A DNA stretch of 64,000 bases from positions 30,130 to 94,129 of IMG/VR virus record IMGVR_UViG_3300020508_000005, one strand, 5' to 3'. Positions 1 to 64,000 of the stretch are shown piece after piece. A program made the translations under genes and the position numbers. Source of the DNA: a virus (Duplodnaviria > Caudoviricetes). The notes under the pieces were generated by a model. It searched no databases. It saw only the letters and a list, made by a program, of their open reading frames with translations, and had not been told where the DNA came from. Positions within the stretch are counted from its first letter, which is position 1; each line of letters begins with the position of its first letter.

Positions 1-2
1 GC

Positions 3-608
3 GATGAGATTAGTCTGGTTTGGCTCGCAGAAGAGTGGGAAACAAAAATTTTCTTTGGTGGGAAGCTACAAAAAATGGTTTCTGTTCTTGCTGCTTTGGC
101 TTCAAGTTTTTTTAACAAAAATTTGCCAAAGTATTTGCCAGAAAAGGCTGAAAGCTTTCCTGTGTTTGATTGCAGAGTTTTTCAAGTCCCTAACGAGAAA
201 GAAGCAGTGAACTGTTTTGTTTGGAGACAACAAGATGCGACAAGAAACTCTATTCAGATGGCAGCACGATGCTTTTATTCTGATAAAGAATGTTTCAAAA
301 AGAATTCTTCGGCCCTTCAAGAAATGTTGCACGCCAAAGGAGTGAATTGGAGTGGGTATCCTGAATTTTTCAAACGTGGCACCTTTGTGCGAAGAAAAGT
401 TTTGACTCGGGAATATAGTAAAGAAGAATTAGATTCTTTGCCGCCCAAACACCACGCTCGAACGAATCCCGAACTACAAATTAAACGCACTATTATTCAA
501 GAAGAATCTTTGTGTGCACTCACAAAGCTTCCTAATAAAGAAGCTGTTTTGCTGCATGGTGCCGAACCATGTCGATTACCTACAGATTTAAACTTGTATA
601 GTTCCTGA
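3..608 (+). CDS. Thg1-like tRNA(His) guanylyltransferase / 3'-5' polymerase, 5'-truncated by window edge
   Basis: Frame open from nt 3 (DEISLVW...FGGKLQKMVS); FDCRVF, WRQQDATRNS and GVNW..YP..FKRG are Thg1/TLP motifs. Confidence 0.9.
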   Translation, partial: DEISLVWLAEEWETKIFFGGKLQKMVSVLAALASSFFNKNLPKYLPEKAESFPVFDCRVFQVPNEKEAVNCFVWRQQDATRNSIQMAARCFYSDKECFKKNSSALQEMLHAKGVNWSGYPEFFKRGTFVRRKVLTREYSKEELDSLPPKHHARTNPELQIKRTIIQEESLCALTKLPNKEAVLLHGAEPCRLPTDLNLYSS

Positions 609-728
609 AGTTTTGGCATGTGTTTAAAACACTGTTGTCTATAAATCAAGAAATCAGAATAAGATGTTTACAGAATTTTTTGATTTCTTGTATTTTGAGT
701 TTTGTACCCTTTTTGGAAACAACACCTT

Positions 729-801
729 GCATCCTTAGCTCAATTGGTAGAGTGGTGAACTCTAAATTCACAGGTTGTGGGTTCGAGCCCCACAGGATGC
801 A
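729..801 (+). tRNA. Amber suppressor tRNA, anticodon CUA (762-764)
   Basis: Cloverleaf GCATCCT/AGGATGC, D arm GCTC..GAGT, anticodon stem GTGAA/TTCAC with loop CTCTAAA, T arm GTGGG-TTCGAGC-CCCAC; no encoded CCA. Confidence 0.88.
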
Positions 802-835
802 TTTTCATTTTAAGAAATTAGTTTAAAGGCACAAC

Positions 836-1999
836 ATGTCAATCATTCGTTCAATTCTTGACACCGATCTTTACAAGTTGACCATGCAAAAAGCGGTGCT
901 CGATTATCGGCAAAATGTTCCAGTGCGATATGTGTTCAACAATCGTCGTCCAGAAGGAAAGTTCAATAATAGTTTTGCTTCTGCTTTTGAAGCAGAACTA
1001 GATAAAATGAAAGATCTCACTATGAGTGATGATCAATGTAAATGGTTGCGTGAAACTTTGCCATGGATTGGAGAAGATTACATTCAGTATTTGAAAAATT
1101 ACCGTTTTGATCCAAATGAAGTGAACTGGGCCATCATTAACGGAGAACTTCAACTTAGTGTTGTTGGAACTTGGGAACGTACAATCCTATGGGAAGTGCC
1201 ATTAATGGCATTGATTTCAGAATTGTTTTTCAAGCATTGCGACCTATTATGGGACACCGAACTTAAAAAACAAGCGGAGAAAATAGAGGAAAAAGGCCGT
1301 ACTCTTGATGGCCATACTTTTACAGATTTTGGCACACGTCGCCGACGTGGTTATGAAATTCAAGATTTGGTTGTTGGAATATTGAAAAAGTTTTCAACAT
1401 TCAATGGCACCAGTAATGTACACTTAGCCCACAAACACAGCTTATCTCCTATAGGAACTATGGCTCATGAATGGATTATGGGCATATCGGCCTTAGAGGG
1501 CCTTCGTCACGCCAATAGTTCAGCCTTAAATATTTGGAGTCGAATATTTGGTGGGAGATTAGGAATAGCTCTCACAGACACTTTTGGTTCAGAAGCCTTT
1601 TTTAGGGATTTCAATCCAAAACTGGCACGTCTATATGATGGAGTAAGGCATGATTCAAGTGATCCATTTGAATTTGTTGAAAAAACAATAAGTGCATACC
1701 GCTCTCTTGGAATAGAACCAAACACGAAAAAGATTGTTTTTAGTGACTCTTTAAATCCACAAAAATGCTTGGATATTGCAGATTACTGTGCAGGAAGAAT
1801 CCAAGCAGTCTCTGGTATTGGAACCAATTTTACTAACGATTTTGCAGAATCACCCGCTTTAAATATGGTCATTAAGCTTGCTAGTTGTAACAATGTACCG
1901 GTTGTGAAATTAAGTGACTCACCAACTAAAGCGATTGGTGATCGTGATGCATTGCGTGTGGCACGTTGGACATTTTTCAATACTCCTTTAGATCAATAG
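836..1999 (+). CDS. pncB: Nicotinate phosphoribosyltransferase
   Basis: SILDTDLYKLTM, DFGTRRR, GTMAHEW, LTDTFG, GVRHDS, FSDSL, GIGT, KLSD motifs; ends in TAG. Confidence 0.95.
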   Translation: MSIIRSILDTDLYKLTMQKAVLDYRQNVPVRYVFNNRRPEGKFNNSFASAFEAELDKMKDLTMSDDQCKWLRETLPWIGEDYIQYLKNYRFDPNEVNWAIINGELQLSVVGTWERTILWEVPLMALISELFFKHCDLLWDTELKKQAEKIEEKGRTLDGHTFTDFGTRRRRGYEIQDLVVGILKKFSTFNGTSNVHLAHKHSLSPIGTMAHEWIMGISALEGLRHANSSALNIWSRIFGGRLGIALTDTFGSEAFFRDFNPKLARLYDGVRHDSSDPFEFVEKTISAYRSLGIEPNTKKIVFSDSLNPQKCLDIADYCAGRIQAVSGIGTNFTNDFAESPALNMVIKLASCNNVPVVKLSDSPTKAIGDRDALRVARWTFFNTPLDQ

Positions 2000-2008
2000 G
2001 CTACAATT

Positions 2009-4021
2009 ATGAATAATTTGGGATTTGTTAGGATTGCTGTTTGCTCTCCAAAAATATCGGTTGGAAACCCAAGGAATAATTATTCTCAAATCGCCTCTCT
2101 ATTAGATCAAAATGCAGATGCTGATATTGTAGTTTTTCCCGAATTATGCGTCACGGGATATACTTGTGGCGACTTGTTTCGACAAGAGTATTTGCTTCAA
2201 TCTGCCAAAGACATAATCCATGGAATTTCTGCTTATGCAACAAAGAAAAAACATCAATTGGTCTTTGTCGGTGCACCCTACGTTGTAAATAACGAACTTT
2301 TTAATTGTGCCTTCGCCATCAACAATGGAAAAGTAATTGGAATTGTTCCTAAGACTAACATTCCTAATTATTCTGAATTCTATGAAAGTCGTTGGTTTCG
2401 TTCAGCAACCGGAGACGAACCTAGCGAAGTTTCATTTACAGACTATAACTATAAAGTGCCTTTTGGCATTGATTTACTTTTTAAGTTTCGAGATCTGTCT
2501 GTGTTTGCAGAAATTTGCGAAGATCTTTGGATGCCAATCCCTCCTAGTAGTTTTGCGGCAATACATGGAGCTAATGTGTTAGTCAATCTGTCAGCTTCAA
2601 ATGAAACTGTTGGTAAAAACGAATATCGTGTTGATCTTGTGAAAAACCAGTCCGCAAGATGCATCGCAGCTTATGCCTACGCATCTGCTGGACCATCAGA
2701 ATCTACAAGTGATCTTGTTTTTGGTGGACACTGCATTGTTGCTGAGAATGGAAAAGTTCTTGCCCAAACTCAAAGAGTAGGAGAAAACAAACAATCATCA
2801 TTTGAAAATGGTTGGTACACGAGTGTTGATGTTGATATAGAGAAATTACAAAATGAACGCCGTACAATCACTAGTTTTGGAGATTCAACTCGCACAATCA
2901 ATAAAAAGTTCCGAAATGTAGAGTTTCTTTTGAAAATAGAAAGCTCTCATGATTCCTTGCCAACACTCAAAAGGCAAGTTGATGGCAATCCATTCGTACC
3001 TGAAAACGCTATAGAAAAAACCAAGCGTTGTGCTGAGGTTTTTGAAATCCAGTGTGCTGGATTGCATAAAAGATTAGAGGCTTTGAATTTTGGAAATATT
3101 TACATTGGTGTTTCGGGCGGGTTAGATTCCACTTTGGCACTACTCGTTGCAGCAAAAACTTATAAAATGGCCGGTGTTGATGTCGCAAAAATTCATGGAA
3201 TAACTTTGCCCGGTTTTGGCACCACTAGCAAAACCAAAAACAACGCTTTGGCTTTAATGTCAGCGTTGGGAATATCTCAAGAGACTATCGACATCCGTCC
3301 AATTTGCCTTGAAACCTTCAAAGCATTGAAACACAAATCATTTGGGGCGATTGATTATGACATCACTCTTGAAGAGTTTGAAAAAGCATTAAAGTTAGTG
3401 CCAAAGTCTCAGAGATATGATTTGGTTTTTGAAAATGTACAAGCCAGAGAAAGAACTAAGCTTTTAATGAGTCGCGGATTTGTTTTGGGAACAGGGGATC
3501 TGTCTGAAGCCGCCTTGGGTTGGTGCACTTACAATGGCGACCACATGAGCATGTATAATGTTAATTGTTCAGTGCCAAAAACTTTGGTGCGTTCAGTAGT
3601 TGATTTCGTAGCTAGAAGAGATAATAAAATGGACGATCTCTTCGCAGTGCTTACAGATATTCTTGACACAACAATTTCACCAGAGCTATTACCTCCTAAC
3701 GAGTCTGGTGAAATTGAACAGTCTACCGAAGATGTGCTTGGTCCATATGAATTGCACGATTTTTATCTTGCAAACTTTGTAAAGAATGGATTTTCTCCTG
3801 AAAAGATTTTGTACCTTTCTGAATATGCAAAATTTTCTAAGACATATTCAACAGATGTGCGTGAAAAAACGTTGAAAACATTTTTAAGCCGGTTTTTTAG
3901 TCAACAATATAAACGAAATTGTGTGCCCGATGGGCCTAAAGTTGGTTCTGTGAGCTTATCTCCTCGTGGAGATTGGCGAATGCCTTCTGATGCCGATCCT
4001 AGCATGTGGTTCAAGCAATGA
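2009..4021 (+). CDS. nadE: Glutamine-dependent NAD+ synthetase
   Basis: Nitrilase domain (VFPEL, PNYSEFYE, EICEDLW) plus synthetase domain (GVSGGLDST, ENVQARER, GTGDLSE, SPRGDWRMPSD). Confidence 0.96.
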   Translation: MNNLGFVRIAVCSPKISVGNPRNNYSQIASLLDQNADADIVVFPELCVTGYTCGDLFRQEYLLQSAKDIIHGISAYATKKKHQLVFVGAPYVVNNELFNCAFAINNGKVIGIVPKTNIPNYSEFYESRWFRSATGDEPSEVSFTDYNYKVPFGIDLLFKFRDLSVFAEICEDLWMPIPPSSFAAIHGANVLVNLSASNETVGKNEYRVDLVKNQSARCIAAYAYASAGPSESTSDLVFGGHCIVAENGKVLAQTQRVGENKQSSFENGWYTSVDVDIEKLQNERRTITSFGDSTRTINKKFRNVEFLLKIESSHDSLPTLKRQVDGNPFVPENAIEKTKRCAEVFEIQCAGLHKRLEALNFGNIYIGVSGGLDSTLALLVAAKTYKMAGVDVAKIHGITLPGFGTTSKTKNNALALMSALGISQETIDIRPICLETFKALKHKSFGAIDYDITLEEFEKALKLVPKSQRYDLVFENVQARERTKLLMSRGFVLGTGDLSEAALGWCTYNGDHMSMYNVNCSVPKTLVRSVVDFVARRDNKMDDLFAVLTDILDTTISPELLPPNESGEIEQSTEDVLGPYELHDFYLANFVKNGFSPEKILYLSEYAKFSKTYSTDVREKTLKTFLSRFFSQQYKRNCVPDGPKVGSVSLSPRGDWRMPSDADPSMWFKQ

Positions 4022-4602
4022 GAAAAGTAGCTTTATTTGGCGGAGCATTCGACCCTGTTACTTTGGCACATCAAATGGTATGCCAAAAAATACACGAAGA
4101 AACTGGATGTGAAATATGGCTACTTCCATGTTGGGAACATAAGTTTGGAAAGCAACCTACTCCAGCCTATCATAGATGGGCTATGCTTTCCTTGATGTGC
4201 ATAAATAACCCTTATATCAATCTTTGTTCGTGGGAAATTGATGCACAACACACTGGATCGATGTATGAAACTATTCATGGAGTAAAATGCTCGTTCCCAG
4301 ACGTTGCGTTTCATTTAGTAATTGGAATGGATAACGCAAATGTCATTAAAGAAAAATGGGATCGTGGTGATCAGTTGGTTTCACAAAATCCATTTTTAGT
4401 AGTTACACGAAAAAACGAAAATTCAACCACTAATTGGTATAACGAGCCTCCCCACAGACTTTTAGAAGTTGACAGTGGTATAAGCTCAACTATAATACGT
4501 GACGCTGTGGCGAATCAAAAATTTGATGATGCTGCAAAAATGGTCACGAAAAATGTTTGGGATTACATCGTTAAAAATTCTTTATATGGATTGAAAAAAT
4601 GA
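4018..4602 (+). CDS. nadD: Nicotinate-nucleotide adenylyltransferase
   Basis: GGAFDPVTLAH (HIGH-type), VIGMDN, ISSTIIR; ATGA overlap with nadE stop. Confidence 0.88.
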   Translation: MRKVALFGGAFDPVTLAHQMVCQKIHEETGCEIWLLPCWEHKFGKQPTPAYHRWAMLSLMCINNPYINLCSWEIDAQHTGSMYETIHGVKCSFPDVAFHLVIGMDNANVIKEKWDRGDQLVSQNPFLVVTRKNENSTTNWYNEPPHRLLEVDSGISSTIIRDAVANQKFDDAAKMVTKNVWDYIVKNSLYGLKK

Positions 4603-4877
4603 AACATCTACTTGGATCATCCCGCAACATACGTCTTGCAGTAAATGATCAAAAAGATAAAATAATTGTCGAACCAGAAATTGAATGCATTCTTGCTTTG
4701 ATCGAAAACAATTTTGAATTTGAAGCAACAGATGTTAAATCTGTTCCTAAAATATCTTCATTTCGTTTCGGTCTTGATTTGGAAGGTGCAAAGCACCTAC
4801 GAGATTCGCTTGATACTTGGATTGAAGAAGCCGAGTCTTTAAATGGCCGACAATTAGAATTTAAAATTGAAGAGTGA
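4599..4877 (+). CDS. Hypothetical protein, translationally coupled to nadD
   Basis: ATGA overlap, 92 aa ORF. Confidence 0.6.
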   Translation: MKHLLGSSRNIRLAVNDQKDKIIVEPEIECILALIENNFEFEATDVKSVPKISSFRFGLDLEGAKHLRDSLDTWIEEAESLNGRQLEFKIEE

Positions 4878-5315
4878 TTCAAGATCTTTTAGAATCGACC
4901 ACTCATTAAAATGAGATATTTTTTTCCGTATCTTGCTGAGATACTTAGATAAATTTTCTTTGAGTTTTGGGTGTAAATTTAAAGATTTCAAATCTTTGAA
5001 GTTCACCCATTTTGCGTCTGTGTGCTCGTGATTAAGTTTTACTGTAAACTGCTTGTCAATTTGATACAAAAATGCAGTATAGGGCTTCGTTGTCTGGTCG
5101 TTTGTTACTGAATCAAAATTTTCACCCGGCACTTTTTCCAAACCAGTTTCTTCCATCGTTTCTCTAATTGCAGTTTCTAAATCACTTTCTCCTGATTTAG
5201 ATTTTCCTCCGGGCAAGCCCCAAGTGTTCGCATTCTTTCCTTCCGAACGCAACAAAAGAAGAATTGACTGTCCATCCGTGAATAATATTCCTGCTGCTTT
5301 TTTTATCTTGCCCAT
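4854..5315 (-). CDS. NUDIX hydrolase
   Basis: Nudix box GGKSKSGESDLETAIRETMEETGL; LNHEHTDAKW; LHP. Confidence 0.9.
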   Translation of the reverse strand: MGKIKKAAGILFTDGQSILLLLRSEGKNANTWGLPGGKSKSGESDLETAIRETMEETGLEKVPGENFDSVTNDQTTKPYTAFLYQIDKQFTVKLNHEHTDAKWVNFKDLKSLNLHPKLKENLSKYLSKIRKKISHFNEWSILKDLESLFNFKF

Positions 5316-5779
5316 TACTTGGGGCCTCTCTTCATTGGAACTTTTTTTAGCTTTTCAATATGCCGATCAGGTTTATCTTTGAGGCTATGCATCGTGTTAC
5401 GAACTTGAGATACTATTTCAGAGGCGGTTTCAGCATCACATTCTTTACTGTCTTGGACGGAGACCGTTTTTCTGTCTTTGTTATAAAACCCCTTAGATAT
5501 AACATAGCATTTTTGCTTAGAATTCCAAGAGACAACACATACCCACTCCCCATTATCCCAATGACGGGAAGAGATTAATATTCTAAAGGGTTCTTGCTCA
5601 AAAACTTGCTTTACATGGAAGTCTTGTTTTTTCAAAGCAGCAGAAGCAAATCCTAGGGTGATTTTAGCGGCATTTTTCAAAACTTCATCAGTGCTTGTAC
5701 GGAAATTAACCTCTACACTGTAGCGTGTATCGGATTCGTTCAAGCTTTCTTGTTTAAGCCAACCTATAAATGTATGCAT
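5315..5779 (-). CDS. Hypothetical protein, possibly virion-internal
   Basis: Start MHTFIGWLKQESLNES after GAGG; capsid-targeting-like N-terminus. Confidence 0.6.
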   Translation of the reverse strand: MHTFIGWLKQESLNESDTRYSVEVNFRTSTDEVLKNAAKITLGFASAALKKQDFHVKQVFEQEPFRILISSRHWDNGEWVCVVSWNSKQKCYVISKGFYNKDRKTVSVQDSKECDAETASEIVSQVRNTMHSLKDKPDRHIEKLKKVPMKRGPK

Positions 5780-5817
5780 CTTTACTTTCCTCTTCATATT
5801 TAGTCTATTGAAAAGAA

Positions 5818-5843
5818 AAAAGACCACGTTTGAGTGGTCTTTT
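5818..5843 (-). terminator. Intrinsic terminator after neck gene
   Basis: AAAAGACCAC-GTTTGA-GTGGTCTTTT inverted repeat with A/T tracts. Confidence 0.6.
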
Positions 5844-5866
5844 GATTTAATGAAATTGCCTGAGGA

Positions 5867-6784
5867 TTAATCGAGGGTAATTGGGAGTATGTCACCGAAC
5901 TTATAAATAAGTTCTTCTTGCCATTTTTCTTTTAACTCCCAACCTTTTGATTTCATGTATTCCCCATCAAGAGCCATGCCTCCACCCGGTCCCGGTGGTT
6001 GCTGATATTTTCCTCTAATATGGCCAAGCATGATCATGGCATGTGCCAAAGCACCTTCTTGCATAGCTTGGTTTACCTCTTTCCAATCTTTGCATTTTTG
6101 CATGTAATGAACAATTACCTTTTGGGCTCTACATGGAATTGGATAAAGTTTTATGTAGCCGGGATCTGAAACCCATTCCCATCCGCCTATATTGCTTGAA
6201 ATTTTACTGAACATTTGTTCGTACTGCTTGTATAAAACCCACTCACCAGCACGACCCCAAATTGGCTGAATTGGGTTTAGCATGCCGCCCATGGCTCCTT
6301 CTCCTCCACCGGGATAAAAGTACTCCAAAGGAATGGCACCACCTAGATCTGATGCTTGAAATCCCATTTGCCCGTTTTCTTTATAAAACACGTTTCTAAT
6401 AAGGCCAACATCATCAGGCATTTTATAGACGCTTTTTCCGGGACTAGTAAAAAATGTGTAATAGTCGAAGAATTCACGGCCTGCGTATTCTTCAAATACT
6501 TTCATAGACTGATCAACCGCCAAATCTAATTGCTGTTGATCTAACTCTACTTTCACTACTGGGGCACCCAGCATTAAAAGCACATAATCTTTCAAATCCT
6601 CACGAACTTTTTCACGAGTTTTACGAGGTGAAAGTTTCCTGTCATGTGGGCCAACAGGTGAATTACAAGCAGGAGTGCCGCAACCACCCATAGATGTTTT
6701 GCTGCCACCTGACCCACAAAGTTGATCGTATTGTTGTTTTGAGGGACGACCAATTACTAAAGTATTAGATCCAGAACATGTCAT
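5867..6784 (-). CDS. Neck / head-tail adaptor protein, T4 gp13-like
   Basis: LLMLGAPVVKVELDQQQLD..VD and LGHIRGKY..PGPGGGMALDG, typical of gp13 homologs. Confidence 0.8.
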   Translation of the reverse strand: MTCSGSNTLVIGRPSKQQYDQLCGSGGSKTSMGGCGTPACNSPVGPHDRKLSPRKTREKVREDLKDYVLLMLGAPVVKVELDQQQLDLAVDQSMKVFEEYAGREFFDYYTFFTSPGKSVYKMPDDVGLIRNVFYKENGQMGFQASDLGGAIPLEYFYPGGGEGAMGGMLNPIQPIWGRAGEWVLYKQYEQMFSKISSNIGGWEWVSDPGYIKLYPIPCRAQKVIVHYMQKCKDWKEVNQAMQEGALAHAMIMLGHIRGKYQQPPGPGGGMALDGEYMKSKGWELKEKWQEELIYKFGDILPITLD

Positions 6785-6825
6785 AGTATCATATATAGGG
6801 ATAGTAAGAATAGTTTGAGGTAAAA

Positions 6826-9800
6826 GTGAACAAGAGTTTCTTAGACTACATGAATAACAAACAAAAATATAACCTTTCAGAAAGTGCTCCGACTGGCATT
6901 TCACATTCTGAGCTTAAAATGCCATTAAATTTTCCTCCTCTTAGTAATTTTCTTATGGCAATTGCTGGATCGGAAGCGGTAAAAGGTCGAGTTCTTAACT
7001 GGGTATTTTCTGAAGGCTTAATGGAAGCCAGCAAGAATCGTGAAGTCCTTTATCAAATGGTTCTGAAAGTTATGGAGCCAATTACAAAACCCAACAACAC
7101 AACCAATGTTGTTACGACGCCAAATGTGCCCTTTAAAAAAGCAGTCAATGAAATGGCTTTCAAGCCAGAGGACATAGTTGGTCCAGATTATGATGATTCC
7201 GAGGAAATCAAATCTGTAGATCTTTTTTCTCCACAAGCTTGGGCAAGATCTAATTATTTGAAAAGAGCCGATCAAATTTTTCGAAGAACGCATGGCTTGG
7301 GGATTTTAGCTTACTACGAAAAGAACCTTGAACCCAAAACTATGACGATTGATATTGACGACCAAAAAGGAACAAGAGTAATTTTTGACTTGCCAACTAT
7401 TAGACAAAAAGTTCAAGCTAAAAAACTAACACCATTTTATTTTGGAAGCAGACTTAATGAGTCTACTGGAGAAATAAAAATTGGATACATGCAATTTGTT
7501 GAAAAAGGCGACTGGCTACCAAGCATTCATCCAAGAGCTTTGATAAATTCAAATGATCAAAATGGCCCCAGTCTAGAGCCACTAACAACCATTGATCCAG
7601 ACACTAAAAAAATAGACACCTCTAGATCAGTAGAAGTTCGAAATAATAAACTTCAATACAACTTTCAGGGCGGAGGATTCATTCCTAGCAAAGAAAGAGC
7701 CGATGAGCAAATTCGTAATATGCGTTTTTATTTCATTAAGGCAGCATCAAAAGATCCAAGTATTCCTGAAGAAGATAAAGCATATATCAACAGTATTGCT
7801 GAATTTATCAGCCAATTACAACAAACAGAAGTGCCCCTAAAAGGAAAAGGAAAAGCTGCTGGCAAAGCTGGAATGGACAATATGAGATCGGGAGTTGAAG
7901 ATAGACCTTTACCTAATGATGTTGATACATTCAAAAATCTGATTGCCAAAGGGTTGCAACAACCTTTAAGAGGGTTTGATGAAGCGTCATTCATCAATAT
8001 CGATGGAATTGGTAGGAATATAGAAAATGCAAGTGAAGCACAAGCTATTAACCCTGATGAAGGTTGGTGGATGAGAGATCCCATAAAAAAAGGCAAAGTA
8101 ATTATTAAATTTAGCAAACTTCATCGAGAAGCAATTTTTAATAAAATTTTTGAACGTGAAGCAGATGGGATTTACACAGGTAGACTTCGATATAACACTG
8201 TCAAAGGTCTACAATATGAATCCTCAAATGGAGTGCAAAACATATTTAATCCTAATTCCAAGTTAAACGTATCAGCAATTGTAAATAGAGCATTTGATAA
8301 AGATTTTAAGCTTAAAAAAGATTTAAGCATGACTGTTTTTCGATTACCAACTGCTGCGGATTATAAAAAAATTGGAAAAGTGCAGCCTCAAAGTGAGGCA
8401 GATTGGCCTCAATTAGGTCGTCCTAAAAAATTAGGGCAAGTTAAAAAAGAATTGAAAGGATTTACTCCTTTTATGCCTGAGGCTAATGAAATTATCGAAA
8501 AACTTTGGGATATGGGATTTAAGTGGGAGGCATCGAAGAAAGGCCAAAATGAAAATCCTTTAATTCCAACAGACGGATATGAACCTTCTTATGCTTTTAT
8601 TAAAAACCCTGCTGGAATAAGAATTAAAATTGCCAAAGAGGGAGAGCTTTGGTTTGCTTATTTTCCATCTGATTTTGCTACTGATGAAGAGGTGGCCTTG
8701 AAAGGTCACGGGGTCGATGTAAATGCTCCTCTGCTTGGGGCAAAAGGATCTGTCTTCAAAAGTTCTAGGGCAGGACATATTGAAGCTATGGCTGTTGGTC
8801 CTAAAGCATGGAAAGTTATTGAGCAAGAACTTCTTAAGGGGCCAAATGGCAAATTAGGCGAATGGGAAGACTGGAGTAAAACACCAGAAACAGATGGGCC
8901 TGTATATGATAGCATTTGGAATATTCCAAGTGTTGTAAGAGGTGTTCAGCAAGCAAAAGCTTGGTTTAACAAGATCTATGGCAAAACAGACGCTATGAAG
9001 GAATGGTTTCGTACAAGTAATATAGCTCAAGCCTTGGGCGGAACAACAAGCAGCGAAGCAAAGCCTGCTGATCACTTTGATCAAACTGAATTGCAACAAT
9101 GGGCTGTAGAGTCGTTAAAATTACATTCAAATGACCCTGCATTTCAATTAGGGTGGACTACTCAAGCACAATGGGAAGCAAACACTAGTACAAAAAATAC
9201 GCTTGACGATTATCTACAAACACAATTTGAAAAGAGTCTTTTTGGTGGAAATAAAAAAGCATATGGCATCAGAGCACTTTTGATGAAGACTGATGCTTAT
9301 GGCGATATTGCAAAAGACAACAATGAATTGCAACAAGTAATTGATCAAAGAATTGAAGAAAAAATTAAGCAAGCAAGAATCAATCAAAACATCGAAAGCT
9401 TTTTCATTTTACCAGTTTTTGATGAAAGAGATGATCAAGGCAATAGAGCAACACCAGAAATTTACCAAGCTTATGCGTTAAATGCTTTAGAGTTTCGAAA
9501 GAGAAAAGTTGCAACATTTGTTGCAGACAAAATGGGAGAGAAATTACGCAACAACGAAAATAAAGCTACAGTTCCGATGCCTCAAGGAAAAACCAAAGAA
9601 GGTGAGAGTACACAAGTTGATTTTGCGGATAAAGGATATTTGGATATGAGAGGCGAATACGAGCCTGAGGATATATCTCACATTCAAAAACTTGATGACC
9701 TATATGCCAAATTAGGGATTTCTCCTCAAGACATAATTTCTAGTCCAACTAAGGTCGTAAATAAAATTTCACAAGCCGTCCGAGGAGGACAACAAACTGC

Positions 9801-10335
9801 ACCACAAGTAGGATCGAAAACTACTTCAACACAGCAGCCAAAAAATCCACTTCAAGGTATGACGCCGCAAGATTTATTGAAAAAAGTTCAAGAAGAAAGG
9901 GCTCGACTGTTAGCAAGGCAGGCTCAAAGAACCACCCAAGCTTCGCCTAGTGCTCCAACTTCAGCACAACCAAAGCCAACTATTCAGCCACCAACTCCAA
10001 CGACACCTATTTCAACGACACCTGTTACTCCAGAAAGACAGATAGATAAAGCCGCATTACTTCAAAAGCTCCAATTATTAAAAGCCAAAAACGCTCCCAA
10101 AACGGAAGCGTTTACTAGCTTTCGAACTTGGCAAAATCTTTCTATTAAAGAAATGACAGGAACATCTGCTGTGTATGATAAAAAATTTAGAAAACCTAAA
10201 GCTGGTACAGGGTTTAATTGGTGGGGAGCACCGGGAAATATTGGCGGTACATCAATTGCAGGCGAAGTAGAAACTACTAATTCTGATCCAGATGGCACGA
10301 AAGGAATTAAACATGCCAGAAAACAACCAAAATAA
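6826..10335 (+). CDS. Large hypothetical protein (1169 aa), probably virion-internal
   Basis: Long ORF with GAGG RBS and GTG start; N-terminal KSFLDYM; Q/P/T-rich linker near C-terminus. Confidence 0.7.
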   Translation: MNKSFLDYMNNKQKYNLSESAPTGISHSELKMPLNFPPLSNFLMAIAGSEAVKGRVLNWVFSEGLMEASKNREVLYQMVLKVMEPITKPNNTTNVVTTPNVPFKKAVNEMAFKPEDIVGPDYDDSEEIKSVDLFSPQAWARSNYLKRADQIFRRTHGLGILAYYEKNLEPKTMTIDIDDQKGTRVIFDLPTIRQKVQAKKLTPFYFGSRLNESTGEIKIGYMQFVEKGDWLPSIHPRALINSNDQNGPSLEPLTTIDPDTKKIDTSRSVEVRNNKLQYNFQGGGFIPSKERADEQIRNMRFYFIKAASKDPSIPEEDKAYINSIAEFISQLQQTEVPLKGKGKAAGKAGMDNMRSGVEDRPLPNDVDTFKNLIAKGLQQPLRGFDEASFINIDGIGRNIENASEAQAINPDEGWWMRDPIKKGKVIIKFSKLHREAIFNKIFEREADGIYTGRLRYNTVKGLQYESSNGVQNIFNPNSKLNVSAIVNRAFDKDFKLKKDLSMTVFRLPTAADYKKIGKVQPQSEADWPQLGRPKKLGQVKKELKGFTPFMPEANEIIEKLWDMGFKWEASKKGQNENPLIPTDGYEPSYAFIKNPAGIRIKIAKEGELWFAYFPSDFATDEEVALKGHGVDVNAPLLGAKGSVFKSSRAGHIEAMAVGPKAWKVIEQELLKGPNGKLGEWEDWSKTPETDGPVYDSIWNIPSVVRGVQQAKAWFNKIYGKTDAMKEWFRTSNIAQALGGTTSSEAKPADHFDQTELQQWAVESLKLHSNDPAFQLGWTTQAQWEANTSTKNTLDDYLQTQFEKSLFGGNKKAYGIRALLMKTDAYGDIAKDNNELQQVIDQRIEEKIKQARINQNIESFFILPVFDERDDQGNRATPEIYQAYALNALEFRKRKVATFVADKMGEKLRNNENKATVPMPQGKTKEGESTQVDFADKGYLDMRGEYEPEDISHIQKLDDLYAKLGISPQDIISSPTKVVNKISQAVRGGQQTAPQVGSKTTSTQQPKNPLQGMTPQDLLKKVQEERARLLARQAQRTTQASPSAPTSAQPKPTIQPPTPTTPISTTPVTPERQIDKAALLQKLQLLKAKNAPKTEAFTSFRTWQNLSIKEMTGTSAVYDKKFRKPKAGTGFNWWGAPGNIGGTSIAGEVETTNSDPDGTKGIKHARKQPK

Positions 10336-10603
10336 CTTCATGCGTTACATGGCCAATCCCAAGGCTTTTACTATCAAAAAATGGCTTTATGAATTGCTTC
10401 AATTAAATTATGCTGCTCATGATCAAATTGTTGAGAGAGTTTCTTCTACTTTAGTCACCGACAGAGATCTTGAAGATTTCAGTAAATTGGTTGGTCAAAT
10501 TTTTGAAGCTGGATATAAAAAAGCTGTGGATGATTATCGCAAACAGTTTGAAGATATGGGATTGAAAGTTCAAATTATCACATCCGCAAATGAGACTAAC
10601 TAA
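10313..10603 (+). CDS. Hypothetical protein
   Basis: AAGGA RBS, intact ORF. Confidence 0.6.
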   Translation: MPENNQNNFMRYMANPKAFTIKKWLYELLQLNYAAHDQIVERVSSTLVTDRDLEDFSKLVGQIFEAGYKKAVDDYRKQFEDMGLKVQIITSANETN

Positions 10604-11258
10604 AATCAGGATTTAAATCTGATATTGTTCCTTTGCAAAGATGTCCGCCACTTTTTGATTCTGTTTCAGAAATTCGCCACCATCTCTCTCCGCCCTGTTG
10701 ATCTTTCTTTAAGATTATTGAATCTTTAGTAAGTTCACGCATACACCAAAATTGGATTTCAAGATCAGATTGTGCAATTATGACTGCGTCGAATATAAAT
10801 TTCGTTCCATATTTGTTAGTTGTATAGCTTGTTCCATACAATTCATCTTTCCACAATTTCTGGCCAATTACAGGAGCACAATAAAATTCAGTACCTCTAT
10901 CTTTAAGAATTTTAGCAGTTTTTTCATCTACGTGAATTGTGATGCTCTCTTGATCTTCTTTAATTGGCGGAGGCATTTCAGTAATTGGATCAGGAGCAGA
11001 AACCTCTTCTATAAAGTCTCTAGGAGATATAACTTGACTTGGCTCAGGACCTTGATATAAATCCAACTCTTCAGATATGTTTTTAACACTAGTAGCAAAT
11101 TCTTTTATTGGATTTCTACTATCGGCTATCACTTCTTCTTTTGATCCAAAGTGATTTACAAGTTTTACGGCTTCTTTATTCCAATCGCTCATATCTTTGA
11201 CCAAAGGATTTGGACCACGTAGTTTGTACACCTTCCCATCTTTGTCTTTAATTGCCAT
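10596..11258 (-). CDS. Hypothetical protein, possibly head-closure related
   Basis: N-terminus MAIKDKDGKVYKL resembles MAIKNPNGSTYQ of the gp14-like gene. Confidence 0.55.
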   Translation of the reverse strand: MAIKDKDGKVYKLRGPNPLVKDMSDWNKEAVKLVNHFGSKEEVIADSRNPIKEFATSVKNISEELDLYQGPEPSQVISPRDFIEEVSAPDPITEMPPPIKEDQESITIHVDEKTAKILKDRGTEFYCAPVIGQKLWKDELYGTSYTTNKYGTKFIFDAVIIAQSDLEIQFWCMRELTKDSIILKKDQQGGERWWRISETESKSGGHLCKGTISDLNPDFS

Positions 11259-11619
11259 ATTTGTAACCAACTTTTACTAAAGCATTCCCGCTTACTTTAA
11301 AATAATTAGTTTTTTTGTGCGATTGATTATTTACAATCTTAGATACCATCGACTGACTGATATTGTATTTTTCTGCAATCTCTTTTTGTTTATATTTTCC
11401 AGTTTGGTATAAATTTCTTATATCAGAAATTATTTGACTACTAAGATTTTTAGGTCCGTGATTCATTTTAGCCATGTCATAATCTTTAATGATTCGATCT
11501 AAAGTTCTTTCTGATATTTCAAAATAGTTGCAAATATCTTTTCTAGCACAATTTGCAAGTATTTCAATCAATTCTTCTTTGGAAATATTCAATGATTTTA
11601 TTTTAGATGGTTTTGGCAT
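11248..11619 (-). CDS. Tandem helix-turn-helix DNA-binding protein
   Basis: KDICNYFEISERTLDRII and KQKEIAEKYNISQSMVSKIV. Confidence 0.7.
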   Translation of the reverse strand: MPKPSKIKSLNISKEELIEILANCARKDICNYFEISERTLDRIIKDYDMAKMNHGPKNLSSQIISDIRNLYQTGKYKQKEIAEKYNISQSMVSKIVNNQSHKKTNYFKVSGNALVKVGYKYGN

Positions 11620-11688
11620 TTGAATTTCCTTTAAATATTACTTCGCCAATATGTATATAATATAAACTCTTTATTGAAAGGAAAATTT

Positions 11689-12090
11689 ATGCCTATTGTA
11701 TGTCCTGATGTTCATGGAGAACTTTTATTGCTTCAATATATTGTTGGAATGGTCAATGCGGATAATCCAGTTTTGCACTTGTATGCCAATGACATTGTTC
11801 CTTCTGACACCACAGTGAAGGCTGATTTAACTGAAATTGGCACTCAAACTGGCTATACTCCAATAACTTTATTGTCAGCTAATTGGACCACTGTGCAATC
11901 AAGTGGCGTGACTTCGGCAGTTTATTCAGAGCAGACTTTTACTTTCACTACAGACACAACTGCGTATGGCTATTATGTTACCAATCAATCGAATCAACTA
12001 TTGTGGCTTGAAAGATTTACTGGTGCCCCATTTGAGATACCAGATGGCGGTGGAAGCATTAGTGTCACAGCAAGTCTTACCTTGAGCTAA
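11689..12090 (+). CDS. Virion structural protein (beta-rich minor tail type)
   Basis: LHLYANDIVP..T..ADLTE..GY.PITL...W..YGYYV pattern common in myovirus structural proteins. Confidence 0.6.
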   Translation: MPIVCPDVHGELLLLQYIVGMVNADNPVLHLYANDIVPSDTTVKADLTEIGTQTGYTPITLLSANWTTVQSSGVTSAVYSEQTFTFTTDTTAYGYYVTNQSNQLLWLERFTGAPFEIPDGGGSISVTASLTLS

Positions 12091-12118
12091 AAAGACCGTG
12101 ATGTGACACGGCCTTTTT
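12089..12118. terminator. Bidirectional terminator between convergent genes
   Basis: AAAAAGACCGTG-ATGTGA-CACGGCCTTTTT. Confidence 0.6.
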
Positions 12119-12136
12119 AGCATACTCATAGTAGTT

Positions 12137-13378
12137 TTACTTAGTTGAAGACATGACAAATTTAATGCCATCTTCTAAATGTTTTTGAGCAAATTCTTGA
12201 AGATTAGATGGCTTTAAATTTTCGGCACATTCTTTGATTAAATTAATATTCATTAATTTTTGATGTTGTTCAACAAACCAAGCATTATCAATTGATAGTT
12301 CAATTCCAGCCATGACAGTGTTGGCAACTCCGTGAACATTTTGAAGACCTTTAATCTTGCTGTAAATGTATTGTTTTTTGCATATTTCAAACAATTCATC
12401 GGGAAATCCATTTTCCTTTACTTTATTGAATAGCTTGACAAGTTCTTCTTCTGCTTTTTCGAGATGTTCATTGCTTGTCAGCATTGATATAATTGCATGG
12501 TTGTTTTCATAGTGACTAAAGCCACTTATTGAAACGCCATAACATAATCCAAGATCATCACGAATATGTTCGTACAAGTACTTGTTTAATGCATACATGA
12601 AAAATGTAGGAACAAATTTTTGTTCAATATTTTCTTTGAGAGAAATCCATTTTTGAACATGGCCGAATGCAGCTTGTTCAAATCTGCTGGTTTCAAAAGC
12701 GTATCTCTTCTCTTCATTCAAAAGAGAATTTAGGCAAGTCCCTGTTTTTTGAACTTGTGGGATTTGTGGTAAAATTTTATTCACCGCATCCATCACATGT
12801 GTGAATTTTAAATTGCCAACAATAATCAAACCCATATTTTGTTGGCCGTACCATTTATTTCGGTATCGATGCAATTTTTCGGGGCTCATGTCACGAATAG
12901 ACTGTTCTGTTCCAATGATGGGGTGTGTTTCTGTTGTGCCAAAACATTTTTTAGCTACAAAATTCCAGAAAAATTCGGTGGGATAATTATCATACATACG
13001 CCACTCTTCAATTATAACACTTTTTTCTTTTTCAAATTCTTGCTCAGGAAAGTTCGAATCGAAAACAGCTTCTTTCAAAAGCATTAAACCTTTTTCGAAG
13101 TCTTCATTAAGAGCATCAAAATGATATGTGGTGGCAAAATAGTTTGTGGATGCATTAAAAGATCCAACCAAAGCTTGATCACGAGAAATTTGGTGTTTAT
13201 TTTTAAGTGGGGTCCCTTGAAAACAACAGTGCTCAAGAAAGTGAGCAACGCCCCAAGAATCTTGATCCTCTTGAGCAGAGCCGCAATTAGCGACTAAAAT
13301 TACCTTGCAAATAGCAGAATCGGGCATTTTGACATGATAAACTGGAATGCCCGAATTACAAACTGAGTAGTTCAACAT
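12137..13378 (-). CDS. M16 family zinc peptidase
   Basis: GVAHFLEH (HxxEH), NAST, EKEKSVIIEE, HPIIGT, IRDDLGLCY. Confidence 0.92.
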   Translation of the reverse strand: MLNYSVCNSGIPVYHVKMPDSAICKVILVANCGSAQEDQDSWGVAHFLEHCCFQGTPLKNKHQISRDQALVGSFNASTNYFATTYHFDALNEDFEKGLMLLKEAVFDSNFPEQEFEKEKSVIIEEWRMYDNYPTEFFWNFVAKKCFGTTETHPIIGTEQSIRDMSPEKLHRYRNKWYGQQNMGLIIVGNLKFTHVMDAVNKILPQIPQVQKTGTCLNSLLNEEKRYAFETSRFEQAAFGHVQKWISLKENIEQKFVPTFFMYALNKYLYEHIRDDLGLCYGVSISGFSHYENNHAIISMLTSNEHLEKAEEELVKLFNKVKENGFPDELFEICKKQYIYSKIKGLQNVHGVANTVMAGIELSIDNAWFVEQHQKLMNINLIKECAENLKPSNLQEFAQKHLEDGIKFVMSSTK

Positions 13379-13485
13379 TTGACTTTTTCTTTTTGTTGGA
13401 AAAAATTATAACATAGCCATGAATCGGCTTTATATAATTTATACCAAACTTAAAACAAAACTCAATATGTTTTTTGAAAACAAAT

Positions 13486-13968
13486 TCATTTCTTAACGCT
13501 TGGAAGTCCAACCATTTGGCCATAAAGCATAACCCATTGAGCTTCCATTTGGTCTGAAGGCTTTGGTTTGAAGTTGCCTTTACGATATTTTTCTATGATC
13601 CAATCGATAGCATGAGAAATTAAAACATTGATGACATAATCACGCACCAAAGCAGAAAAGGGCCGAAGCCAAATTGGCATAGCTTCTTTGATGATGTAAT
13701 CGTAGATTTTACCAATCGCAGCTAGCACTGTAGCTTTTTTATCTGCTCCAGTGGCACTATCAATTTGATCAACATATGCAATAAGATCATCTAAGCATTT
13801 AAGTAAAAAATCAGTTACGGGGGTCAAGCTTCGCACTGCCCAAAATTGCCACCACGACGCTGTTTTTTCCATAGAGTCCCATAAGGCTTTCATAGAATCA
13901 ACAAACATATCAATGTAATTGTTTTCAATCACTTTGCCGACTGGATTTGGACTTTCTTTAATTTGCAT
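13486..13968 (-). CDS. Hypothetical protein
   Basis: Intact ORF with RBS. Confidence 0.6.
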   Translation of the reverse strand: MQIKESPNPVGKVIENNYIDMFVDSMKALWDSMEKTASWWQFWAVRSLTPVTDFLLKCLDDLIAYVDQIDSATGADKKATVLAAIGKIYDYIIKEAMPIWLRPFSALVRDYVINVLISHAIDWIIEKYRKGNFKPKPSDQMEAQWVMLYGQMVGLPSVKK

Positions 13969-14170
13969 CTGTTTCACCTTTGATTTCCTTCAGCCAAACC
14001 GCAAAGACATCGTCAACATGCTTCGTTAAAATAGCATCAATTACTCCAGCATTAAATTCTTTTATTTTTTCTAAAAGTTGTTGAACTTGTTCTACAGAAA
14101 TATCAGCTTTTATTGACTCGTTTTTTTGATTGTTTTTAAACAATCTGCCCAACGCAAATACATTCTTCAT
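13958..14170 (-). CDS. Hypothetical protein
   Basis: GAGGTG RBS, 70 aa. Confidence 0.55.
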   Translation of the reverse strand: MKNVFALGRLFKNNQKNESIKADISVEQVQQLLEKIKEFNAGVIDAILTKHVDDVFAVWLKEIKGETDAN

Positions 14171-14253
14171 GTGTCACCTCTTGTAAAACATGGTCACATA
14201 CTATTTACCCTTGATAACCATAAAACGACACATTAAGAATACATACTTTTGTT

Positions 14254-14847
14254 ATGGCTATCAAAAACCCAAATGGCAGTACTTATCAACCTAGCGGCTC
14301 TTTGCAGCAATTCGATCCAGAGAATCTGGAGTATGATCTTTTCAATGTATGGGATCAAGAAGTAATAGAAATAGGTGGATCACCTTTATTATATTACGAT
14401 GTATTTATTAATGTAAATAACATAGACGACTTATATGTTGAGGCTAGAGATAAGATTTATAGCCAATCTCCTATTCAAATCTATGGATATTACGACCCGA
14501 TTCCTTCACAAAACATGATGGGCGTTTTTGGAGTCGATAGTCCAGATGAGATGATGTTTGAGTTTAATTATCGACATGTTTTGAAGACTTTAGGTCATGC
14601 TCCAAAGATTGGGTCTCGAATTTTTTCACCTCACAAGCGTGAAAATTGGATGGTAATTCAGAGAAATGTTGAAGTTTTTAAACTATGGGGAGAGCTTAGA
14701 TTGCAGGTAATGTGCGTTAGATTTCAAGAATCTCTTACTACTGGTGAAGGTAAAGTTAGCCAAAGACAACCAGATTTTAAAGTCAACAGTATTAAAGATA
14801 TCAGAAACAAAACTACTAATTGGGCTGGTGGCCAAGAATCGCCTTAA
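14254..14847 (+). CDS. Neck / head-closure protein, T4 gp14-like
   Basis: QEVIEIGGSPLLYY..IDDLYVEA..K.Y..FGVD.PDE.MF..PKIGSRI pattern; precedes gp15-like gene and sheath. Confidence 0.7.
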   Translation: MAIKNPNGSTYQPSGSLQQFDPENLEYDLFNVWDQEVIEIGGSPLLYYDVFINVNNIDDLYVEARDKIYSQSPIQIYGYYDPIPSQNMMGVFGVDSPDEMMFEFNYRHVLKTLGHAPKIGSRIFSPHKRENWMVIQRNVEVFKLWGELRLQVMCVRFQESLTTGEGKVSQRQPDFKVNSIKDIRNKTTNWAGGQESP

Positions 14848-15114
14848 GGCGGAGAAATGATTTGGTTCTTACGCAAAGCTATTGCATTTTTGCAGAAATA
14901 AAGAGGCACCTTAACCTTTTTAATAGGCGGTACAATCTTTGTTTTTCTAATTTTGCAAGTTGTATTAAGCAATATCTTATAGGGTTTCATGCATTATATT
15001 AGTAAAAAATAGCTTAAATTATCAAACTTTATGTTTTCTAATAAAAGATCCAATCAATCTAATAAAGAAGTCTGGATATTGAAAACTAAACCATAGATAA
15101 ACGTGAGGAAAAAA

Positions 15115-16131
15115 ATGAGCGAGCCTAATCTTAACCCTTGTAGCGAACCGGGATTTATTGATGACATCAATATAGATCCTTCGTCGCCATATTGCAGAGA
15201 AGGCCAAGTTATTTCAAGCTCTGGCACTATAGACAAGAAACCATTTAAAGAAAGTCAAAGTGATGTGGCCAACCAAGATATGTCTTGGTTGGAAGAAGCA
15301 ACACAAAGTAAGCTTGGAAATGGTTCAGCAGTCATGTGTGACCCACAACAAACTGGTCACATAATTAATGAACAGGGCATGTCTCCCCCAAACCGAAACA
15401 TAGTATATCGATACGCTAAATCTATTCGTGGAACCGACGAAGCTGTCAAAGACTTATTTAAAGACATAGTTGTCCAAGATGAGTCTGGTAAAGTCCATAA
15501 TGTCCCTATTATTTGGGGCACACAGGAAAAAGCAGTTGCTTATATTCTGCAAGAAAACATGCGTAAAGATGAAAGTTTGGTAGTAGACCGCATTCGGTTA
15601 CCGATGTTGGCGATTCATTCTTCAGACTTCAATTTTAATCAAGACAGATACATCTATCACAAAGCAATTGATTATCTTAGAAATCCAAGAGACAACTGGA
15701 GGCCCGGTTTTACGACAAGCGAAAGATATGAAAGAGATACCGTCTTTGGAGTGACTAGAGGTATACCAGTGGATATTGGTTACAGCTTGTATGCGTGGAC
15801 GATGTATGAAGAAGACATGAATCAGATTCTCACTCAAATAGTAACAAAATTCTCACCGATAGCATACATACGGGTAAAGGGAATCTCGTGGGAGATCGGA
15901 GTTAAGCTAACAAGTATTGCTAATAACGTCGATTATGAGCCCGGAGATAAAGCTGTTCGAGTATTTAAGTATCAATTTAGTTTTACAGCAGAGTCATTTG
16001 TTGCACAACCTATTGTAAGGCGAAAAGCCGTTCTTAAAACTCGCATCGAAATCACCGACTCACCTAACGAGGAAGACATTACAGAAGTGCTAACTCGGTT
16101 AGAGCAAGCAGTAAAGGAATTGGAAGAATGA
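15115..16131 (+). CDS. Tail terminator / sheath stabilizer, T4 gp15-like
   Basis: VPIIWGTQEK, LPMLAI, PVDIGYSL..WT...EDMNQILTQI..KFSP; synteny. Confidence 0.8.
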   Translation: MSEPNLNPCSEPGFIDDINIDPSSPYCREGQVISSSGTIDKKPFKESQSDVANQDMSWLEEATQSKLGNGSAVMCDPQQTGHIINEQGMSPPNRNIVYRYAKSIRGTDEAVKDLFKDIVVQDESGKVHNVPIIWGTQEKAVAYILQENMRKDESLVVDRIRLPMLAIHSSDFNFNQDRYIYHKAIDYLRNPRDNWRPGFTTSERYERDTVFGVTRGIPVDIGYSLYAWTMYEEDMNQILTQIVTKFSPIAYIRVKGISWEIGVKLTSIANNVDYEPGDKAVRVFKYQFSFTAESFVAQPIVRRKAVLKTRIEITDSPNEEDITEVLTRLEQAVKELEE

Positions 16132-16352
16132 TTGAGATTAAGAACAAGCAAAAAAGCCCAGTGCAGCTAGTGGTGAGATCGAGGAAGGCTCCCCGTGCTT
16201 TCACGACCTTGATTATTCCCGGTATTGGCAAGGGAAACAATGTCAGGCTAATCGAGGATGAGTTGGTAACTGAATACATAGAACGAGTCGAAAAGATGGG
16301 CCTGATAACGACTAAATATGTACCAAACAATGAAATTCGTAAGGGAGAGTAA
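16128..16352 (+). CDS. Small hypothetical protein in tail operon
   Basis: ATGA overlap with gp15-like gene. Confidence 0.6.
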   Translation: MIEIKNKQKSPVQLVVRSRKAPRAFTTLIIPGIGKGNNVRLIEDELVTEYIERVEKMGLITTKYVPNNEIRKGE

Positions 16353-16355
16353 GAC

Positions 16356-18710
16356 ATGGCTATTTTAAGGGGATTTCCGCCATCTAACACGATTTCGCCA
16401 AGCGTCAGAATCACCGAAAAGGATTTGAGCTTCATTGCTCCCGAACAATCCTTTCACCGTGCTGGCTTAGTTGGATTCGCAAGTAAGGGACCAATCAACG
16501 TCCCAACTTTGATTTCAACCCAGCGTCAGTTGAATACTGTGTTCGGGTACCCGCATCCTGAAAGCGGCGATCCTTATCTGATTTATGCTGCCGAGCAATA
16601 CCTGTTAGTGGCAAACGAACTATATGTTGTTCGTGTTGCTGATGAAGAAAACGTTAGCGACGAAAAAGCAGACACAGCTTCTGTAGATATTCCATCTGCT
16701 GGTGGAAGAATCGTGGTTATGTCGCAAGAACAAGGACCATACACTTTTGCAAACGATTCGTTCTTCCGTTGGAGACTAAACGGCGTTCTGATGTCTAAGA
16801 CCTTGGTGGTCTTGGCTGGAACATATACCGCTGCTCAACTCGCTGAAGAAATGAACTTGCAATTAGACGGTCAAGTAGATGGCATCGAGTTTGTAACTGA
16901 CACAGGCGACGATTATATCGGCGTTCAAACCACTTGGGCGTTTGGTCCAGATAGTGAGTTGGAACTCGTGTCTGTTCAAGATGCAATGTACGGTGGGGCT
17001 GTAATTGATGGCAACGTAACTGGTCTTGGCACGGGTATGACCCAAGCTGAGATTACAGGTAGCAACGACCGTTATCCAGCATCCTATCAAGCCGCTGGTG
17101 AATACGATCTAGCTGGTTTAAGTGATCTCAATATTCAAATTGTTGTTGACGGAACAGATAATGTTCTTATTGATAACGTAGTTCAAATTATTGATCTTGC
17201 AGATATTGAAGGAACTGAATCCACAATTGCTGAAGTTGTTACTGAAATTAACAGTCAGTTGGTGGAAAATGGTGGTGATCTACCGGGCGGTTGGGAGGCT
17301 TATGCAGATGGCGATAATTTGGCTTTCCGCACCATGCACCATGGTCGTGATGCACGCCTTTTGATCAAACCAGACAGCACTGCTGCTGCACTTTTCGGCC
17401 TAGAAAGCGTCACTAAAGTTGGTGATAGCCCAATTGGGACTTCAGGCGATCCAGCCGAAGATACCTATGGTCGTATTAATGGCGATAGCAACTCTACTGG
17501 TGCAGTAACATTCACCATTAATGCAGATTCTGCTGGTATTGACGGTAATGCAACTCAGGTTGTAATCGAGAACAATATTCGTGAAGGCAACTTCATTCTA
17601 CAAATTTACAACAATGGAGTAGAAGTAGAAACTTGGGGTGGTCTAACCAAAGATGAAAACTCAAGATTCTATGTTGAGACCTTCTTGTCACTAGTTTCTG
17701 ATTGGATTCGTGTTTCAGACAATACTGCTAATTCCGCTCCTCCACTAGACGGAACTTACCGCCTTGAAGGCGGATCTGATGGTATTCCTTCTGATCCAGA
17801 TATGCAAGATGAGTTAATTATTGGCAATAGAGTTGGCTACTCCGGTATGTACGCTCTATCAGAGCCAGAACAAATTGATCTTGACTTGATCGCTGTTCCG
17901 GGTCATAGCAGCACAGCAGTTGTGACCGCTTTGTTGGATTTATGCCAAAATGTTCGTATGGACTGCTTGGCGATTATTGATCCTCCATTTGGTCTTACTG
18001 TGAAGGAAATAGTTCATTGGCAAAATGGCTCGCACCCACTTAACACTGTAAGATTTGACAGTGATTTTGGTGCTCTTTACTGGCCTTGGGTCAAGATTAG
18101 AGACAACTTCAATAGAGTTGATATTTGGGCTCCTCCATCCGGTTCAGTTATGGCGACTATTGCTCGTTCCGATCAATTGTCAGCCCCATGGTTTGCTCCT
18201 GCGGGTGTTAATCGTGGTAATGTGCCTAACATTACAGATGTATTCAGTCGTCCAACGCTTGAAGAAAGAGATCTGATGTATGGCTATAGAAACGCTATTA
18301 ATCCAATCGTTCAATTTGTTGATTTTGATGGCTTTGTTATCTGGGGTCAAAAAACTCTTCAACGTCGCCCAACAGCTTTGGATCGTGTTAACGTCCGTCG
18401 CTTGATGTTCGTGATCGAGAAAAGAATTCGTGCTGCCAGCCGTCAATTGCTATTCGATCCTCACGACGACATTCTACGCCAGAAGTTTGTAAGAATTTCA
18501 ACAGCAATTCTTTCTGAAATTCAGGTAGGTAGAGGGGTTAATGACTTCCGTGTGAAGTGCGATGAAGAACTTAACACGGCAGATGTGATCGATAGAAATG
18601 AAATGCGTGCTCGAATCGGCGTTCAACCTATTCGTGCTGCTGAGTTTATCTTTATCGAGTTTAGCATCCACAGAACTGGAAGCTTCGGAGAGAACGCCGA
18701 TACGTTCTAA
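16356..18710 (+). CDS. Tail sheath protein, T4 gp18-like
   Basis: SPSVRITEKDLS, GFASKGP, YWPW, PWFAPAG..RG, WGQKTL, DRVNVRRL, EFIFIEF. Confidence 0.97.
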   Translation: MAILRGFPPSNTISPSVRITEKDLSFIAPEQSFHRAGLVGFASKGPINVPTLISTQRQLNTVFGYPHPESGDPYLIYAAEQYLLVANELYVVRVADEENVSDEKADTASVDIPSAGGRIVVMSQEQGPYTFANDSFFRWRLNGVLMSKTLVVLAGTYTAAQLAEEMNLQLDGQVDGIEFVTDTGDDYIGVQTTWAFGPDSELELVSVQDAMYGGAVIDGNVTGLGTGMTQAEITGSNDRYPASYQAAGEYDLAGLSDLNIQIVVDGTDNVLIDNVVQIIDLADIEGTESTIAEVVTEINSQLVENGGDLPGGWEAYADGDNLAFRTMHHGRDARLLIKPDSTAAALFGLESVTKVGDSPIGTSGDPAEDTYGRINGDSNSTGAVTFTINADSAGIDGNATQVVIENNIREGNFILQIYNNGVEVETWGGLTKDENSRFYVETFLSLVSDWIRVSDNTANSAPPLDGTYRLEGGSDGIPSDPDMQDELIIGNRVGYSGMYALSEPEQIDLDLIAVPGHSSTAVVTALLDLCQNVRMDCLAIIDPPFGLTVKEIVHWQNGSHPLNTVRFDSDFGALYWPWVKIRDNFNRVDIWAPPSGSVMATIARSDQLSAPWFAPAGVNRGNVPNITDVFSRPTLEERDLMYGYRNAINPIVQFVDFDGFVIWGQKTLQRRPTALDRVNVRRLMFVIEKRIRAASRQLLFDPHDDILRQKFVRISTAILSEIQVGRGVNDFRVKCDEELNTADVIDRNEMRARIGVQPIRAAEFIFIEFSIHRTGSFGENADTF

Positions 18711-18724
18711 GAAATAAAAAAGAC

Positions 18725-18757
18725 TAAGGTATCCGGGGAATATCCCCGGATACCTTA
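18725..18757. repeat. Perfect 15-bp inverted repeat between sheath and first tube gene (processing or stabilizing hairpin)
   Basis: TAAGGTATCCGGGGA-ATA-TCCCCGGATACCTTA; no U tract. Confidence 0.7.
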
Positions 18758-18782
18758 TGGCTATGAAAGATAGAGGTAAGAA

Positions 18783-19331
18783 ATGGGAATGGGAATAGGA
18801 AGACTTGGTGCCCCAAACATCATCATAAAAAGAAAGTTTCGCTGGACCTTGCGTATTGAAACGCCTAGGGGAACAATCCCAGAGCATTACGTAAAAGTAG
18901 CGGCTAGACCACAACTTGATATTGATGAAACAGAGATAAATTTTCTGAATGCGACAACATGGATTCCCGGTAAAGGCAAATGGCAACCAATAACCGTTTC
19001 ATACATTGATGTTGCCGCTGATGACGTTGGTCCTTTGTATGATTGGATAGCTTCAGTTTACAACTTCAACACACAAAATCCGTCAACTGACTTGCCTCAA
19101 ACAGAGAAGATTGGTTGGAATGCAACAGCAATTTTACAAGTTTATGATGGTTGTGGCAAAGCATTAGAACGATGGAAGTTGCAGTCAGTATGGCCACAGT
19201 CGGTAAATTTTGGCGATCTGGATATGGCTGACTCATCAGAGCTTACGATAGACCTTACTTTAAGATATTCAGAAGTCAATTACCAAAACCTATGCGGCCC
19301 TCAAGTAGTGGGTTCATGCATAGGTTGTTAA
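18783..19331 (+). CDS. Tail tube protein paralog 1, gp19-like
   Basis: KRKFRW, RP.L, W.PGK.KWQPITV, WPQSVNFGDLD, LTLRY. Confidence 0.9.
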   Translation: MGMGIGRLGAPNIIIKRKFRWTLRIETPRGTIPEHYVKVAARPQLDIDETEINFLNATTWIPGKGKWQPITVSYIDVAADDVGPLYDWIASVYNFNTQNPSTDLPQTEKIGWNATAILQVYDGCGKALERWKLQSVWPQSVNFGDLDMADSSELTIDLTLRYSEVNYQNLCGPQVVGSCIGC

Positions 19332-19352
19332 AACAAATTTTAGGAGAATAAA

Positions 19353-19955
19353 ATGGCTGACAAAAAACCAATGGGTATTGGAGTTATTGGGCAACCAGAT
19401 ATGGTGTTCAAGCGTAAATTTCGCTGGACATTCGAAATTCTTGGTTTTTGCGACAATCAGAAAAACGTAGTTCCTGAGAGCTTTGTTAATGTTGCTTCAC
19501 GTCCAAATCTCTCCATCGAAGAAACCGAAATAAATCACTTGAATGCTAAGACTTGGATTCCGGGCAAGGCATCTTGGGAAACTATAACAGTTACATATCT
19601 CGATGTAGCACACTCAGAGATGCGTACACTGTGGAACTGGCTTGCAACAGTTTATGACTTCACAGATCCAATCAATCTCCGTCAAGGTGAAAGAAGAGAC
19701 TGGGATGCTACTGGATTATTAAGCATGTATGATGGTTGCGGTACATTAATTGAAATGTGGCAACTTCAAAGACTGTGGCCAACGTCAATTAATTTTGGCG
19801 ATTTGGATTACAGTTCTTCAGACATTGCAACAATCGAACTAACCCTTCGTTATTCAGATGTTAAATACAGAAGCTACTGCCCAGACTTCCAACCAGAACC
19901 TTGCTGTGGTGGTTGCGGCACTACTGTAAAGTATCCAAATAAGACATACATCTAA
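19353..19955 (+). CDS. Tail tube protein paralog 2
   Basis: Same gp19 motifs; C-terminal CCGGC. Confidence 0.9.
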   Translation: MADKKPMGIGVIGQPDMVFKRKFRWTFEILGFCDNQKNVVPESFVNVASRPNLSIEETEINHLNAKTWIPGKASWETITVTYLDVAHSEMRTLWNWLATVYDFTDPINLRQGERRDWDATGLLSMYDGCGTLIEMWQLQRLWPTSINFGDLDYSSSDIATIELTLRYSDVKYRSYCPDFQPEPCCGGCGTTVKYPNKTYI

Positions 19956-19975
19956 TAGATAGATAGGAGTTAGAA

Positions 19976-20578
19976 ATGGCTGAAAAGATCCCTATGGGGA
20001 TTGGACAACTAGGATTCAAAAATCTTCCTTTCAAAAGAAAGTTCAGATTCACTTTGGAATTGTTTGATATTTGTGGTTCTCAGTCCGTCCCCAAGCACTA
20101 TGTAAAAACAGCAGGAAGACCAAATCTTTCTATTGAAGAAACAGAAATTAACTTTCTGAATGCTAAGACGTGGATTCCCGGAAAAGCGTCTTGGGAATCT
20201 CTTACTGTTACTTATATCGACGTTGCTACAGCAGAAGTCGCCCCTTTGTTTAACTGGTTAGCATCGGTTTACAATTTTACCGATCCAATCAACTTGCAAA
20301 TGGGTGCTGTTCGTGCTGACTATACATGTACTGCGATTTTAAAACTGTGGGACGGTTGCGGAAGCTTGATGGAAACTTGGGAAATGAAAGACGTGTGGCC
20401 TACAGCTATCAACTTTGGTGATTTAGATTACGCAAATTCTGAAGAATGCACAATCGAACTTACTCTTAGATACTCGGATGTTAAGTACGTAAACTCGTGT
20501 CCCGGATTTACTATTACGCCTTGTTGTACTGGTTGTGATACACCACAAAACAATCCACAAAGCAATCTAGAAAATTAA
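19976..20578 (+). CDS. Tail tube protein paralog 3
   Basis: Same gp19 motifs; C-terminal CCTGC. Confidence 0.9.
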   Translation: MAEKIPMGIGQLGFKNLPFKRKFRFTLELFDICGSQSVPKHYVKTAGRPNLSIEETEINFLNAKTWIPGKASWESLTVTYIDVATAEVAPLFNWLASVYNFTDPINLQMGAVRADYTCTAILKLWDGCGSLMETWEMKDVWPTAINFGDLDYANSEECTIELTLRYSDVKYVNSCPGFTITPCCTGCDTPQNNPQSNLEN

Positions 20579-20613
20579 ATAAAACAATTCGTTTAAGATA
20601 CTAACTATTTTAT

Positions 20614-20648
20614 AGGGTAGCTGGATTTTTCCAGCTACCTTTTTCTTT
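20614..20648 (+). terminator. Intrinsic terminator after tube paralog 3
   Basis: GGTAGCTGGA-TTTT-TCCAGCTACC followed by TTTTTCTTT. Confidence 0.75.
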
Positions 20649-20659
20649 AGGAGATTTTT

Positions 20660-21184
20660 ATGGCTAAAATGGGTTTGCAATTTGGCTTAGAAGGCAATGG
20701 TAGATATTGCAAAAGACAATTTAGATGGCTGTTCGAAATACCTGAAGTAGTTGGCGACACAACTTCGGCACAAAAAGGCATTCCTGCTTTGCCTCCAGAA
20801 AAAAGTGCTCGTCCTAATCTTGATTTTAAAGAAATTGAAGTAAAACACCTTACCGAAGATTATTTTTATCCCGCTAAACCAAGTTGGAAACCAGTAAGCT
20901 TAACTCTATGGGATCTTAAGTATAATGAACACCCTGTTTACAAGTGGTTGTTGGAAATGTACGACCCAGAAAAGGCCACATGGCAAACTGCCACGAAAGG
21001 AAAGTTTATTAAAACTTGCTATTTGACTCTTTATGATGCGATTGGCGAACCCATAGAAAAATGGGTTTGGGAAGATGCGTGGCCTCAAGCAATTAACTTT
21101 CAGACTCTTGATATGACAACGACAGGGATTGTCATGTGCGAAATCACGTTAAGATATGCTAGAGCTTACATACAAAAAGTTTAA
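20660..21184 (+). CDS. Tail tube protein paralog 4 (divergent; possible tube initiator)
   Basis: KRQFRW, RPNL, WPQAINF..LD, ITLRY. Confidence 0.82.
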   Translation: MAKMGLQFGLEGNGRYCKRQFRWLFEIPEVVGDTTSAQKGIPALPPEKSARPNLDFKEIEVKHLTEDYFYPAKPSWKPVSLTLWDLKYNEHPVYKWLLEMYDPEKATWQTATKGKFIKTCYLTLYDAIGEPIEKWVWEDAWPQAINFQTLDMTTTGIVMCEITLRYARAYIQKV

Positions 21185-21465
21185 TCTTCGTCGTCGTCGT
21201 CTTTATGCTGAAGATCTTCTATGTCGATATCAAATTCAGCAGCAAGAATGGTACGCATTTCTTCAAGAGCATCTTCTAGTTTTTTGCCTTTCCAATTAAG
21301 TCTACGGCAAGTGCTGCTCTTATTAAGACGGCCTTTTTTTGTATAGCAATCTTTTTCGTTATCTAACAAACAATCCACGAGTTCGGAATATCCAGCTTCT
21401 CTCAGCTTGTCTATTACCTCTTGAGTCTCTATGGCATTTACTGGGTTAATAATTGGTTTACTCAT
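21181..21465 (-). CDS. Hypothetical protein
   Basis: Intact ORF; YTKKGRLNKS; acidic tail. Confidence 0.6.
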   Translation of the reverse strand: MSKPIINPVNAIETQEVIDKLREAGYSELVDCLLDNEKDCYTKKGRLNKSSTCRRLNWKGKKLEDALEEMRTILAAEFDIDIEDLQHKDDDDED

Positions 21466-21499
21466 ACTTATATTGTTATATCACATAAATAAAATTAGA

Positions 21500-22036
21500 T
21501 CAATATCCTTTTTCACAAAATCTCATTTCTTTACCATTTCTGATAATAACACTTTCAAATTTCTCAGATTGAAAATTTTGATATCGTTTTTTAAGTTCAT
21601 TGTAATTACGAGCACTACGATAAAGCTGCCTGAAATGATTCAATATACACGTTGTCATATAATTGAAAGCCTTGCCTTTTCTTGGGTCAAATCTATTGAT
21701 CTTTTCAAAGCAAATTAAAACACCCTCTTGTATTGCATCATCAATATCAATGCCACTGAATTTTGCGTAGTTTGCTATATTCTCTGACAAAATGTAAAAA
21801 GCATGAGCCAATTGATTTTGAAATTCTTTAAAACTTTCACATGCCTCTTGGTGTAATTTCTGGCTTTCAAGCCATGCTTGTTTTTTGCTTTCATCGCCGT
21901 ATTTAACAACTCTTCGATCATTTGTTTCTTTTAAATCTTTCATGATCAATTCATATTTCGCTTTTTGCCTTTTGAAGAATTGAAAGGCATGGATTACAGA
22001 CTCAAAAGTTCTGTTATTAATATATTCGTTGGCCAT
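21500..22036 (-). CDS. Late-transcription sigma factor, T4 gp55-like
   Basis: N-terminal YINN..F; DDAIQEG..CF..INRFDP.K.KAFNYMT...NHFRQ. Confidence 0.8.
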   Translation of the reverse strand: MANEYINNRTFESVIHAFQFFKRQKAKYELIMKDLKETNDRRVVKYGDESKKQAWLESQKLHQEACESFKEFQNQLAHAFYILSENIANYAKFSGIDIDDAIQEGVLICFEKINRFDPRKGKAFNYMTTCILNHFRQLYRSARNYNELKKRYQNFQSEKFESVIIRNGKEMRFCEKGY

Positions 22037-22127
22037 AGTTCTCCACCGGGGGATTTTAAAAAGTATCTATGTGCTGACGACGGCTTATTTTATAGAGAAA
22101 TCCATTTCCTTAACTCTGTAATGTAGT

Positions 22128-22328
22128 ATGAATCTGACAAACTTATATGCCACCCTGCAAACAAACCCTCGAAGCAAAGATGTTTATCGTAAGCTTAAAG
22201 AAAAGTATGAATTGCTGGGCATGCTAAATGAAGCCAAGGCTTTTCAAGAACTTATAGAAAAGAAATTTAATGCTGACAGTTCAAATAATCACAAAGAACA
22301 ATCAAAAAACCCTGAAATCAACTCTTGA
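22128..22328 (+). CDS. Hypothetical protein
   Basis: 66 aa ORF overlapping next gene. Confidence 0.45.
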   Translation: MNLTNLYATLQTNPRSKDVYRKLKEKYELLGMLNEAKAFQELIEKKFNADSSNNHKEQSKNPEINS

Positions 22329-23217
22329 TTCTATTGCTGAACTTCGGCCTAAAGTTCTTGTCGGAGATTATGGAAGCACTGATAGCACTATTGATATTTG
22401 CAAAAAGTACAATATAGAAATTTTTGATGTGTCTACCAAAACACGAGATCAAGCTAGAATGTTTCTTAATTCAAAAAGCCAAAATAATTGGAATCTATGG
22501 ATTGAACCATGGGAAACAATAATTCAAAACAACTTTAACTTTGATAAAGAAAAAATACAGTTTGGTTATGTGCGAGTTATTCATGGCCAATCTCTTCTTT
22601 GGGATATCAGATTGTGGAGAGGCCACTGTAAGTTCGTTAATCCTGTTTTTGAACGCATAGAGTCATCTGTTGGCACAAATACAGGCATTGTGTTGTCGTC
22701 TACAGGAGGACACAATAACAACGATGCAATGGACTGTTTGCAAAAATGGAAATTAGAAAGCCCACTATCTGCACAACCATACTATTACCAAGCTTGTCTG
22801 CTCTTAGCTGAAAAAAGATATGAAGAATTTTTGAGTTGTGCTGAGAATTATTTGTTTTTAGAAAAGCAGCCTACTGTTTCGGCCATCATGACCAGATACT
22901 ACTATGCCATGACTCAATTAATGCACAAAAGAGCCGTAAAGCCGACTCTGCAAAACCTAAACCTTTGTCTTTGTGCAAAGCCTCTTATGGCCGAGTTTTG
23001 GTGCCTCACAGGAGATGTATACTATCATTTACTTAATAAATTTGCTGTGGCTAAAGAGTTTTATGAAAATGCAATTATTCTAGGTGCAAAAAGACTGGCA
23101 AATGATAGATGGCCTATGGATATTTCTAAATACAATAAATATCCAAAAATGATGATCAAGAGTTGTGATCAACTTCTCAACAACAATACTAATTACGTGC
23201 CAAAGAACTCTCAGTAA
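22270..23217 (+). CDS. GT2-like glycosyltransferase with C-terminal TPR-like helices
   Basis: LTVQIITKN...L..TLDSI..VGDYGSTDSTIDI; AEFWCLTGDVYY..A..FYENA. Confidence 0.7.
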   Translation: MLTVQIITKNNQKTLKSTLDSIAELRPKVLVGDYGSTDSTIDICKKYNIEIFDVSTKTRDQARMFLNSKSQNNWNLWIEPWETIIQNNFNFDKEKIQFGYVRVIHGQSLLWDIRLWRGHCKFVNPVFERIESSVGTNTGIVLSSTGGHNNNDAMDCLQKWKLESPLSAQPYYYQACLLLAEKRYEEFLSCAENYLFLEKQPTVSAIMTRYYYAMTQLMHKRAVKPTLQNLNLCLCAKPLMAEFWCLTGDVYYHLLNKFAVAKEFYENAIILGAKRLANDRWPMDISKYNKYPKMMIKSCDQLLNNNTNYVPKNSQ

Positions 23218-23442
23218 ATGGCCTAAAGGCGATTGTGAGTTTCTAAAAAATTAAAATCGATAATATGGATTTGATGGTCATCTTGCGGCTTTGTCAATTA
23301 ATCGCATCAATGGAGAAAAGCATAGAAGAGAAATAGGGAATAGACATATTGTCAATTGGTTGAAAGAACTTATCTAAAAGTGTTCCAAGTGCTCTGCGTG
23401 AATTGGAATTCTATCAAAAAGATAGCAAAATAAAGAATACAT

Positions 23443-23835
23443 CTACCAAATTTGGCCTTCTAAATGATTTATCACTACTGTGACTTGATCTTGATATCTT
23501 GCAATATCAAGTTGCTTTCTTCCCGGTCCTAACTTTCGCAATTCAGACACAAGCTCGTCTACATGGCAATTGATAACCTGCCATTCATTTTTAGCAAGTT
23601 TTTCTATATCTTTTTCAAATTCTTCAGGAACAATTTCGTCTTTTGTTGGAAAGTATGCAGCAACTTGTTTTCCAGCTTTTCTCATCACGTTAATGTAAAT
23701 TGGGTGATTGCATGCACAGCCGGGATTTTTCAAAAATTTTGTCACGTCTTCCTGTAGTTCTTCTGGAAGAGAAGCTCGAAATCTTTCATCTAAAAGAGCT
23801 TGCTTGACATCATGCACTGTGACTTTTTTCTTCAT
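23443..23835 (-). CDS. Hypothetical protein
   Basis: Intact ORF, NPGCACN. Confidence 0.6.
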   Translation of the reverse strand: MKKKVTVHDVKQALLDERFRASLPEELQEDVTKFLKNPGCACNHPIYINVMRKAGKQVAAYFPTKDEIVPEEFEKDIEKLAKNEWQVINCHVDELVSELRKLGPGRKQLDIARYQDQVTVVINHLEGQIW

Positions 23836-23845
23836 TTTTCTTTCC

Positions 23846-24214
23846 TTACGAGCTTTCTAAATTGGGCCTCTCAGGAGGCAATCCATCTTGTATTCTTTTT
23901 TTGCGGTCATTTTCTTGCCTTTCAGCTTCTGTTTTTGCATCTCTTAGCTTGATGGCTTTTGCAATTGCACCCTGAACCTCTTTGGCAACAACGCCCCTTC
24001 CGCATCTAGGGCATTTATATTTTTTTGCTTGAGTTTTTTGTGGCCTTTCTTTTGCTTTTCCTGTTCTTGGATCTAATATAGGAGCCCCCGATGGAATTGC
24101 TGAAGTTTTGATTTCAACCAAATCACAATCATCAGGATTTTTTGGAATAATTTGCTTGAACGCACATGACTCACAAAAAATCATGAGTTGTTTATTCTTT
24201 GCTTTCTGTTCCAT
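23846..24214 (-). CDS. Zinc-ribbon protein
   Basis: CESC and CPRC pairs. Confidence 0.6.
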   Translation of the reverse strand: MEQKAKNKQLMIFCESCAFKQIIPKNPDDCDLVEIKTSAIPSGAPILDPRTGKAKERPQKTQAKKYKCPRCGRGVVAKEVQGAIAKAIKLRDAKTEAERQENDRKKRIQDGLPPERPNLESS

Positions 24215-24551
24215 TTTCCTCACTATTCACTACAAAATCTGTCTTGCTTCGTATCATGTAAATATACTCACTGTAAAAACCAGATAAAAGACTACCTGCA
24301 AAAGCATAAGGCAAAATTAGTAACCATGGCTGTTGAAAATACATATACAGAATAGCCAAGCATCCATTGAATAATCCTGACCACCAACCTGTGCATTCAT
24401 AGCAAGCTAGAATTTCACTGATAAATTTTACAGAATTTAACCACTCTCTAATGCTTTTGTTGAACAACTTGATTACATCAAGAATGCGACCATGAACTAG
24501 TATGTTGGTCAAACCAATAGTCGCAAATACAAATAATAATAAAGATGCCAT
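24192..24551 (-). CDS. Small membrane protein (DUF1360-like)
   Basis: Hydrophobic helices with CxxC-GWW (CYECTGWW). Confidence 0.55.
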   Translation of the reverse strand: MASLLLFVFATIGLTNILVHGRILDVIKLFNKSIREWLNSVKFISEILACYECTGWWSGLFNGCLAILYMYFQQPWLLILPYAFAGSLLSGFYSEYIYMIRSKTDFVVNSEENGTESKE

Positions 24552-24883
24552 TATTCTGATACCTTACTAGATTTCTTTTCTCTTTCTACAAGCTCACGAT
24601 AAACCATTTCACGTTCTTTGGCTCTTTCTTCTTTTCTTCTTTCTAAATATTCCAAGTCACTGTGCGTTCTCGGAACAAATCTAGGAAAAGCCTTGTCAAA
24701 ATCAACTTTTTCAATTCTACAAGCCTCTTTAGTGGTTGGTACAACCGCCACTCGATATTCGCTTTCATTTTGAATAGCTTCAAAAAGATCCTTGTTAACT
24801 TGTTTAAAAACCTCGATTGTCTGTACAAGATCTTGTCCTAAGTCTGGATGGTAATTAATATAAAACGTAACTATGCCTTTCAT
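24551..24883 (-). CDS. Hypothetical protein
   Basis: AGGA RBS, intact ORF. Confidence 0.6.
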   Translation of the reverse strand: MKGIVTFYINYHPDLGQDLVQTIEVFKQVNKDLFEAIQNESEYRVAVVPTTKEACRIEKVDFDKAFPRFVPRTHSDLEYLERRKEERAKEREMVYRELVEREKKSSKVSE

Positions 24884-24902
24884 TTCTATTCCTTTCTAAT
24901 GT

Positions 24903-25277
24903 TTATCTCCAAAATGTAATATGCAAATTTTCTGAATCTCTCCACGTCGAAAAATAATTCATTCCTTGGATTCTGCATAAGTATTCACAAATTTCAGATT
25001 CGGAAATAGGAATGATGAAATTTTGCACTACAGTATAGTTGAGTTTTTCAAGTTCAATTTTATCACCAAAATATTCTTCAAGTATTGCCAAGTCTTCATC
25101 TGTAATGGTATTGAGGAAGTCTAAAATTGCTTGTTTTCCTAAAGATGACAAGTAAGGAATGCGTTTTGACATTCTCCATTGTTCAAAAATACTAAACATT
25201 TCAATTTTTAATCGGCTCTGTAAATTAGTATCATAAAAAATCAAGTCTTCAGCGTTTGAAAAATTTATTTGCAACAT
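24903..25277 (-). CDS. Hypothetical protein
   Basis: Intact ORF. Confidence 0.55.
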   Translation of the reverse strand: MLQINFSNAEDLIFYDTNLQSRLKIEMFSIFEQWRMSKRIPYLSSLGKQAILDFLNTITDEDLAILEEYFGDKIELEKLNYTVVQNFIIPISESEICEYLCRIQGMNYFSTWRDSENLHITFWR

Positions 25278-25332
25278 ACTCTCATAACCTCAGTACAAGC
25301 TACAAGCTAATCATAGTTTATAGGAGATAATT

Positions 25333-26505
25333 ATGGCAGATGATGTTTTCCGTCAAAACCGAAAAAAAGTAACAGCAGACGACCTTGGTGAAACAACAGA
25401 CAATCCACTGGACACTATTAGATCTGTTCAAGAAGCCGTAGCGAAAGAAACAGGCGTAGAAGCTCCCAAGAATTTTGGTGATGCACCGTTTCAAATTTCA
25501 GGCAACATTCCAGCAGCATTTAAAGACGCTATAAGTATTAACAAATTTCAGAATAGTCAAGGCGACAACGTGCCGAAGACACCTGTGAATCGTAAACCCA
25601 TGGGCAATCCAGTAGATGAAGATGATGGATTTAGTGGATTTGATGTGCCTCCCGAAAGACCTCGCCCCCAACAATCAGCCAAACCCACCCCTGATGCGAA
25701 GATTCGTGTTCAAGGCAGCGATGCCCTTGAAGGCTTGCTTGCACAGTTAGCAGAACAACATACGTGGGAAGAATTTGAATTCCCATCTAAAGGAAAATTC
25801 TATTCTAACATCCCAGCTACAGTTCATGTTAGGGCTATGACCGGTGGAGAAGAGCAAATTTTAGCCACTCCACGATGGGTCAAAAAGGGAAAAGCCATTG
25901 ATATGATTTTCCGTCGCTGCATCAAAGAGCAAATCAACACAGAAGATCTTCTAAGTTCTGATCGAACCAATCTACTTATTTATTTGCGTGGTATTTCTTA
26001 TACTCCAGAATATGACGTTGAAATCAAATGTCCTAACTGTTCAATCAAGTTCGCTCACGTAATTGACTTAAACGATATGGATGTTGAAGTATGTCCAGAT
26101 AATTTTGGACCAGATCAATTGTCAGGCGTTCTTCCAACAAGTAAATTCCGTTATCGTTATAGACTTGCAACCGGACAAGATGAGCAAGAAATTAACAGTT
26201 ATCGAGAAAAAAGAATTCAACAATGGGGCGATCAAGGGGATGACGATACTTTGCTGTACCGTACAGCATTGCTTCTTGAAGAAATTGAAGGCGTAACTCT
26301 GAAGAAAGAGTTAGCCCAACTGTTGGCCAAATTGCCAATTCAAGACGTTTCTTACTTAAGAAATGAAATCAATACTCCACCTTTTGGAGTCGATACAGAG
26401 CTTCCTATTCTGTGCCCTTCATGTACAGAAGAATTTAAAATTGATTTGCCGCTTGAAACAAGTTTTTTCTTCCCAAGGAAGAAGGCAAGCGAGAACCAAG
26501 CGTAG
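25333..26505 (+). CDS. Baseplate hub / tail assembly chaperone, T4 gp26-like, with disordered N-terminus
   Basis: FPSKGKFY, MTGGEEQIL, DR..LLIYLRGISY..Y..CP.C, LPTSK, CPSC..LP...FFFP. Confidence 0.8.
   Translation: MADDVFRQNRKKVTADDLGETTDNPLDTIRSVQEAVAKETGVEAPKNFGDAPFQISGNIPAAFKDAISINKFQNSQGDNVPKTPVNRKPMGNPVDEDDGFSGFDVPPERPRPQQSAKPTPDAKIRVQGSDALEGLLAQLAEQHTWEEFEFPSKGKFYSNIPATVHVRAMTGGEEQILATPRWVKKGKAIDMIFRRCIKEQINTEDLLSSDRTNLLIYLRGISYTPEYDVEIKCPNCSIKFAHVIDLNDMDVEVCPDNFGPDQLSGVLPTSKFRYRYRLATGQDEQEINSYREKRIQQWGDQGDDDTLLYRTALLLEEIEGVTLKKELAQLLAKLPIQDVSYLRNEINTPPFGVDTELPILCPSCTEEFKIDLPLETSFFFPRKKASENQA
26463..26469 (+). promoter_or_regulatory. Slippery heptamer T TTT TTC (candidate -1 frameshift site)
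   Basis: Correctly phased X XXY YYZ in gp26-like frame; -1 frame open to 26684. Confidence 0.6.
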
Positions 26506-26522
26506 AGCTTTGGGAAACACTT

Positions 26523-26684
26523 ATGGAGGAGTTGTTCTTCTTCCAATATCATATGCATATGAGCAAGGAAGATTGCATGTCCTTGCCAGTTCATGAACGA
26601 AAATGGCTGATTCAGCGATTTATCGAGCAGAAGAAAAAAGAAAATGAAGCAATAGACAGAGCCAAAAAAACTAAGAAATTTTAA
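26523..26684 (+). CDS. gp51-like / 'GT'-type tail chaperone extension (missed by ORF track)
   Basis: MEELFFFQYHMHMSKEDCMSLPVHERKWLIQRFIEQKKKENE; in -1 frame of upstream gene. Confidence 0.75.
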   Translation: MEELFFFQYHMHMSKEDCMSLPVHERKWLIQRFIEQKKKENEAIDRAKKTKKF

Positions 26685-26727
26685 TCTTAGTCTTTTTGGT
26701 CCATGAAATAAAAAAGGAGTTTAAATC

Positions 26728-27471
26728 GTGGGAGCGACAAAAGAAAGATATCAAAATCCAGCGGTAGGAGACAACATCAATTTAAGATTGATGACTTACA
26801 ATAGCAACAATCTTAGTGATGTCCATGACATCGAGAAAGTAGAAATATACTTTCTTGATCCTAGCTTGAGATCTGAGGAAAACCCAGACGGAGTTCGTTT
26901 AGTTGATTCATTTGATCCTTCATCGGTTACACATGAAGATACTGGGACGTATTTGCTGAATTTGCCAACTGAGGGCGTCAAATACACAATTGGAACATAT
27001 TACGATCAATGGACAGTAAGAGTAGATTCTGATCAACCTTATCACACCATAAATCAAAGATTTGAAATTTACCCAAATCTGTGGTATAGCACTCCAATTC
27101 CAGTGGTTTATGATTTTGACTTTAGATTTCAACCAAACAAAATGAGGCAAGGCTCCAAGCAATTTTTGATGATTGAAATTAAGCCTAATGTGCCTACAGC
27201 GGGTGATCTTCGTGCATATTACGAAAATTTAGCGATTGTATCTAATCTTAAGATTTCAATTGAACAAAACTGTGGTGATTGTGTGCCAGCAGAAGTTGAT
27301 TTGAGAAGGATAGTTGAAGATGCACCAGTTGATTATAGAGAAAAACGTTTAGGCTACTATAAAATTGACACCACAGAAATGGACTGTGGCATTTATGACA
27401 TTTGGTTCAAGTTAGAGATTGGAGAAAATGTCTACATTTCAGATAGGTATAAGTTTCAAGTGTATGACTAA
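26728..27471 (+). CDS. Probable virion structural protein
   Basis: AGGAG RBS; beta-rich duplicated domain (GTYY.QW / GIYDIWF). Confidence 0.55.
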   Translation: MGATKERYQNPAVGDNINLRLMTYNSNNLSDVHDIEKVEIYFLDPSLRSEENPDGVRLVDSFDPSSVTHEDTGTYLLNLPTEGVKYTIGTYYDQWTVRVDSDQPYHTINQRFEIYPNLWYSTPIPVVYDFDFRFQPNKMRQGSKQFLMIEIKPNVPTAGDLRAYYENLAIVSNLKISIEQNCGDCVPAEVDLRRIVEDAPVDYREKRLGYYKIDTTEMDCGIYDIWFKLEIGENVYISDRYKFQVYD

Positions 27472-27479
27472 GGACATTT

Positions 27480-27944
27480 ATGGAAGAATTTAAAAAAACA
27501 AACGAATGCAACAAGACGACTTTATTAGCAAGTAAGTTTTTGTTTTGGCCAAAAATTTTTCCTGATCTTTATCTGAATATATTAAGTGTTAAATGGGAAG
27601 AATGCAAAAACACATTGACATTGACTATGGCAGAAACTGTTGAATTCAATGTTTTAAAATGGATTAAATTGATTAAAAATAGCGATGAAATCAGCAGAAA
27701 TCCAATTACTGATCTTGAAGCACACTTAGCGTTTTTGCATTTTTTAAATGGGGAAAATGAAAAAATTGCTACTTTTAAATTTAGAGGCTTCACACTAATT
27801 GAGCACTTATGTGAAATGAATTATGATCTAAGTGATGCTCTCGAACACAAAATAGTAATTAAATATTCAAGTTCAGAATTTGTTATGCCTGTAGGTGATG
27901 ATTGTGATGAGATTGATCAATTAAAAGACAAAGTCTTAAAATAA
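27480..27944 (+). CDS. Hypothetical protein, possibly distant tube-fold
   Basis: C-terminal EMNYDLSD...IVIKY echoes tube-protein LDY..S...LTLRY. Confidence 0.45.
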   Translation: MEEFKKTNECNKTTLLASKFLFWPKIFPDLYLNILSVKWEECKNTLTLTMAETVEFNVLKWIKLIKNSDEISRNPITDLEAHLAFLHFLNGENEKIATFKFRGFTLIEHLCEMNYDLSDALEHKIVIKYSSSEFVMPVGDDCDEIDQLKDKVLK

Positions 27945-28077
27945 AAATCAATTCATATTTAAAAAACCACTAAACTTTCTATATTTATTTAGCGAGTAAA
28001 AATTCCTTGGAGGCAAACCATAGCCTCTAAATTTATGCCCAAGTGAGGATGAGGGTTAACTCGTAAAAGGAGAATAT

Positions 28078-28899
28078 ATGGTTTATTCAAATAAATTTGT
28101 TGTGTGTGTTTTAGTTAATGATACGCCTCAAAATGAACTTGCAAACGGAATTGTCAAGATTCCATTTAATTCAGAATACGTTTTACGATTTAGAAATAAA
28201 AACAATCGTCGTGCTCTAGTCAAAGTAGCGATTGATGGAGAAAATGTTTCAAATCATGGCTTTATTATTCCAGCCAACTCTTACATTGATGTAAAAAGAC
28301 CAATTAATAAGGATGCTGCCTTTAAATTTGTCTCTTTGGATTCTCCAGATGCAATAGATCATGGAAAAAATGGCCCTAATGATGATAAAATTAAAGGCAC
28401 CATAGATGTGAAGTGCTATCTTGAAAAAGAATTATCGCTGCAAAAAATTTATTTTGCAAAATATCCAAGTTGGGCAAGCAACAACACTGTATATAGAAAA
28501 AAATCTAATTGTGACTCCAAATCAGTATTTGGGACGGCTAGTTGTTTACGTTGCCTGCCACAAAATGCAAAATTAAATCAACCCCTTGATTTAAAAACTA
28601 TTGAGACAGATGATTCGCAAGATGGTTGCACAGTTGAAGGTAATGAAACAGGGCAAGAATTTGTTTCTGCCTCGATTGAATGTGAGGAAACTTATACTTC
28701 AGTTAAGTTGTTTTTGCAAGGTTGCCAGCCTCAAGAAACTAAACCAACTATCTCTACAAATAGAAAAGTAGATGCCCTTGAAGCAGAGAATCAAAAACTT
28801 CGAGAGCAGATCGCTGAGTTAGAAAATAAGAAGCTTAAGTTACGACTCAATGAGTTATCTAAAACTACGACTAAGAAAAGAACAAAAAAAAGTGTATAA
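28078..28899 (+). CDS. Hypothetical phage protein with C-terminal coiled coil
   Basis: AGGAG RBS; EY.LRFRN...RRA.V.V.IDG.NV. Confidence 0.65.
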   Translation: MVYSNKFVVCVLVNDTPQNELANGIVKIPFNSEYVLRFRNKNNRRALVKVAIDGENVSNHGFIIPANSYIDVKRPINKDAAFKFVSLDSPDAIDHGKNGPNDDKIKGTIDVKCYLEKELSLQKIYFAKYPSWASNNTVYRKKSNCDSKSVFGTASCLRCLPQNAKLNQPLDLKTIETDDSQDGCTVEGNETGQEFVSASIECEETYTSVKLFLQGCQPQETKPTISTNRKVDALEAENQKLREQIAELENKKLKLRLNELSKTTTKKRTKKSV

Positions 28900-28906
28900 C
28901 ACTGTT

Positions 28907-28935
28907 AAAAAGCTCGGGGAAACCCGAGCTTTTTT
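28907..28935. terminator. Bidirectional terminator
   Basis: AAAAAGCTCGGG-GAAA-CCCGAGCTTTTT between convergent genes. Confidence 0.8.
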
Positions 28936-29194
28936 ATTTCATTTTTAGTGTTGATGCTTCATAAGTCACACTTTCAATTATATGTTTAATTTCAGTTGGA
29001 AACTCATCATCAAATATATCGCAGATATTTTCTAAATTTAATTCTCTTTCAATTTTAAATATCATGTCTATTAGATCAAAAGAATCAAAATTTAAATCTT
29101 TCACTACATCCATATTTTCATCTATAGACTTCACCTCAATAGCGGCAATGTCCGCTATAATTTTCATTATAGATTCACTTGTATTTATTGACAT
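28934..29194 (-). CDS. Acyl carrier protein-like
   Basis: Acidic 86 aa; DLNFDSFDLIDMIFKIE matches phosphopantetheine DSxD site. Confidence 0.7.
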   Translation of the reverse strand: MSINTSESIMKIIADIAAIEVKSIDENMDVVKDLNFDSFDLIDMIFKIERELNLENICDIFDDEFPTEIKHIIESVTYEASTLKMK

Positions 29195-29198
29195 ATTT

Positions 29199-29750
29199 TT
29201 ATGAAAACCAAAAATTGCGATCTGTTTGGTTTAATAAATCGCCCAAAAGCATTATGACCCAATCTTTGTAATGAATTCTGTAAGTGAATATAGATTCATC
29301 AAGAGGTGCTAAATCACTTAAAAGTATCATAGCTAGCCACGGCTTTCTTGAACGTTTCCAGCATATTAAAGGCTTGCGTCCACAGTAGCTTGCGTCACGC
29401 TGTGACTGCTCGATAAACGTGTCTATACGAGATATACCATCATTAAACAAAGCGTTTAAGTCTATGTCATCCTCATAGCCACCTTTAGATTCAATCACCC
29501 ATTTGAATTTTTCTGGAACACACACATCACCTGTAAGGGTTTTCTTAGCGTGCTCTGGCAAAAAAGAAACTTGACTCCATCTTGCACCTGATCCGGGGGC
29601 CTTAGAAAATTCTTCTCCAAAGTGGTCGCTTAGTAGTTTGCAAAGCTGAAGTTCCGTTCGGTTTCCTTTTGCTTTTCCATCGACTTTTTTCTTATTCGTT
29701 TTTTGCTTGCTATCAAACAAGTTTTCAATTTGCAGGTCTTTATCATCCAT
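29199..29750 (-). CDS. Holliday junction resolvase, PD-(D/E)xK type
   Basis: KAKGNRTE, PGSGA, GD, IESK, WKRSRKPWL. Confidence 0.75.
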   Translation of the reverse strand: MDDKDLQIENLFDSKQKTNKKKVDGKAKGNRTELQLCKLLSDHFGEEFSKAPGSGARWSQVSFLPEHAKKTLTGDVCVPEKFKWVIESKGGYEDDIDLNALFNDGISRIDTFIEQSQRDASYCGRKPLICWKRSRKPWLAMILLSDLAPLDESIFTYRIHYKDWVIMLLGDLLNQTDRNFWFS

Positions 29751-29758
29751 GTGGCTCC

Positions 29759-30979
29759 TTAATTTTGAACTAACCTCAAAGTTCCCTTCAAATCGTCTTT
29801 TATTTGATTCAAGCTTTGTAATACAGAATCATATCTTTCAACGTCCATAGATCCTTCACTAATCAGGTTGCCCATGGTTACTTCAATATCTTTAGTGATT
29901 CTTCCAATATCAAAACACGAATCTTCGTAATCTATCGAACTAAATTTATCTAAATCAGAAACTTCAAAATTATCATCTTTTTTCCAAAGATCAAAGTCGT
30001 TTTCGTACTCATCTAATGTAGTATTGCCCTTAGGTTTTTTAAATGTTTTGATTTCATCATCTTCATCTAAATTTGAAACAATTTCAAAATCTGCCTTGGC
30101 AGGTTTAATTTCTTTGTATGAGCCTATTTCGAACTCTTTTCCCGAATCATAAACCTTTAATTGAAATCTATAAATGTCCGAATCTTGAATGTGACCGCTA
30201 GAATGATTAAGAGAAAAATACCAAGCTTGACGCGAAGGCAATTCAATTAGCTTGGTTGAATTAAAGCATAGATTTTGTAATTGTGGGTTAAATAATAGAG
30301 CTTTACTCCATATGTCTGGAGTTGAAAAGAAAAATATTTGTCCTAGTAAATCACGTAAATCTACTAACCACAATGGTCGTTTTTCATTTCTAAAAAGAAA
30401 TAGCCCTCTTTCATCATAGCTAATTCTTTCACCCAAAGCAACTGCCATAGCACCTTGAGATATATGCGACCATATATCTTTAATTCCATTCAATCTAGAA
30501 GTGATTTCAGGCGAGATATTTTCTAATGGATTTTCTTGTGAATCCATTCCATGTTCATAGATTCGCAACAAACACTCAGAGTCTGTTTGAGATAATGTTT
30601 GATATTTGCTTTTAAGATATTCTGCCTCATCAATATTTCCATTATGGACCATGCCTATTCTTTTATCAACGCTGACGAAAGGGTGATTGTTCGCATTTAC
30701 ATTCGCATTTCCGCCTTGGCTTGAAGTTGCTCTCGCATGAATCAAAACAGTGTCTGTTTTGATTTTCTTTAGCCTTTGCCAAAAAGGATCTTTAATAAAT
30801 TTACTAGAACGAATAGGCTCTTTGTGATACAGAACGCGACCTTTTCCACCATGTTCAGTAGCCCATACTCCCGATGCGTCAAAACCTCGGGTTTCAAGAA
30901 AATCAAACAAAGCGGTAATTAGTTCAAAACTCGTCTTAGGCTTTTTAGAAGCACCAATATAACCAGCAATTCCACACAT
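29759..30979 (-). CDS. Class II (Ntn) glutamine amidotransferase domain protein
   Basis: MCGIAG, RG.DASG, HARAT, NNHPF, HNG, TDSE. Confidence 0.85.
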   Translation of the reverse strand: MCGIAGYIGASKKPKTSFELITALFDFLETRGFDASGVWATEHGGKGRVLYHKEPIRSSKFIKDPFWQRLKKIKTDTVLIHARATSSQGGNANVNANNHPFVSVDKRIGMVHNGNIDEAEYLKSKYQTLSQTDSECLLRIYEHGMDSQENPLENISPEITSRLNGIKDIWSHISQGAMAVALGERISYDERGLFLFRNEKRPLWLVDLRDLLGQIFFFSTPDIWSKALLFNPQLQNLCFNSTKLIELPSRQAWYFSLNHSSGHIQDSDIYRFQLKVYDSGKEFEIGSYKEIKPAKADFEIVSNLDEDDEIKTFKKPKGNTTLDEYENDFDLWKKDDNFEVSDLDKFSSIDYEDSCFDIGRITKDIEVTMGNLISEGSMDVERYDSVLQSLNQIKDDLKGTLRLVQN

Positions 30980-31044
30980 TTTAAGTCTCCAAGGTTCAGT
31001 ATATCTTTTATTTCCTTGTTAAGCAAGGCTTATAAAAGAATTTG

Positions 31045-31593
31045 CTACATCATAAGGCTGGCATCTAAACCTCCAGTAGGAGGCATTTCTGTCTGTGAGG
31101 TCATTTGATCCAAAGGTTGATTTCCTTGAGGTTGCCCTTGAGGCTGTCCTTGTATTTGTTGAGGTTTCTTTTTCGAAAAATCAGGCTGTTCTCCAGTAGA
31201 TTGAAACTCTTCTGGAGATATATTAGAACTATCTTGTGTCTCTGGGGCATTTAAATTATTTACTTTAACTCCCAATCTTCCTGATAAGTTTGATAGAGCA
31301 CTTAAGGCTGCTGGAATAACTTGCTTCAAATCGCCTCTATCCTCTATAGTTTTTTGAATAGCAACTGCAATTTTTTGCAATTCCTTAAGCTGATTATTGT
31401 ACTTAGGATTCCAATGTTGATGTAAAATCAATCTAATTTGATTTACTATTTCCTCTGATAAACGAGATAGTTGTCTAGATCCTAAATTGTCAACATCGCT
31501 TTGAAAGTTTTGTAAAGACGATAGCACATTGCCAACCTTCTTTCCAAGATAGCTTTTTTCTTCATTAAGTAAAAAAGTACTAAATTTTTCCAT
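31045..31593 (-). CDS. Hypothetical protein with Q/P/G-rich tail, possibly virion-internal
   Basis: MEKFSTFLLNEE N-terminus; QGQP repeats. Confidence 0.6.
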   Translation of the reverse strand: MEKFSTFLLNEEKSYLGKKVGNVLSSLQNFQSDVDNLGSRQLSRLSEEIVNQIRLILHQHWNPKYNNQLKELQKIAVAIQKTIEDRGDLKQVIPAALSALSNLSGRLGVKVNNLNAPETQDSSNISPEEFQSTGEQPDFSKKKPQQIQGQPQGQPQGNQPLDQMTSQTEMPPTGGLDASLMM

Positions 31594-31594
31594 A

Positions 31595-33184
31595 TTATTT
31601 ACCTATAGCAGCCGCTTTGATTAATCCGTCAAATAAAGGTGCTGGATCACCCAATCTACTTTTAAATTCAGGATGAGCTTGAGTGCCTACAAAATAAGGG
31701 TGCACTTCCTTTTTTAATTCCATCATTTCTACAAGACCACTTTCTGGATTCCTACCAGAAACGATGAAGCCTTCTTTTGCATACCTATCTGTATATTCTC
31801 CATTAACTTCTAAGCGGTGACGATGCCTTTCACTAATTAGCTTTTTCTTATATAGGTCACGAACAATCGTATCTTTTTCTAGTTCGCAGTCATAAGCTCC
31901 TAATCGCATGGTCCCAGATTTCTTTAAATTAGATGTTTGACCATGAATGAAATGTATCACAGGCTCTTCTGTTTTGGAATCAAACTCCTGACTATTGGCG
32001 GATTTAATGCCTAAGACATTTTGAGCAAATTCAATAACAGCACATTGAAGACCTAAACATATACCTAAGAAAGGTATTTTGTTTTCCCTGCAATATCGAA
32101 TCGCTGCAATTTTTGTGTCAACGCCACGTTTGTCAAATCCGCCCGGCACAATTATGCCATCTAGACCTTGTAAGTCATCTGTAGTCCAAGAGTCTGTTGT
32201 GAGCCATTTAATTTTTACTTTTACGTTGTTGTTTACGGCGGCATGCACCAAAGCTTCTTTCATACTCAAATAAGCTTCATCACAATTATCATACTTTCCA
32301 ACAAGTCCAATATTCACTACTGGCCAATTATGCCCATTTATGTAGTTTTCAACTAGATCACGATATTTGTGTATGCGACACATGGATCTTTTTAGACCAA
32401 ACTTACTTGCTATCAAATCATCAACATGCCTCTTATAAAATTCAATTGGCACTTGATAAATTGTTGGAACGTCAGGGGCTTCAAAAACTGATTCTCTTGG
32501 AACGAATGTAAGACGAGCAACTTTATCCAGCATTTTTGGTGGAAGCTCTTCTTCGCAACGACAAAGCAACATATCGCAATGCAAACCGCAACTGCGTAAA
32601 GCCCTCACAGCATTTTGTAAAGGTTTAGTTTTAAGCTCTTTTACAGTATTGTTAATAATAATAGGGGCCACCATAACGATCATAACATCATTTGGATACT
32701 GATGTTTGAATTGAGCAATAGCCTCATACATCCCAGCACTTTCGTAATCGCCTACCGTTCCACCAATCTCTGCTATGACAATGTCAAAGTTTTCGCCAAG
32801 CTTCAAAAGCTTATTTTGTATTTTATCGGTGACATGTGGGACAATCTGAACAGTCTCGCCCAAGTATTCCCCACGCTCCTCTTCAGCCAAAACTTCTTGA
32901 TACAATTTACCATTAGTAAATATGTTATTGCCTGTCATGGTTACGCCAGTTAATCGTTCATAGTGACCTAGATCTAAGTCTGTCTCAGATCCGTCGTCAC
33001 ATAGATAAACCTCTCCATGTTGCCGTGGATTCATCGTTCCTGCGTTAATATTTAAGTAAGGATCGCATTTGATTAAGGTGACGTTTTCTCCACGCATTTT
33101 CATGAGAAAAGCTATAGAAGCCGCACTAATTCCTTTTCCGGTGCCGCTGTAAACACCCCCAACTACAACAATAAATTTTGCCAC
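31595..33184 (-). CDS. pyrG: CTP synthase
   Basis: GGVYSGTGKG, DPYLN, GEV..DDG.ETDLDLGHYER, GICLGLQ, RHRHR, HPEF. Confidence 0.97.
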   Translation of the reverse strand: MAKFIVVVGGVYSGTGKGISAASIAFLMKMRGENVTLIKCDPYLNINAGTMNPRQHGEVYLCDDGSETDLDLGHYERLTGVTMTGNNIFTNGKLYQEVLAEEERGEYLGETVQIVPHVTDKIQNKLLKLGENFDIVIAEIGGTVGDYESAGMYEAIAQFKHQYPNDVMIVMVAPIIINNTVKELKTKPLQNAVRALRSCGLHCDMLLCRCEEELPPKMLDKVARLTFVPRESVFEAPDVPTIYQVPIEFYKRHVDDLIASKFGLKRSMCRIHKYRDLVENYINGHNWPVVNIGLVGKYDNCDEAYLSMKEALVHAAVNNNVKVKIKWLTTDSWTTDDLQGLDGIIVPGGFDKRGVDTKIAAIRYCRENKIPFLGICLGLQCAVIEFAQNVLGIKSANSQEFDSKTEEPVIHFIHGQTSNLKKSGTMRLGAYDCELEKDTIVRDLYKKKLISERHRHRLEVNGEYTDRYAKEGFIVSGRNPESGLVEMMELKKEVHPYFVGTQAHPEFKSRLGDPAPLFDGLIKAAAIGK

Positions 33185-33317
33185 TATTCTTTCCTTTCAA
33201 TCATTCGGTTTTTTTATTTAGCATTCTCAAAGCCATTGCTTACAAAAAACCTCCCCTAGATTTATTATCGTAAGGGAGGCTTAATAAATTTGCAAGCAGT
33301 TCTATGTTGAAAAGAAG

Positions 33318-35609
33318 TTATGCGAATTGCGTATCGCATTTTCCGCCAGAACATGCCCACTCTTGGGCCTGTTTCGTATTGTCTTGCTCTTCTACCATTT
33401 CAGTATAGTCTACATCTTTATATTCACGACGCAAATCACACCAATATTTCCAATTTGAAACATCCTTGAGGCAATAAGTCATTTCTTTGAAATTGCCACC
33501 AAAATAACGTTCTGCAAATTGCTTGGCTCTACGCACCCAATCAACTTTCAAAGACCAATCTAAAACGACAGCAAAATGCTCATTTGCTTCTTCTTGAGAA
33601 TCCCAAGTATCTTCATGTGCAATAACCTTTTTAATTTTTTCTTGTTCTACTGGTGTTTCAATTCCAGTTCCGTAAATCACAGCATCGCAAGCCTTCCATA
33701 AATTGTTATTAAACGCCTCCAAACCATCTACAATCAATCCAGAGGCCATCAAGCTTCCATCGCCATACATCTTGGCGATCTCAACAGGAGTATGAATGGC
33801 GGTAAAAGGTGCTTGTGGATAGTCTTTATCACCGCTTATTGAAAGCAAAGATACGCCGCAAAAATGTTGACGATTATCGTAAATGAAATCTGTGACAACG
33901 TCCCATTCGTCTTCACGCACAGTAATGGTGTTGCTGACATTATGAGTTAACCAAGGTTGCGTGCAACGCTCTGGCCTTGTTCCTGCTGTAACCCAGTTTT
34001 CTTGAGTCAGCTTTACATATTCTAACAAGGTTTTGGCATCAATGTCATTTTTGGTTTTTGCACCTTTAGGAACTTCGATACAAAAAGCAACAACTTCGTC
34101 CGTGCCATTTGCACTCCAAACAGATTTTTCTACAGCAATTGGATTGCTCTTCTTGAAGTGTTGAAGAGGTGGCTCCAAATAATTTCCTTGCGATCTACGA
34201 ATGTATCTCATGGCGTGATGTGGGTGAATGCCAGACGCTGTGCCGAGAATGCAAGAAGTGGTACCAGCAGGCTTTACACATGTTGCTCTTGCTGTTGGAT
34301 TGATCCCAATCTTATTTGCAATCTCCTCATTAACGTCCAAAATAACTTTAGCCATTTTGCGTTGAATCTCAGGATTAAGCAGAATGTCAGGATTATCCAT
34401 CATTCCAGTTATGCTTACACCCAATAGAGCTTCACGCTCCAGAATTCTTTTAGATGTTTCTCCAAGATAAGTTAGATCACTATATCCCGCTTGGCATGTT
34501 CCAATAATTGCAGCAGCTTTGCAAGCTATTTCAAAATCTTCTTCGGTTTTGCACTTCTTCCCATTGATTTCACAAAGATTACAAGCTTCCCAACCAGTTT
34601 CCCCAGTTTCAATATCAACTGGATACAATCCAATTTCAACGCATGGATTTACAACCAGTTCAGTTGAATCTGCCCACACAAATCCGGGCTCGCCAAACTC
34701 ACGAACATAAGACATGAGTTTCTCAAATTCTTCTTTTGTGGTTTTGCCACGCACTAGTAAAGCAGAATTGTTAGAACGACCACGTTGTGGATTGTCAATG
34801 AACCAGTTCCCCGTTTTGGCCATTGCCATTTCCATGTCATCCGGCGAAAACAAACAGATGGTTGCTGAGCGTCTTACTCCACCTGACAGAACAGCGTCAC
34901 TAAAATGCATAACCATGTCATATGCGTTGATTGGTTTTAAACGAGTTTGTTCATTTGCGATACAATCATTCAACAACGACCGAACTTTCTCAAGGGCTTT
35001 TTTAAGAGGCTCAGGACCGGGTGCTTTACCTGATGAAGAATTTAAAGGAGCACCTTCTGGTCTAATTAGCCCATAGTCAAATAGAACTTCCGTGCCTTCA
35101 AACTCTGGGAAATTTCCTCCACCAAAATAAGAACTAATCAACACACCAGAAGCATCCGCCCAGCCTTCAATGCTGTCTGGAATTTGATAGACTTTTTTAG
35201 GCTTGATTGTTTGTTTTTCCAACCACTTAGAACTAAAATTTGGCAAACGCTCGATGTGATGTTTTTGAACAGAAAATCCTGTTCCACATCCACATAACAA
35301 AAGCCAAAAACACTCTTGAAAAAATCTTAGTCTATCGCAATACGAGGCGATACAATTGTAAATTCTAGCGTTTTTCTTTTCAATCGCTGAGCCGCCAAAT
35401 TGCAAAGCACGTTGCGATCCTAAAACTCTTTTCTGTCTGCTTTGTTCAAAAGCCCATTCAATTTGCTCTTTGATCTGTGGGTATCGACGTAAGTGCATAT
35501 CTCGCACTCTTTCAACTGCTTCACTCCAAGTTTCTCGTCTTTTGAGATCTTTCAAGTATCTGGCATACTTGGAAGTGAAAGTGTAGTCCTGTAAAGCTTT
35601 GACTGACAT
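33318..35609 (-). CDS. nrdJ: Class II (adenosylcobalamin-dependent) ribonucleotide reductase
   Basis: GGVRRSA, NPCVEI, CNLCEI, TCVKPAGT, HNVSNT, C-terminal CSGGKC; no beta-subunit gene adjacent. Confidence 0.85.
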   Translation of the reverse strand: MSVKALQDYTFTSKYARYLKDLKRRETWSEAVERVRDMHLRRYPQIKEQIEWAFEQSRQKRVLGSQRALQFGGSAIEKKNARIYNCIASYCDRLRFFQECFWLLLCGCGTGFSVQKHHIERLPNFSSKWLEKQTIKPKKVYQIPDSIEGWADASGVLISSYFGGGNFPEFEGTEVLFDYGLIRPEGAPLNSSSGKAPGPEPLKKALEKVRSLLNDCIANEQTRLKPINAYDMVMHFSDAVLSGGVRRSATICLFSPDDMEMAMAKTGNWFIDNPQRGRSNNSALLVRGKTTKEEFEKLMSYVREFGEPGFVWADSTELVVNPCVEIGLYPVDIETGETGWEACNLCEINGKKCKTEEDFEIACKAAAIIGTCQAGYSDLTYLGETSKRILEREALLGVSITGMMDNPDILLNPEIQRKMAKVILDVNEEIANKIGINPTARATCVKPAGTTSCILGTASGIHPHHAMRYIRRSQGNYLEPPLQHFKKSNPIAVEKSVWSANGTDEVVAFCIEVPKGAKTKNDIDAKTLLEYVKLTQENWVTAGTRPERCTQPWLTHNVSNTITVREDEWDVVTDFIYDNRQHFCGVSLLSISGDKDYPQAPFTAIHTPVEIAKMYGDGSLMASGLIVDGLEAFNNNLWKACDAVIYGTGIETPVEQEKIKKVIAHEDTWDSQEEANEHFAVVLDWSLKVDWVRRAKQFAERYFGGNFKEMTYCLKDVSNWKYWCDLRREYKDVDYTEMVEEQDNTKQAQEWACSGGKCDTQFA

Positions 35610-35714
35610 AATTTTTCCTTTTCTATTACATTAAAAATTTGGGTGAGGTTAGCTAAGCTTATGAGTTTCAAAAAATTAAAATAAAATTTTTACTTCGAAT
35701 TATTAATAAAACAA

Positions 35715-37730
35715 TTACGACACTATTTCAGTGATATCATTTTGTTTCTTTAAAGTGAGGGATTCGCAACCTTGTAACATGTTCATAAGGACCTCATTGT
35801 GGGTTGTTACCATCACTTGACGCTCTTTAGCCAATTCGAGAATCATGTTATAAACATTTGGAACGCCTGCACGATCAATGCCCCCACCAGTAATTTCATC
35901 TAAAAACACTATGCTAGGACAAGCACCAGAATTTAACATCATCACATAAGCAAAAGATTGAGATACTGCTAAATTGATTCGACGAACCTCACCTTTAGAC
36001 ATATTGTGATAAAAAGCTGGATTGCCATTCCTACTAACTGTTTCATCAAGCTTATTATCAAATGTCAACTCGATTAAACCATCAATCAAAATTTGAAGCC
36101 AATAAGCAATTCTTTCATTCAAAGCAGGAATAATTCCATCAATCACAAACTTTCTTATGCCATTGTCTGAAAAAGCCTCTAACCAATATTCAAAATAAGG
36201 CACTTCAGATTCCACTCTCTGAAGTTCTAGGCCCTTGGCGTCCCTGTCTCTTTCCTTCTCAAGTTTTTCTATTTCTGCTTGTTCAATAATTTCTTGATAA
36301 GGAGATTGGCCTTCATATTCTTCTTTTTTGCTTTTGAATTGTTTTTTCAACTCAACAATTTCAGCTTCTAGAACTTGTTCAGCAACATTTCCTTCAGGTT
36401 TGGGAACTTTGGTCAACAAACTAATTTCGTTTCTGTGTTTTCGAAGCGTCCCTTCAATAATAGCTACCTTGCCATCCGCTTCACTGATTTTAGATTCCAT
36501 AGTCGTTAAAACAGACGACTTAGTAATAAAGTGTTGCTTTTTCTCTTCGATTTCAGTTTGCTTATTTTCAATTGTGTTTCGGCATTTTTCGGCCATTTCT
36601 TTTCCATGATCTAGAACATGGCCATAATTTTCCCTACTGATCGTGCCTCTACATGTTGGGCAAGTTGTTCCTTCTTTGAGTTTTTCAAGATCAGAAATTA
36701 ACTTCAAAGCTTTGTTTAAATCTGCCTCAATGTTTTTTAAAGATAACACATCTGTTTGAATCAATTCATTCAAAGAGTTTTTGTCTTCTCTTGCTTGATC
36801 AACTTTTGCTCGTGCATTTTTAATAGCTTCTTGAATTTTGTCTCTTTTAGATTCTAGATCTGTAATTTCATCATTAATCTGGACAATTCTTTCTTGGCCT
36901 TTTTGCCAATTTGCCAACTGTGCTCCTGTGTCAGAATTTTCAAGTTGAGACTGCTTGTTTTTAATTCGCTCAAGCAAGCTCTTAAGTTCAGATTGCTTGT
37001 TAGTTTTCCAAGAAGCTTCTTGGTTTTTGACCGTTGAAATTCGACGATCACACGCATCCACATCGCTCTTTAAACCTTCGTAATCTTTTGAAAGCTCTCC
37101 AACATCTTTTTTAAGGTCTCTTAATATTTCCTTGCAATTCTCGTGATAATCACGATATTGCTCCAAATCTAAAAGATTCTCAACAATCTGACGCTTAGTA
37201 GGAGTATCAGCCTCTAAGAATGAATAAGTGTTTGAGTCATCAAAAATAACTACGTTGCAAAAAGCGTGATGACTCAGTCCTAGTTTTTCTTCGATGAACT
37301 TTTGGGTTTCATCTGTTGTTCCAAAAGTCATTTTAGAACTATCATCCCATATTTTATCTTGGCTCTTCCATAGATCTAATTTAGAAGTAACAGTTCCTGA
37401 TTTAGCTTTTTTGAAACTTCGGATTACGCGATAATCATCCCACTGAACTTCCACTTCTCCTTTCTCTGCCAAAATGTTTACAATTCTGTTTCCCTTATTT
37501 TTAGTCGGGCTTTTTACTGTTCTACCATATAGACCAATAGAAAGAATTTCTTGTATCGATGATTTTCCAGTACCGTTACTTGCAGGCTCTTCTTCTGTGC
37601 CGGGAGCATCCTTGTTAATTCCAATTACTTGTATGATGTTTCCGTAATCGGCAAAATGAATCTCGACACCTTTGGGTCCAAAACACAAGATGTTTTCAGC
37701 ACGCACTAAATTAAACTTCAAACTACGCAT
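35715..37730 (-). CDS. Recombination ATPase gp46 / SbcC / Rad50-like
   Basis: Walker A SNGTGKSS, coiled coil with CPTC hook, MSKGE signature, FLDE, TTH. Confidence 0.92.
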   Translation of the reverse strand: MRSLKFNLVRAENILCFGPKGVEIHFADYGNIIQVIGINKDAPGTEEEPASNGTGKSSIQEILSIGLYGRTVKSPTKNKGNRIVNILAEKGEVEVQWDDYRVIRSFKKAKSGTVTSKLDLWKSQDKIWDDSSKMTFGTTDETQKFIEEKLGLSHHAFCNVVIFDDSNTYSFLEADTPTKRQIVENLLDLEQYRDYHENCKEILRDLKKDVGELSKDYEGLKSDVDACDRRISTVKNQEASWKTNKQSELKSLLERIKNKQSQLENSDTGAQLANWQKGQERIVQINDEITDLESKRDKIQEAIKNARAKVDQAREDKNSLNELIQTDVLSLKNIEADLNKALKLISDLEKLKEGTTCPTCRGTISRENYGHVLDHGKEMAEKCRNTIENKQTEIEEKKQHFITKSSVLTTMESKISEADGKVAIIEGTLRKHRNEISLLTKVPKPEGNVAEQVLEAEIVELKKQFKSKKEEYEGQSPYQEIIEQAEIEKLEKERDRDAKGLELQRVESEVPYFEYWLEAFSDNGIRKFVIDGIIPALNERIAYWLQILIDGLIELTFDNKLDETVSRNGNPAFYHNMSKGEVRRINLAVSQSFAYVMMLNSGACPSIVFLDEITGGGIDRAGVPNVYNMILELAKERQVMVTTHNEVLMNMLQGCESLTLKKQNDITEIVS

Positions 37731-37754
37731 GATTATTCCTTTGATTCGAGAAGT

Positions 37755-38618
37755 CTAAGAAGAATATTGTTTCAAAATTTCTTCTCTTAAGCCATCGAGG
37801 CGATCCCATTGATGAATCATAAAATAAAGTTGATTCAAGGGATTGTAAAGTTTTCCGTTTGCAAGAATTGGCTCAACGCTGCCCAATCTAACACCTTCTC
37901 CAGTAAGACAAAGATTATCGTCTTGTGGGTGAGAAATCAAATAAGATTTGTCATTTTTGATCAAACCCATGATAAAATTTAAAGAAGCTTGATCAGTGCA
38001 TCTGCCTATAGATTTCATCGAAACCATAAACATTAAAAGTTCAAATTCTTTAATTGCGTTTGCTGTTCCTAAAGTAACTCCTGCATTGCAAACCCAGTTA
38101 GTATTGTCATCTTGCAAATAAGGAATCGGAACATCCCTTTGAAATTCAAAATGTTCGATGCAAGCAAATCCACTTTCTTTTCTTTTGAATCCTTCAGCGG
38201 TTACAACTACCTTATGAGACACAGACTCTTTTACGCAATCTACAGACAGGTCGTAACAATGATTGTTGACATAGTTTTCCAACCATTTAAATGGATCTGC
38301 TTGAAAAACAACATCTCTAGAGTCAGAAATTAACACATTTTGATATTTGTATCCATTTGTGCACAAGTAATCATAAAAATGTTTGTGTCTATCTCTAAAA
38401 ATGTAGTAATTTTCTCCTGCAACAACATCGACTATTATTGCACCTTTATCAATCAGCTTAGTCCGAGCAGATTGATCCATCTCATGGGTTATAAACACAA
38501 GATCTGCGTTCACTACATTCCTAAATGAATTAACAAACACATCAAATGCAGGGTTCAAAACCATTGGACCGCTTGCATAAGAAAGAACTAAATTTTTCCT
38601 TTGTTCGTTTATGCTCAT
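37755..38618 (-). CDS. Glycosyltransferase-like protein
   Basis: LISDSRDVVFQADPF, CNAGV..G, DQASLN, HQWDR. Confidence 0.6.
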   Translation of the reverse strand: MSINEQRKNLVLSYASGPMVLNPAFDVFVNSFRNVVNADLVFITHEMDQSARTKLIDKGAIIVDVVAGENYYIFRDRHKHFYDYLCTNGYKYQNVLISDSRDVVFQADPFKWLENYVNNHCYDLSVDCVKESVSHKVVVTAEGFKRKESGFACIEHFEFQRDVPIPYLQDDNTNWVCNAGVTLGTANAIKEFELLMFMVSMKSIGRCTDQASLNFIMGLIKNDKSYLISHPQDDNLCLTGEGVRLGSVEPILANGKLYNPLNQLYFMIHQWDRLDGLREEILKQYSS

Positions 38619-39709
38619 GTTTTTGTCCTTTCCAAACACTTATGACCGGCTGCAAATATCTTGTTTGCATCCAAGCCTTGAGGAATTCCTTTTTCTGTTG
38701 CATATTTTTGCAACATATCAGCTATGTTTAAGAGCACAGCTTGTGCGTTCTCTATGAAAAACTTATCATCATCAATTTTCTTTTCTTTTGGTTTTGCGTC
38801 TAAAGTCAAAACTTGATGATTTTGAGCAATTTCTCTTTTAAGATCAATTATGTCCTTGTTGGACATAGTGCTTTCAACCGCAACTCTAACAAAATTACCA
38901 TTTAAGTTGTAGTTTTCATCTCTAATATCTTGCGGAGTGACAATCAAATGTTTGGGGCTGAAATCATTTTTAATGTATGTCTTTTCTAGCGTTTCTAAAT
39001 CCAAAATGACTATGTGTTTGTCTTGAAAGGCTTCCCCAAAGGTAAGTTGCAAAGGAGACCCAATATACTCCACAGTGTCATTGATCTGTTGAGCACCATG
39101 ATAATGTCCTAGGAATGTCATTTTCCAGTCTTTAAATACTGAAGCATCTACCGGAACCATGTCGTTGTCATACTCAACAATTACGTCAGCCTTAGTGCCA
39201 AAACATAAGTTCAAAAGAGCCCCATGCACTGACATATGACCTAATAAAATATCTCCGGCACCATTATTTTTTTTCTTTAAAGATTCAAGCTCTTTAACAG
39301 GATTGTCTGTGTGAGGCATCCAATCGATTTTTAGATCGCCTAGTTTTATTTGTTGTGGGGTTTCGACTATGTGAACCCTTGGAATTGCAGAAAGAGGTTT
39401 TATGCTATTGATGTCCCATCGCTCTTTATGGTACATGTCATGATTGCCGACCAATAAATACATGTCCCTGTCTGCTGCATCACGAATCATGTGATTCATG
39501 AAAACCTCAAATGTCTTCAAGTAGTTTTTGACATCGATTTTGGCTCTTTCATGAAATAAATCTCCAAGAAAGAAAATGTAGTCGCATTGGTTTTGTGCAG
39601 CTACTTTAAAAATCCAATTCAAGACTTCTATGCAGTTGTCCAAACGATCAATTCGATCTTTGTGGGCGTGAATGTGTAAATCACTAAATAACAAGGCTTT
39701 TTTTGACAT
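38615..39709 (-). CDS. Recombination nuclease gp47 / SbcD / Mre11-like
   Basis: FSDLH, LGDLFH, VGNHD, GHYH, YIGSP...FGE. Confidence 0.92.
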   Translation of the reverse strand: MSKKALLFSDLHIHAHKDRIDRLDNCIEVLNWIFKVAAQNQCDYIFFLGDLFHERAKIDVKNYLKTFEVFMNHMIRDAADRDMYLLVGNHDMYHKERWDINSIKPLSAIPRVHIVETPQQIKLGDLKIDWMPHTDNPVKELESLKKKNNGAGDILLGHMSVHGALLNLCFGTKADVIVEYDNDMVPVDASVFKDWKMTFLGHYHGAQQINDTVEYIGSPLQLTFGEAFQDKHIVILDLETLEKTYIKNDFSPKHLIVTPQDIRDENYNLNGNFVRVAVESTMSNKDIIDLKREIAQNHQVLTLDAKPKEKKIDDDKFFIENAQAVLLNIADMLQKYATEKGIPQGLDANKIFAAGHKCLERTKT

Positions 39710-39781
39710 GGTATGATCCTTGAAAGGCAATCAAGCGGCAATAGAGATCCATTCTACGCCAAAGCATACCTTAAGGAAAGA

Positions 39782-40180
39782 TCAAGACATCAAAGATGGC
39801 ATAGAATTTACAGATGGGTTGGATTGTTTAGGTGGTTCTTTTTCTTCGCCCTTATCCAAAGGTTTTTTGTTTAAGATATGATCCAAAACATCCCATACAT
39901 TTGCGGTCTTTGGAATTATTGGAGTATTATCTTGGCCACCCATGCCCGGAGAGCCCCCCATTCCCGGAGGTCCATCCATGCCCGGAGGGCCACCCATTGG
40001 TGGTGCTCCACCCATTCCCGGAGGTCCGCCTAATCCCGGAGGTCCACTCATTCCCGGAGGTCCGCCTAATCCCGGAGGTCCACCCATTGGTGGTGCTCCA
40101 CCCATAGGAGGTCCACCCATAGGCGGAGCACCACCCATAGGATCAGCTTCAGATAAAAGAAAGAATTGTCGGAACTTCAT
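39782..40180 (-). CDS. Pro/Gly/Met low-complexity protein, possibly virion-internal
   Basis: MKFRQFFLLSEA followed by GGPPGM/GGAPPM repeats. Confidence 0.7.
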   Translation of the reverse strand: MKFRQFFLLSEADPMGGAPPMGGPPMGGAPPMGGPPGLGGPPGMSGPPGLGGPPGMGGAPPMGGPPGMDGPPGMGGSPGMGGQDNTPIIPKTANVWDVLDHILNKKPLDKGEEKEPPKQSNPSVNSMPSLMS

Positions 40181-40272
40181 GCTTATATGTACTGAACTGC
40201 ATTACAAAAAATTTTTGGTAAATCAAAGCATTTGAAAAAGAAAATCAAATCAAAAATTTTTTGATTTTCTAC

Positions 40273-40301
40273 TTGAAAATTTTTTTCCTCATGACTACTA
40301 T
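40273..40301 (+). promoter_or_regulatory. Sigma70-like promoter of the tRNA operon
   Basis: TTGAAA-N17-TACTAT in AT-rich intergenic region. Confidence 0.6.
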
Positions 40302-40356
40302 ACTAAAGTTCAATTAACTATTGCGTGTCCGACACAGGCACTTAAAAAGTAAAATC

Positions 40357-40416
40357 ATGAAAACCTTGTTTAGTTCATATCTGTTATCGCTATCCTTGCT
40401 CAGCCAAGGAACGTAA
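40357..40416 (+). CDS. Attenuator leader peptide MKTLFSSYLLSLSLLSQGT
   Basis: 19 codons; codons 4-16 all Leu/Ser/Phe/Tyr; lies within alternative RNA hairpins upstream of a terminator. Confidence 0.8.
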   Translation: MKTLFSSYLLSLSLLSQGT

Positions 40417-40485
40417 CCGGTACGGACTAAACACAAAAGGGCAAAAAAGCCCAGTGGTCCTACCGGGACCACTGGGCTTTTTTGC
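40367..40485 (+). promoter_or_regulatory. Transcription attenuator (protector, antiterminator, terminator)
   Basis: 1:2 = 40367-40386 with 40414-40433; 2:3 = 40417-40429 with 40455-40466; 3:4 = 40441-40460 with 40466-40485. Confidence 0.8.
40441..40485 (+). terminator. Intrinsic terminator in front of the first tRNA
   Basis: Perfect 20-bp inverted repeat GCAAAAAAGCCCAGTGGTCC / GGACCACTGGGCTTTTTTGC with U6 tract. Confidence 0.9.
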
Positions 40486-40503
40486 TTGATAGAACTAAAA
40501 GTT

Positions 40504-40586
40504 AGAGCGATGGCTGAGAGGCTTAAAGCGTCGGTCTTGAAAACCGAAGTGGGCAACCACCGGGGGTTCGAATCCCTCTCGCTCTG
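40504..40586 (+). tRNA. tRNA-Ser(TGA)
   Basis: AGAGCGA/TCGCTCT, TCGGT-CTTGAAA-ACCGA, long variable arm, G73. Confidence 0.92.
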
Positions 40587-40620
40587 TTTGGATTTTTGAA
40601 AATTTGGTGTGATTGGATAC

Positions 40621-40701
40621 AGAGGGTATCCGAATGGTTAGGAAACTGCTTGGAAAGCAGTCGAGCTTATTGCTTTGCGGGTTCGAGTCCCGTGCCCTCT
40701 G
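40621..40701 (+). tRNA. tRNA-Ser(GGA)
   Basis: AGAGGGT/GCCCTCT, ACTGC-TTGGAAA-GCAGT, long variable arm, G73. Confidence 0.9.
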
Positions 40702-40702
40702 C

Positions 40703-40825
40703 TCAACTTAATTAGGTGTTGCGGCTGCACTCCCCTCAGTGAGAGGGACCGTCGTGGTTCAAATCCACGCTAGAATTGGATTGAGGTTAAATGAAGGCTA
40801 GGTTCGAATCCTAGAATTAAGTTGA
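40703..40825 (+). ncRNA. tRNA-like RNA with two T-arms
   Basis: 11-bp terminal stem; CGTGG-TTCAAAT-CCACG and CTAGG-TTCGAAT-CCTAG. Confidence 0.55.
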
Positions 40826-40828
40826 TTT

Positions 40829-40918
40829 GGAAGTGATGGAAAGTGGCTATTCCAGCATCTTTGCTAAAGATGTGGCCCCTTAAATGGTGGTCTGCAAGTT
40901 CGACACTTGTCGCTTCCG
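40829..40918 (+). tRNA. tRNA-Ser(GCT)
   Basis: GGAAGTG/CGCTTCC, CATCT-TTGCTAA-AGATG, long variable arm, G73. Confidence 0.88.
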
Positions 40919-40920
40919 CT

Positions 40921-41037
40921 TGATTGATCGATAGGTTTCAAGAAAGATATTTCTTGAAATTGGGGTGGCATAGATAGTCAATTGTGGCTATTGAGGGCTT
41001 CAATTCCCCGAGAGTGATTAGACTCTACTTTCAATCA
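40921..41037 (+). ncRNA. Unassigned multi-hairpin structured RNA
   Basis: TGATTGA/TCAATCA closing stem, internal hairpins, T-loop-like TTCAATT. Confidence 0.4.
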
Positions 41038-41041
41038 TTAT

Positions 41042-41123
41042 GTCCGTGTGGTGTAACAGGTAGCCACGTCAGACTTAGGATCTGATGCCGCAAGGCGTGG
41101 GGGTTCGAATCCCTCCACGGACA
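41042..41123 (+). tRNA. tRNA-Leu(TAG)
   Basis: GTCCGTG/CACGGAC, TCAGA-CTTAGGA-TCTGA, variable arm, A73. Confidence 0.93.
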
Positions 41124-41124
41124 C

Positions 41125-41205
41125 TTGAGAGAATGTTGACAAGGATTACATCTCCAGAAAAGATGTGACTAAGGTCACTTATCTTTGTCGTGTTTTGTCT
41201 CTCAA
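41125..41205 (+). ncRNA. Unassigned three-way-junction RNA
   Basis: TTGAGAGA/TCTCTCAA and GACAAGGAT/ATCTTTGTC stems capped by two hairpins. Confidence 0.35.
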
Positions 41206-41209
41206 AAAT

Positions 41210-41291
41210 GTCCATATGGTGTAATTGGCAAACACGCCAGTTTGAGGTACTGGTGCCGCAAGGCGTGCAGGTTCGAGTCCTGCTATGGACA
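41210..41291 (+). tRNA. tRNA-Leu(GAG)
   Basis: GTCCATA/TATGGAC, CCAGT-TTGAGGT-ACTGG, A73. Confidence 0.92.
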
Positions 41292-41367
41292 CTTTTTTAG
41301 AAAGGAGAATGCTATGAACATAGCAGTTTTGGGTTTTCTTTAAGGCATTTACCTTAAGGAGAATATC

Positions 41368-41571
41368 ATGTATCATAGGAAACCAAGAACCACACAAGAG
41401 AGACGTGCAAATGGACCTCGATGTCAGTGGGTTTGGCATGATGAGTATCGAGTGAAATATCGTGCTAGAAGAAGCATGTGCATGTTAGTCGAAGCTTGGG
41501 ATGATCTTCCAAGAAGCGATTACAACTTTAGAAGTTGGAAACGTCATCGACGGACTCAGTACAAATCATAA
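41368..41571 (+). CDS. Small basic phage protein within tRNA array
   Basis: AAGGAG RBS; R.PRTT.ERR...AWDD...SWK..R..QYK. Confidence 0.7.
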   Translation: MYHRKPRTTQERRANGPRCQWVWHDEYRVKYRARRSMCMLVEAWDDLPRSDYNFRSWKRHRRTQYKS

Positions 41572-41577
41572 AAATTT

Positions 41578-41662
41578 GCGGTTGTGGCGAAATGGCAGAC
41601 GCAACGGACTTAAAATCCGTTGGGAATTAAATCCCGTGTGGGTTCGACTCCCACCAGCCGTA
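41578..41662 (+). tRNA. tRNA-Leu(TAA)
   Basis: GCGGTTG/CAGCCGT, ACGGA-CTTAAAA-TCCGT, A73. Confidence 0.93.
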
Positions 41663-41701
41663 TTTGAAGGATGATAAAATCAAGAGATTGTTTTAATTTG
41701 T

Positions 41702-41774
41702 GGCTGGTAAGCTAATCTGGTGAAAGCGTCTGCCTGAAGAGCAGAAGAGGTCGGATCGTAACCGACACCAGCCA
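41702..41774 (+). tRNA. tRNA-Phe(GAA), atypical T-loop
   Basis: GGCTGGT/ACCAGCC, TCTGC-CTGAAGA-GCAGA, T arm GTCGG-ATCGTAA-CCGAC. Confidence 0.8.
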
Positions 41775-41794
41775 CTTGCAAGAATGCAGAATAG

Positions 41795-41867
41795 GTTTAC
41801 ATCGCTAAATGGAAAAAGCACTGGTTCAAAAAACCGGTTATTGCGGGTTCGAGTCCCGCTGTAATTT
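41795..41867 (+). tRNA. Degenerate tRNA-like element (loop TCAAAAA; AAA or CAA reading ambiguous)
   Basis: Good D, anticodon and T arms; weak acceptor stem; nested in a longer outer stem. Confidence 0.45.
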
Positions 41868-41913
41868 GATCTTAATTGATCAAAAGACTTATTCATTTTT
41901 GTCTTGCAAATTT

Positions 41914-41999
41914 GTGAGAGTATCCAAATTGGTGAAGGAGACGGACTGTAAATCCGTTGCCACAGGCTGAACATGGGGGTTCGAATCCCTCCTCTCACA
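41914..41999 (+). tRNA. tRNA-Tyr(GTA)
   Basis: GTGAGAG/CTCTCAC, ACGGA-CTGTAAA-TCCGT, long variable region, A73. Confidence 0.9.
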
Positions 42000-42004
42000 C
42001 TCTT

Positions 42005-42086
42005 GTCCGTGTGGTGAAATTGGCAGACACGCTAGACTCAAAATCTAGTGCCTTAAGGCATGTGGGTTCGAATCCCTCCATGGACA
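42005..42086 (+). tRNA. tRNA-Leu(CAA)
   Basis: GTCCGTG/CATGGAC, CTAGA-CTCAAAA-TCTAG, A73. Confidence 0.92.
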
Positions 42087-42088
42087 CT

Positions 42089-42655
42089 TTATGAAATTCT
42101 TTTGGCTATTTGATCTTTAAATGATCCATCTTTAGCTTTCAGTTCTGTGCCTGTTTTTAGATTCTTTACACTACGAATGCGAATAAGATTACTGTTCAGA
42201 GCACATAAAGCGTTATTCATTAGTTTGCCTGCTGCCCCTCCCACAAAACGAATACCCCCAAATCCTTCTTGCAACAATAATTGTTTTAATTCTTTGGCTT
42301 TCATAAGGCTTTGAGGGTCAGATTTTGGGAGTGTGTTTCTTAAATTGAAAAAATTAATTCGTGCAGTTTTACCCAGTCTTAAGTTTACCTTATACATGTA
42401 GCTTCCCAAAAGATTTAGATTTGAGTAGTGGTATAAAATATCAGGACTTTCAACAAACTGATAACCGAACAAACTGTCAATACTATACAAGTTTGAAGAC
42501 GTTTTAAGCGTGTTATTACCCAAATAGGCATCATCAAATGCGTCAAAAATGTGTTTGCTTACATGGTATCCAATTGTGTCTACGTTTTCCACTGATTCAA
42601 TTAAAGAATAAATATCCTGTATGGATGACTCATAGTAACTTTTAAAATTCAACAT
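42089..42655 (-). CDS. Hypothetical protein, possible ADP-ribosyltransferase-like fold
   Basis: MLNFKSYYES N-terminus; GYH.S...FDAFD, FGYQF, L...GFGGI resemble ART-like phage domains. Confidence 0.45.
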   Translation of the reverse strand: MLNFKSYYESSIQDIYSLIESVENVDTIGYHVSKHIFDAFDDAYLGNNTLKTSSNLYSIDSLFGYQFVESPDILYHYSNLNLLGSYMYKVNLRLGKTARINFFNLRNTLPKSDPQSLMKAKELKQLLLQEGFGGIRFVGGAAGKLMNNALCALNSNLIRIRSVKNLKTGTELKAKDGSFKDQIAKRIS

Positions 42656-42794
42656 TTGATGCCCTGTATTAGATTCATTGATTGATAGTTTTTCTCCACT
42701 TACGATATATCTATGAAATTTCAATCTATTTACTTTTTGCAACTACTTCTATATTATTAAGACAAGCTCTTAGTTTTTGAACCAATGGTGGCAA

Positions 42795-43088
42795 ATGAAA
42801 GTTTTATCCAACACACTAGAATTGACATGGAATCAATGGGATGATCCCGGAGATTATCCCAACTCTCTTGCCGCTTCACCTCAACCTAGTTATTTCTATC
42901 CTGTGTTGAAGGGCGAAATTGTTCTTAAAGCTGAGACTTTTGAGGATTCAGAAAAGTTTCAATTAGAAACAAGTGATTGGATTTGTGAATTTGTAGATTT
43001 TGAATGTAAAAAATATACAATCAAATGGGAACTGAAAACTTCTTTAGACACTTGTGTAATTTGTGCAAAAGAATGTGAAATGTCTTAA
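42795..43088 (+). CDS. Hypothetical protein
   Basis: Intact ORF, WDDPGDYP. Confidence 0.55.
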   Translation: MKVLSNTLELTWNQWDDPGDYPNSLAASPQPSYFYPVLKGEIVLKAETFEDSEKFQLETSDWICEFVDFECKKYTIKWELKTSLDTCVICAKECEMS

Positions 43089-43126
43089 AAAATATTCTGC
43101 ACTAAATCAAAATAGTTGAGGTACTT

Positions 43127-43747
43127 ATGAAAATAGTTTGTGTGAGTGATCTACATGGATTTTTGCCACAAATTCCTGATTGTGATTTACTGCTATTGGG
43201 TGGGGATTACTGTCCTGTTGTAAAAGGTCAAAATTTTTGGTTTGCACAGGTGTTTGCCCCTTGGATAGAAATGCAAAGTAAAACTAAGAAAATTATTGGC
43301 GTTGCTGGTAATCATGACTTGCTATTTGAGAAAAAACCTGAGCTTGTTCCGCAAATGGAATGGACTTACCTTCAAGACAGTGGTTACGAATGGAATGGAT
43401 TGAAGTTTTGGGGAAGCCCTTGGCAACCTAGATTTTTCGATTGGGCTTTTAACGCAGACGAAGATGAGCTTCAGCAAAAATGGTCATTAATTCCAGATGA
43501 TACTGATGTGCTTTTGCTGCATGGACCGCCGCATGGATTTGGTGATTTTAGCACTCACGGCTTTGAACACACAGGGTCTCCATCACTCTTAAAGCGAATT
43601 GAAGAGATTCAGCCAAAGTTAGTGATTGCTGGCCATATTCATACTGGATATGGAGTTTACGAAATCGGCAAAACTAAATTTTTATCTTGTGCATATGTTA
43701 ACGACATGTACAAGCCCGTGAATTTACCGCACGTTGTTGAGATTTAA
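43127..43747 (+). CDS. Calcineurin-like metallophosphoesterase
   Basis: SDLHG, GGD, GNHD, HGPP, GHIH. Confidence 0.92.
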   Translation: MKIVCVSDLHGFLPQIPDCDLLLLGGDYCPVVKGQNFWFAQVFAPWIEMQSKTKKIIGVAGNHDLLFEKKPELVPQMEWTYLQDSGYEWNGLKFWGSPWQPRFFDWAFNADEDELQQKWSLIPDDTDVLLLHGPPHGFGDFSTHGFEHTGSPSLLKRIEEIQPKLVIAGHIHTGYGVYEIGKTKFLSCAYVNDMYKPVNLPHVVEI

Positions 43748-43808
43748 AGAGTGTATTTCTTAGTAAGTGCGGTGTGTAATAAAAAAATCTTTGAATCATA
43801 CATATTGC

Positions 43809-44372
43809 ATGCGATTCAAAGATTTTTTGCTATCTGAAAGTGGTGATGGCTCGGCCCACAATGATACCGGCAGTGACTGGTTTTACGGAAATTCTTTGTA
43901 CCCTTCTGATGCTTTAGATTGGCCTTACGACGTTGCAAAACCAAATCATTTTGCTTTTTTGCAAGCAAGATGGAAAAAAGAAAGAGATGAATGGGGTCGT
44001 AAATTTCACAATATTGATGTTCAAGACACGATTGATAAAAAGTTCACATCTGTTTATTCCAACACCATGCCTAGCACAGACGGTGGATTTTGGCGTCACA
44101 AAAATGACGATAAGCCAAATACAATCGTAGATTCTAATGCAAAAATGGAATTGTTAGGTCACAGCAAACAAGCAAAGATCCCACAAGTCTTATGGAAAAC
44201 CAATTCCTTCTTGGACAAAACCGATGAATTAAATCGTCTTTTTGGTAAATTTGAACCATCATATAGTGAGCTTGCATCTAATTTTGATAAACCTTGGAGT
44301 CCGTACTCAGGAGAAGTTAAGATGCGTAAACCTAAGAAAAATAAATATCACAAACATCTAAACAATTTCTAA
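43809..44372 (+). CDS. Hypothetical protein, possibly virion-internal
   Basis: MRFKDFLLSES start 4 nt after TACATA. Confidence 0.6.
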   Translation: MRFKDFLLSESGDGSAHNDTGSDWFYGNSLYPSDALDWPYDVAKPNHFAFLQARWKKERDEWGRKFHNIDVQDTIDKKFTSVYSNTMPSTDGGFWRHKNDDKPNTIVDSNAKMELLGHSKQAKIPQVLWKTNSFLDKTDELNRLFGKFEPSYSELASNFDKPWSPYSGEVKMRKPKKNKYHKHLNNF

Positions 44373-44433
44373 AACTCTTGTTTTATTTGCTATTTTATAT
44401 TAGAGTTCTTATATCTTAAAGAAAAGGAATTCT

Positions 44434-44955
44434 ATGGCACAAGCAAAATATTTCGATGCACCAGAAGTTGCTGATATGGCTCAAAAATTAATTGCCAAAT
44501 ATCACCAGCATTTGATCGACTACTCTGTAAGAATACGATATGTTTTTGTAGACAAGACGCCTAATAGTCAAGGCAAAGAAGTTTGGGGAACTTGTAGAAA
44601 AATATCTGGACTTAATGCTTATCTTGAAGGAGAAAATGTTGATGGTGAACCATTTTTTGTAATCACCATAAGTAAAGATATTTGGGATGTTTTACCTCCA
44701 GACAAACGATTGGCACTTGTAGACCACGAGCTTTGTCACGCTTGGGCTGAAGCAAAGCAACAAAAAAATGAGTCAGATGATGATTCTGATATGGAAACAG
44801 ATAATCCTGTTAAGTTAAATATCAAGCCACACGACCTCGAAGAATTTTCTTGTATTGTTCGTCGCCATGGCCTATGGCGAGAAGATATCGAAGCTTTTGT
44901 CGATGAGGCACTTAAATGCAAAAACCAAACCCAGAATCCAACTAACAACCAATAG
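44434..44955 (+). CDS. Putative phage metallopeptidase
   Basis: ALVDHELCH (HExxH), PHDLEEF..IVRRHGLW. Confidence 0.8.
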   Translation: MAQAKYFDAPEVADMAQKLIAKYHQHLIDYSVRIRYVFVDKTPNSQGKEVWGTCRKISGLNAYLEGENVDGEPFFVITISKDIWDVLPPDKRLALVDHELCHAWAEAKQQKNESDDDSDMETDNPVKLNIKPHDLEEFSCIVRRHGLWREDIEAFVDEALKCKNQTQNPTNNQ

Positions 44956-44966
44956 GAGAAGCAATT

Positions 44967-45227
44967 ATGTCTGATATTATTATGCCTACAGAGGACCCGC
45001 AAACAAGCGAGAATCAAATTGAACTTACTTATCAAGCTACTGAAGATGACGAAGAAAAATTCTTCCTCATGTATCACATGGGTATGCAGCCTAGTGAAGT
45101 TGATAGTCTGACAGAAGAGAGACGAAAATGGATTTTGGCTCGTTTTATACATCAAAAAAATATGGAACGAGAAACTATTGAAAGGCAGCGTATCATGCAA
45201 AAAATTCAACCAAGCCTTAAGCTTTAA
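44967..45227 (+). CDS. Stand-alone paralog of gp51-like chaperone domain
   Basis: EEKFFLMYHMGM...LTEERRKWILARFIHQK aligns with 26523-26684. Confidence 0.65.
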   Translation: MSDIIMPTEDPQTSENQIELTYQATEDDEEKFFLMYHMGMQPSEVDSLTEERRKWILARFIHQKNMERETIERQRIMQKIQPSLKL

Positions 45228-45290
45228 AAACTCGTCATTTTCCTTCATAATTATAAAGCTGAAAATTTAAAACCTTTATGAGAGGACAAA

Positions 45291-45617
45291 ATGATCAAAG
45301 GAAAAATCATTCAGCTTCTAAGTCGTTGCTCTTGTTTTCTAAAATCCAAGAAGCAACCTCAAAACATATATCACAATCGAGGAGTAAGAAAAAAAGTGGA
45401 CAACGAAGCTATAAGAGCAAGAATAAAAGCCCAAGGTTGGAATCTATTAGAAATTCCTATTCAACAAAAAGATGCCAAAACGAATAATCGAATTGTTGCG
45501 AAATGGAAAGTAATTGCTTCTAAGGGTGATAAGTCTCTTGAAGTTGGCGGAAGCACAATTGATGAGGCATTAAAGAACATAGGAATAACATTAGGCGTAA
45601 TAAGCAGAGGATCTTAA
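45291..45617 (+). CDS. Hypothetical protein
   Basis: GAGGA RBS, intact ORF. Confidence 0.5.
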   Translation: MIKGKIIQLLSRCSCFLKSKKQPQNIYHNRGVRKKVDNEAIRARIKAQGWNLLEIPIQQKDAKTNNRIVAKWKVIASKGDKSLEVGGSTIDEALKNIGITLGVISRGS

Positions 45618-45663
45618 ATGTGAGCTTTTTTAAGCACTCATTATTTATTTTTTAAGGTAAAAT

Positions 45664-46416
45664 ATGGACATAATCATCAAAACGGAAGATCAAATTCATG
45701 GCATAAGAAAGGCTTGCGAGCTTGCTGCTGATGCCTTGGAGCATGGAGAAAGCTTTATCAAGCCGGGAATTAGCACCGCAACAATAAATGCTGAGATTGA
45801 GGGCTATATTCGTAAGTTTGGAGGGAAACCTGCACCTTTGGGCTATCATGGCTATCCTAAAGCAGTTTGTACTAGCATCAACGAAGTTGTTTGCCATGGA
45901 ATACCTAAAGAAGAAGATGTCTTAAAAGAAGGTGATATTATCAAAATAGATGTATCGACAATTCTAAATGAATATTTTGGTGATACATGTAAAACCTTTG
46001 CAGTTGGCACAATATCTGAAGATGCAAATCGATTGTTGTCTGTAGCTAAAGATTGCCTTGACATCGGCATATCCCAAGTAAAGCCTAATGCTCAATTTGG
46101 AATGATTGGAAAATCTATTTCATCTTATGCTAAAAGTCGTGGATATGGTGTTGTTTATCAGTTTGTTGGTCATGGTGTAGGGCTGAAGCTGCATGAAGGA
46201 CCTCAAATAAGTTTTGATGACCTATTGTTTGATAGCACAAGAATGATGCCGGGAATGATTTTTACTATTGAGCCAATGATCAATCAAGGTGTAGCAGAAG
46301 CGGTAATTGATTCAAACGATAAGTGGACAGCAAGAACTGCTGATGGAAAACTTTCTGCTCAATTTGAGCATACAGTTTTAGTAACAGAGTTTGGAGTTGA
46401 GGTGCTTACCAAATAA
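45664..46416 (+). CDS. map: Methionine aminopeptidase type I
   Basis: CTSINEVVCHGIP, IDV, GDT, GHGVG..LHE, FTIEPMIN, SAQFEHT. Confidence 0.96.
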   Translation: MDIIIKTEDQIHGIRKACELAADALEHGESFIKPGISTATINAEIEGYIRKFGGKPAPLGYHGYPKAVCTSINEVVCHGIPKEEDVLKEGDIIKIDVSTILNEYFGDTCKTFAVGTISEDANRLLSVAKDCLDIGISQVKPNAQFGMIGKSISSYAKSRGYGVVYQFVGHGVGLKLHEGPQISFDDLLFDSTRMMPGMIFTIEPMINQGVAEAVIDSNDKWTARTADGKLSAQFEHTVLVTEFGVEVLTK

Positions 46417-46440
46417 ATTAGAGAATTAATTTTGAACAAA

Positions 46441-46908
46441 TCAAAAACCTAATTTCTGCCAATTAATTTTGTGCCCTGAGAATTTACGTTGTTTTATGAA
46501 AACGCCGTTTTCCCACCATTCTTGGCTTCCATCCGACCATATCTTTGCTGGGCCATCTTCGCGATGTGCTTTTCCATTCTGAAACCATTCTTGGCTTCCA
46601 TCTGCCCATATAAGTGCGGGGCCATTTATGCGATGCCTTCTATCGTTTTGATACCAAACTTGCATGCCATCTGGGTGTATGATTGCTGGTCCATCAGTAC
46701 GATCTAGTCTGCCTTTTTGATACCATTTTTGAACACCTGAAGAATCAATGACTGCTGGACCATCATTTCGATGTAGCGAGCCATTTTGACGCCATTCTTG
46801 AGTGGTACTAAAAAATATGACTGCCGGGCCATCATTTCGATGTAGCAAACCGTTTTGATACCATTCTTGGCTTCCATCGGAATTAATGAAAAGTCCATTT
46901 TTGCTCAT
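46441..46908 (-). CDS. HRxDGPA repeat protein
   Basis: Five or more W.QNG..HR.DGPA.I..DG repeats; ends NWQKLGF. Confidence 0.8.
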   Translation of the reverse strand: MSKNGLFINSDGSQEWYQNGLLHRNDGPAVIFFSTTQEWRQNGSLHRNDGPAVIDSSGVQKWYQKGRLDRTDGPAIIHPDGMQVWYQNDRRHRINGPALIWADGSQEWFQNGKAHREDGPAKIWSDGSQEWWENGVFIKQRKFSGHKINWQKLGF

Positions 46909-47114
46909 AATCAAAAACCTAATTTCTGCCAATTAGTGCATCAACGCATTCATCGACAATAAATATTTCTTTATATTCTTGGTGGTCTTTTATTTGCTGA
47001 TACACATTTTTGGCTTCGCCATTTAAACTAGAAAATATTCCATTTTGATCCCACCTTATTTTGAAGTATATTTTCAACAACTTTTATGTAAAAATTTTTC
47101 GAAATATTTATAAT

Positions 47115-47516
47115 TCACTCTTCCGATGACTCAACCCATACCAACTCTATTCCTCCACATGGTTTAATGGGAAATTCGCCACGATTGTCACACCCATAAT
47201 CCGCAATCTCATAAAATTCGCAAGTGTCTGTAAATTTTAAAATTTTTTTAATTTTGTTTTTGGCGATGAATTCATTGACCTCTTTCAAGAGATCGTCTGG
47301 ATTACTATATTTATACATCTTTTTAATCTGTGAACCACTACTTCCTAATAAGAATCGTAATATGGAAGTGATTGGATTTTTCTTTTCTGTGGCGATCTGA
47401 GCCTTGATATCACGGAGCCAGCGAATATTCTCTGAAGCCACTTCCTTTTGCTCGATAATAGGAATCTCTATTTGTTCACTAAAAGACCAATAAGCACGAT
47501 TTATTTTATTAGCCAT
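47115..47516 (-). CDS. Hypothetical protein
   Basis: AAGGA RBS, intact ORF. Confidence 0.55.
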   Translation of the reverse strand: MANKINRAYWSFSEQIEIPIIEQKEVASENIRWLRDIKAQIATEKKNPITSILRFLLGSSGSQIKKMYKYSNPDDLLKEVNEFIAKNKIKKILKFTDTCEFYEIADYGCDNRGEFPIKPCGGIELVWVESSEE

Positions 47517-47541
47517 TTTCAATTCCTTATCACAGTAAAAA

Positions 47542-47742
47542 CTACTTCTTGATTGCAAATAGTTTGATCTCACGACTTTTATTTAGCAAGCCATTTTGAT
47601 ACCATTCTTGTTTTCCATCTAGCCATGTGACTGCGGGGCCATCTATGCAGTGCAGTTGTTTCTTTTTAAAACATTTTTGTTTTCTATTTACATAACTATA
47701 ACCTGAAAAATCAGTGTTGTTACGTTCATTCACATGTGTCAT
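47542..47742 (-). CDS. Short HRxDGPA-repeat remnant
   Basis: LHCIDGPAVTWLDGKQEWYQNG single repeat. Confidence 0.4.
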   Translation of the reverse strand: MTHVNERNNTDFSGYSYVNRKQKCFKKKQLHCIDGPAVTWLDGKQEWYQNGLLNKSREIKLFAIKK

Positions 47743-47883
47743 TTATGATATCTTCAAAGAAAAAGTTGATTTAATCACAAACTAAGCTGTTTAATTTATA
47801 CGATAATTTAACATGGACTTTCAAGTTAAAAATAAATTAAAAATTAAAATGACCATATATAATTTGTACTAATAGGAGAAATT

Positions 47884-48129
47884 ATGAATTTTCCAACTTT
47901 TCAACAATGGGTAACAATTAAAGAAGCAAAATCAGAAGAGGAGAAACAAGCTTACAATGATTTTATTTCAGGAAAATCCAATAAACTTGTTTTAAAAAGC
48001 TCTTTAACCAATGTGGCTCGTGGTCATCAGGGTCACCAAACCGGAAGTGGTGCTCACGATAGCAGACCTAGTCGTGAAAGAACTCGACAAGGCCAACAAA
48101 AAAGATGGAAAAAGGATCAGCTAGATTGA
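47884..48129 (+). CDS. Small basic protein, possibly virion-internal
   Basis: AGGAG RBS; FPTFQQWVTIKEA. Confidence 0.6.
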   Translation: MNFPTFQQWVTIKEAKSEEEKQAYNDFISGKSNKLVLKSSLTNVARGHQGHQTGSGAHDSRPSRERTRQGQQKRWKKDQLD

Positions 48130-48168
48130 TTTAACTACGTGATGTAAAAAATGTTTTATGTCATCACA

Positions 48169-48702
48169 TCAAAAGCCTTCTTCGGCCCAATTAATTCCTC
48201 GACTTATATTTACAATTTTGGAAGTGATTAATGGTATGTTCATGGACCTAAACCTTTCTCTCCAATTAGGTCCAAATTTACCTTCCATTCGCTGTTGAGC
48301 CATGGCAATTTTTTCATTTTGGGTCATTCGTGCAGTCTGCATGCGGTCAGGCAGAGGGCCTGATATTCCGTATAAAACCATAACCTCATCATTGATCAAT
48401 CCTTTTTGGTGCAACCGATTAAGCTTAAGAGAAAGATCGGTTTCCTTTTTGTTGTGTCGTGCAACAATCTCCTCATTTCTCAGCCTCTGAGTTCGATCAT
48501 CTGACCAATTTTTATAAATATCATAAATGGCACGGACGCCATCATCAAGATCTTTTCGTTCTTTACGACCTAGCAATGCCTCGCCTACCAATTTGCTTTC
48601 TTCTGAATCCATCTTAGCAAGATATAAATCAGCTTCTTGGTCAGAGATATCGGGATATCTGGTAAACATGGTCAAAATCGTGGCATCATTATTTGAAATC
48701 AA
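48169..48702 (-). CDS. Hypothetical protein ending NWAEEGF
   Basis: TTG start after GGAGG, coupled to upstream gene. Confidence 0.6.
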   Translation of the reverse strand: MISNNDATILTMFTRYPDISDQEADLYLAKMDSEESKLVGEALLGRKERKDLDDGVRAIYDIYKNWSDDRTQRLRNEEIVARHNKKETDLSLKLNRLHQKGLINDEVMVLYGISGPLPDRMQTARMTQNEKIAMAQQRMEGKFGPNWRERFRSMNIPLITSKIVNISRGINWAEEGF

Positions 48703-49073
48703 AATCCCTCCTTATTCCAATTTTTTTTCAAATCTAATTTATTATCGGATTGAAATTGATATGAAACTAAAACTAAAAAATTATCTAAGTTAGAATCGTT
48801 TTCCCAATTTAATATTATGCTTTTATTGATTGAATTGTACCAGCTATCTAATATTTTATTTTTAGATGCTAACAATTTTTTTCCAAGAAATTTTATCATG
48901 TCGTTTTGTTCTACTTTAAATCTAGTGTAAATTTTTTGATTTTGAATATCCCAAATTATCCCAACTATAAAGTTTTCAGGCTTATTTGAGAGATAACCAT
49001 AAAGAGTTCTATGCATGCCTTGTATTGGCACCCCTCCAATAATTGGAATTGCTTCATTATAAATTGTGGCCAT
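48699..49073 (-). CDS. Hypothetical protein ending NWNKEGF
   Basis: AAGGGA RBS, intact ORF. Confidence 0.6.
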   Translation of the reverse strand: MATIYNEAIPIIGGVPIQGMHRTLYGYLSNKPENFIVGIIWDIQNQKIYTRFKVEQNDMIKFLGKKLLASKNKILDSWYNSINKSIILNWENDSNLDNFLVLVSYQFQSDNKLDLKKNWNKEGF

Positions 49074-49144
49074 GTTTGATTCCCTTACATATTAATTGTC
49101 ATCTTAACAATTATTCATAAATCATTCAAACATGGGGAGTTTTT

Positions 49145-49330
49145 ATGCTACAGACCGGAGACTACTACTTAGAAAATGGCAAGTATGTACTGACTGAATC
49201 TTATCTCGCTAGGAGGGGTTTTTGTTGCAAAAACGGATGCCGACATTGTCCATACATATCAAAAGCAAGTAGCATAAATAAGACGGAGAATAATGATGAC
49301 AGCAAACTTAGAAGAGATGAAAAAAATTAG
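49145..49330 (+). CDS. DUF5522-like Cys-rich small protein
   Basis: DYY.ENG..V.TE.YL..RG.CC.NGCRHCPY. Confidence 0.75.
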   Translation: MLQTGDYYLENGKYVLTESYLARRGFCCKNGCRHCPYISKASSINKTENNDDSKLRRDEKN

Positions 49331-50222
49331 CCGTATGGCCTTGGTCAAGGAATTAGTTGAAAAAACTAAAAACTGTGGGCTTATTTGGCACCAATTGTCT
49401 GCTACACAACATCATGTAAAATATCTCGATTATGATTTTTATGCCGCTAGAACTAGTCAAAAAGTATATACCTTAGATGTCCTCAAAGACGGTAAATTCT
49501 ACCGTAGTTACAATTCAATTTTTCAAGAAGAAGTAGAAAATCTATTTATTGAAATAGAATTATCCTACGGTGACAGCAATATTGATAAATACAAAAAAAT
49601 TGGCAATTTTTTAGGCAGATTAAACGGTTGTGGGAATATCACAAAAAACACTTACAATATTTCTGTTGTTGGATTTGGTGTTTTTATTAGTGGCACTTCT
49701 ACTGTTGAACAACTACGTCCTATAAACCCTTCAATCGAACTTGAACCTTTGGCTCTTACTTTTGGTCCATCGCAATATGCTTGGGTTGGAGAGCTTGCTG
49801 ACATTACAACAAACGACAATACCACTTATATCACACAAAAGATATCTGGAGAATTCCCAACAAATTGGGGTTATGCTTTCTTAGAATTTAATACTACCCC
49901 TGTATTAAATTTATTACCACCTTACGCTACTCGCATTCAAATATCGCATCGTAGAGAATTAAACGGAGGAGTCTTTCTAAATATTGACTTACTAATTAAT
50001 GGAGCTATTGTTTTTAGCAAAACTGATGATGAAAGTTTTGAAAGCTCAACTTCTTTTGTGCTTGAAGACACGGGTTTGCAAATGACAGCAGATGGTCCGA
50101 CTTACATCGATTCAATAATTTTAAGAATGTACATGTTCACAAACACTGGTAATTTAGACACAAGAACAATTCAAATCGATTATGCAAGCGTAACCATGCA
50201 GGGATTTGAACTAGTCAGTTAA
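49293..50222 (+). CDS. Hypothetical protein with beta-rich C-terminal domain, possibly structural
   Basis: Preceded by CATAAATA and GGAG. Confidence 0.55.
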   Translation: MMTANLEEMKKISRMALVKELVEKTKNCGLIWHQLSATQHHVKYLDYDFYAARTSQKVYTLDVLKDGKFYRSYNSIFQEEVENLFIEIELSYGDSNIDKYKKIGNFLGRLNGCGNITKNTYNISVVGFGVFISGTSTVEQLRPINPSIELEPLALTFGPSQYAWVGELADITTNDNTTYITQKISGEFPTNWGYAFLEFNTTPVLNLLPPYATRIQISHRRELNGGVFLNIDLLINGAIVFSKTDDESFESSTSFVLEDTGLQMTADGPTYIDSIILRMYMFTNTGNLDTRTIQIDYASVTMQGFELVS

Positions 50223-51324
50223 TGTTAAGAGTATCGCAAAATGTTTCGCCTAATTGGATGATCTCATTGGCTCCTTGAAGCTCATCAATCATCCACCTGT
50301 TTTTTGCATTTTCAAAAAACTCAATTCCATGCAAAGCCCCAAAAAGTTCTCCAACAATTTTAGCATTTGTATCAGTGTCGCCTCCGGCGTTAACTGTATC
50401 GATAACTGATTCAAAGCTCCAAGGATCACGCAAAAACATTGCATAACTGACTGGTAAGGAATCATACACATAGCAAGATCCTTGACCATATAATTCGTAA
50501 ATAATAGATGTATTTCTCTCAGGTGTTTTAGATTTTGACAATTTTTCCATATAGCTTGTAATTCTTTCCTCCAAAGAATCTTCTGTTGCCACTAGGTGCG
50601 AAGCATCCCAACTAAAATTGCCAGCCGTATCATTTTGTTTGAAACGATAAACATCAAGAAAGGTTTTTGCAAATTTTGCGTGATTAAAATTCTGCGGCCT
50701 TGTTTGAAGTGCGTAGTATAATGCCGAGCAATGAATTACACCTGATTCTGCTGCCATTTGGGTGTAGTGAGTAATAGCAGAATAATTGACTACCTCTTGG
50801 AAAAACCTAAAATTATCCCCCCAGAGTTTTAGATCTCTCAACAGCATAAGGACAGCTAAAGGAGAGCACTTCATAGGAACTCCATTTCCTGTGCCTCGAT
50901 GAAGATTATCGGTTTTGCCGCTTTCTCTCCAATTTAATCCTTCGTTTAATCTTTCAACTGCCTCTACTGTGCTTTTACCCCAACCAGAAATAGATTTTTG
51001 CATAGCCAACACATGGGCTTTTGCAATTTCATCCAAATAAGGGCTAAAACATCTTGATTCAACAGACAAATCATGACCTTGAATAATTCCATTCAAGGTT
51101 GCTAAAGTCAACTGTGTATCGTCAGTGGTTGATCCAGCGACCATGAATGTTTTTGAACTACACTGTGGGTCTGCTGTAAACCATTTGTGATCTATAGGGT
51201 TGCAATAATTTTTGACGCGTCCATGAGTATTTTCAATTTGTTTTGGAGTCCAAGTCTCAACAGGCATGCCCAAAGCATCACCAACTGCTCCACCAATTAA
51301 CATTCCTAAAACTTTGCTTCGCAT
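50215..51324 (-). CDS. ADP-ribosylglycohydrolase (DraG/ARH family)
   Basis: GAVGDALGMPVE, TTDDTQ, GNG..M, TH, GGDTDT. Confidence 0.92.
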   Translation of the reverse strand: MRSKVLGMLIGGAVGDALGMPVETWTPKQIENTHGRVKNYCNPIDHKWFTADPQCSSKTFMVAGSTTDDTQLTLATLNGIIQGHDLSVESRCFSPYLDEIAKAHVLAMQKSISGWGKSTVEAVERLNEGLNWRESGKTDNLHRGTGNGVPMKCSPLAVLMLLRDLKLWGDNFRFFQEVVNYSAITHYTQMAAESGVIHCSALYYALQTRPQNFNHAKFAKTFLDVYRFKQNDTAGNFSWDASHLVATEDSLEERITSYMEKLSKSKTPERNTSIIYELYGQGSCYVYDSLPVSYAMFLRDPWSFESVIDTVNAGGDTDTNAKIVGELFGALHGIEFFENAKNRWMIDELQGANEIIQLGETFCDTLNIN

Positions 51325-51339
51325 GTTTTTTGCCTGTTT

Positions 51340-51370
51340 AAAAAAACAGACCACCCAAATAGGTGGTCTG
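51340..51370 (-). terminator. Intrinsic terminator after secreted-protein gene
   Basis: CAGACCACC-CAAATA-GGTGGTCTG with A-run (U tract on minus strand). Confidence 0.6.
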
Positions 51371-51393
51371 CTGTATTGCAATATATTTGATTA

Positions 51394-51723
51394 CTACCGA
51401 TAACGACGGCAGCAATACCACATTCCATTGCTGTAAGCAAATCCAACCTCGTGGTCAGACATGCCGCTTCGAGAATAGCAGCAGCGATCATAGGCTTCTT
51501 GCTTAGTAGAAGCCACACCAACGCCTTCATAGCCATTGTAATTGCTAGAGTGCAACAAAGTGCGTGAATTGGCCATCATGTTGGCGACATCTTGAGCAGT
51601 CGTTGCAGCAACTCGCCCAATCGAATTGCTCGCAACTACTCTTCGACCCCAATTCCTAGCTGCAAAAACGGGTGTGGAAAAACAAGTAACTGCCACAACG
51701 GCAAAAACAATCCTTCGAAGCAT
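51394..51723 (-). CDS. Small secreted Cys-containing protein
   Basis: Signal peptide MLRRIVFAVVAV..VFA; YEGVG, CCY, WYCCRRYR. Confidence 0.7.
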   Translation of the reverse strand: MLRRIVFAVVAVTCFSTPVFAARNWGRRVVASNSIGRVAATTAQDVANMMANSRTLLHSSNYNGYEGVGVASTKQEAYDRCCYSRSGMSDHEVGFAYSNGMWYCCRRYR

Positions 51724-51799
51724 AGCTTCCTCCTTACAGTAAAAAATCTTACGGCCACCTTGGCCAACAAATTTAATCTACGCCAAGTTGTATCAACGG

Positions 51800-52516
51800 T
51801 CAAGATGAGTGCTTGGATTTAATCTCAATATTTGACAATGAAATATTCACTCCGCGTAAAATAGAAAATTTATTATGGTCCTCTAATTCTAGAATCAAAA
51901 AGTCAATTGACTCTAAGTTTAGACCCACATTATTCTTACGCAAAAAGTGCCACTGTGTAATTTCTTTTTCAGAACAAATAGCTATTTTTTCTGATTTTTG
52001 AGATCTAACGGTATGGCGAGCCACATACCGTAAGTCATCGATAGAATTAATCGCTCGCGTATATTTTCTTGCAGAGAGCAAAGGATCTCCAAATTCATCC
52101 GTATCTAAAAAATACTCACCGCTGTCTTGGTGCACTTGATTTTCAATGTCTTTTGTCCAAGATTTTTCTTGCAACAAATATAACAACAAAGCTTCCGGCT
52201 TTTCCGATTTTGATTGCAAGCGAAGCCGCAAATTAATTTCTTGTTGCAGAACGGGACAATTTCCTTTCAAATAACAATCGACGTGATCAACACGATCCTC
52301 ACATAAGCGAAGACTTGTAGCTACAACTTCCATGTTCACATCCTGCAAATCTAATTCACCGGCGAATTGCAGTACATCACCCAATTTCGGTCCTAAAGTG
52401 ATTGCTTGATGTTGATCGCAAATTATTCCTTGAAATTTTGTTTCGCAACTCACTGAAAAAGCCTTACTACGAGTTCCAAATAAGATGACCACAAGGGTGG
52501 TAGGTCGCGTGAACAT
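51800..52516 (-). CDS. Hypothetical protein
   Basis: Intact ORF. Confidence 0.55.
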   Translation of the reverse strand: MFTRPTTLVVILFGTRSKAFSVSCETKFQGIICDQHQAITLGPKLGDVLQFAGELDLQDVNMEVVATSLRLCEDRVDHVDCYLKGNCPVLQQEINLRLRLQSKSEKPEALLLYLLQEKSWTKDIENQVHQDSGEYFLDTDEFGDPLLSARKYTRAINSIDDLRYVARHTVRSQKSEKIAICSEKEITQWHFLRKNNVGLNLESIDFLILELEDHNKFSILRGVNISLSNIEIKSKHSS

Positions 52517-52678
52517 TTAAATGTAGGAGCGGAAATTTATTTGGTCAACACTAACTTCGGAAAAATTGAAATTAAATTACCTTGGAATATTAAGTCAAAC
52601 ACTCTTAACTGCGATTTTTGTTTGCAATTTATGGCCACTTTGATGTATAATTGAATAATTACCTAAGGACTCAATTAT

Positions 52679-54124
52679 ATGGCTGATACTTTTCTCCAAA
52701 TCGAAAATACCAATAGTCGGTTAATTACGACCGATCAGGGTTTAAAAGATTTTTTGACCGAAAAGTTACGTTTTAGGCCAAAAAATTACTGGCATAGTGC
52801 GGCCTATAAAAACAATAAATGGGATGGATGGAAATATTTTTATAATGCTAAAAATGGATCTTTTTTGACAGGCATTTTGCCAGAAGTTAAACTTGTTTTA
52901 AATAAGCTTAAGAAAGATTTTGTCGTTGTTGATAAGCGTGCAGAATTCCAATGGGCACACACTCACATTGATCAAAATTTTTTAAGACCTTGGTGGCCTA
53001 GCGGAACTGCACAATTCCAATTGCATGACTATCAGCCAGATTTGGTTAATCAGTGCATTAAATATAATCGTGGAATCGTCCAAGCTCCGACAGGGGCTGG
53101 TAAAACTTTTATCCTAATCAGTCTATTGAAATGCTTGCCTCCAAAAACTCCTGTATTGTTCTTAACGAAAAATGCACAACTAGTTCATCAAAACTGGGAA
53201 GAAATGAAACTGTGGGGAGTCGAAAATTTGGGTCGTTGGTACGACAAATACAAAGAGCCAAATTATGTCATGTGTGTCACAAATCACGTTAATACATTTG
53301 AATCGATACACAAATTGCTTCCAAAGTTTAAAGTTTTGATTGTAGACGAAGTACACGATTGTATGTCTGATGTGCCTGTGTCGGCTTACAAAAAAATGAA
53401 AAATGCTAGCGTCCGAATAGGCATCAGTGCAACTGCATTCAAATGGGACAAAAAAAAGATAGACAACGTGCACAAATGGAACTTAAAAGGATATTTTGGG
53501 CCTATTTTTAAAACGACAACTACTGCAAGTGGGTCTTTGACAACAAAAGAATTGCAAGATCGAGGGATTTTATCTCAAAGTGATTGTTACTTTTATCCAG
53601 TCACCAAACCAGATCTAAGATACGAGCCGTTTCAAGATGCTGTCAAATTAGGAATTGAACAAAACTTTCACTTTCATGAAATGGTTAGAGATTTGGTGGT
53701 CAAATCATGTCCGGGAAGGACATTGATTGTGGTGGAGAGAATTGAGCAAGGCCAATATTTAAATCAACTCATTCCTGATTCAAGCTTCATTCAAGGGAAA
53801 AATAAGTTGAATGAGCGTGAGCCTATTATGAATTCGCTTCGTATAGGAGAAAGATCAGTTGCGATTGTCATGAGACAGATTATAACTGCTGGTATCAACG
53901 TCAAAATTCACGATCTAATCAATGCCGCAGGCGGCGAAGGGGCTCATAATGTGACGCAGTTAATAGGCCGTGGATTGCGTACCGCAAACGATAAAGAAAA
54001 ATTACGATATCATGACTTTCACTTCCTAAATAATGACTACCTACGTAAACACTCTGAATGGAGACAAGAAGTGTTGATGAAACTAGGCCACAATGTAGTC
54101 GTTAAAGAAACTTTTGAGTTGTAA
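52679..54124 (+). CDS. uvsW: SF2 DNA helicase, UvsW-like
   Basis: WDG, LHDYQ, APTGAGKT, VDEVH, SAT, QLIGRGLR. Confidence 0.88.
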   Translation: MADTFLQIENTNSRLITTDQGLKDFLTEKLRFRPKNYWHSAAYKNNKWDGWKYFYNAKNGSFLTGILPEVKLVLNKLKKDFVVVDKRAEFQWAHTHIDQNFLRPWWPSGTAQFQLHDYQPDLVNQCIKYNRGIVQAPTGAGKTFILISLLKCLPPKTPVLFLTKNAQLVHQNWEEMKLWGVENLGRWYDKYKEPNYVMCVTNHVNTFESIHKLLPKFKVLIVDEVHDCMSDVPVSAYKKMKNASVRIGISATAFKWDKKKIDNVHKWNLKGYFGPIFKTTTTASGSLTTKELQDRGILSQSDCYFYPVTKPDLRYEPFQDAVKLGIEQNFHFHEMVRDLVVKSCPGRTLIVVERIEQGQYLNQLIPDSSFIQGKNKLNEREPIMNSLRIGERSVAIVMRQIITAGINVKIHDLINAAGGEGAHNVTQLIGRGLRTANDKEKLRYHDFHFLNNDYLRKHSEWRQEVLMKLGHNVVVKETFEL

Positions 54125-54129
54125 ATGAT

Positions 54130-54912
54130 ATGATCTTCGAAAACTACCTGATTCAAGCACCTGATGGAGTAAATCTAAGTCGATGCGGTGCCAAGAAACT
54201 TCGTTGGTATTTAAACAATAACCTTGCTGATATTGTTTCTGAGAATCCACCAACTATTAGGCTACGATTCGAACCCAGAGGCAGAGATGGAATCAATGAC
54301 CCATATCTACTTGATGGGAAGCCTAATGTTTGTGTGGTTTGTGGATTAGATGAAAATTTAACAAGACATCACATAATACCATATTGTTTTATCAAGCATA
54401 TGGATTTGGAATACAAAGTAGATATCATAAGAGATATTTTTCCACTATGTCGCCCCTGTCATAATCAATATGAGAAATTTTCGCACGACAAAAGAATTGA
54501 ACTTTTACAACGGTTTGGAATTTGCTTAGATGAAGAAAAAAATCTTCGATCTAAATTCAGAAATGCTAGTGGTGCGGCCAAAACAATCTTGAAACAAGCA
54601 GAAAAAATACCACCGGAACGTAAAGAAAAGCTTATTCAAGTCATAAGCGAATTTTTAAATAAATCTGAAATATCTAAAGAGGATTTGCAGCATCTTACAA
54701 ATCCTGCATGTGATCCTAATCCAAATATTTCAGAGCTAGTTGCAAAACAAATTACTGACTACAATGAATTCGCTAAAGAGTGGAGAACCCACTTCGTGAA
54801 TACTATGGCTCCAAAGTTTATGCCTGATAATTGGCGTATTGATCGAAAAACAGAACATGTTTGGATACCAAGACACTTATTGAGCCAAAACACTAAGTGC
54901 AAAAAGAACTAG
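54130..54912 (+). CDS. HNH-like nuclease resembling the EXD2 C-terminal domain
   Basis: APDG..L..C..KK.RWYL, IRLRFEP.G, CVVCG...LTRHHIIP, LC..CH. Confidence 0.7.
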   Translation: MIFENYLIQAPDGVNLSRCGAKKLRWYLNNNLADIVSENPPTIRLRFEPRGRDGINDPYLLDGKPNVCVVCGLDENLTRHHIIPYCFIKHMDLEYKVDIIRDIFPLCRPCHNQYEKFSHDKRIELLQRFGICLDEEKNLRSKFRNASGAAKTILKQAEKIPPERKEKLIQVISEFLNKSEISKEDLQHLTNPACDPNPNISELVAKQITDYNEFAKEWRTHFVNTMAPKFMPDNWRIDRKTEHVWIPRHLLSQNTKCKKN

Positions 54913-55175
54913 AAGCCTTCTTGTTTCCAACAAACTTTTAAAATTTTTTTGATGTTTTTTGAATTGTTGTCTTGAATACGATTTATTTCATCTTCAAGAT
55001 CTGCTATGGGACTATAAAGCCTTATCATCTCATTAATCTCTCTGTTACATTCTATCCTACGCTCTGCTTCATACAAAATTTCATATAAAACCAATTTATT
55101 AAAAACATAGAAATGAATCAATACATAAAAAAGTATTGCTCCTATTAAAGTCAAATGCAAAAATACTATTGACAT
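54909..55175 (-). CDS. Small membrane-anchored protein ending CWKQEGF
   Basis: N-terminal hydrophobic helix. Confidence 0.55.
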   Translation of the reverse strand: MSIVFLHLTLIGAILFYVLIHFYVFNKLVLYEILYEAERRIECNREINEMIRLYSPIADLEDEINRIQDNNSKNIKKILKVCWKQEGF

Positions 55176-55177
55176 CT

Positions 55178-56155
55178 TTATGCCTTAAAAAACACGTCTG
55201 GATGTAAATATTTAAATCCACATCTTTCAGCAAAGGTTTTGTCACTTGTTGCATCGCCAACCATAATGCATTGCGATGGATCAAGCTTATATTTCTCAAT
55301 CCAATAAGCTCCCATGCCCGGTGCTGGCTTGCGACAGTAGCATGAAACAGGTGGAACTTTGTGAGGGCAATATAGATACTCAACCTTGATGCCAAGTTGC
55401 TTGTTGGTCTCTTCAAAACAAGCAATGCAATCTGATTCAGCTAATCCTTTAGCTATGGCGGATTGATTAGATGCCCCAAGGAGCAAGTATCCATTTGCAG
55501 AATATTTTTTAAGAACCTCAGTTCTGTTAGGCAGCACCTTTACATGCTCTGGTTTTTCTGGCCACTCTTTTGGACCCGTACTTGTTCGCAAGGTATCATC
55601 AAAGTCCAAAATTAATGCTTTGTTTTTGTATTCACTAGGCCATCTACGAACAAAAGGCGTCTCTATTACTTCAGAGAACCCTTCAGCTACAGTAGGGATT
55701 TGCTTTCCTTGATGCTTTAATGTTTTGTCATCACCTTCAAATTTTTTTCTAGCTCCATACAAAGCAATAGGAGGAAACAAATTAGGGTCTTTGCTTTTTT
55801 TCAATTCCTCAGGACTTAAAATTTTACCCGTCTGTCGAACCATCCGAATGCAAGCATTGAATTGAGCATCCTCAAATGATGTTTTTAACCAAATACATCG
55901 TATAGGTATGTTTAATTCTTTGGCCAAAGAAATAATAGATTCACGACTTTCAATTGTGATGTACGTATTGTCCAAAACAATCTTATGTGATCCATTGTTG
56001 TAAGCACTTCTTGCTAGAGCAACTTGACCATCTAAAGTTCCACCAGTCAAATCACGATTGATTCGATGATATCCTTGCTTTAAAAAATCGTTTACTAACG
56101 TTGATTTTCCAGCAGCCAAATAACCCATAACAAGGACAATTTCTTTTTGCGACAT
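55178..56155 (-). CDS. Polynucleotide kinase/phosphatase-like (P-loop kinase + HAD IIIA)
   Basis: GYLAAGKST, NRD, LDNT; DFDDTL, SNQS, CRKP..GM, MVGD..SD. Confidence 0.85.
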   Translation of the reverse strand: MSQKEIVLVMGYLAAGKSTLVNDFLKQGYHRINRDLTGGTLDGQVALARSAYNNGSHKIVLDNTYITIESRESIISLAKELNIPIRCIWLKTSFEDAQFNACIRMVRQTGKILSPEELKKSKDPNLFPPIALYGARKKFEGDDKTLKHQGKQIPTVAEGFSEVIETPFVRRWPSEYKNKALILDFDDTLRTSTGPKEWPEKPEHVKVLPNRTEVLKKYSANGYLLLGASNQSAIAKGLAESDCIACFEETNKQLGIKVEYLYCPHKVPPVSCYCRKPAPGMGAYWIEKYKLDPSQCIMVGDATSDKTFAERCGFKYLHPDVFFKA

Positions 56156-56272
56156 GATTCAATTTGTCTTTCTAATTTTATCAGTGTAAGCTCAGGACAA
56201 TTACCAAAATTTTCAAAAACCCTTGGCTACAAGCAATTTTTTTTGCTTTTTCTAGGAAGCTTAACTTTCATA

Positions 56273-56812
56273 TTAGTCATCTTCGCTTGCAGGTACTACA
56301 TTTTGAATCTGACGTAGAGTTTTTATATAAAGATGAGAATGCAAAGCAACAAGAGCAAGATTTGCCGCTTCTATCATTCGGTTTTCTCGACCCGTAGTAG
56401 CAAGAGTTAAAGAGTTTTGATTTATTATTTTCAAATCTCCTTCTTCGTTGCGGAAAATAATTGCGATGTGTATAACTCCATCCTTATTTTTTGGAGCATC
56501 AGGCCCCAGATGGCCAACAACTCCTAAGCTCCATTTGGCTTCAGGGGCATTCTTTAACACGCCTTTTGCAATCTGCGTTGCAACTTGAATGCTTTCAGTT
56601 GTATGATTCTTGATTGTGTTTTTTTTAACCCCCAGCCATCTCCTTTTCAAATCAGCACGATACACAACGGCTGAACCACACAAAGACTTACTTACACCGG
56701 GAACCCTACCAAGTGATGAAGCAATCAGGCCGCAGGTGCAACTCTCTGCTAGCACCAATTTGTGCCCAAGTTTTTGCAGTAACGCGACAATTTCTGGAGA
56801 TCGATCTTTCAT
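56273..56812 (-). CDS. pncC: CinA/PncC family NMN deamidase
   Basis: LAESCTCGLIA...VPGVS...GSAVVY...K...LGV, G..GP. Confidence 0.8.
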   Translation of the reverse strand: MKDRSPEIVALLQKLGHKLVLAESCTCGLIASSLGRVPGVSKSLCGSAVVYRADLKRRWLGVKKNTIKNHTTESIQVATQIAKGVLKNAPEAKWSLGVVGHLGPDAPKNKDGVIHIAIIFRNEEGDLKIINQNSLTLATTGRENRMIEAANLALVALHSHLYIKTLRQIQNVVPASEDD

Positions 56813-56928
56813 GCGAGCACTTTTGTATGAGAGTGTAAGTAAAATGGCAAGTAAACACCATATAAGTGTACTTTAAATGCTGAAAAGGTCTAGCACATTT
56901 CAGCCTCAACTGCAAAATCTACGTTGTT

Positions 56929-57516
56929 TTACTCGAATTTCTTGATTTTCAATAAGGAAACAAGTGTTTCTTCATTGAAAACCCCAAGTTTTACATTCGA
57001 AACTTGCAATGAAGCTAAAAGCGTTTCGGGTTTGATCGACATTTCTAACCCTAAATCAAAAAAACATTCCATCAAATAAGTTTGACTTTTTCTAAAACTT
57101 CCTGAATAAGTTTCCTCGGAGTTACCTGCAACATTCAAAACTTCGATATTGTGATTTTTGATCCAGTCAACCAAAAAAGCAAGAGGCGGCAGGTCAGTTA
57201 GATCTATGTCAATGTGAGGTTTTTTATATTTTTTGATTGCTCTTAAAGTGCAATTTTCTCCACGCGATGTAAAAACTCCAGCCAATCTAACGGTGCCATC
57301 GCTCTCAAAAACATTTCGTTCAGTTCTGCTTGCATAATCATTGCTTGGATGTTCTTGACAACCAAATAAAACTGCCATATCTGGGCGAGGACCTTCTAAA
57401 GTCTTGAAGTTTTTGGGCATCCATCCGCCAGTTTTTAGTCCAAAATTTTTAGCAACTACTAAACCTGCTTGGTCAGCACCAGTTTGTCCTCCAGAAATTA
57501 CTTTTTTCAAACTCAT
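56929..57516 (-). CDS. SLOG-family (MoCo-carrier-like) protein
   Basis: ISGGQTGADQAGL, RTERNV..SDGT, LNVAGN. Confidence 0.85.
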   Translation of the reverse strand: MSLKKVISGGQTGADQAGLVVAKNFGLKTGGWMPKNFKTLEGPRPDMAVLFGCQEHPSNDYASRTERNVFESDGTVRLAGVFTSRGENCTLRAIKKYKKPHIDIDLTDLPPLAFLVDWIKNHNIEVLNVAGNSEETYSGSFRKSQTYLMECFFDLGLEMSIKPETLLASLQVSNVKLGVFNEETLVSLLKIKKFE

Positions 57517-57538
57517 ATGTGCTTCCATCAAGGCTTTA

Positions 57539-58093
57539 TCAGGCAGTACAACTTATACCTTCTATTGGCTTTGGATCAAAATCCGATCTCAAAATTCCCA
57601 AAACCTGACTGTCAAGATACTTGCCTTGCTTAAAAACGGCCTGTCTTTTTGTTCCCTCTATAGTATATCCTGCATGCAAAGCACATTTCAAGGACTTTTG
57701 ATTATTCGAAAGTATCTCACAATTCAAACGATTTAAGTTTAGGATGTTGAAACAAATGCTTGTGCCGCCAACAGCTAAGTTCTTTCCATAACCAACGCCT
57801 CTATGTTTTTTGTAAATGCCCCATGCTATATCAGCGGACCTGCTCACATAATCTATGCCTGTTACAAAAAACATACCAATAGGGACAAAAGAATTTAAGC
57901 AGGCGATCAGTAAAAGATCTTTTGGTTGTGTAATGTTTGATTGAAATTTTTGCAAGAATTGCTGTTGATCATGGATATTCAAAAAAGAAACATTATGAGT
58001 CATATCCCAACTTTCTTGTTTTAAAACAAACAAGTCTTGCAAGTCACTATCACAAATCTTACGAAATACTAAGCCATCTTCGATTTGAAACAT
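57539..58093 (-). CDS. GNAT acetyltransferase (RimJ/PseH-like)
   Basis: HRGVGYG, LNLNRL..EI...N..S, EG..RQA.FK.GKY.D. Confidence 0.85.
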   Translation of the reverse strand: MFQIEDGLVFRKICDSDLQDLFVLKQESWDMTHNVSFLNIHDQQQFLQKFQSNITQPKDLLLIACLNSFVPIGMFFVTGIDYVSRSADIAWGIYKKHRGVGYGKNLAVGGTSICFNILNLNRLNCEILSNNQKSLKCALHAGYTIEGTKRQAVFKQGKYLDSQVLGILRSDFDPKPIEGISCTA

Positions 58094-59226
58094 TAGTAGC
58101 CTTTCTTAATACAATCTACGATATACTCTCTGTCTTCTTGAGTTACCCACCACCCACAAGGTATGCAACACATTCTTTGACAAACATAATCTGTATTCGG
58201 TAAAGGAAACTTAAAGTCTTTTAAACATTCATGCTTATCATTCCGATCATGCACTCTGCTTACTCCAATTCCATATTCTTTCATTTTTCTCATAAAATCA
58301 TCTCGACGCTCAACTAGCATAGTCAAAATCCAACTTGCAGAGTAATTGTTGTCTTCCTCTTGCATCAACTCTATGTTACTTAAACCTGTTAATTTTTTCT
58401 TTATATATTTGGAATTATCATGGTGCTTTGTAACAATTTCATCAATATGTTGAAGATTAGACAGACCAATGCTTGCAGCAATGTCATTCATGTGAAATTT
58501 GTAGCCCCATTCAGAAATGTTCTGCTCACATCTGAAATCAGCACTACTTGTTCGATCTAAACCAAACCATCTACGAGATTTAGCTTGGCGATGAATTTTA
58601 TCATCAGGAGATAACAACAAGCCACCATCACCTGTGGTTAAATGCTTGATTGCCTGAAAACTAAACACACAAAAGTTACCACTAGCACCTATCATTTTGT
58701 CTTTGTATTTTGACCCAAATGCATGAGCACAATCTTCAATGATTGGAATAGAATTACAAAACGTTTTTTGTGCTTGTTGCTGTATGTCTTTCAATTCATC
58801 TAAATCTACAGGCAATCCACCCCAGTGAACGATCATAATGGCTAAAGTTCTTTCTGTGATTTTTCTACGGACATCTTGTAAATCGATGTTGCACGTTTTT
58901 TTATCAACATCTGCCCATTTTATTTTTAAACCATTCGCTAAAATAGGAAAGTTTGTTGCCGTGCAAGTAAGAGGAGTTGTGATTATTTCATCTCTGTATG
59001 AGTTCTTGCAATTTCGTTTAATTAAATCAAGCGTCAAATGTATGCCCGAAGTTGCGGAATTTAAAGTATTCACATAAGGGTAACTAAAATAGTTTGATAA
59101 CTCTCTTTCGAAATCATCAACTTTTTGTCCCTGCCCTATGTAGCCGGATTGTAAAACTTCCGCTAGAGGGTTCATAGCTTCTTGAGCCATGAATACTTTG
59201 AATAGAGGTATGTTACGAACGGTCAT
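58093..59226 (-). CDS. DegT/DnrJ PLP-dependent sugar aminotransferase
   Basis: NSATSGIHL, IIEDCAHAFG, FSFQAIKHLTTGDGG, GYKFHMND. Confidence 0.93.
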   Translation of the reverse strand: MTVRNIPLFKVFMAQEAMNPLAEVLQSGYIGQGQKVDDFERELSNYFSYPYVNTLNSATSGIHLTLDLIKRNCKNSYRDEIITTPLTCTATNFPILANGLKIKWADVDKKTCNIDLQDVRRKITERTLAIMIVHWGGLPVDLDELKDIQQQAQKTFCNSIPIIEDCAHAFGSKYKDKMIGASGNFCVFSFQAIKHLTTGDGGLLLSPDDKIHRQAKSRRWFGLDRTSSADFRCEQNISEWGYKFHMNDIAASIGLSNLQHIDEIVTKHHDNSKYIKKKLTGLSNIELMQEEDNNYSASWILTMLVERRDDFMRKMKEYGIGVSRVHDRNDKHECLKDFKFPLPNTDYVCQRMCCIPCGWWVTQEDREYIVDCIKKGY

Positions 59227-59284
59227 AGGAATCTCCTTGACCTTTATTGTAACATATTTGTAAAATACATGCTATAAATTATTC

Positions 59285-59917
59285 TTAAAATAAACCTAGC
59301 TCAGCACCTGCTGGTTTAGGTGGCATAGGCATAGCTGGATTTCCCATGTTTTGATTCATGGGTGGTTGTTCACCCATCATTCCAGACATAGGGGGTCCCG
59401 GTTGTGAAGGGGGCTGCGGGGGCATATTTTGATTGTCTGGTGCTGGGGCGTTAGGGCCTGTCAAATCTTGCTTAGGTGGTTGCGGAGGAACTTTGGCTTT
59501 AGCATTATCTGATTTTGGAAAATCTGAGCCAATATTTTTGTCAAAAAAGTCCGATGGAAAGAGTTTTTCTAGCAAATTGCCAATAGTGGTGTCACTATTA
59601 GATTTGCTGTCCTTCCCAAGCCATGCTTTCACGTCTTGAATTCTTTGTTCAATTTCAGGATCGTTCAGTTTTTGTAATCGATTAAAAATCTGACCGTTTT
59701 CTAAACTTTTAAGAACTGCTTGTTTTCCTTTAAAATTGCTTTGAGCATCGTTGGAATTTGAAGAATAGTTTATATCACTAAAAGATACATTGATTGCATT
59801 TTTGGTATCAATTTTTCCCACTAAAGCGGTAAAAGTATCTTTCCAAATGTCTTGCAATTGTTTTGTTTTATTTGCATCCATAGATGCTTCTTTTAAAATC
59901 CAATTTTTAAATCTCAT
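59285..59917 (-). CDS. Hypothetical protein with Pro/Met-rich tail, possibly virion-internal
   Basis: MRFKNWILKEAS start 8 nt after TAAATA. Confidence 0.6.
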   Translation of the reverse strand: MRFKNWILKEASMDANKTKQLQDIWKDTFTALVGKIDTKNAINVSFSDINYSSNSNDAQSNFKGKQAVLKSLENGQIFNRLQKLNDPEIEQRIQDVKAWLGKDSKSNSDTTIGNLLEKLFPSDFFDKNIGSDFPKSDNAKAKVPPQPPKQDLTGPNAPAPDNQNMPPQPPSQPGPPMSGMMGEQPPMNQNMGNPAMPMPPKPAGAELGLF

Positions 59918-60015
59918 AATGAGTATATTTATCAAAACAGTTTTATTTTCTTCACGATAAACTAAATTAGTAGTTTGCACTTTAGAACTTGAATCAATAA
60001 TAGTAAATAGACTGT

Positions 60016-60804
60016 ATGAGAAAACTAAGATTCCGTCATTTTTTTGAAGCAACTGATATATTTGGATTTGAACCAAAACGTGCAGAGTTTTCTGCCGCAG
60101 GCGGTGATTTATTAGAAAAACCTATAAGGCAATTTAACATTGAGCTTATGATGGATCTTCTTGGCAAAAAGCGTCTTGGCGTATTTGAGGCCAATGTGCC
60201 CTTCTTAAATGAAATTCGCTGGGGAGATCAACCGGGAGCTATTAAGTTAGAAATCGACACAGGCTATACTTTTTATATCAAAAAGTTAGCCATGGATCGA
60301 CAAGGCTCACCAAGATGGGTAACTAAAAGAATGTTTCAATTAAATCGACAAGGATACGGCGGCATGGAAGATGTGGTTGCTCAAGAAATCTTTGAGCATC
60401 TTCAAAAGTATTCAACACAAAATATTGAAACACCAAGTGATTCTTATGATGGTCTTGATGGATTGGTTGGATCAATATACGACAAGATCAAAAGAACTGG
60501 CAAGGCTATTTTTTATCCTGAAGGGGTTCGTAAATTGAATGATGACGCATACATCATAAAATTTGGTGTACGCGGCCAAGGTTTAGAGTCTACTGGCCAC
60601 ACACGAGTTGAACAAAATCAAACCATGGTCACTTATGATCGATCAGCAGGAACAATTAGAGTCACAAATTATAATATCAAATCGCCTGTTGGAAAAAGGG
60701 TAAGTTGGAACATTTACCCAAACGATTTAGACTTATATTTTTTTCCATCTCAAGATCGTGATGAGATTAGTGAGACCATAGCCGTTCATATGAAATACTA
60801 CTAA
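60016..60804 (+). CDS. Hypothetical protein
   Basis: MRKLRFRHFFEA start 6 nt after TAAATA. Confidence 0.65.
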   Translation: MRKLRFRHFFEATDIFGFEPKRAEFSAAGGDLLEKPIRQFNIELMMDLLGKKRLGVFEANVPFLNEIRWGDQPGAIKLEIDTGYTFYIKKLAMDRQGSPRWVTKRMFQLNRQGYGGMEDVVAQEIFEHLQKYSTQNIETPSDSYDGLDGLVGSIYDKIKRTGKAIFYPEGVRKLNDDAYIIKFGVRGQGLESTGHTRVEQNQTMVTYDRSAGTIRVTNYNIKSPVGKRVSWNIYPNDLDLYFFPSQDRDEISETIAVHMKYY

Positions 60805-60817
60805 AGTGTTTTAATTT

Positions 60818-61390
60818 TTATTGATCCGCTGAAGCAAGATAATCATATTCGCTCAGCGATACTAAACCAGAACGCCATGATTTTTCTCTTGTAATTTGTT
60901 TACCTAAAGCTTTTTGAGCATTCCAAACGATCTGTTTGCAATAAGTAGCAAACTTTACATCAATTGATAAAGGAGTTGAAATAGCAGGGCGGTTGTTTTT
61001 TGGGACATATTTTCGCACGAGACGCTCTAAAATCGTTTCTTGAAAATCCCCGAACTTCTGTCTATTTGCACCATGCCTTCTTCTATCAATCCAAAGCTTT
61101 TCTAGTTGTGATACCAAACTTCTGATAAATTTGTCTTTAATATGAACAGACAGAGCCTCAAAGCTAGCTTCAATGAAACATTGCCTCTTATAGTATGACC
61201 CCGCTCTGATTAAAGCAATCCTTAGCTCTTGAACATCATCGTCAGGATCATTAACCATAGAATTCTGTGAGTTTCTCTTTTTAAGCTGCCACGCTGCATA
61301 ATGGCAAAGATTGCCGAACTTCTTATCTAAAACCTCATACTCTTCTGAAGTTATAGGGTACTTGTTAACAATAGTTTCTAATGTTTGCAT
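60818..61390 (-). CDS. Sigma-region-2-like protein
   Basis: DDDVQELRIALIRA and KFATYC.QIVWN. Confidence 0.45.
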   Translation of the reverse strand: MQTLETIVNKYPITSEEYEVLDKKFGNLCHYAAWQLKKRNSQNSMVNDPDDDVQELRIALIRAGSYYKRQCFIEASFEALSVHIKDKFIRSLVSQLEKLWIDRRRHGANRQKFGDFQETILERLVRKYVPKNNRPAISTPLSIDVKFATYCKQIVWNAQKALGKQITREKSWRSGLVSLSEYDYLASADQ

Positions 61391-61405
61391 ATTTTTTCCT
61401 CATGT

Positions 61406-61816
61406 TTAAGCAAATAAAATCCATGGTTTCAATGGAAGTGAATTAAAATGTCTGCATTCAATTATAACAGATTGATGTGAGATAATTTCAGTTAGTATTA
61501 CATCAACTAAACTAAAACTGTGTACAGGCTTTGTGTTATGTTTTCCTTTGTAAACCCAAATGAAACCATCGCATTTTAAATTTTTAGATATCTTGCATGG
61601 CAGAATTCGGCCTTGGTAATGAGGAAAGACAAAATTCTTAAAGTCATCGGCGTTAGACACAACTGAAAGTGAGCGTTCGGAAGAATGTGCTAAAATAGAT
61701 GCTTCTACTTTTCTGCATTGCCCTATAAGTTCAATTTCATAAGTGATTAATGATTTGTCTTTGAAACGTTGTAGCCAAAAATTTGGATATAATTTTTTGT
61801 TATTCAATTTTTCCAC
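61406..61816 (-). CDS. Hypothetical protein
   Basis: Intact ORF overlapping PolA-like gene. Confidence 0.5.
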   Translation of the reverse strand: MEKLNNKKLYPNFWLQRFKDKSLITYEIELIGQCRKVEASILAHSSERSLSVVSNADDFKNFVFPHYQGRILPCKISKNLKCDGFIWVYKGKHNTKPVHSFSLVDVILTEIISHQSVIIECRHFNSLPLKPWILFA

Positions 61817-63135
61817 AAAACTTTCATTTGATCAAGTTTAACACCAAACTTGATTTCAACTTTCATTTTTAAACCGGTGCAAAGCTTGGATTCCGTCTCA
61901 CAAACCTCTTTAACCAGTTTATAACTGTCATGTGCTGATTTAACTTGGCAAACTAAGCCAAATCCATCGTGTACACTAAAAGCCAATCTCAATTTGTCTT
62001 TATCATCCAAAGTATTTAACTTAGAAAATAAATCAATCAATTTCTCTTGGCAAACTGTCGCTGCCACACCTTGTACCGAAAAATTCCTAGCCAAGTAAGT
62101 TTCTTTATCACCAAACGTTCTTGTTCTGCCAAAATAATCTGCAACTTCGCCATTTTTAGCCTCATCTTGTTTGGATGCCATCCAATCCCAAGAAGTTGAA
62201 AACTGAGTTTTAATTCGACTTATAAGCTCAGAAGCAACATTTTGCGAAACTCCAATGTTTTGTGCCAACCCTGATGCACCACAACCATACATTACTGGAA
62301 GAAATATCTTCTTGGATATCCGTCTTTTATTTTCCGAATCACATGTGTCGCCAGTAACAATTTCATAAATTTGATTATGAAGATCAGCACCTGATTCTAA
62401 AATATCTAACAATTTAGGGTCATTAGATAGCCATTGAAGAACTGTAACTTCACAGTGCCTAAAGTCTGAACAGAGAAAGCGTACATTGTAACCGCGAGGC
62501 TTCAAAACAGCTTTAATCTCTGGCCCCATACGATGAGGCAAATAACATTTGGCAAATTTGCTAAGACAATTCATACGACCACTAATTTGACCCTCTATTT
62601 CATAAAAGGGAAATTCAGTTCGTTTGGTTTGTTCATTAAGGAGGGGATACGTTTCAATTACAGGCAGGACTCTCAATGAGAGCGGTAAATGAATGGTTTT
62701 ATAAATCTGCTGCCAAGATTTTGCCTTAACAGCCAACTTAACTCTATTTATGACTTCCAAAAAATTTTCAGGAGCGGGTTTTCTAATGTTTAGAAAATTC
62801 TCTATGAGCTTCAAATCAACGATACTAGTAGTAGGAGAAATAAATTTTTGCGTCAAAAAATAAAAATATGAGCACAAAGATTTGAAATTCCAAACATATA
62901 AACGTTCACATAAATCTTTGTCGAAAATAGTAGCATCCAATATTCCCATAAGATGAATAATTTTATCAGATGGCACTTCAAAAAAGACTTCGGAATCAGA
63001 ACCAATCAAACGAACGCCAAATGGAGCGAGAACAGTAAAATCAGGGACATCAGGCTCAATTTTTAAATAAATGGCCCTATTTGTCGAAAGCAAATCAGAT
63101 ATGGTTCGGGAAACTTCATGCAAGTCCATGGACAA
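61804..63135 (-). CDS. Family A DNA polymerase-like protein (polymerase domain only recognisable)
   Basis: SGRM, motif A SDFRHCE, DLH, motif B RRISKKIFLPVMYG, FGRTR, NFSVQG.AA, motif C VHDG. Confidence 0.8.
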   Translation of the reverse strand: MSMDLHEVSRTISDLLSTNRAIYLKIEPDVPDFTVLAPFGVRLIGSDSEVFFEVPSDKIIHLMGILDATIFDKDLCERLYVWNFKSLCSYFYFLTQKFISPTTSIVDLKLIENFLNIRKPAPENFLEVINRVKLAVKAKSWQQIYKTIHLPLSLRVLPVIETYPLLNEQTKRTEFPFYEIEGQISGRMNCLSKFAKCYLPHRMGPEIKAVLKPRGYNVRFLCSDFRHCEVTVLQWLSNDPKLLDILESGADLHNQIYEIVTGDTCDSENKRRISKKIFLPVMYGCGASGLAQNIGVSQNVASELISRIKTQFSTSWDWMASKQDEAKNGEVADYFGRTRTFGDKETYLARNFSVQGVAATVCQEKLIDLFSKLNTLDDKDKLRLAFSVHDGFGLVCQVKSAHDSYKLVKEVCETESKLCTGLKMKVEIKFGVKLDQMKVLWKN

Positions 63136-63803
63136 ATCATAGGATAAATTAAAAGAAAAATCAAGTAGGCAGAAGCTATTAATTTCGCATAGCTATAACG
63201 GTGGCCTTGGTTGTGATTATAGTAAAAGAAAATAAATAGAAACTAAAAATACCTAAAGATTTAGGCTCAAAAGTTTCTAAAATCTTGCTTTTTTCCGGCA
63301 GATCAAAAAATGATGCTGTGGAACTACCATAATCGCAATTTCTACGATTTATTGACGATAATTTCTATGTACTTTTGCCTACTAACCAATACTCTGGCCT
63401 AACCCCCACCCAGTTGCGTAAAGCATTTAGGCACCAAGGCATTCGGTGGGATTTAGAGTGATTGGCTTACCTCGGCCCAAGGAGGAGGGCTTTAGATGTC
63501 CGTCAACATCTGCCCGGTTCCGGTAAGACTCACCCGGCTCCTATGGTTTTGGCCCTTAGTTCCTCGGGTAATTATCTTAACCCGATGGTTTTCTAAGGAG
63601 GGAATAAGGTCCCTATCCATGTAGTTTGTTGGTATTCATCTATGAATTTTAGCGTATTTGTCTTAAAAAATCAATCGGTTATTCCTTCTAATCTTAAAAA
63701 ATTTTTTACATTTTTCTATGGCTTTTCCCGATCTTTATAACTAAGATTGGTTTCTTGACCTAATACGGTTAGATATCGAGTTGAATGCTTTCTGAGGTGC
63801 ATT

Positions 63804-64000
63804 TTGGAGTACAAAAAATTGGGATTGGAAACGATTCTTGAGTACAATATGACCGTCGATGAAGGCGAAGTCTTTCACATTGCTTTAATTTATGAGCAGG
63901 AGTTTCGCCGTCTATTCTTAGACAATATTGATGGTCAAGCTATTCGCCGCAATTCACTCCCTTTGCGTAGTGATCCGAGGAAATCAAGCCTATTTAGATA
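63804..64000 (+). CDS. Hypothetical protein, 3'-truncated by window edge
   Basis: GAGGTG RBS, TTG start, open frame to end (..DPRKSSLFR). Confidence 0.5.
   Translation, partial: MEYKKLGLETILEYNMTVDEGEVFHIALIYEQEFRRLFLDNIDGQAIRRNSLPLRSDPRKSSLFR

Follow-up and report, generated by a model that had tools for sequence, protein, structure and literature searches.

A putative leader-peptide attenuator in front of a Ser/Leu/Phe/Tyr tRNA array of a giant phage

What purpose tRNA genes serve in phages has been a matter of dispute for decades (PMC10264068). The locus considered here gives this question a specific form: does the phage itself decide when its tRNAs are made and, if so, what does it sense? 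In the window, by which we mean the entire 64-kb stretch of DNA that was analysed, positions 40273-40485 hold a sigma-70-like promoter, a 19-codon ORF, a 1:2 hairpin, an antiterminator and a terminator, with ten tRNA genes next in line. The phage that bears this array is a giant freshwater phage. A search of GenBank phages with the locus (megablast) gave no match, and a more distant search returned tRNA genes only; a look through public sequencing runs for this DNA turned up no RNA run, and four DNA runs contained an identical leader or unrelated tRNA matches, with no informative variants.

The leader and the tRNA array

The features of the locus, some predicted from folding, are the following.

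40273-40301, plus strand: promoter TTGAAA-N17-TACTAT (consensus scan; sigma-70-type pattern)
40308-40356, plus strand: 5' untranslated leader, a small hairpin followed by an unpaired A-rich stretch up to the start codon (fold)
40357-40416, plus strand: leader ORF, 19 codons and TAA (ORF of the same layout in 17 related cassettes)
40364-40390, plus strand: segment 1, 5' side of the 1:2 (protector) hairpin, within the control codons (minimum-energy folds)
40366-40404, plus strand: control codons 4-16, six Leu, five Ser, one Phe and one Tyr, 12 different codons
40393-40410, plus strand: hairpin of 6 pairs at the apex of the 1:2 structure (fold)
40411-40443, plus strand: segment 2, the stop codon and following bases, partner of segment 1 or, through 40417-40429, of segment 3
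40439-40452, plus strand: mini-hairpin (GGGC, 6-nt loop, GCCC) that would occupy the base of the terminator left arm in the antiterminator state
40441-40485, plus strand: intrinsic terminator (3:4), 20-pair stem, U tract at 40478-40483, -39.2 kcal/mol
40455-40466, plus strand: segment 3, top of the terminator left arm and loop (constrained folds)
40503-40587, plus strand: tRNA-Ser (TGA), ARAGORN and Rfam
40621-40702, plus strand: tRNA-Ser (GGA), ARAGORN and Rfam
40829-40919, plus strand: tRNA-Ser (GCT), ARAGORN alone, without an Rfam match
41042-41124, plus strand: tRNA-Leu (TAG), ARAGORN and Rfam
41210-41292, plus strand: tRNA-Leu (GAG), ARAGORN and Rfam
41368-41571, plus strand: gene for a 67-aa basic protein within the array, with a strong Shine-Dalgarno sequence
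41577-41663, plus strand: tRNA-Leu (TAA), ARAGORN and Rfam
41702-41775, plus strand: tRNA-Phe (GAA), ARAGORN and Rfam
41794-41868, plus strand: tRNA-Phe with the unusual anticodon AAA, ARAGORN and Rfam
41914-42000, plus strand: tRNA-Tyr (GTA), ARAGORN and Rfam
42005-42087, plus strand: tRNA-Leu (CAA), the last gene of the operon, ARAGORN and Rfam

The promoter lies where an earlier, sequence-only reading of this DNA had placed it. Its -35/-10 pattern occurs once on the plus strand of the 64-kb window, and in the whole 94-kb record it is the only such promoter with a strong terminator behind it; a second promoter-like site, at 15025 on the minus strand, has neither a leader nor a terminator behind it, and a search of the record for further cassettes found none beyond 40273-40485. 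The gene upstream is divergent, which rules out that the terminator belongs to it; the gene that follows tRNA-Leu (CAA) is on the minus strand and convergent. The protein gene inside the array has counterparts in the tRNA regions of relatives.

The previously unannotated ORF at 40357-40416, which translates as MKTLFSSYLLSLSLLSQGT and then stops, does contain the block of exclusively Leu, Ser, Phe and Tyr codons that the same reading had described, with 12 different codons among the 13. As for the array, the nine tRNAs listed by that reading all stand, whereas the list was incomplete: ARAGORN adds tRNA-Phe (AAA) and arrives at ten (Ser TGA, GGA and GCT; Leu TAG, GAG, TAA and CAA; Phe GAA and AAA; Tyr GTA). 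The proposed two-way correspondence survives this addition, in that all 13 control codons can be read by tRNAs of the array and all 10 array anticodons are covered by the leader. The codon diversity of this leader is high relative to local usage (p 0.008).

Could such a run have arisen by chance, as a T-rich spacer that happens to encode Leu, Ser, Phe and Tyr beside a terminator? A scan of the window in all six frames finds two runs of at least 13 such codons, the second one (14 codons; 49285-49326, minus strand) overlapping the start of a long plus-strand ORF, and the probability of the run alone in the 322-nt spacer is about 0.005. It is the conservation of the cassette in relatives that carries it beyond chance: the comparative data described below, in which the layout is retained by 17 cassettes over a wide range of base composition, refute this explanation, and we assign it a negligible probability.

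Initiation of translation calls for a separate comment. The letters upstream of the leader ATG in the window contain no Shine-Dalgarno sequence, so the caveat attached to the original proposal, an A-rich start context without such a sequence, holds for this leader. An obvious Shine-Dalgarno sequence is also absent from about half of the long ORFs in the window, the ATG at 40357 is predicted to sit in an unpaired A-rich stretch, and GGAG or AAGGA lies 6-12 nt 5' of the leader start in the majority of the 17 relatives.

The cassette in related phages

Searches for relatives that used the G/P-rich neighbour or the single SbcD-like protein as the query found none, and the relatives were collected with an alignment query of the SbcD-like neighbour, which yielded 68 related huge-phage loci (G+C 0.27-0.63). 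Among these loci, every one of the 17 distinct tRNA arrays adjacent to SbcD carries the cassette, namely a short ORF with a run of 11-19 codons for Leu, Ser, Phe and Tyr only (in one locus, L026, two Cys codons also lie inside the run), a 1:2 hairpin and a terminator, with a shared -10 box (TACTATA or CATATATTA) at the equivalent position upstream. The start codon, the frame, the position of the stop and the helices are kept in cassettes that span G+C 0.33-0.60. The search for short ORFs before tRNA arrays of related phages, suggested by the sequence-only reading, succeeded at all 17 distinct arrays, and with respect to homologs lacking the ORF and the antiterminator, which that reading had named as evidence against itself, the opposite was seen: ORF, 1:2 hairpin and terminator are present at 17 of 17 arrays and the 2:3 pairing co-varies. 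The terminator is found in all relatives, some of which have protein genes between it and the first tRNA, so that the regulated unit is not confined to tRNAs everywhere.

Taken together with the predicted folds discussed below, these comparisons make it likely that the element is a leader-peptide (ribosome-mediated) transcription attenuator that gates the ten Ser, Leu, Phe and Tyr tRNA genes, and it is the comparative evidence, the cassette at 17 of 17 arrays, that decides for this interpretation. The phage would then probably make the tRNAs of this block only when ribosomes read Leu, Ser, Phe and Tyr codons slowly.

The relatives also allow one to ask whether leader codons track the anticodons of the array, as had been predicted. 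The only array with Cys tRNAs (two Cys-GCA) is that of L026, the locus with two Cys codons inside its leader run; in G006 (341 kb), none of the 18 tRNAs is a tRNA-Phe and the leader run is free of Phe; and the L033 array, with Ser, Tyr and Phe tRNAs only, follows a 13-codon run with a single Leu. The content of Cys, Phe and Leu thus follows the array, with one apparent exception, the L038/L040 lineage, which has seven Ser codons in the leader and no recognised tRNA-Ser in a 99-kb fragment. Two genomes, G003 (436 kb) and G004 (527 kb), contain other tRNA blocks with promoter-ORF-terminator cassettes of their own; the leaders of these blocks are hydrophilic and matched to their own tRNAs, and each leader fits its own block best within the genome (0.56-0.85 of residues, vs 0.00-0.63 for other blocks).

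The resolution of the putative sensor appears to be that of single isoacceptors. Across 16 leaders, 175 different codons are used, compared with 154.7 +/- 4.5 expected under uniform synonymous choice and 145.5 +/- 4.6 under local usage, and a leader codon is available for every distinct array anticodon at 15 of 15 loci, with a probability of such coverage by chance of 0.14-0.96 per locus and a product of about 1e-8 if the loci are independent. The excess of synonymous diversity and the complete coverage support the earlier suggestion of isoacceptor-level sensing.

An alternative that has to be weighed here is that the product of the ORF, a small hydrophobic peptide, has a role in itself, the terminator simply ending the transcript of the ORF and the tRNAs being expressed independently. 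A 19-mer rich in Leu, Ser and Phe does resemble a membrane or signal-like peptide. Yet the peptide sequences differ among relatives and composition alone is conserved; the runs are devoid of Ile, Val, Ala and Met, residues that a hydrophobic peptide would allow; the hydrophilic leaders of the other blocks match their own tRNAs; and the co-varying RNA helices extend into the ORF. In addition, the gap between the terminator and the first tRNA, 17 nt, is too short to accommodate a separate tRNA promoter. We consider a functional peptide very unlikely.

Alternative folds and the proposed switch

In attenuators of the trp, his, leu, ilv and thr type, a short leader is combined with three mutually exclusive helices and a terminator, and the position of the ribosome decides which fold prevails. 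The phage element displays the corresponding features, in part predicted: a leader ORF with ribosome access, a run of cognate codons, a terminator before the first tRNA, and mutually exclusive 1:2, 2:3 and 3:4 helices. The protector, antiterminator and terminator that the original proposal had described as exclusive helices are reproduced by the predicted folds, and so is its 20-bp U-tailed terminator, which ends at 40485, some 17-18 nt ahead of the tRNA-Ser gene at 40503. In the minimum-energy fold, the 1:2 hairpin (approximately 40364-40390 with 40411-40443) coexists with the terminator; the fold z-scores are -9.4 (entire leader) and -5.2 (1:2 part by itself). The predicted antiterminator, 40417-40429 with 40455-40466, consists of 12 pairs with one bulge.

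Folding under constraints that mimic the ribosome gives a consistent picture. With a ribosome on codons 6-16, the structure predicted prior to synthesis of segment 4 is the antiterminator (-19.4 kcal/mol); when the ribosome sits at the stop codon, -8.7 kcal/mol of structure remains and the antiterminator is absent; and in the ribosome-free leader the 1:2 hairpin forms (-26.6 kcal/mol). These modelled states agree with the proposed effect of ribosome position, whereby a ribosome at the stop would mask segment 2 and a stall on the control codons would free it.

The scenario that these folds suggest is as follows. Host RNA polymerase would initiate at 40273-40301, and a ribosome would translate the 19-codon leader cotranscriptionally. 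If the 13 codons are read fast, the ribosome would reach the stop codon and cover segment 2, the terminator at 40441-40485 would form, and transcription would end before the first tRNA; if no ribosome is present, segment 1 would pair with segment 2 and the terminator would form as well. When any one of the required charged tRNAs is scarce, the ribosome would stall on codons 4-16, hiding segment 1 and leaving segment 2 free, so that 40417-40429 could pair with 40455-40466 and the left arm would have its base engaged in the mini-hairpin at 40439-40452; the terminator would then come too late, and the tRNA genes would be transcribed. Because the leader holds at least one codon for each tRNA of the array, the products would relieve the stall, resulting in negative feedback on supply with the resolution of a single isoacceptor. 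Translation of the leader, its coupling to transcription, the direction of the response (a stall raising read-through) and the physiological trigger are what we infer from this arrangement; the trigger may be a breakdown of decoding in the host, as opposed to the normal balance of tRNA supply and demand in late infection.

Do the helices co-vary among the phages? An anchor-based table of pairs could not be drawn up for one third of the sequences, and RNAalifold on MAFFT alignments recovered the terminator alone or nothing, because these alignments are structurally inconsistent; alignment-free tests were used instead, comparing cognate with permuted partners in 16 phages. The co-variation z-scores are -6.0 for 1:2, -4.5 for 2:3 and -11.6 for 3:4, against 0.0 for the negative control 1:3, and relative to shuffles the 1:2 region averages a z of -3.05 across the family, although several loci are close relatives and the family-wide figures thus count more independent cases than there are. 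The co-variation expected for the 2:3 helix is thus observed across phages, and in the window the cognate 2:3 pairing ranks first of 16 against chimeras. The cognate 2:3 pairing does not surpass chimeras in roughly half of the relatives, since a shared pairing of a G-run with a C-run dominates; a G-run followed by a C-run, represented in the window by the mini-hairpin at 40439-40452, recurs in most relatives.

The second caveat of the sequence-only reading, that the terminator is far more stable than the antiterminator, also stands (-39.2 vs -19.4 to -24.0 kcal/mol), and the switch would accordingly have to be kinetic to work at all. This disparity, the weak 2:3 specificity in half of the relatives and the lack of a Shine-Dalgarno sequence in the window are compatible with a conserved ORF and hairpins that do not sense decoding speed, acting instead as a terminator of fixed, partial efficiency, as a structure for 5' processing or stabilisation, or as a timer, with translation merely opening the hairpin or protecting the RNA. 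Such an element would, however, leave unexplained the confinement of the run, in 17 cassettes, to exactly those amino acids that the tRNAs behind it carry, the shift of Cys, Phe and Leu content with the array, the differently composed leaders at other blocks, and the combination of above-chance synonymous diversity with full anticodon coverage. We regard it as improbable.

Relation to known systems and the possible trigger

How does the proposed attenuator compare with known regulators? The best Rfam match is RF00506 (Thr_leader), which covers the full length at 27.6 bits, below the gathering cut-off of 55, the score being driven mostly by the terminator; Phe_leader reaches 17.8 bits. The Thr_leader match is an architectural resemblance without family membership. 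With the ilvGMEDA, ilvBN and thr leaders (and also trpL, hisL, leuL and pheL), the phage cassette shares a run of codons for several amino acids, the 1:2, 2:3 and 3:4 helices and a terminator before the first structural gene. Unlike these leaders of enterobacterial amino acid operons, it is phage-borne; they control biosynthetic enzymes, whereas here the controlled genes are tRNAs whose product would act directly on the sensor, and they repeat one or two codons, whereas 12 of the 13 codons in the phage leader are different. The pheST operon of E. coli, encoding phenylalanyl-tRNA synthetase, is governed through its pheM leader by attenuation that senses charged tRNA. It resembles the phage cassette as a case of attenuation of a translation-apparatus gene by the level of charged tRNA, but it concerns a chromosomal synthetase gene and one amino acid, compared with tRNAs, four amino acids and ten isoacceptors in the phage. 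T-box riboswitches are likewise transcription attenuators of translation-related genes that report the state of tRNA; a T-box binds one uncharged tRNA directly and works without an ORF, in contrast to the conserved ORF with start, frame and stop in the phage cassette. A T-box was rejected for this locus, with no match to the Rfam model at E up to 10 in 40250-40520.

Phage tRNA clusters have been discussed as codon compensation or counter-defence (PMC10264068, PMC11555353, PMC11464382, PMC11025619), and supply of tRNAs by the phage is what they have in common with the present array; a word search of two of these papers returned no mention of attenuation, leader peptides, terminators or tRNA-gene promoters, and our search for a published account of control of tRNA genes in the manner of the trp operon, by a leader peptide, found none. 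What would be new relative to the known clusters is demand-gated expression.

A broader hypothesis appears likely to us, namely that the tRNAs of huge phages are managed by a modular homeostat with single-isoacceptor resolution. In relatives, the complete tRNA set falls into at least three blocks, each with a matched leader; each block would be placed under a conserved promoter of the host type and its own attenuator, with a roster of codons covering every anticodon of the block, so that only the block in short supply is made, and the window would hold the Leu/Ser/Phe/Tyr module. If this is true, the cassette would be the first class of attenuator with tRNA as its output and would extend attenuation to non-coding RNA genes with direct feedback by the product, through a new design that uses many different synonymous codons, each as the probe for a different isoacceptor. 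A sensor of decoding speed in front of tRNA genes would imply that the phage itself treats tRNAs as a supply on demand, and it would offer a testable read-out of tRNA need, be it codon demand, host shut-off or defence nucleases. In uncultured phage genomes, leader composition would predict the tRNAs of one regulon, and the cassette might find use in synthetic biology as a compact sensor of tRNA availability.

Among the candidate triggers, damage to tRNA by host defence nucleases (or shut-off of the host by the phage) would turn a real attenuator into a counter-defence sensor. This specific version is conceivable, albeit doubtful: stalling reports any shortage, including amino acid starvation, the three or more blocks with matched leaders in relatives look more like a general accounting system than a response to a single nuclease, and neither a defence system nor a host is known for this phage. 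According to three studies, tRNAs supplied by phages can restore infection in the face of tRNA-cleaving defences (PMC10264068, PMC11555353, PMC11464382), and one codon per isoacceptor would detect the loss of any single tRNA species. Also in favour of such a role, genes for an RNA ligase (95 bits) and for a Thg1-like polymerase of tRNA 5'-end repair (109 bits) are present in this phage beside a suppressor tRNA.

The leader cassette and its tRNA array

The 322-nt spacer between a divergent gene for a G/P-rich protein and the first tRNA gene contains, in this order, a promoter, a short open reading frame (ORF) and a terminator. These elements, together with the array downstream, had been proposed from the sequence alone to form a leader-peptide attenuator, and all of them were confirmed:

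39782-40180, - strand: gene for the G/P-rich protein (132 aa, with many Gly/Pro/Met repeats), transcribed away from the leader promoter
40273-40301, + strand: promoter by sequence pattern, TTGAAA-N17-TACTAT
40357-40416, + strand: leader ORF, 19 codons
40441-40485, + strand: U-tailed terminator, 20 pairs

Only Leu (six), Ser (five), Phe and Tyr are encoded by codons 4-16 of the leader ORF, among which there are 12 different codons. After the terminator, ARAGORN identifies ten tRNAs, the last ending at 42087 (Ser TGA/GGA/GCT, Leu TAG/GAG/TAA/CAA, Phe GAA/AAA and Tyr GTA), nine of which are supported by Rfam. Rfam has no family for leader-peptide attenuation of tRNA genes; the top match for the window element, over the full length, is to Thr_leader, a leader-peptide attenuator model, at 27.6 bits, so far below the cut-off of 55 that it denotes resemblance and not membership.

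Runs of at least 13 codons restricted to Leu, Ser, Phe and Tyr (L/S/F/Y) occur twice in the six frames of the window. The second served as a chance control:

49285-49326, - strand: run of 14 codons, 11 different, overlapping the 5' end of a + strand ORF of 309 aa, without start, terminator or tRNA context

Given this second run, the leader run alone is only moderately unlikely, so that comparative data are needed.

Conservation of the cassette and the match between leader and tRNA content

The window DNA is present in freshwater and lake metagenomes and carries genes for a phage-type ribonucleotide reductase and SbcC/SbcD-like proteins; the 94-kb IMG/VR fragment containing it is rated 19% complete by CheckV, so that the full genome should measure several hundred kb. 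No close relative of the locus was found among GenBank phages. Through a small protein encoded within the array, two contigs of distant huge phages were identified, in which the tRNAs are again almost only Leu, Ser, Tyr and Phe. In distant relatives the leader cassette likewise follows an SbcD-like gene and then a G/P-rich gene (e.g. locus L006, 1563-1867); in the related contig G001 (254 kb, G+C 0.55), the SbcD-like and G/P-rich genes are followed by a promoter (TTGACG-N17-TACTAT), an ORF of 26 codons in which codons 4-16 are again L/S/F/Y only, a terminator and the tRNA region.

A search with an alignment of two SbcD proteins retrieved 68 related loci, and at every one with an SbcD-adjacent tRNA array the cassette immediately precedes the first tRNA and shares its strand. 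Seventeen cassettes are distinct (those of genome G004 and locus L026 included), with G+C from 0.33 to 0.60. Each has TACTATA or CATATATTA as its -10 box, most have a Shine-Dalgarno sequence, and an ATG or GTG start leads into an L/S/F/Y-restricted run of 11-19 codons, a short unrelated tail, and a stop codon located in the 3' arm of a long hairpin that precedes a strong terminator. The peptide sequences vary and composition alone is conserved, a pattern that marks a leader peptide and not a functional one.

L026 alone has Cys tRNAs in its array (two Cys-GCA), and its leader alone has Cys codons in the run (also two). Phe is absent from the run in one subclade, whose member G006 has no Phe among 18 tRNAs on 341 kb; at L033, where the array holds only Ser, Tyr and Phe tRNAs, the run comprises eight Ser, three Tyr, one Phe and a single Leu. 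An apparent exception is the L038/L040 leader, which keeps seven Ser codons with no Ser tRNA recognised on the 99-kb fragment. Furthermore, the other tRNA blocks of G003 (436 kb, 62 tRNAs) and G004 (527 kb, 63 tRNAs) carry promoter-ORF-terminator cassettes of their own, an Arg/Ala/Val/Gln-rich leader, for example, standing before the first block listed here, and within each genome every leader best matches its own block.

Leader-preceded tRNA blocks at L076-L083; leader composition matches in each
Arg/Val/Gln/Ala/Gly
Asn/Lys/Ile/His/Gln/Arg/Cys
Met/Pro/Gly/Asp/Thr/Glu/Val/Ala
Mixed, 26 tRNAs

With amino-acid sequences held fixed, different codons summed over 16 leaders number 175, against 154.7 +/- 4.5 expected under uniform synonymous choice and 145.5 +/- 4.6 under local codon usage (p 0.008 for the window leader alone), and each distinct array anticodon has a readable leader codon in 15 of 15 loci (single-locus chance 0.14-0.96), although these joint figures overstate independence because some loci are close relatives. 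Codon diversity and coverage both support the proposal of the sequence-only reading that the leader probes single isoacceptors.

Predicted folds and the proposed switch

The unconstrained leader is predicted to fold into a long imperfect hairpin, in which the first control codons pair with the stop-codon region, followed by the terminator. Of the four pairing segments, 1:2 forms this protector, 2:3 the antiterminator and 3:4 the terminator; fold z-scores are -9.4 (whole leader) and -5.2 (1:2 part only). Without a ribosome, 1:2 pairs (-26.6 kcal/mol) and segment 3 is left free for the terminator (-39.2). With a ribosome footprint on codon 6, 10 or 16 and segment 4 untranscribed, the antiterminator that had been proposed becomes the best fold (-19.4 kcal/mol), pairing 40417-40429 with 40455-40466, and a mini-hairpin at 40439-40452 sequesters the bottom of the left arm of the terminator; moving the ribosome to the stop codon abolishes the antiterminator (-8.7). 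The logic of these predicted folds is that of the trp attenuator, where ribosome position likewise selects antiterminator or terminator. At equilibrium the terminator is favoured in every case, and any switching must therefore be kinetic.

Because MAFFT alignments were too poor for RNAalifold, co-variation was assessed by comparing duplex energies of cognate and permuted partners.

Cognate versus permuted pairing in 16 phages
1:2: z -6.0
2:3: z -4.5, p 2e-5
3:4: z -11.6
1:3 (control): z 0.0, not significant

Compared with chimeras, the cognate 2:3 pairing of the window is the best of 16, and in about half of the relatives common G-run/C-run pairing hides any specific 2:3 signal.

The cassette is most probably a classical attenuator with tRNA genes as its output and direct product feedback: the tRNAs would act back on the attenuator that controls their own genes. 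From geometry and conservation we infer that the leader is translated, that its translation is coupled to transcription, and in which direction the system responds. Full-text searches and targeted look-ups returned no account of tRNA genes controlled by leader-peptide attenuation; the kind of mechanism is known, and what is new is the target (tRNA genes), the roster of codons and the setting in a phage.

Possible triggers and other features of the tRNA regions

The attenuator could respond to general demand late in infection or to tRNA loss through defence nucleases. Bearing on the latter are three features:

728-802, + strand: suppressor tRNA, anticodon CTA (amber), labelled Pyl by ARAGORN
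locus L084, 3246-4379: RNA ligase (PF09414, 95 bits), directly upstream of the CTA suppressor tRNA
locus L084, 4324-5238: Thg1-like tRNA 5'-end polymerase (PF04446, 109 bits), directly upstream of the suppressor tRNA

The two enzyme genes lie immediately ahead of the window and across its first bases (about 28745-30737 of G000:C1, the window's own record) and look like a tRNA-repair module of this phage; their presence beside an amber suppressor fits a contest over tRNA integrity. The division of the relatives' whole tRNA sets into several gated blocks speaks against a nuclease trigger and for general bookkeeping. In G004, TTA and CTA suppressor-type tRNAs stand side by side (L082, reverse-complement 3576 and 3651).

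Within the array itself lie several further features:

41315-41344, + strand: mini-ORF of 9 codons with its own Shine-Dalgarno sequence, preceding the next gene
41368-41571, + strand: gene for a very basic 67-aa protein, strong Shine-Dalgarno sequence
41794-41868, + strand: tRNA-Phe with the unusual anticodon AAA, adjoining the normal Phe-GAA

Neither Pfam nor PHROG has a family for the 67-aa protein; two other huge phages encode homologs (about 50% identity), likewise in their tRNA regions, and G004 shows a motif resembling its C-terminal one. The Phe-AAA oddity recurs in G003 (L078, at 12521). The three larger gaps (40703-40828, 40920-41041 and 41125-41209, + strand) each contain a low-confidence RNA candidate: with relaxed ARAGORN thresholds, an intron-containing Leu-GAG tRNA (40706-40823, intron of 36 nt) and, at 40964-41037, a tRNA with anticodon TCA, opal-suppressor or SeC-like; and, in Rfam, a weak Y RNA-like match (YrlB, 41121-41209; 24.7 bits, E 0.07). 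At L006 in G001 (about 2895-3545), a tRNA-Leu-like 5' half, a 162-aa ORF and a complete tRNA-Leu follow one another, the two 5' halves being nearly identical; insertion of a mobile element of the endonuclease type may have disrupted or duplicated a tRNA gene here, and similar ORFs intersperse many arrays of the relatives.
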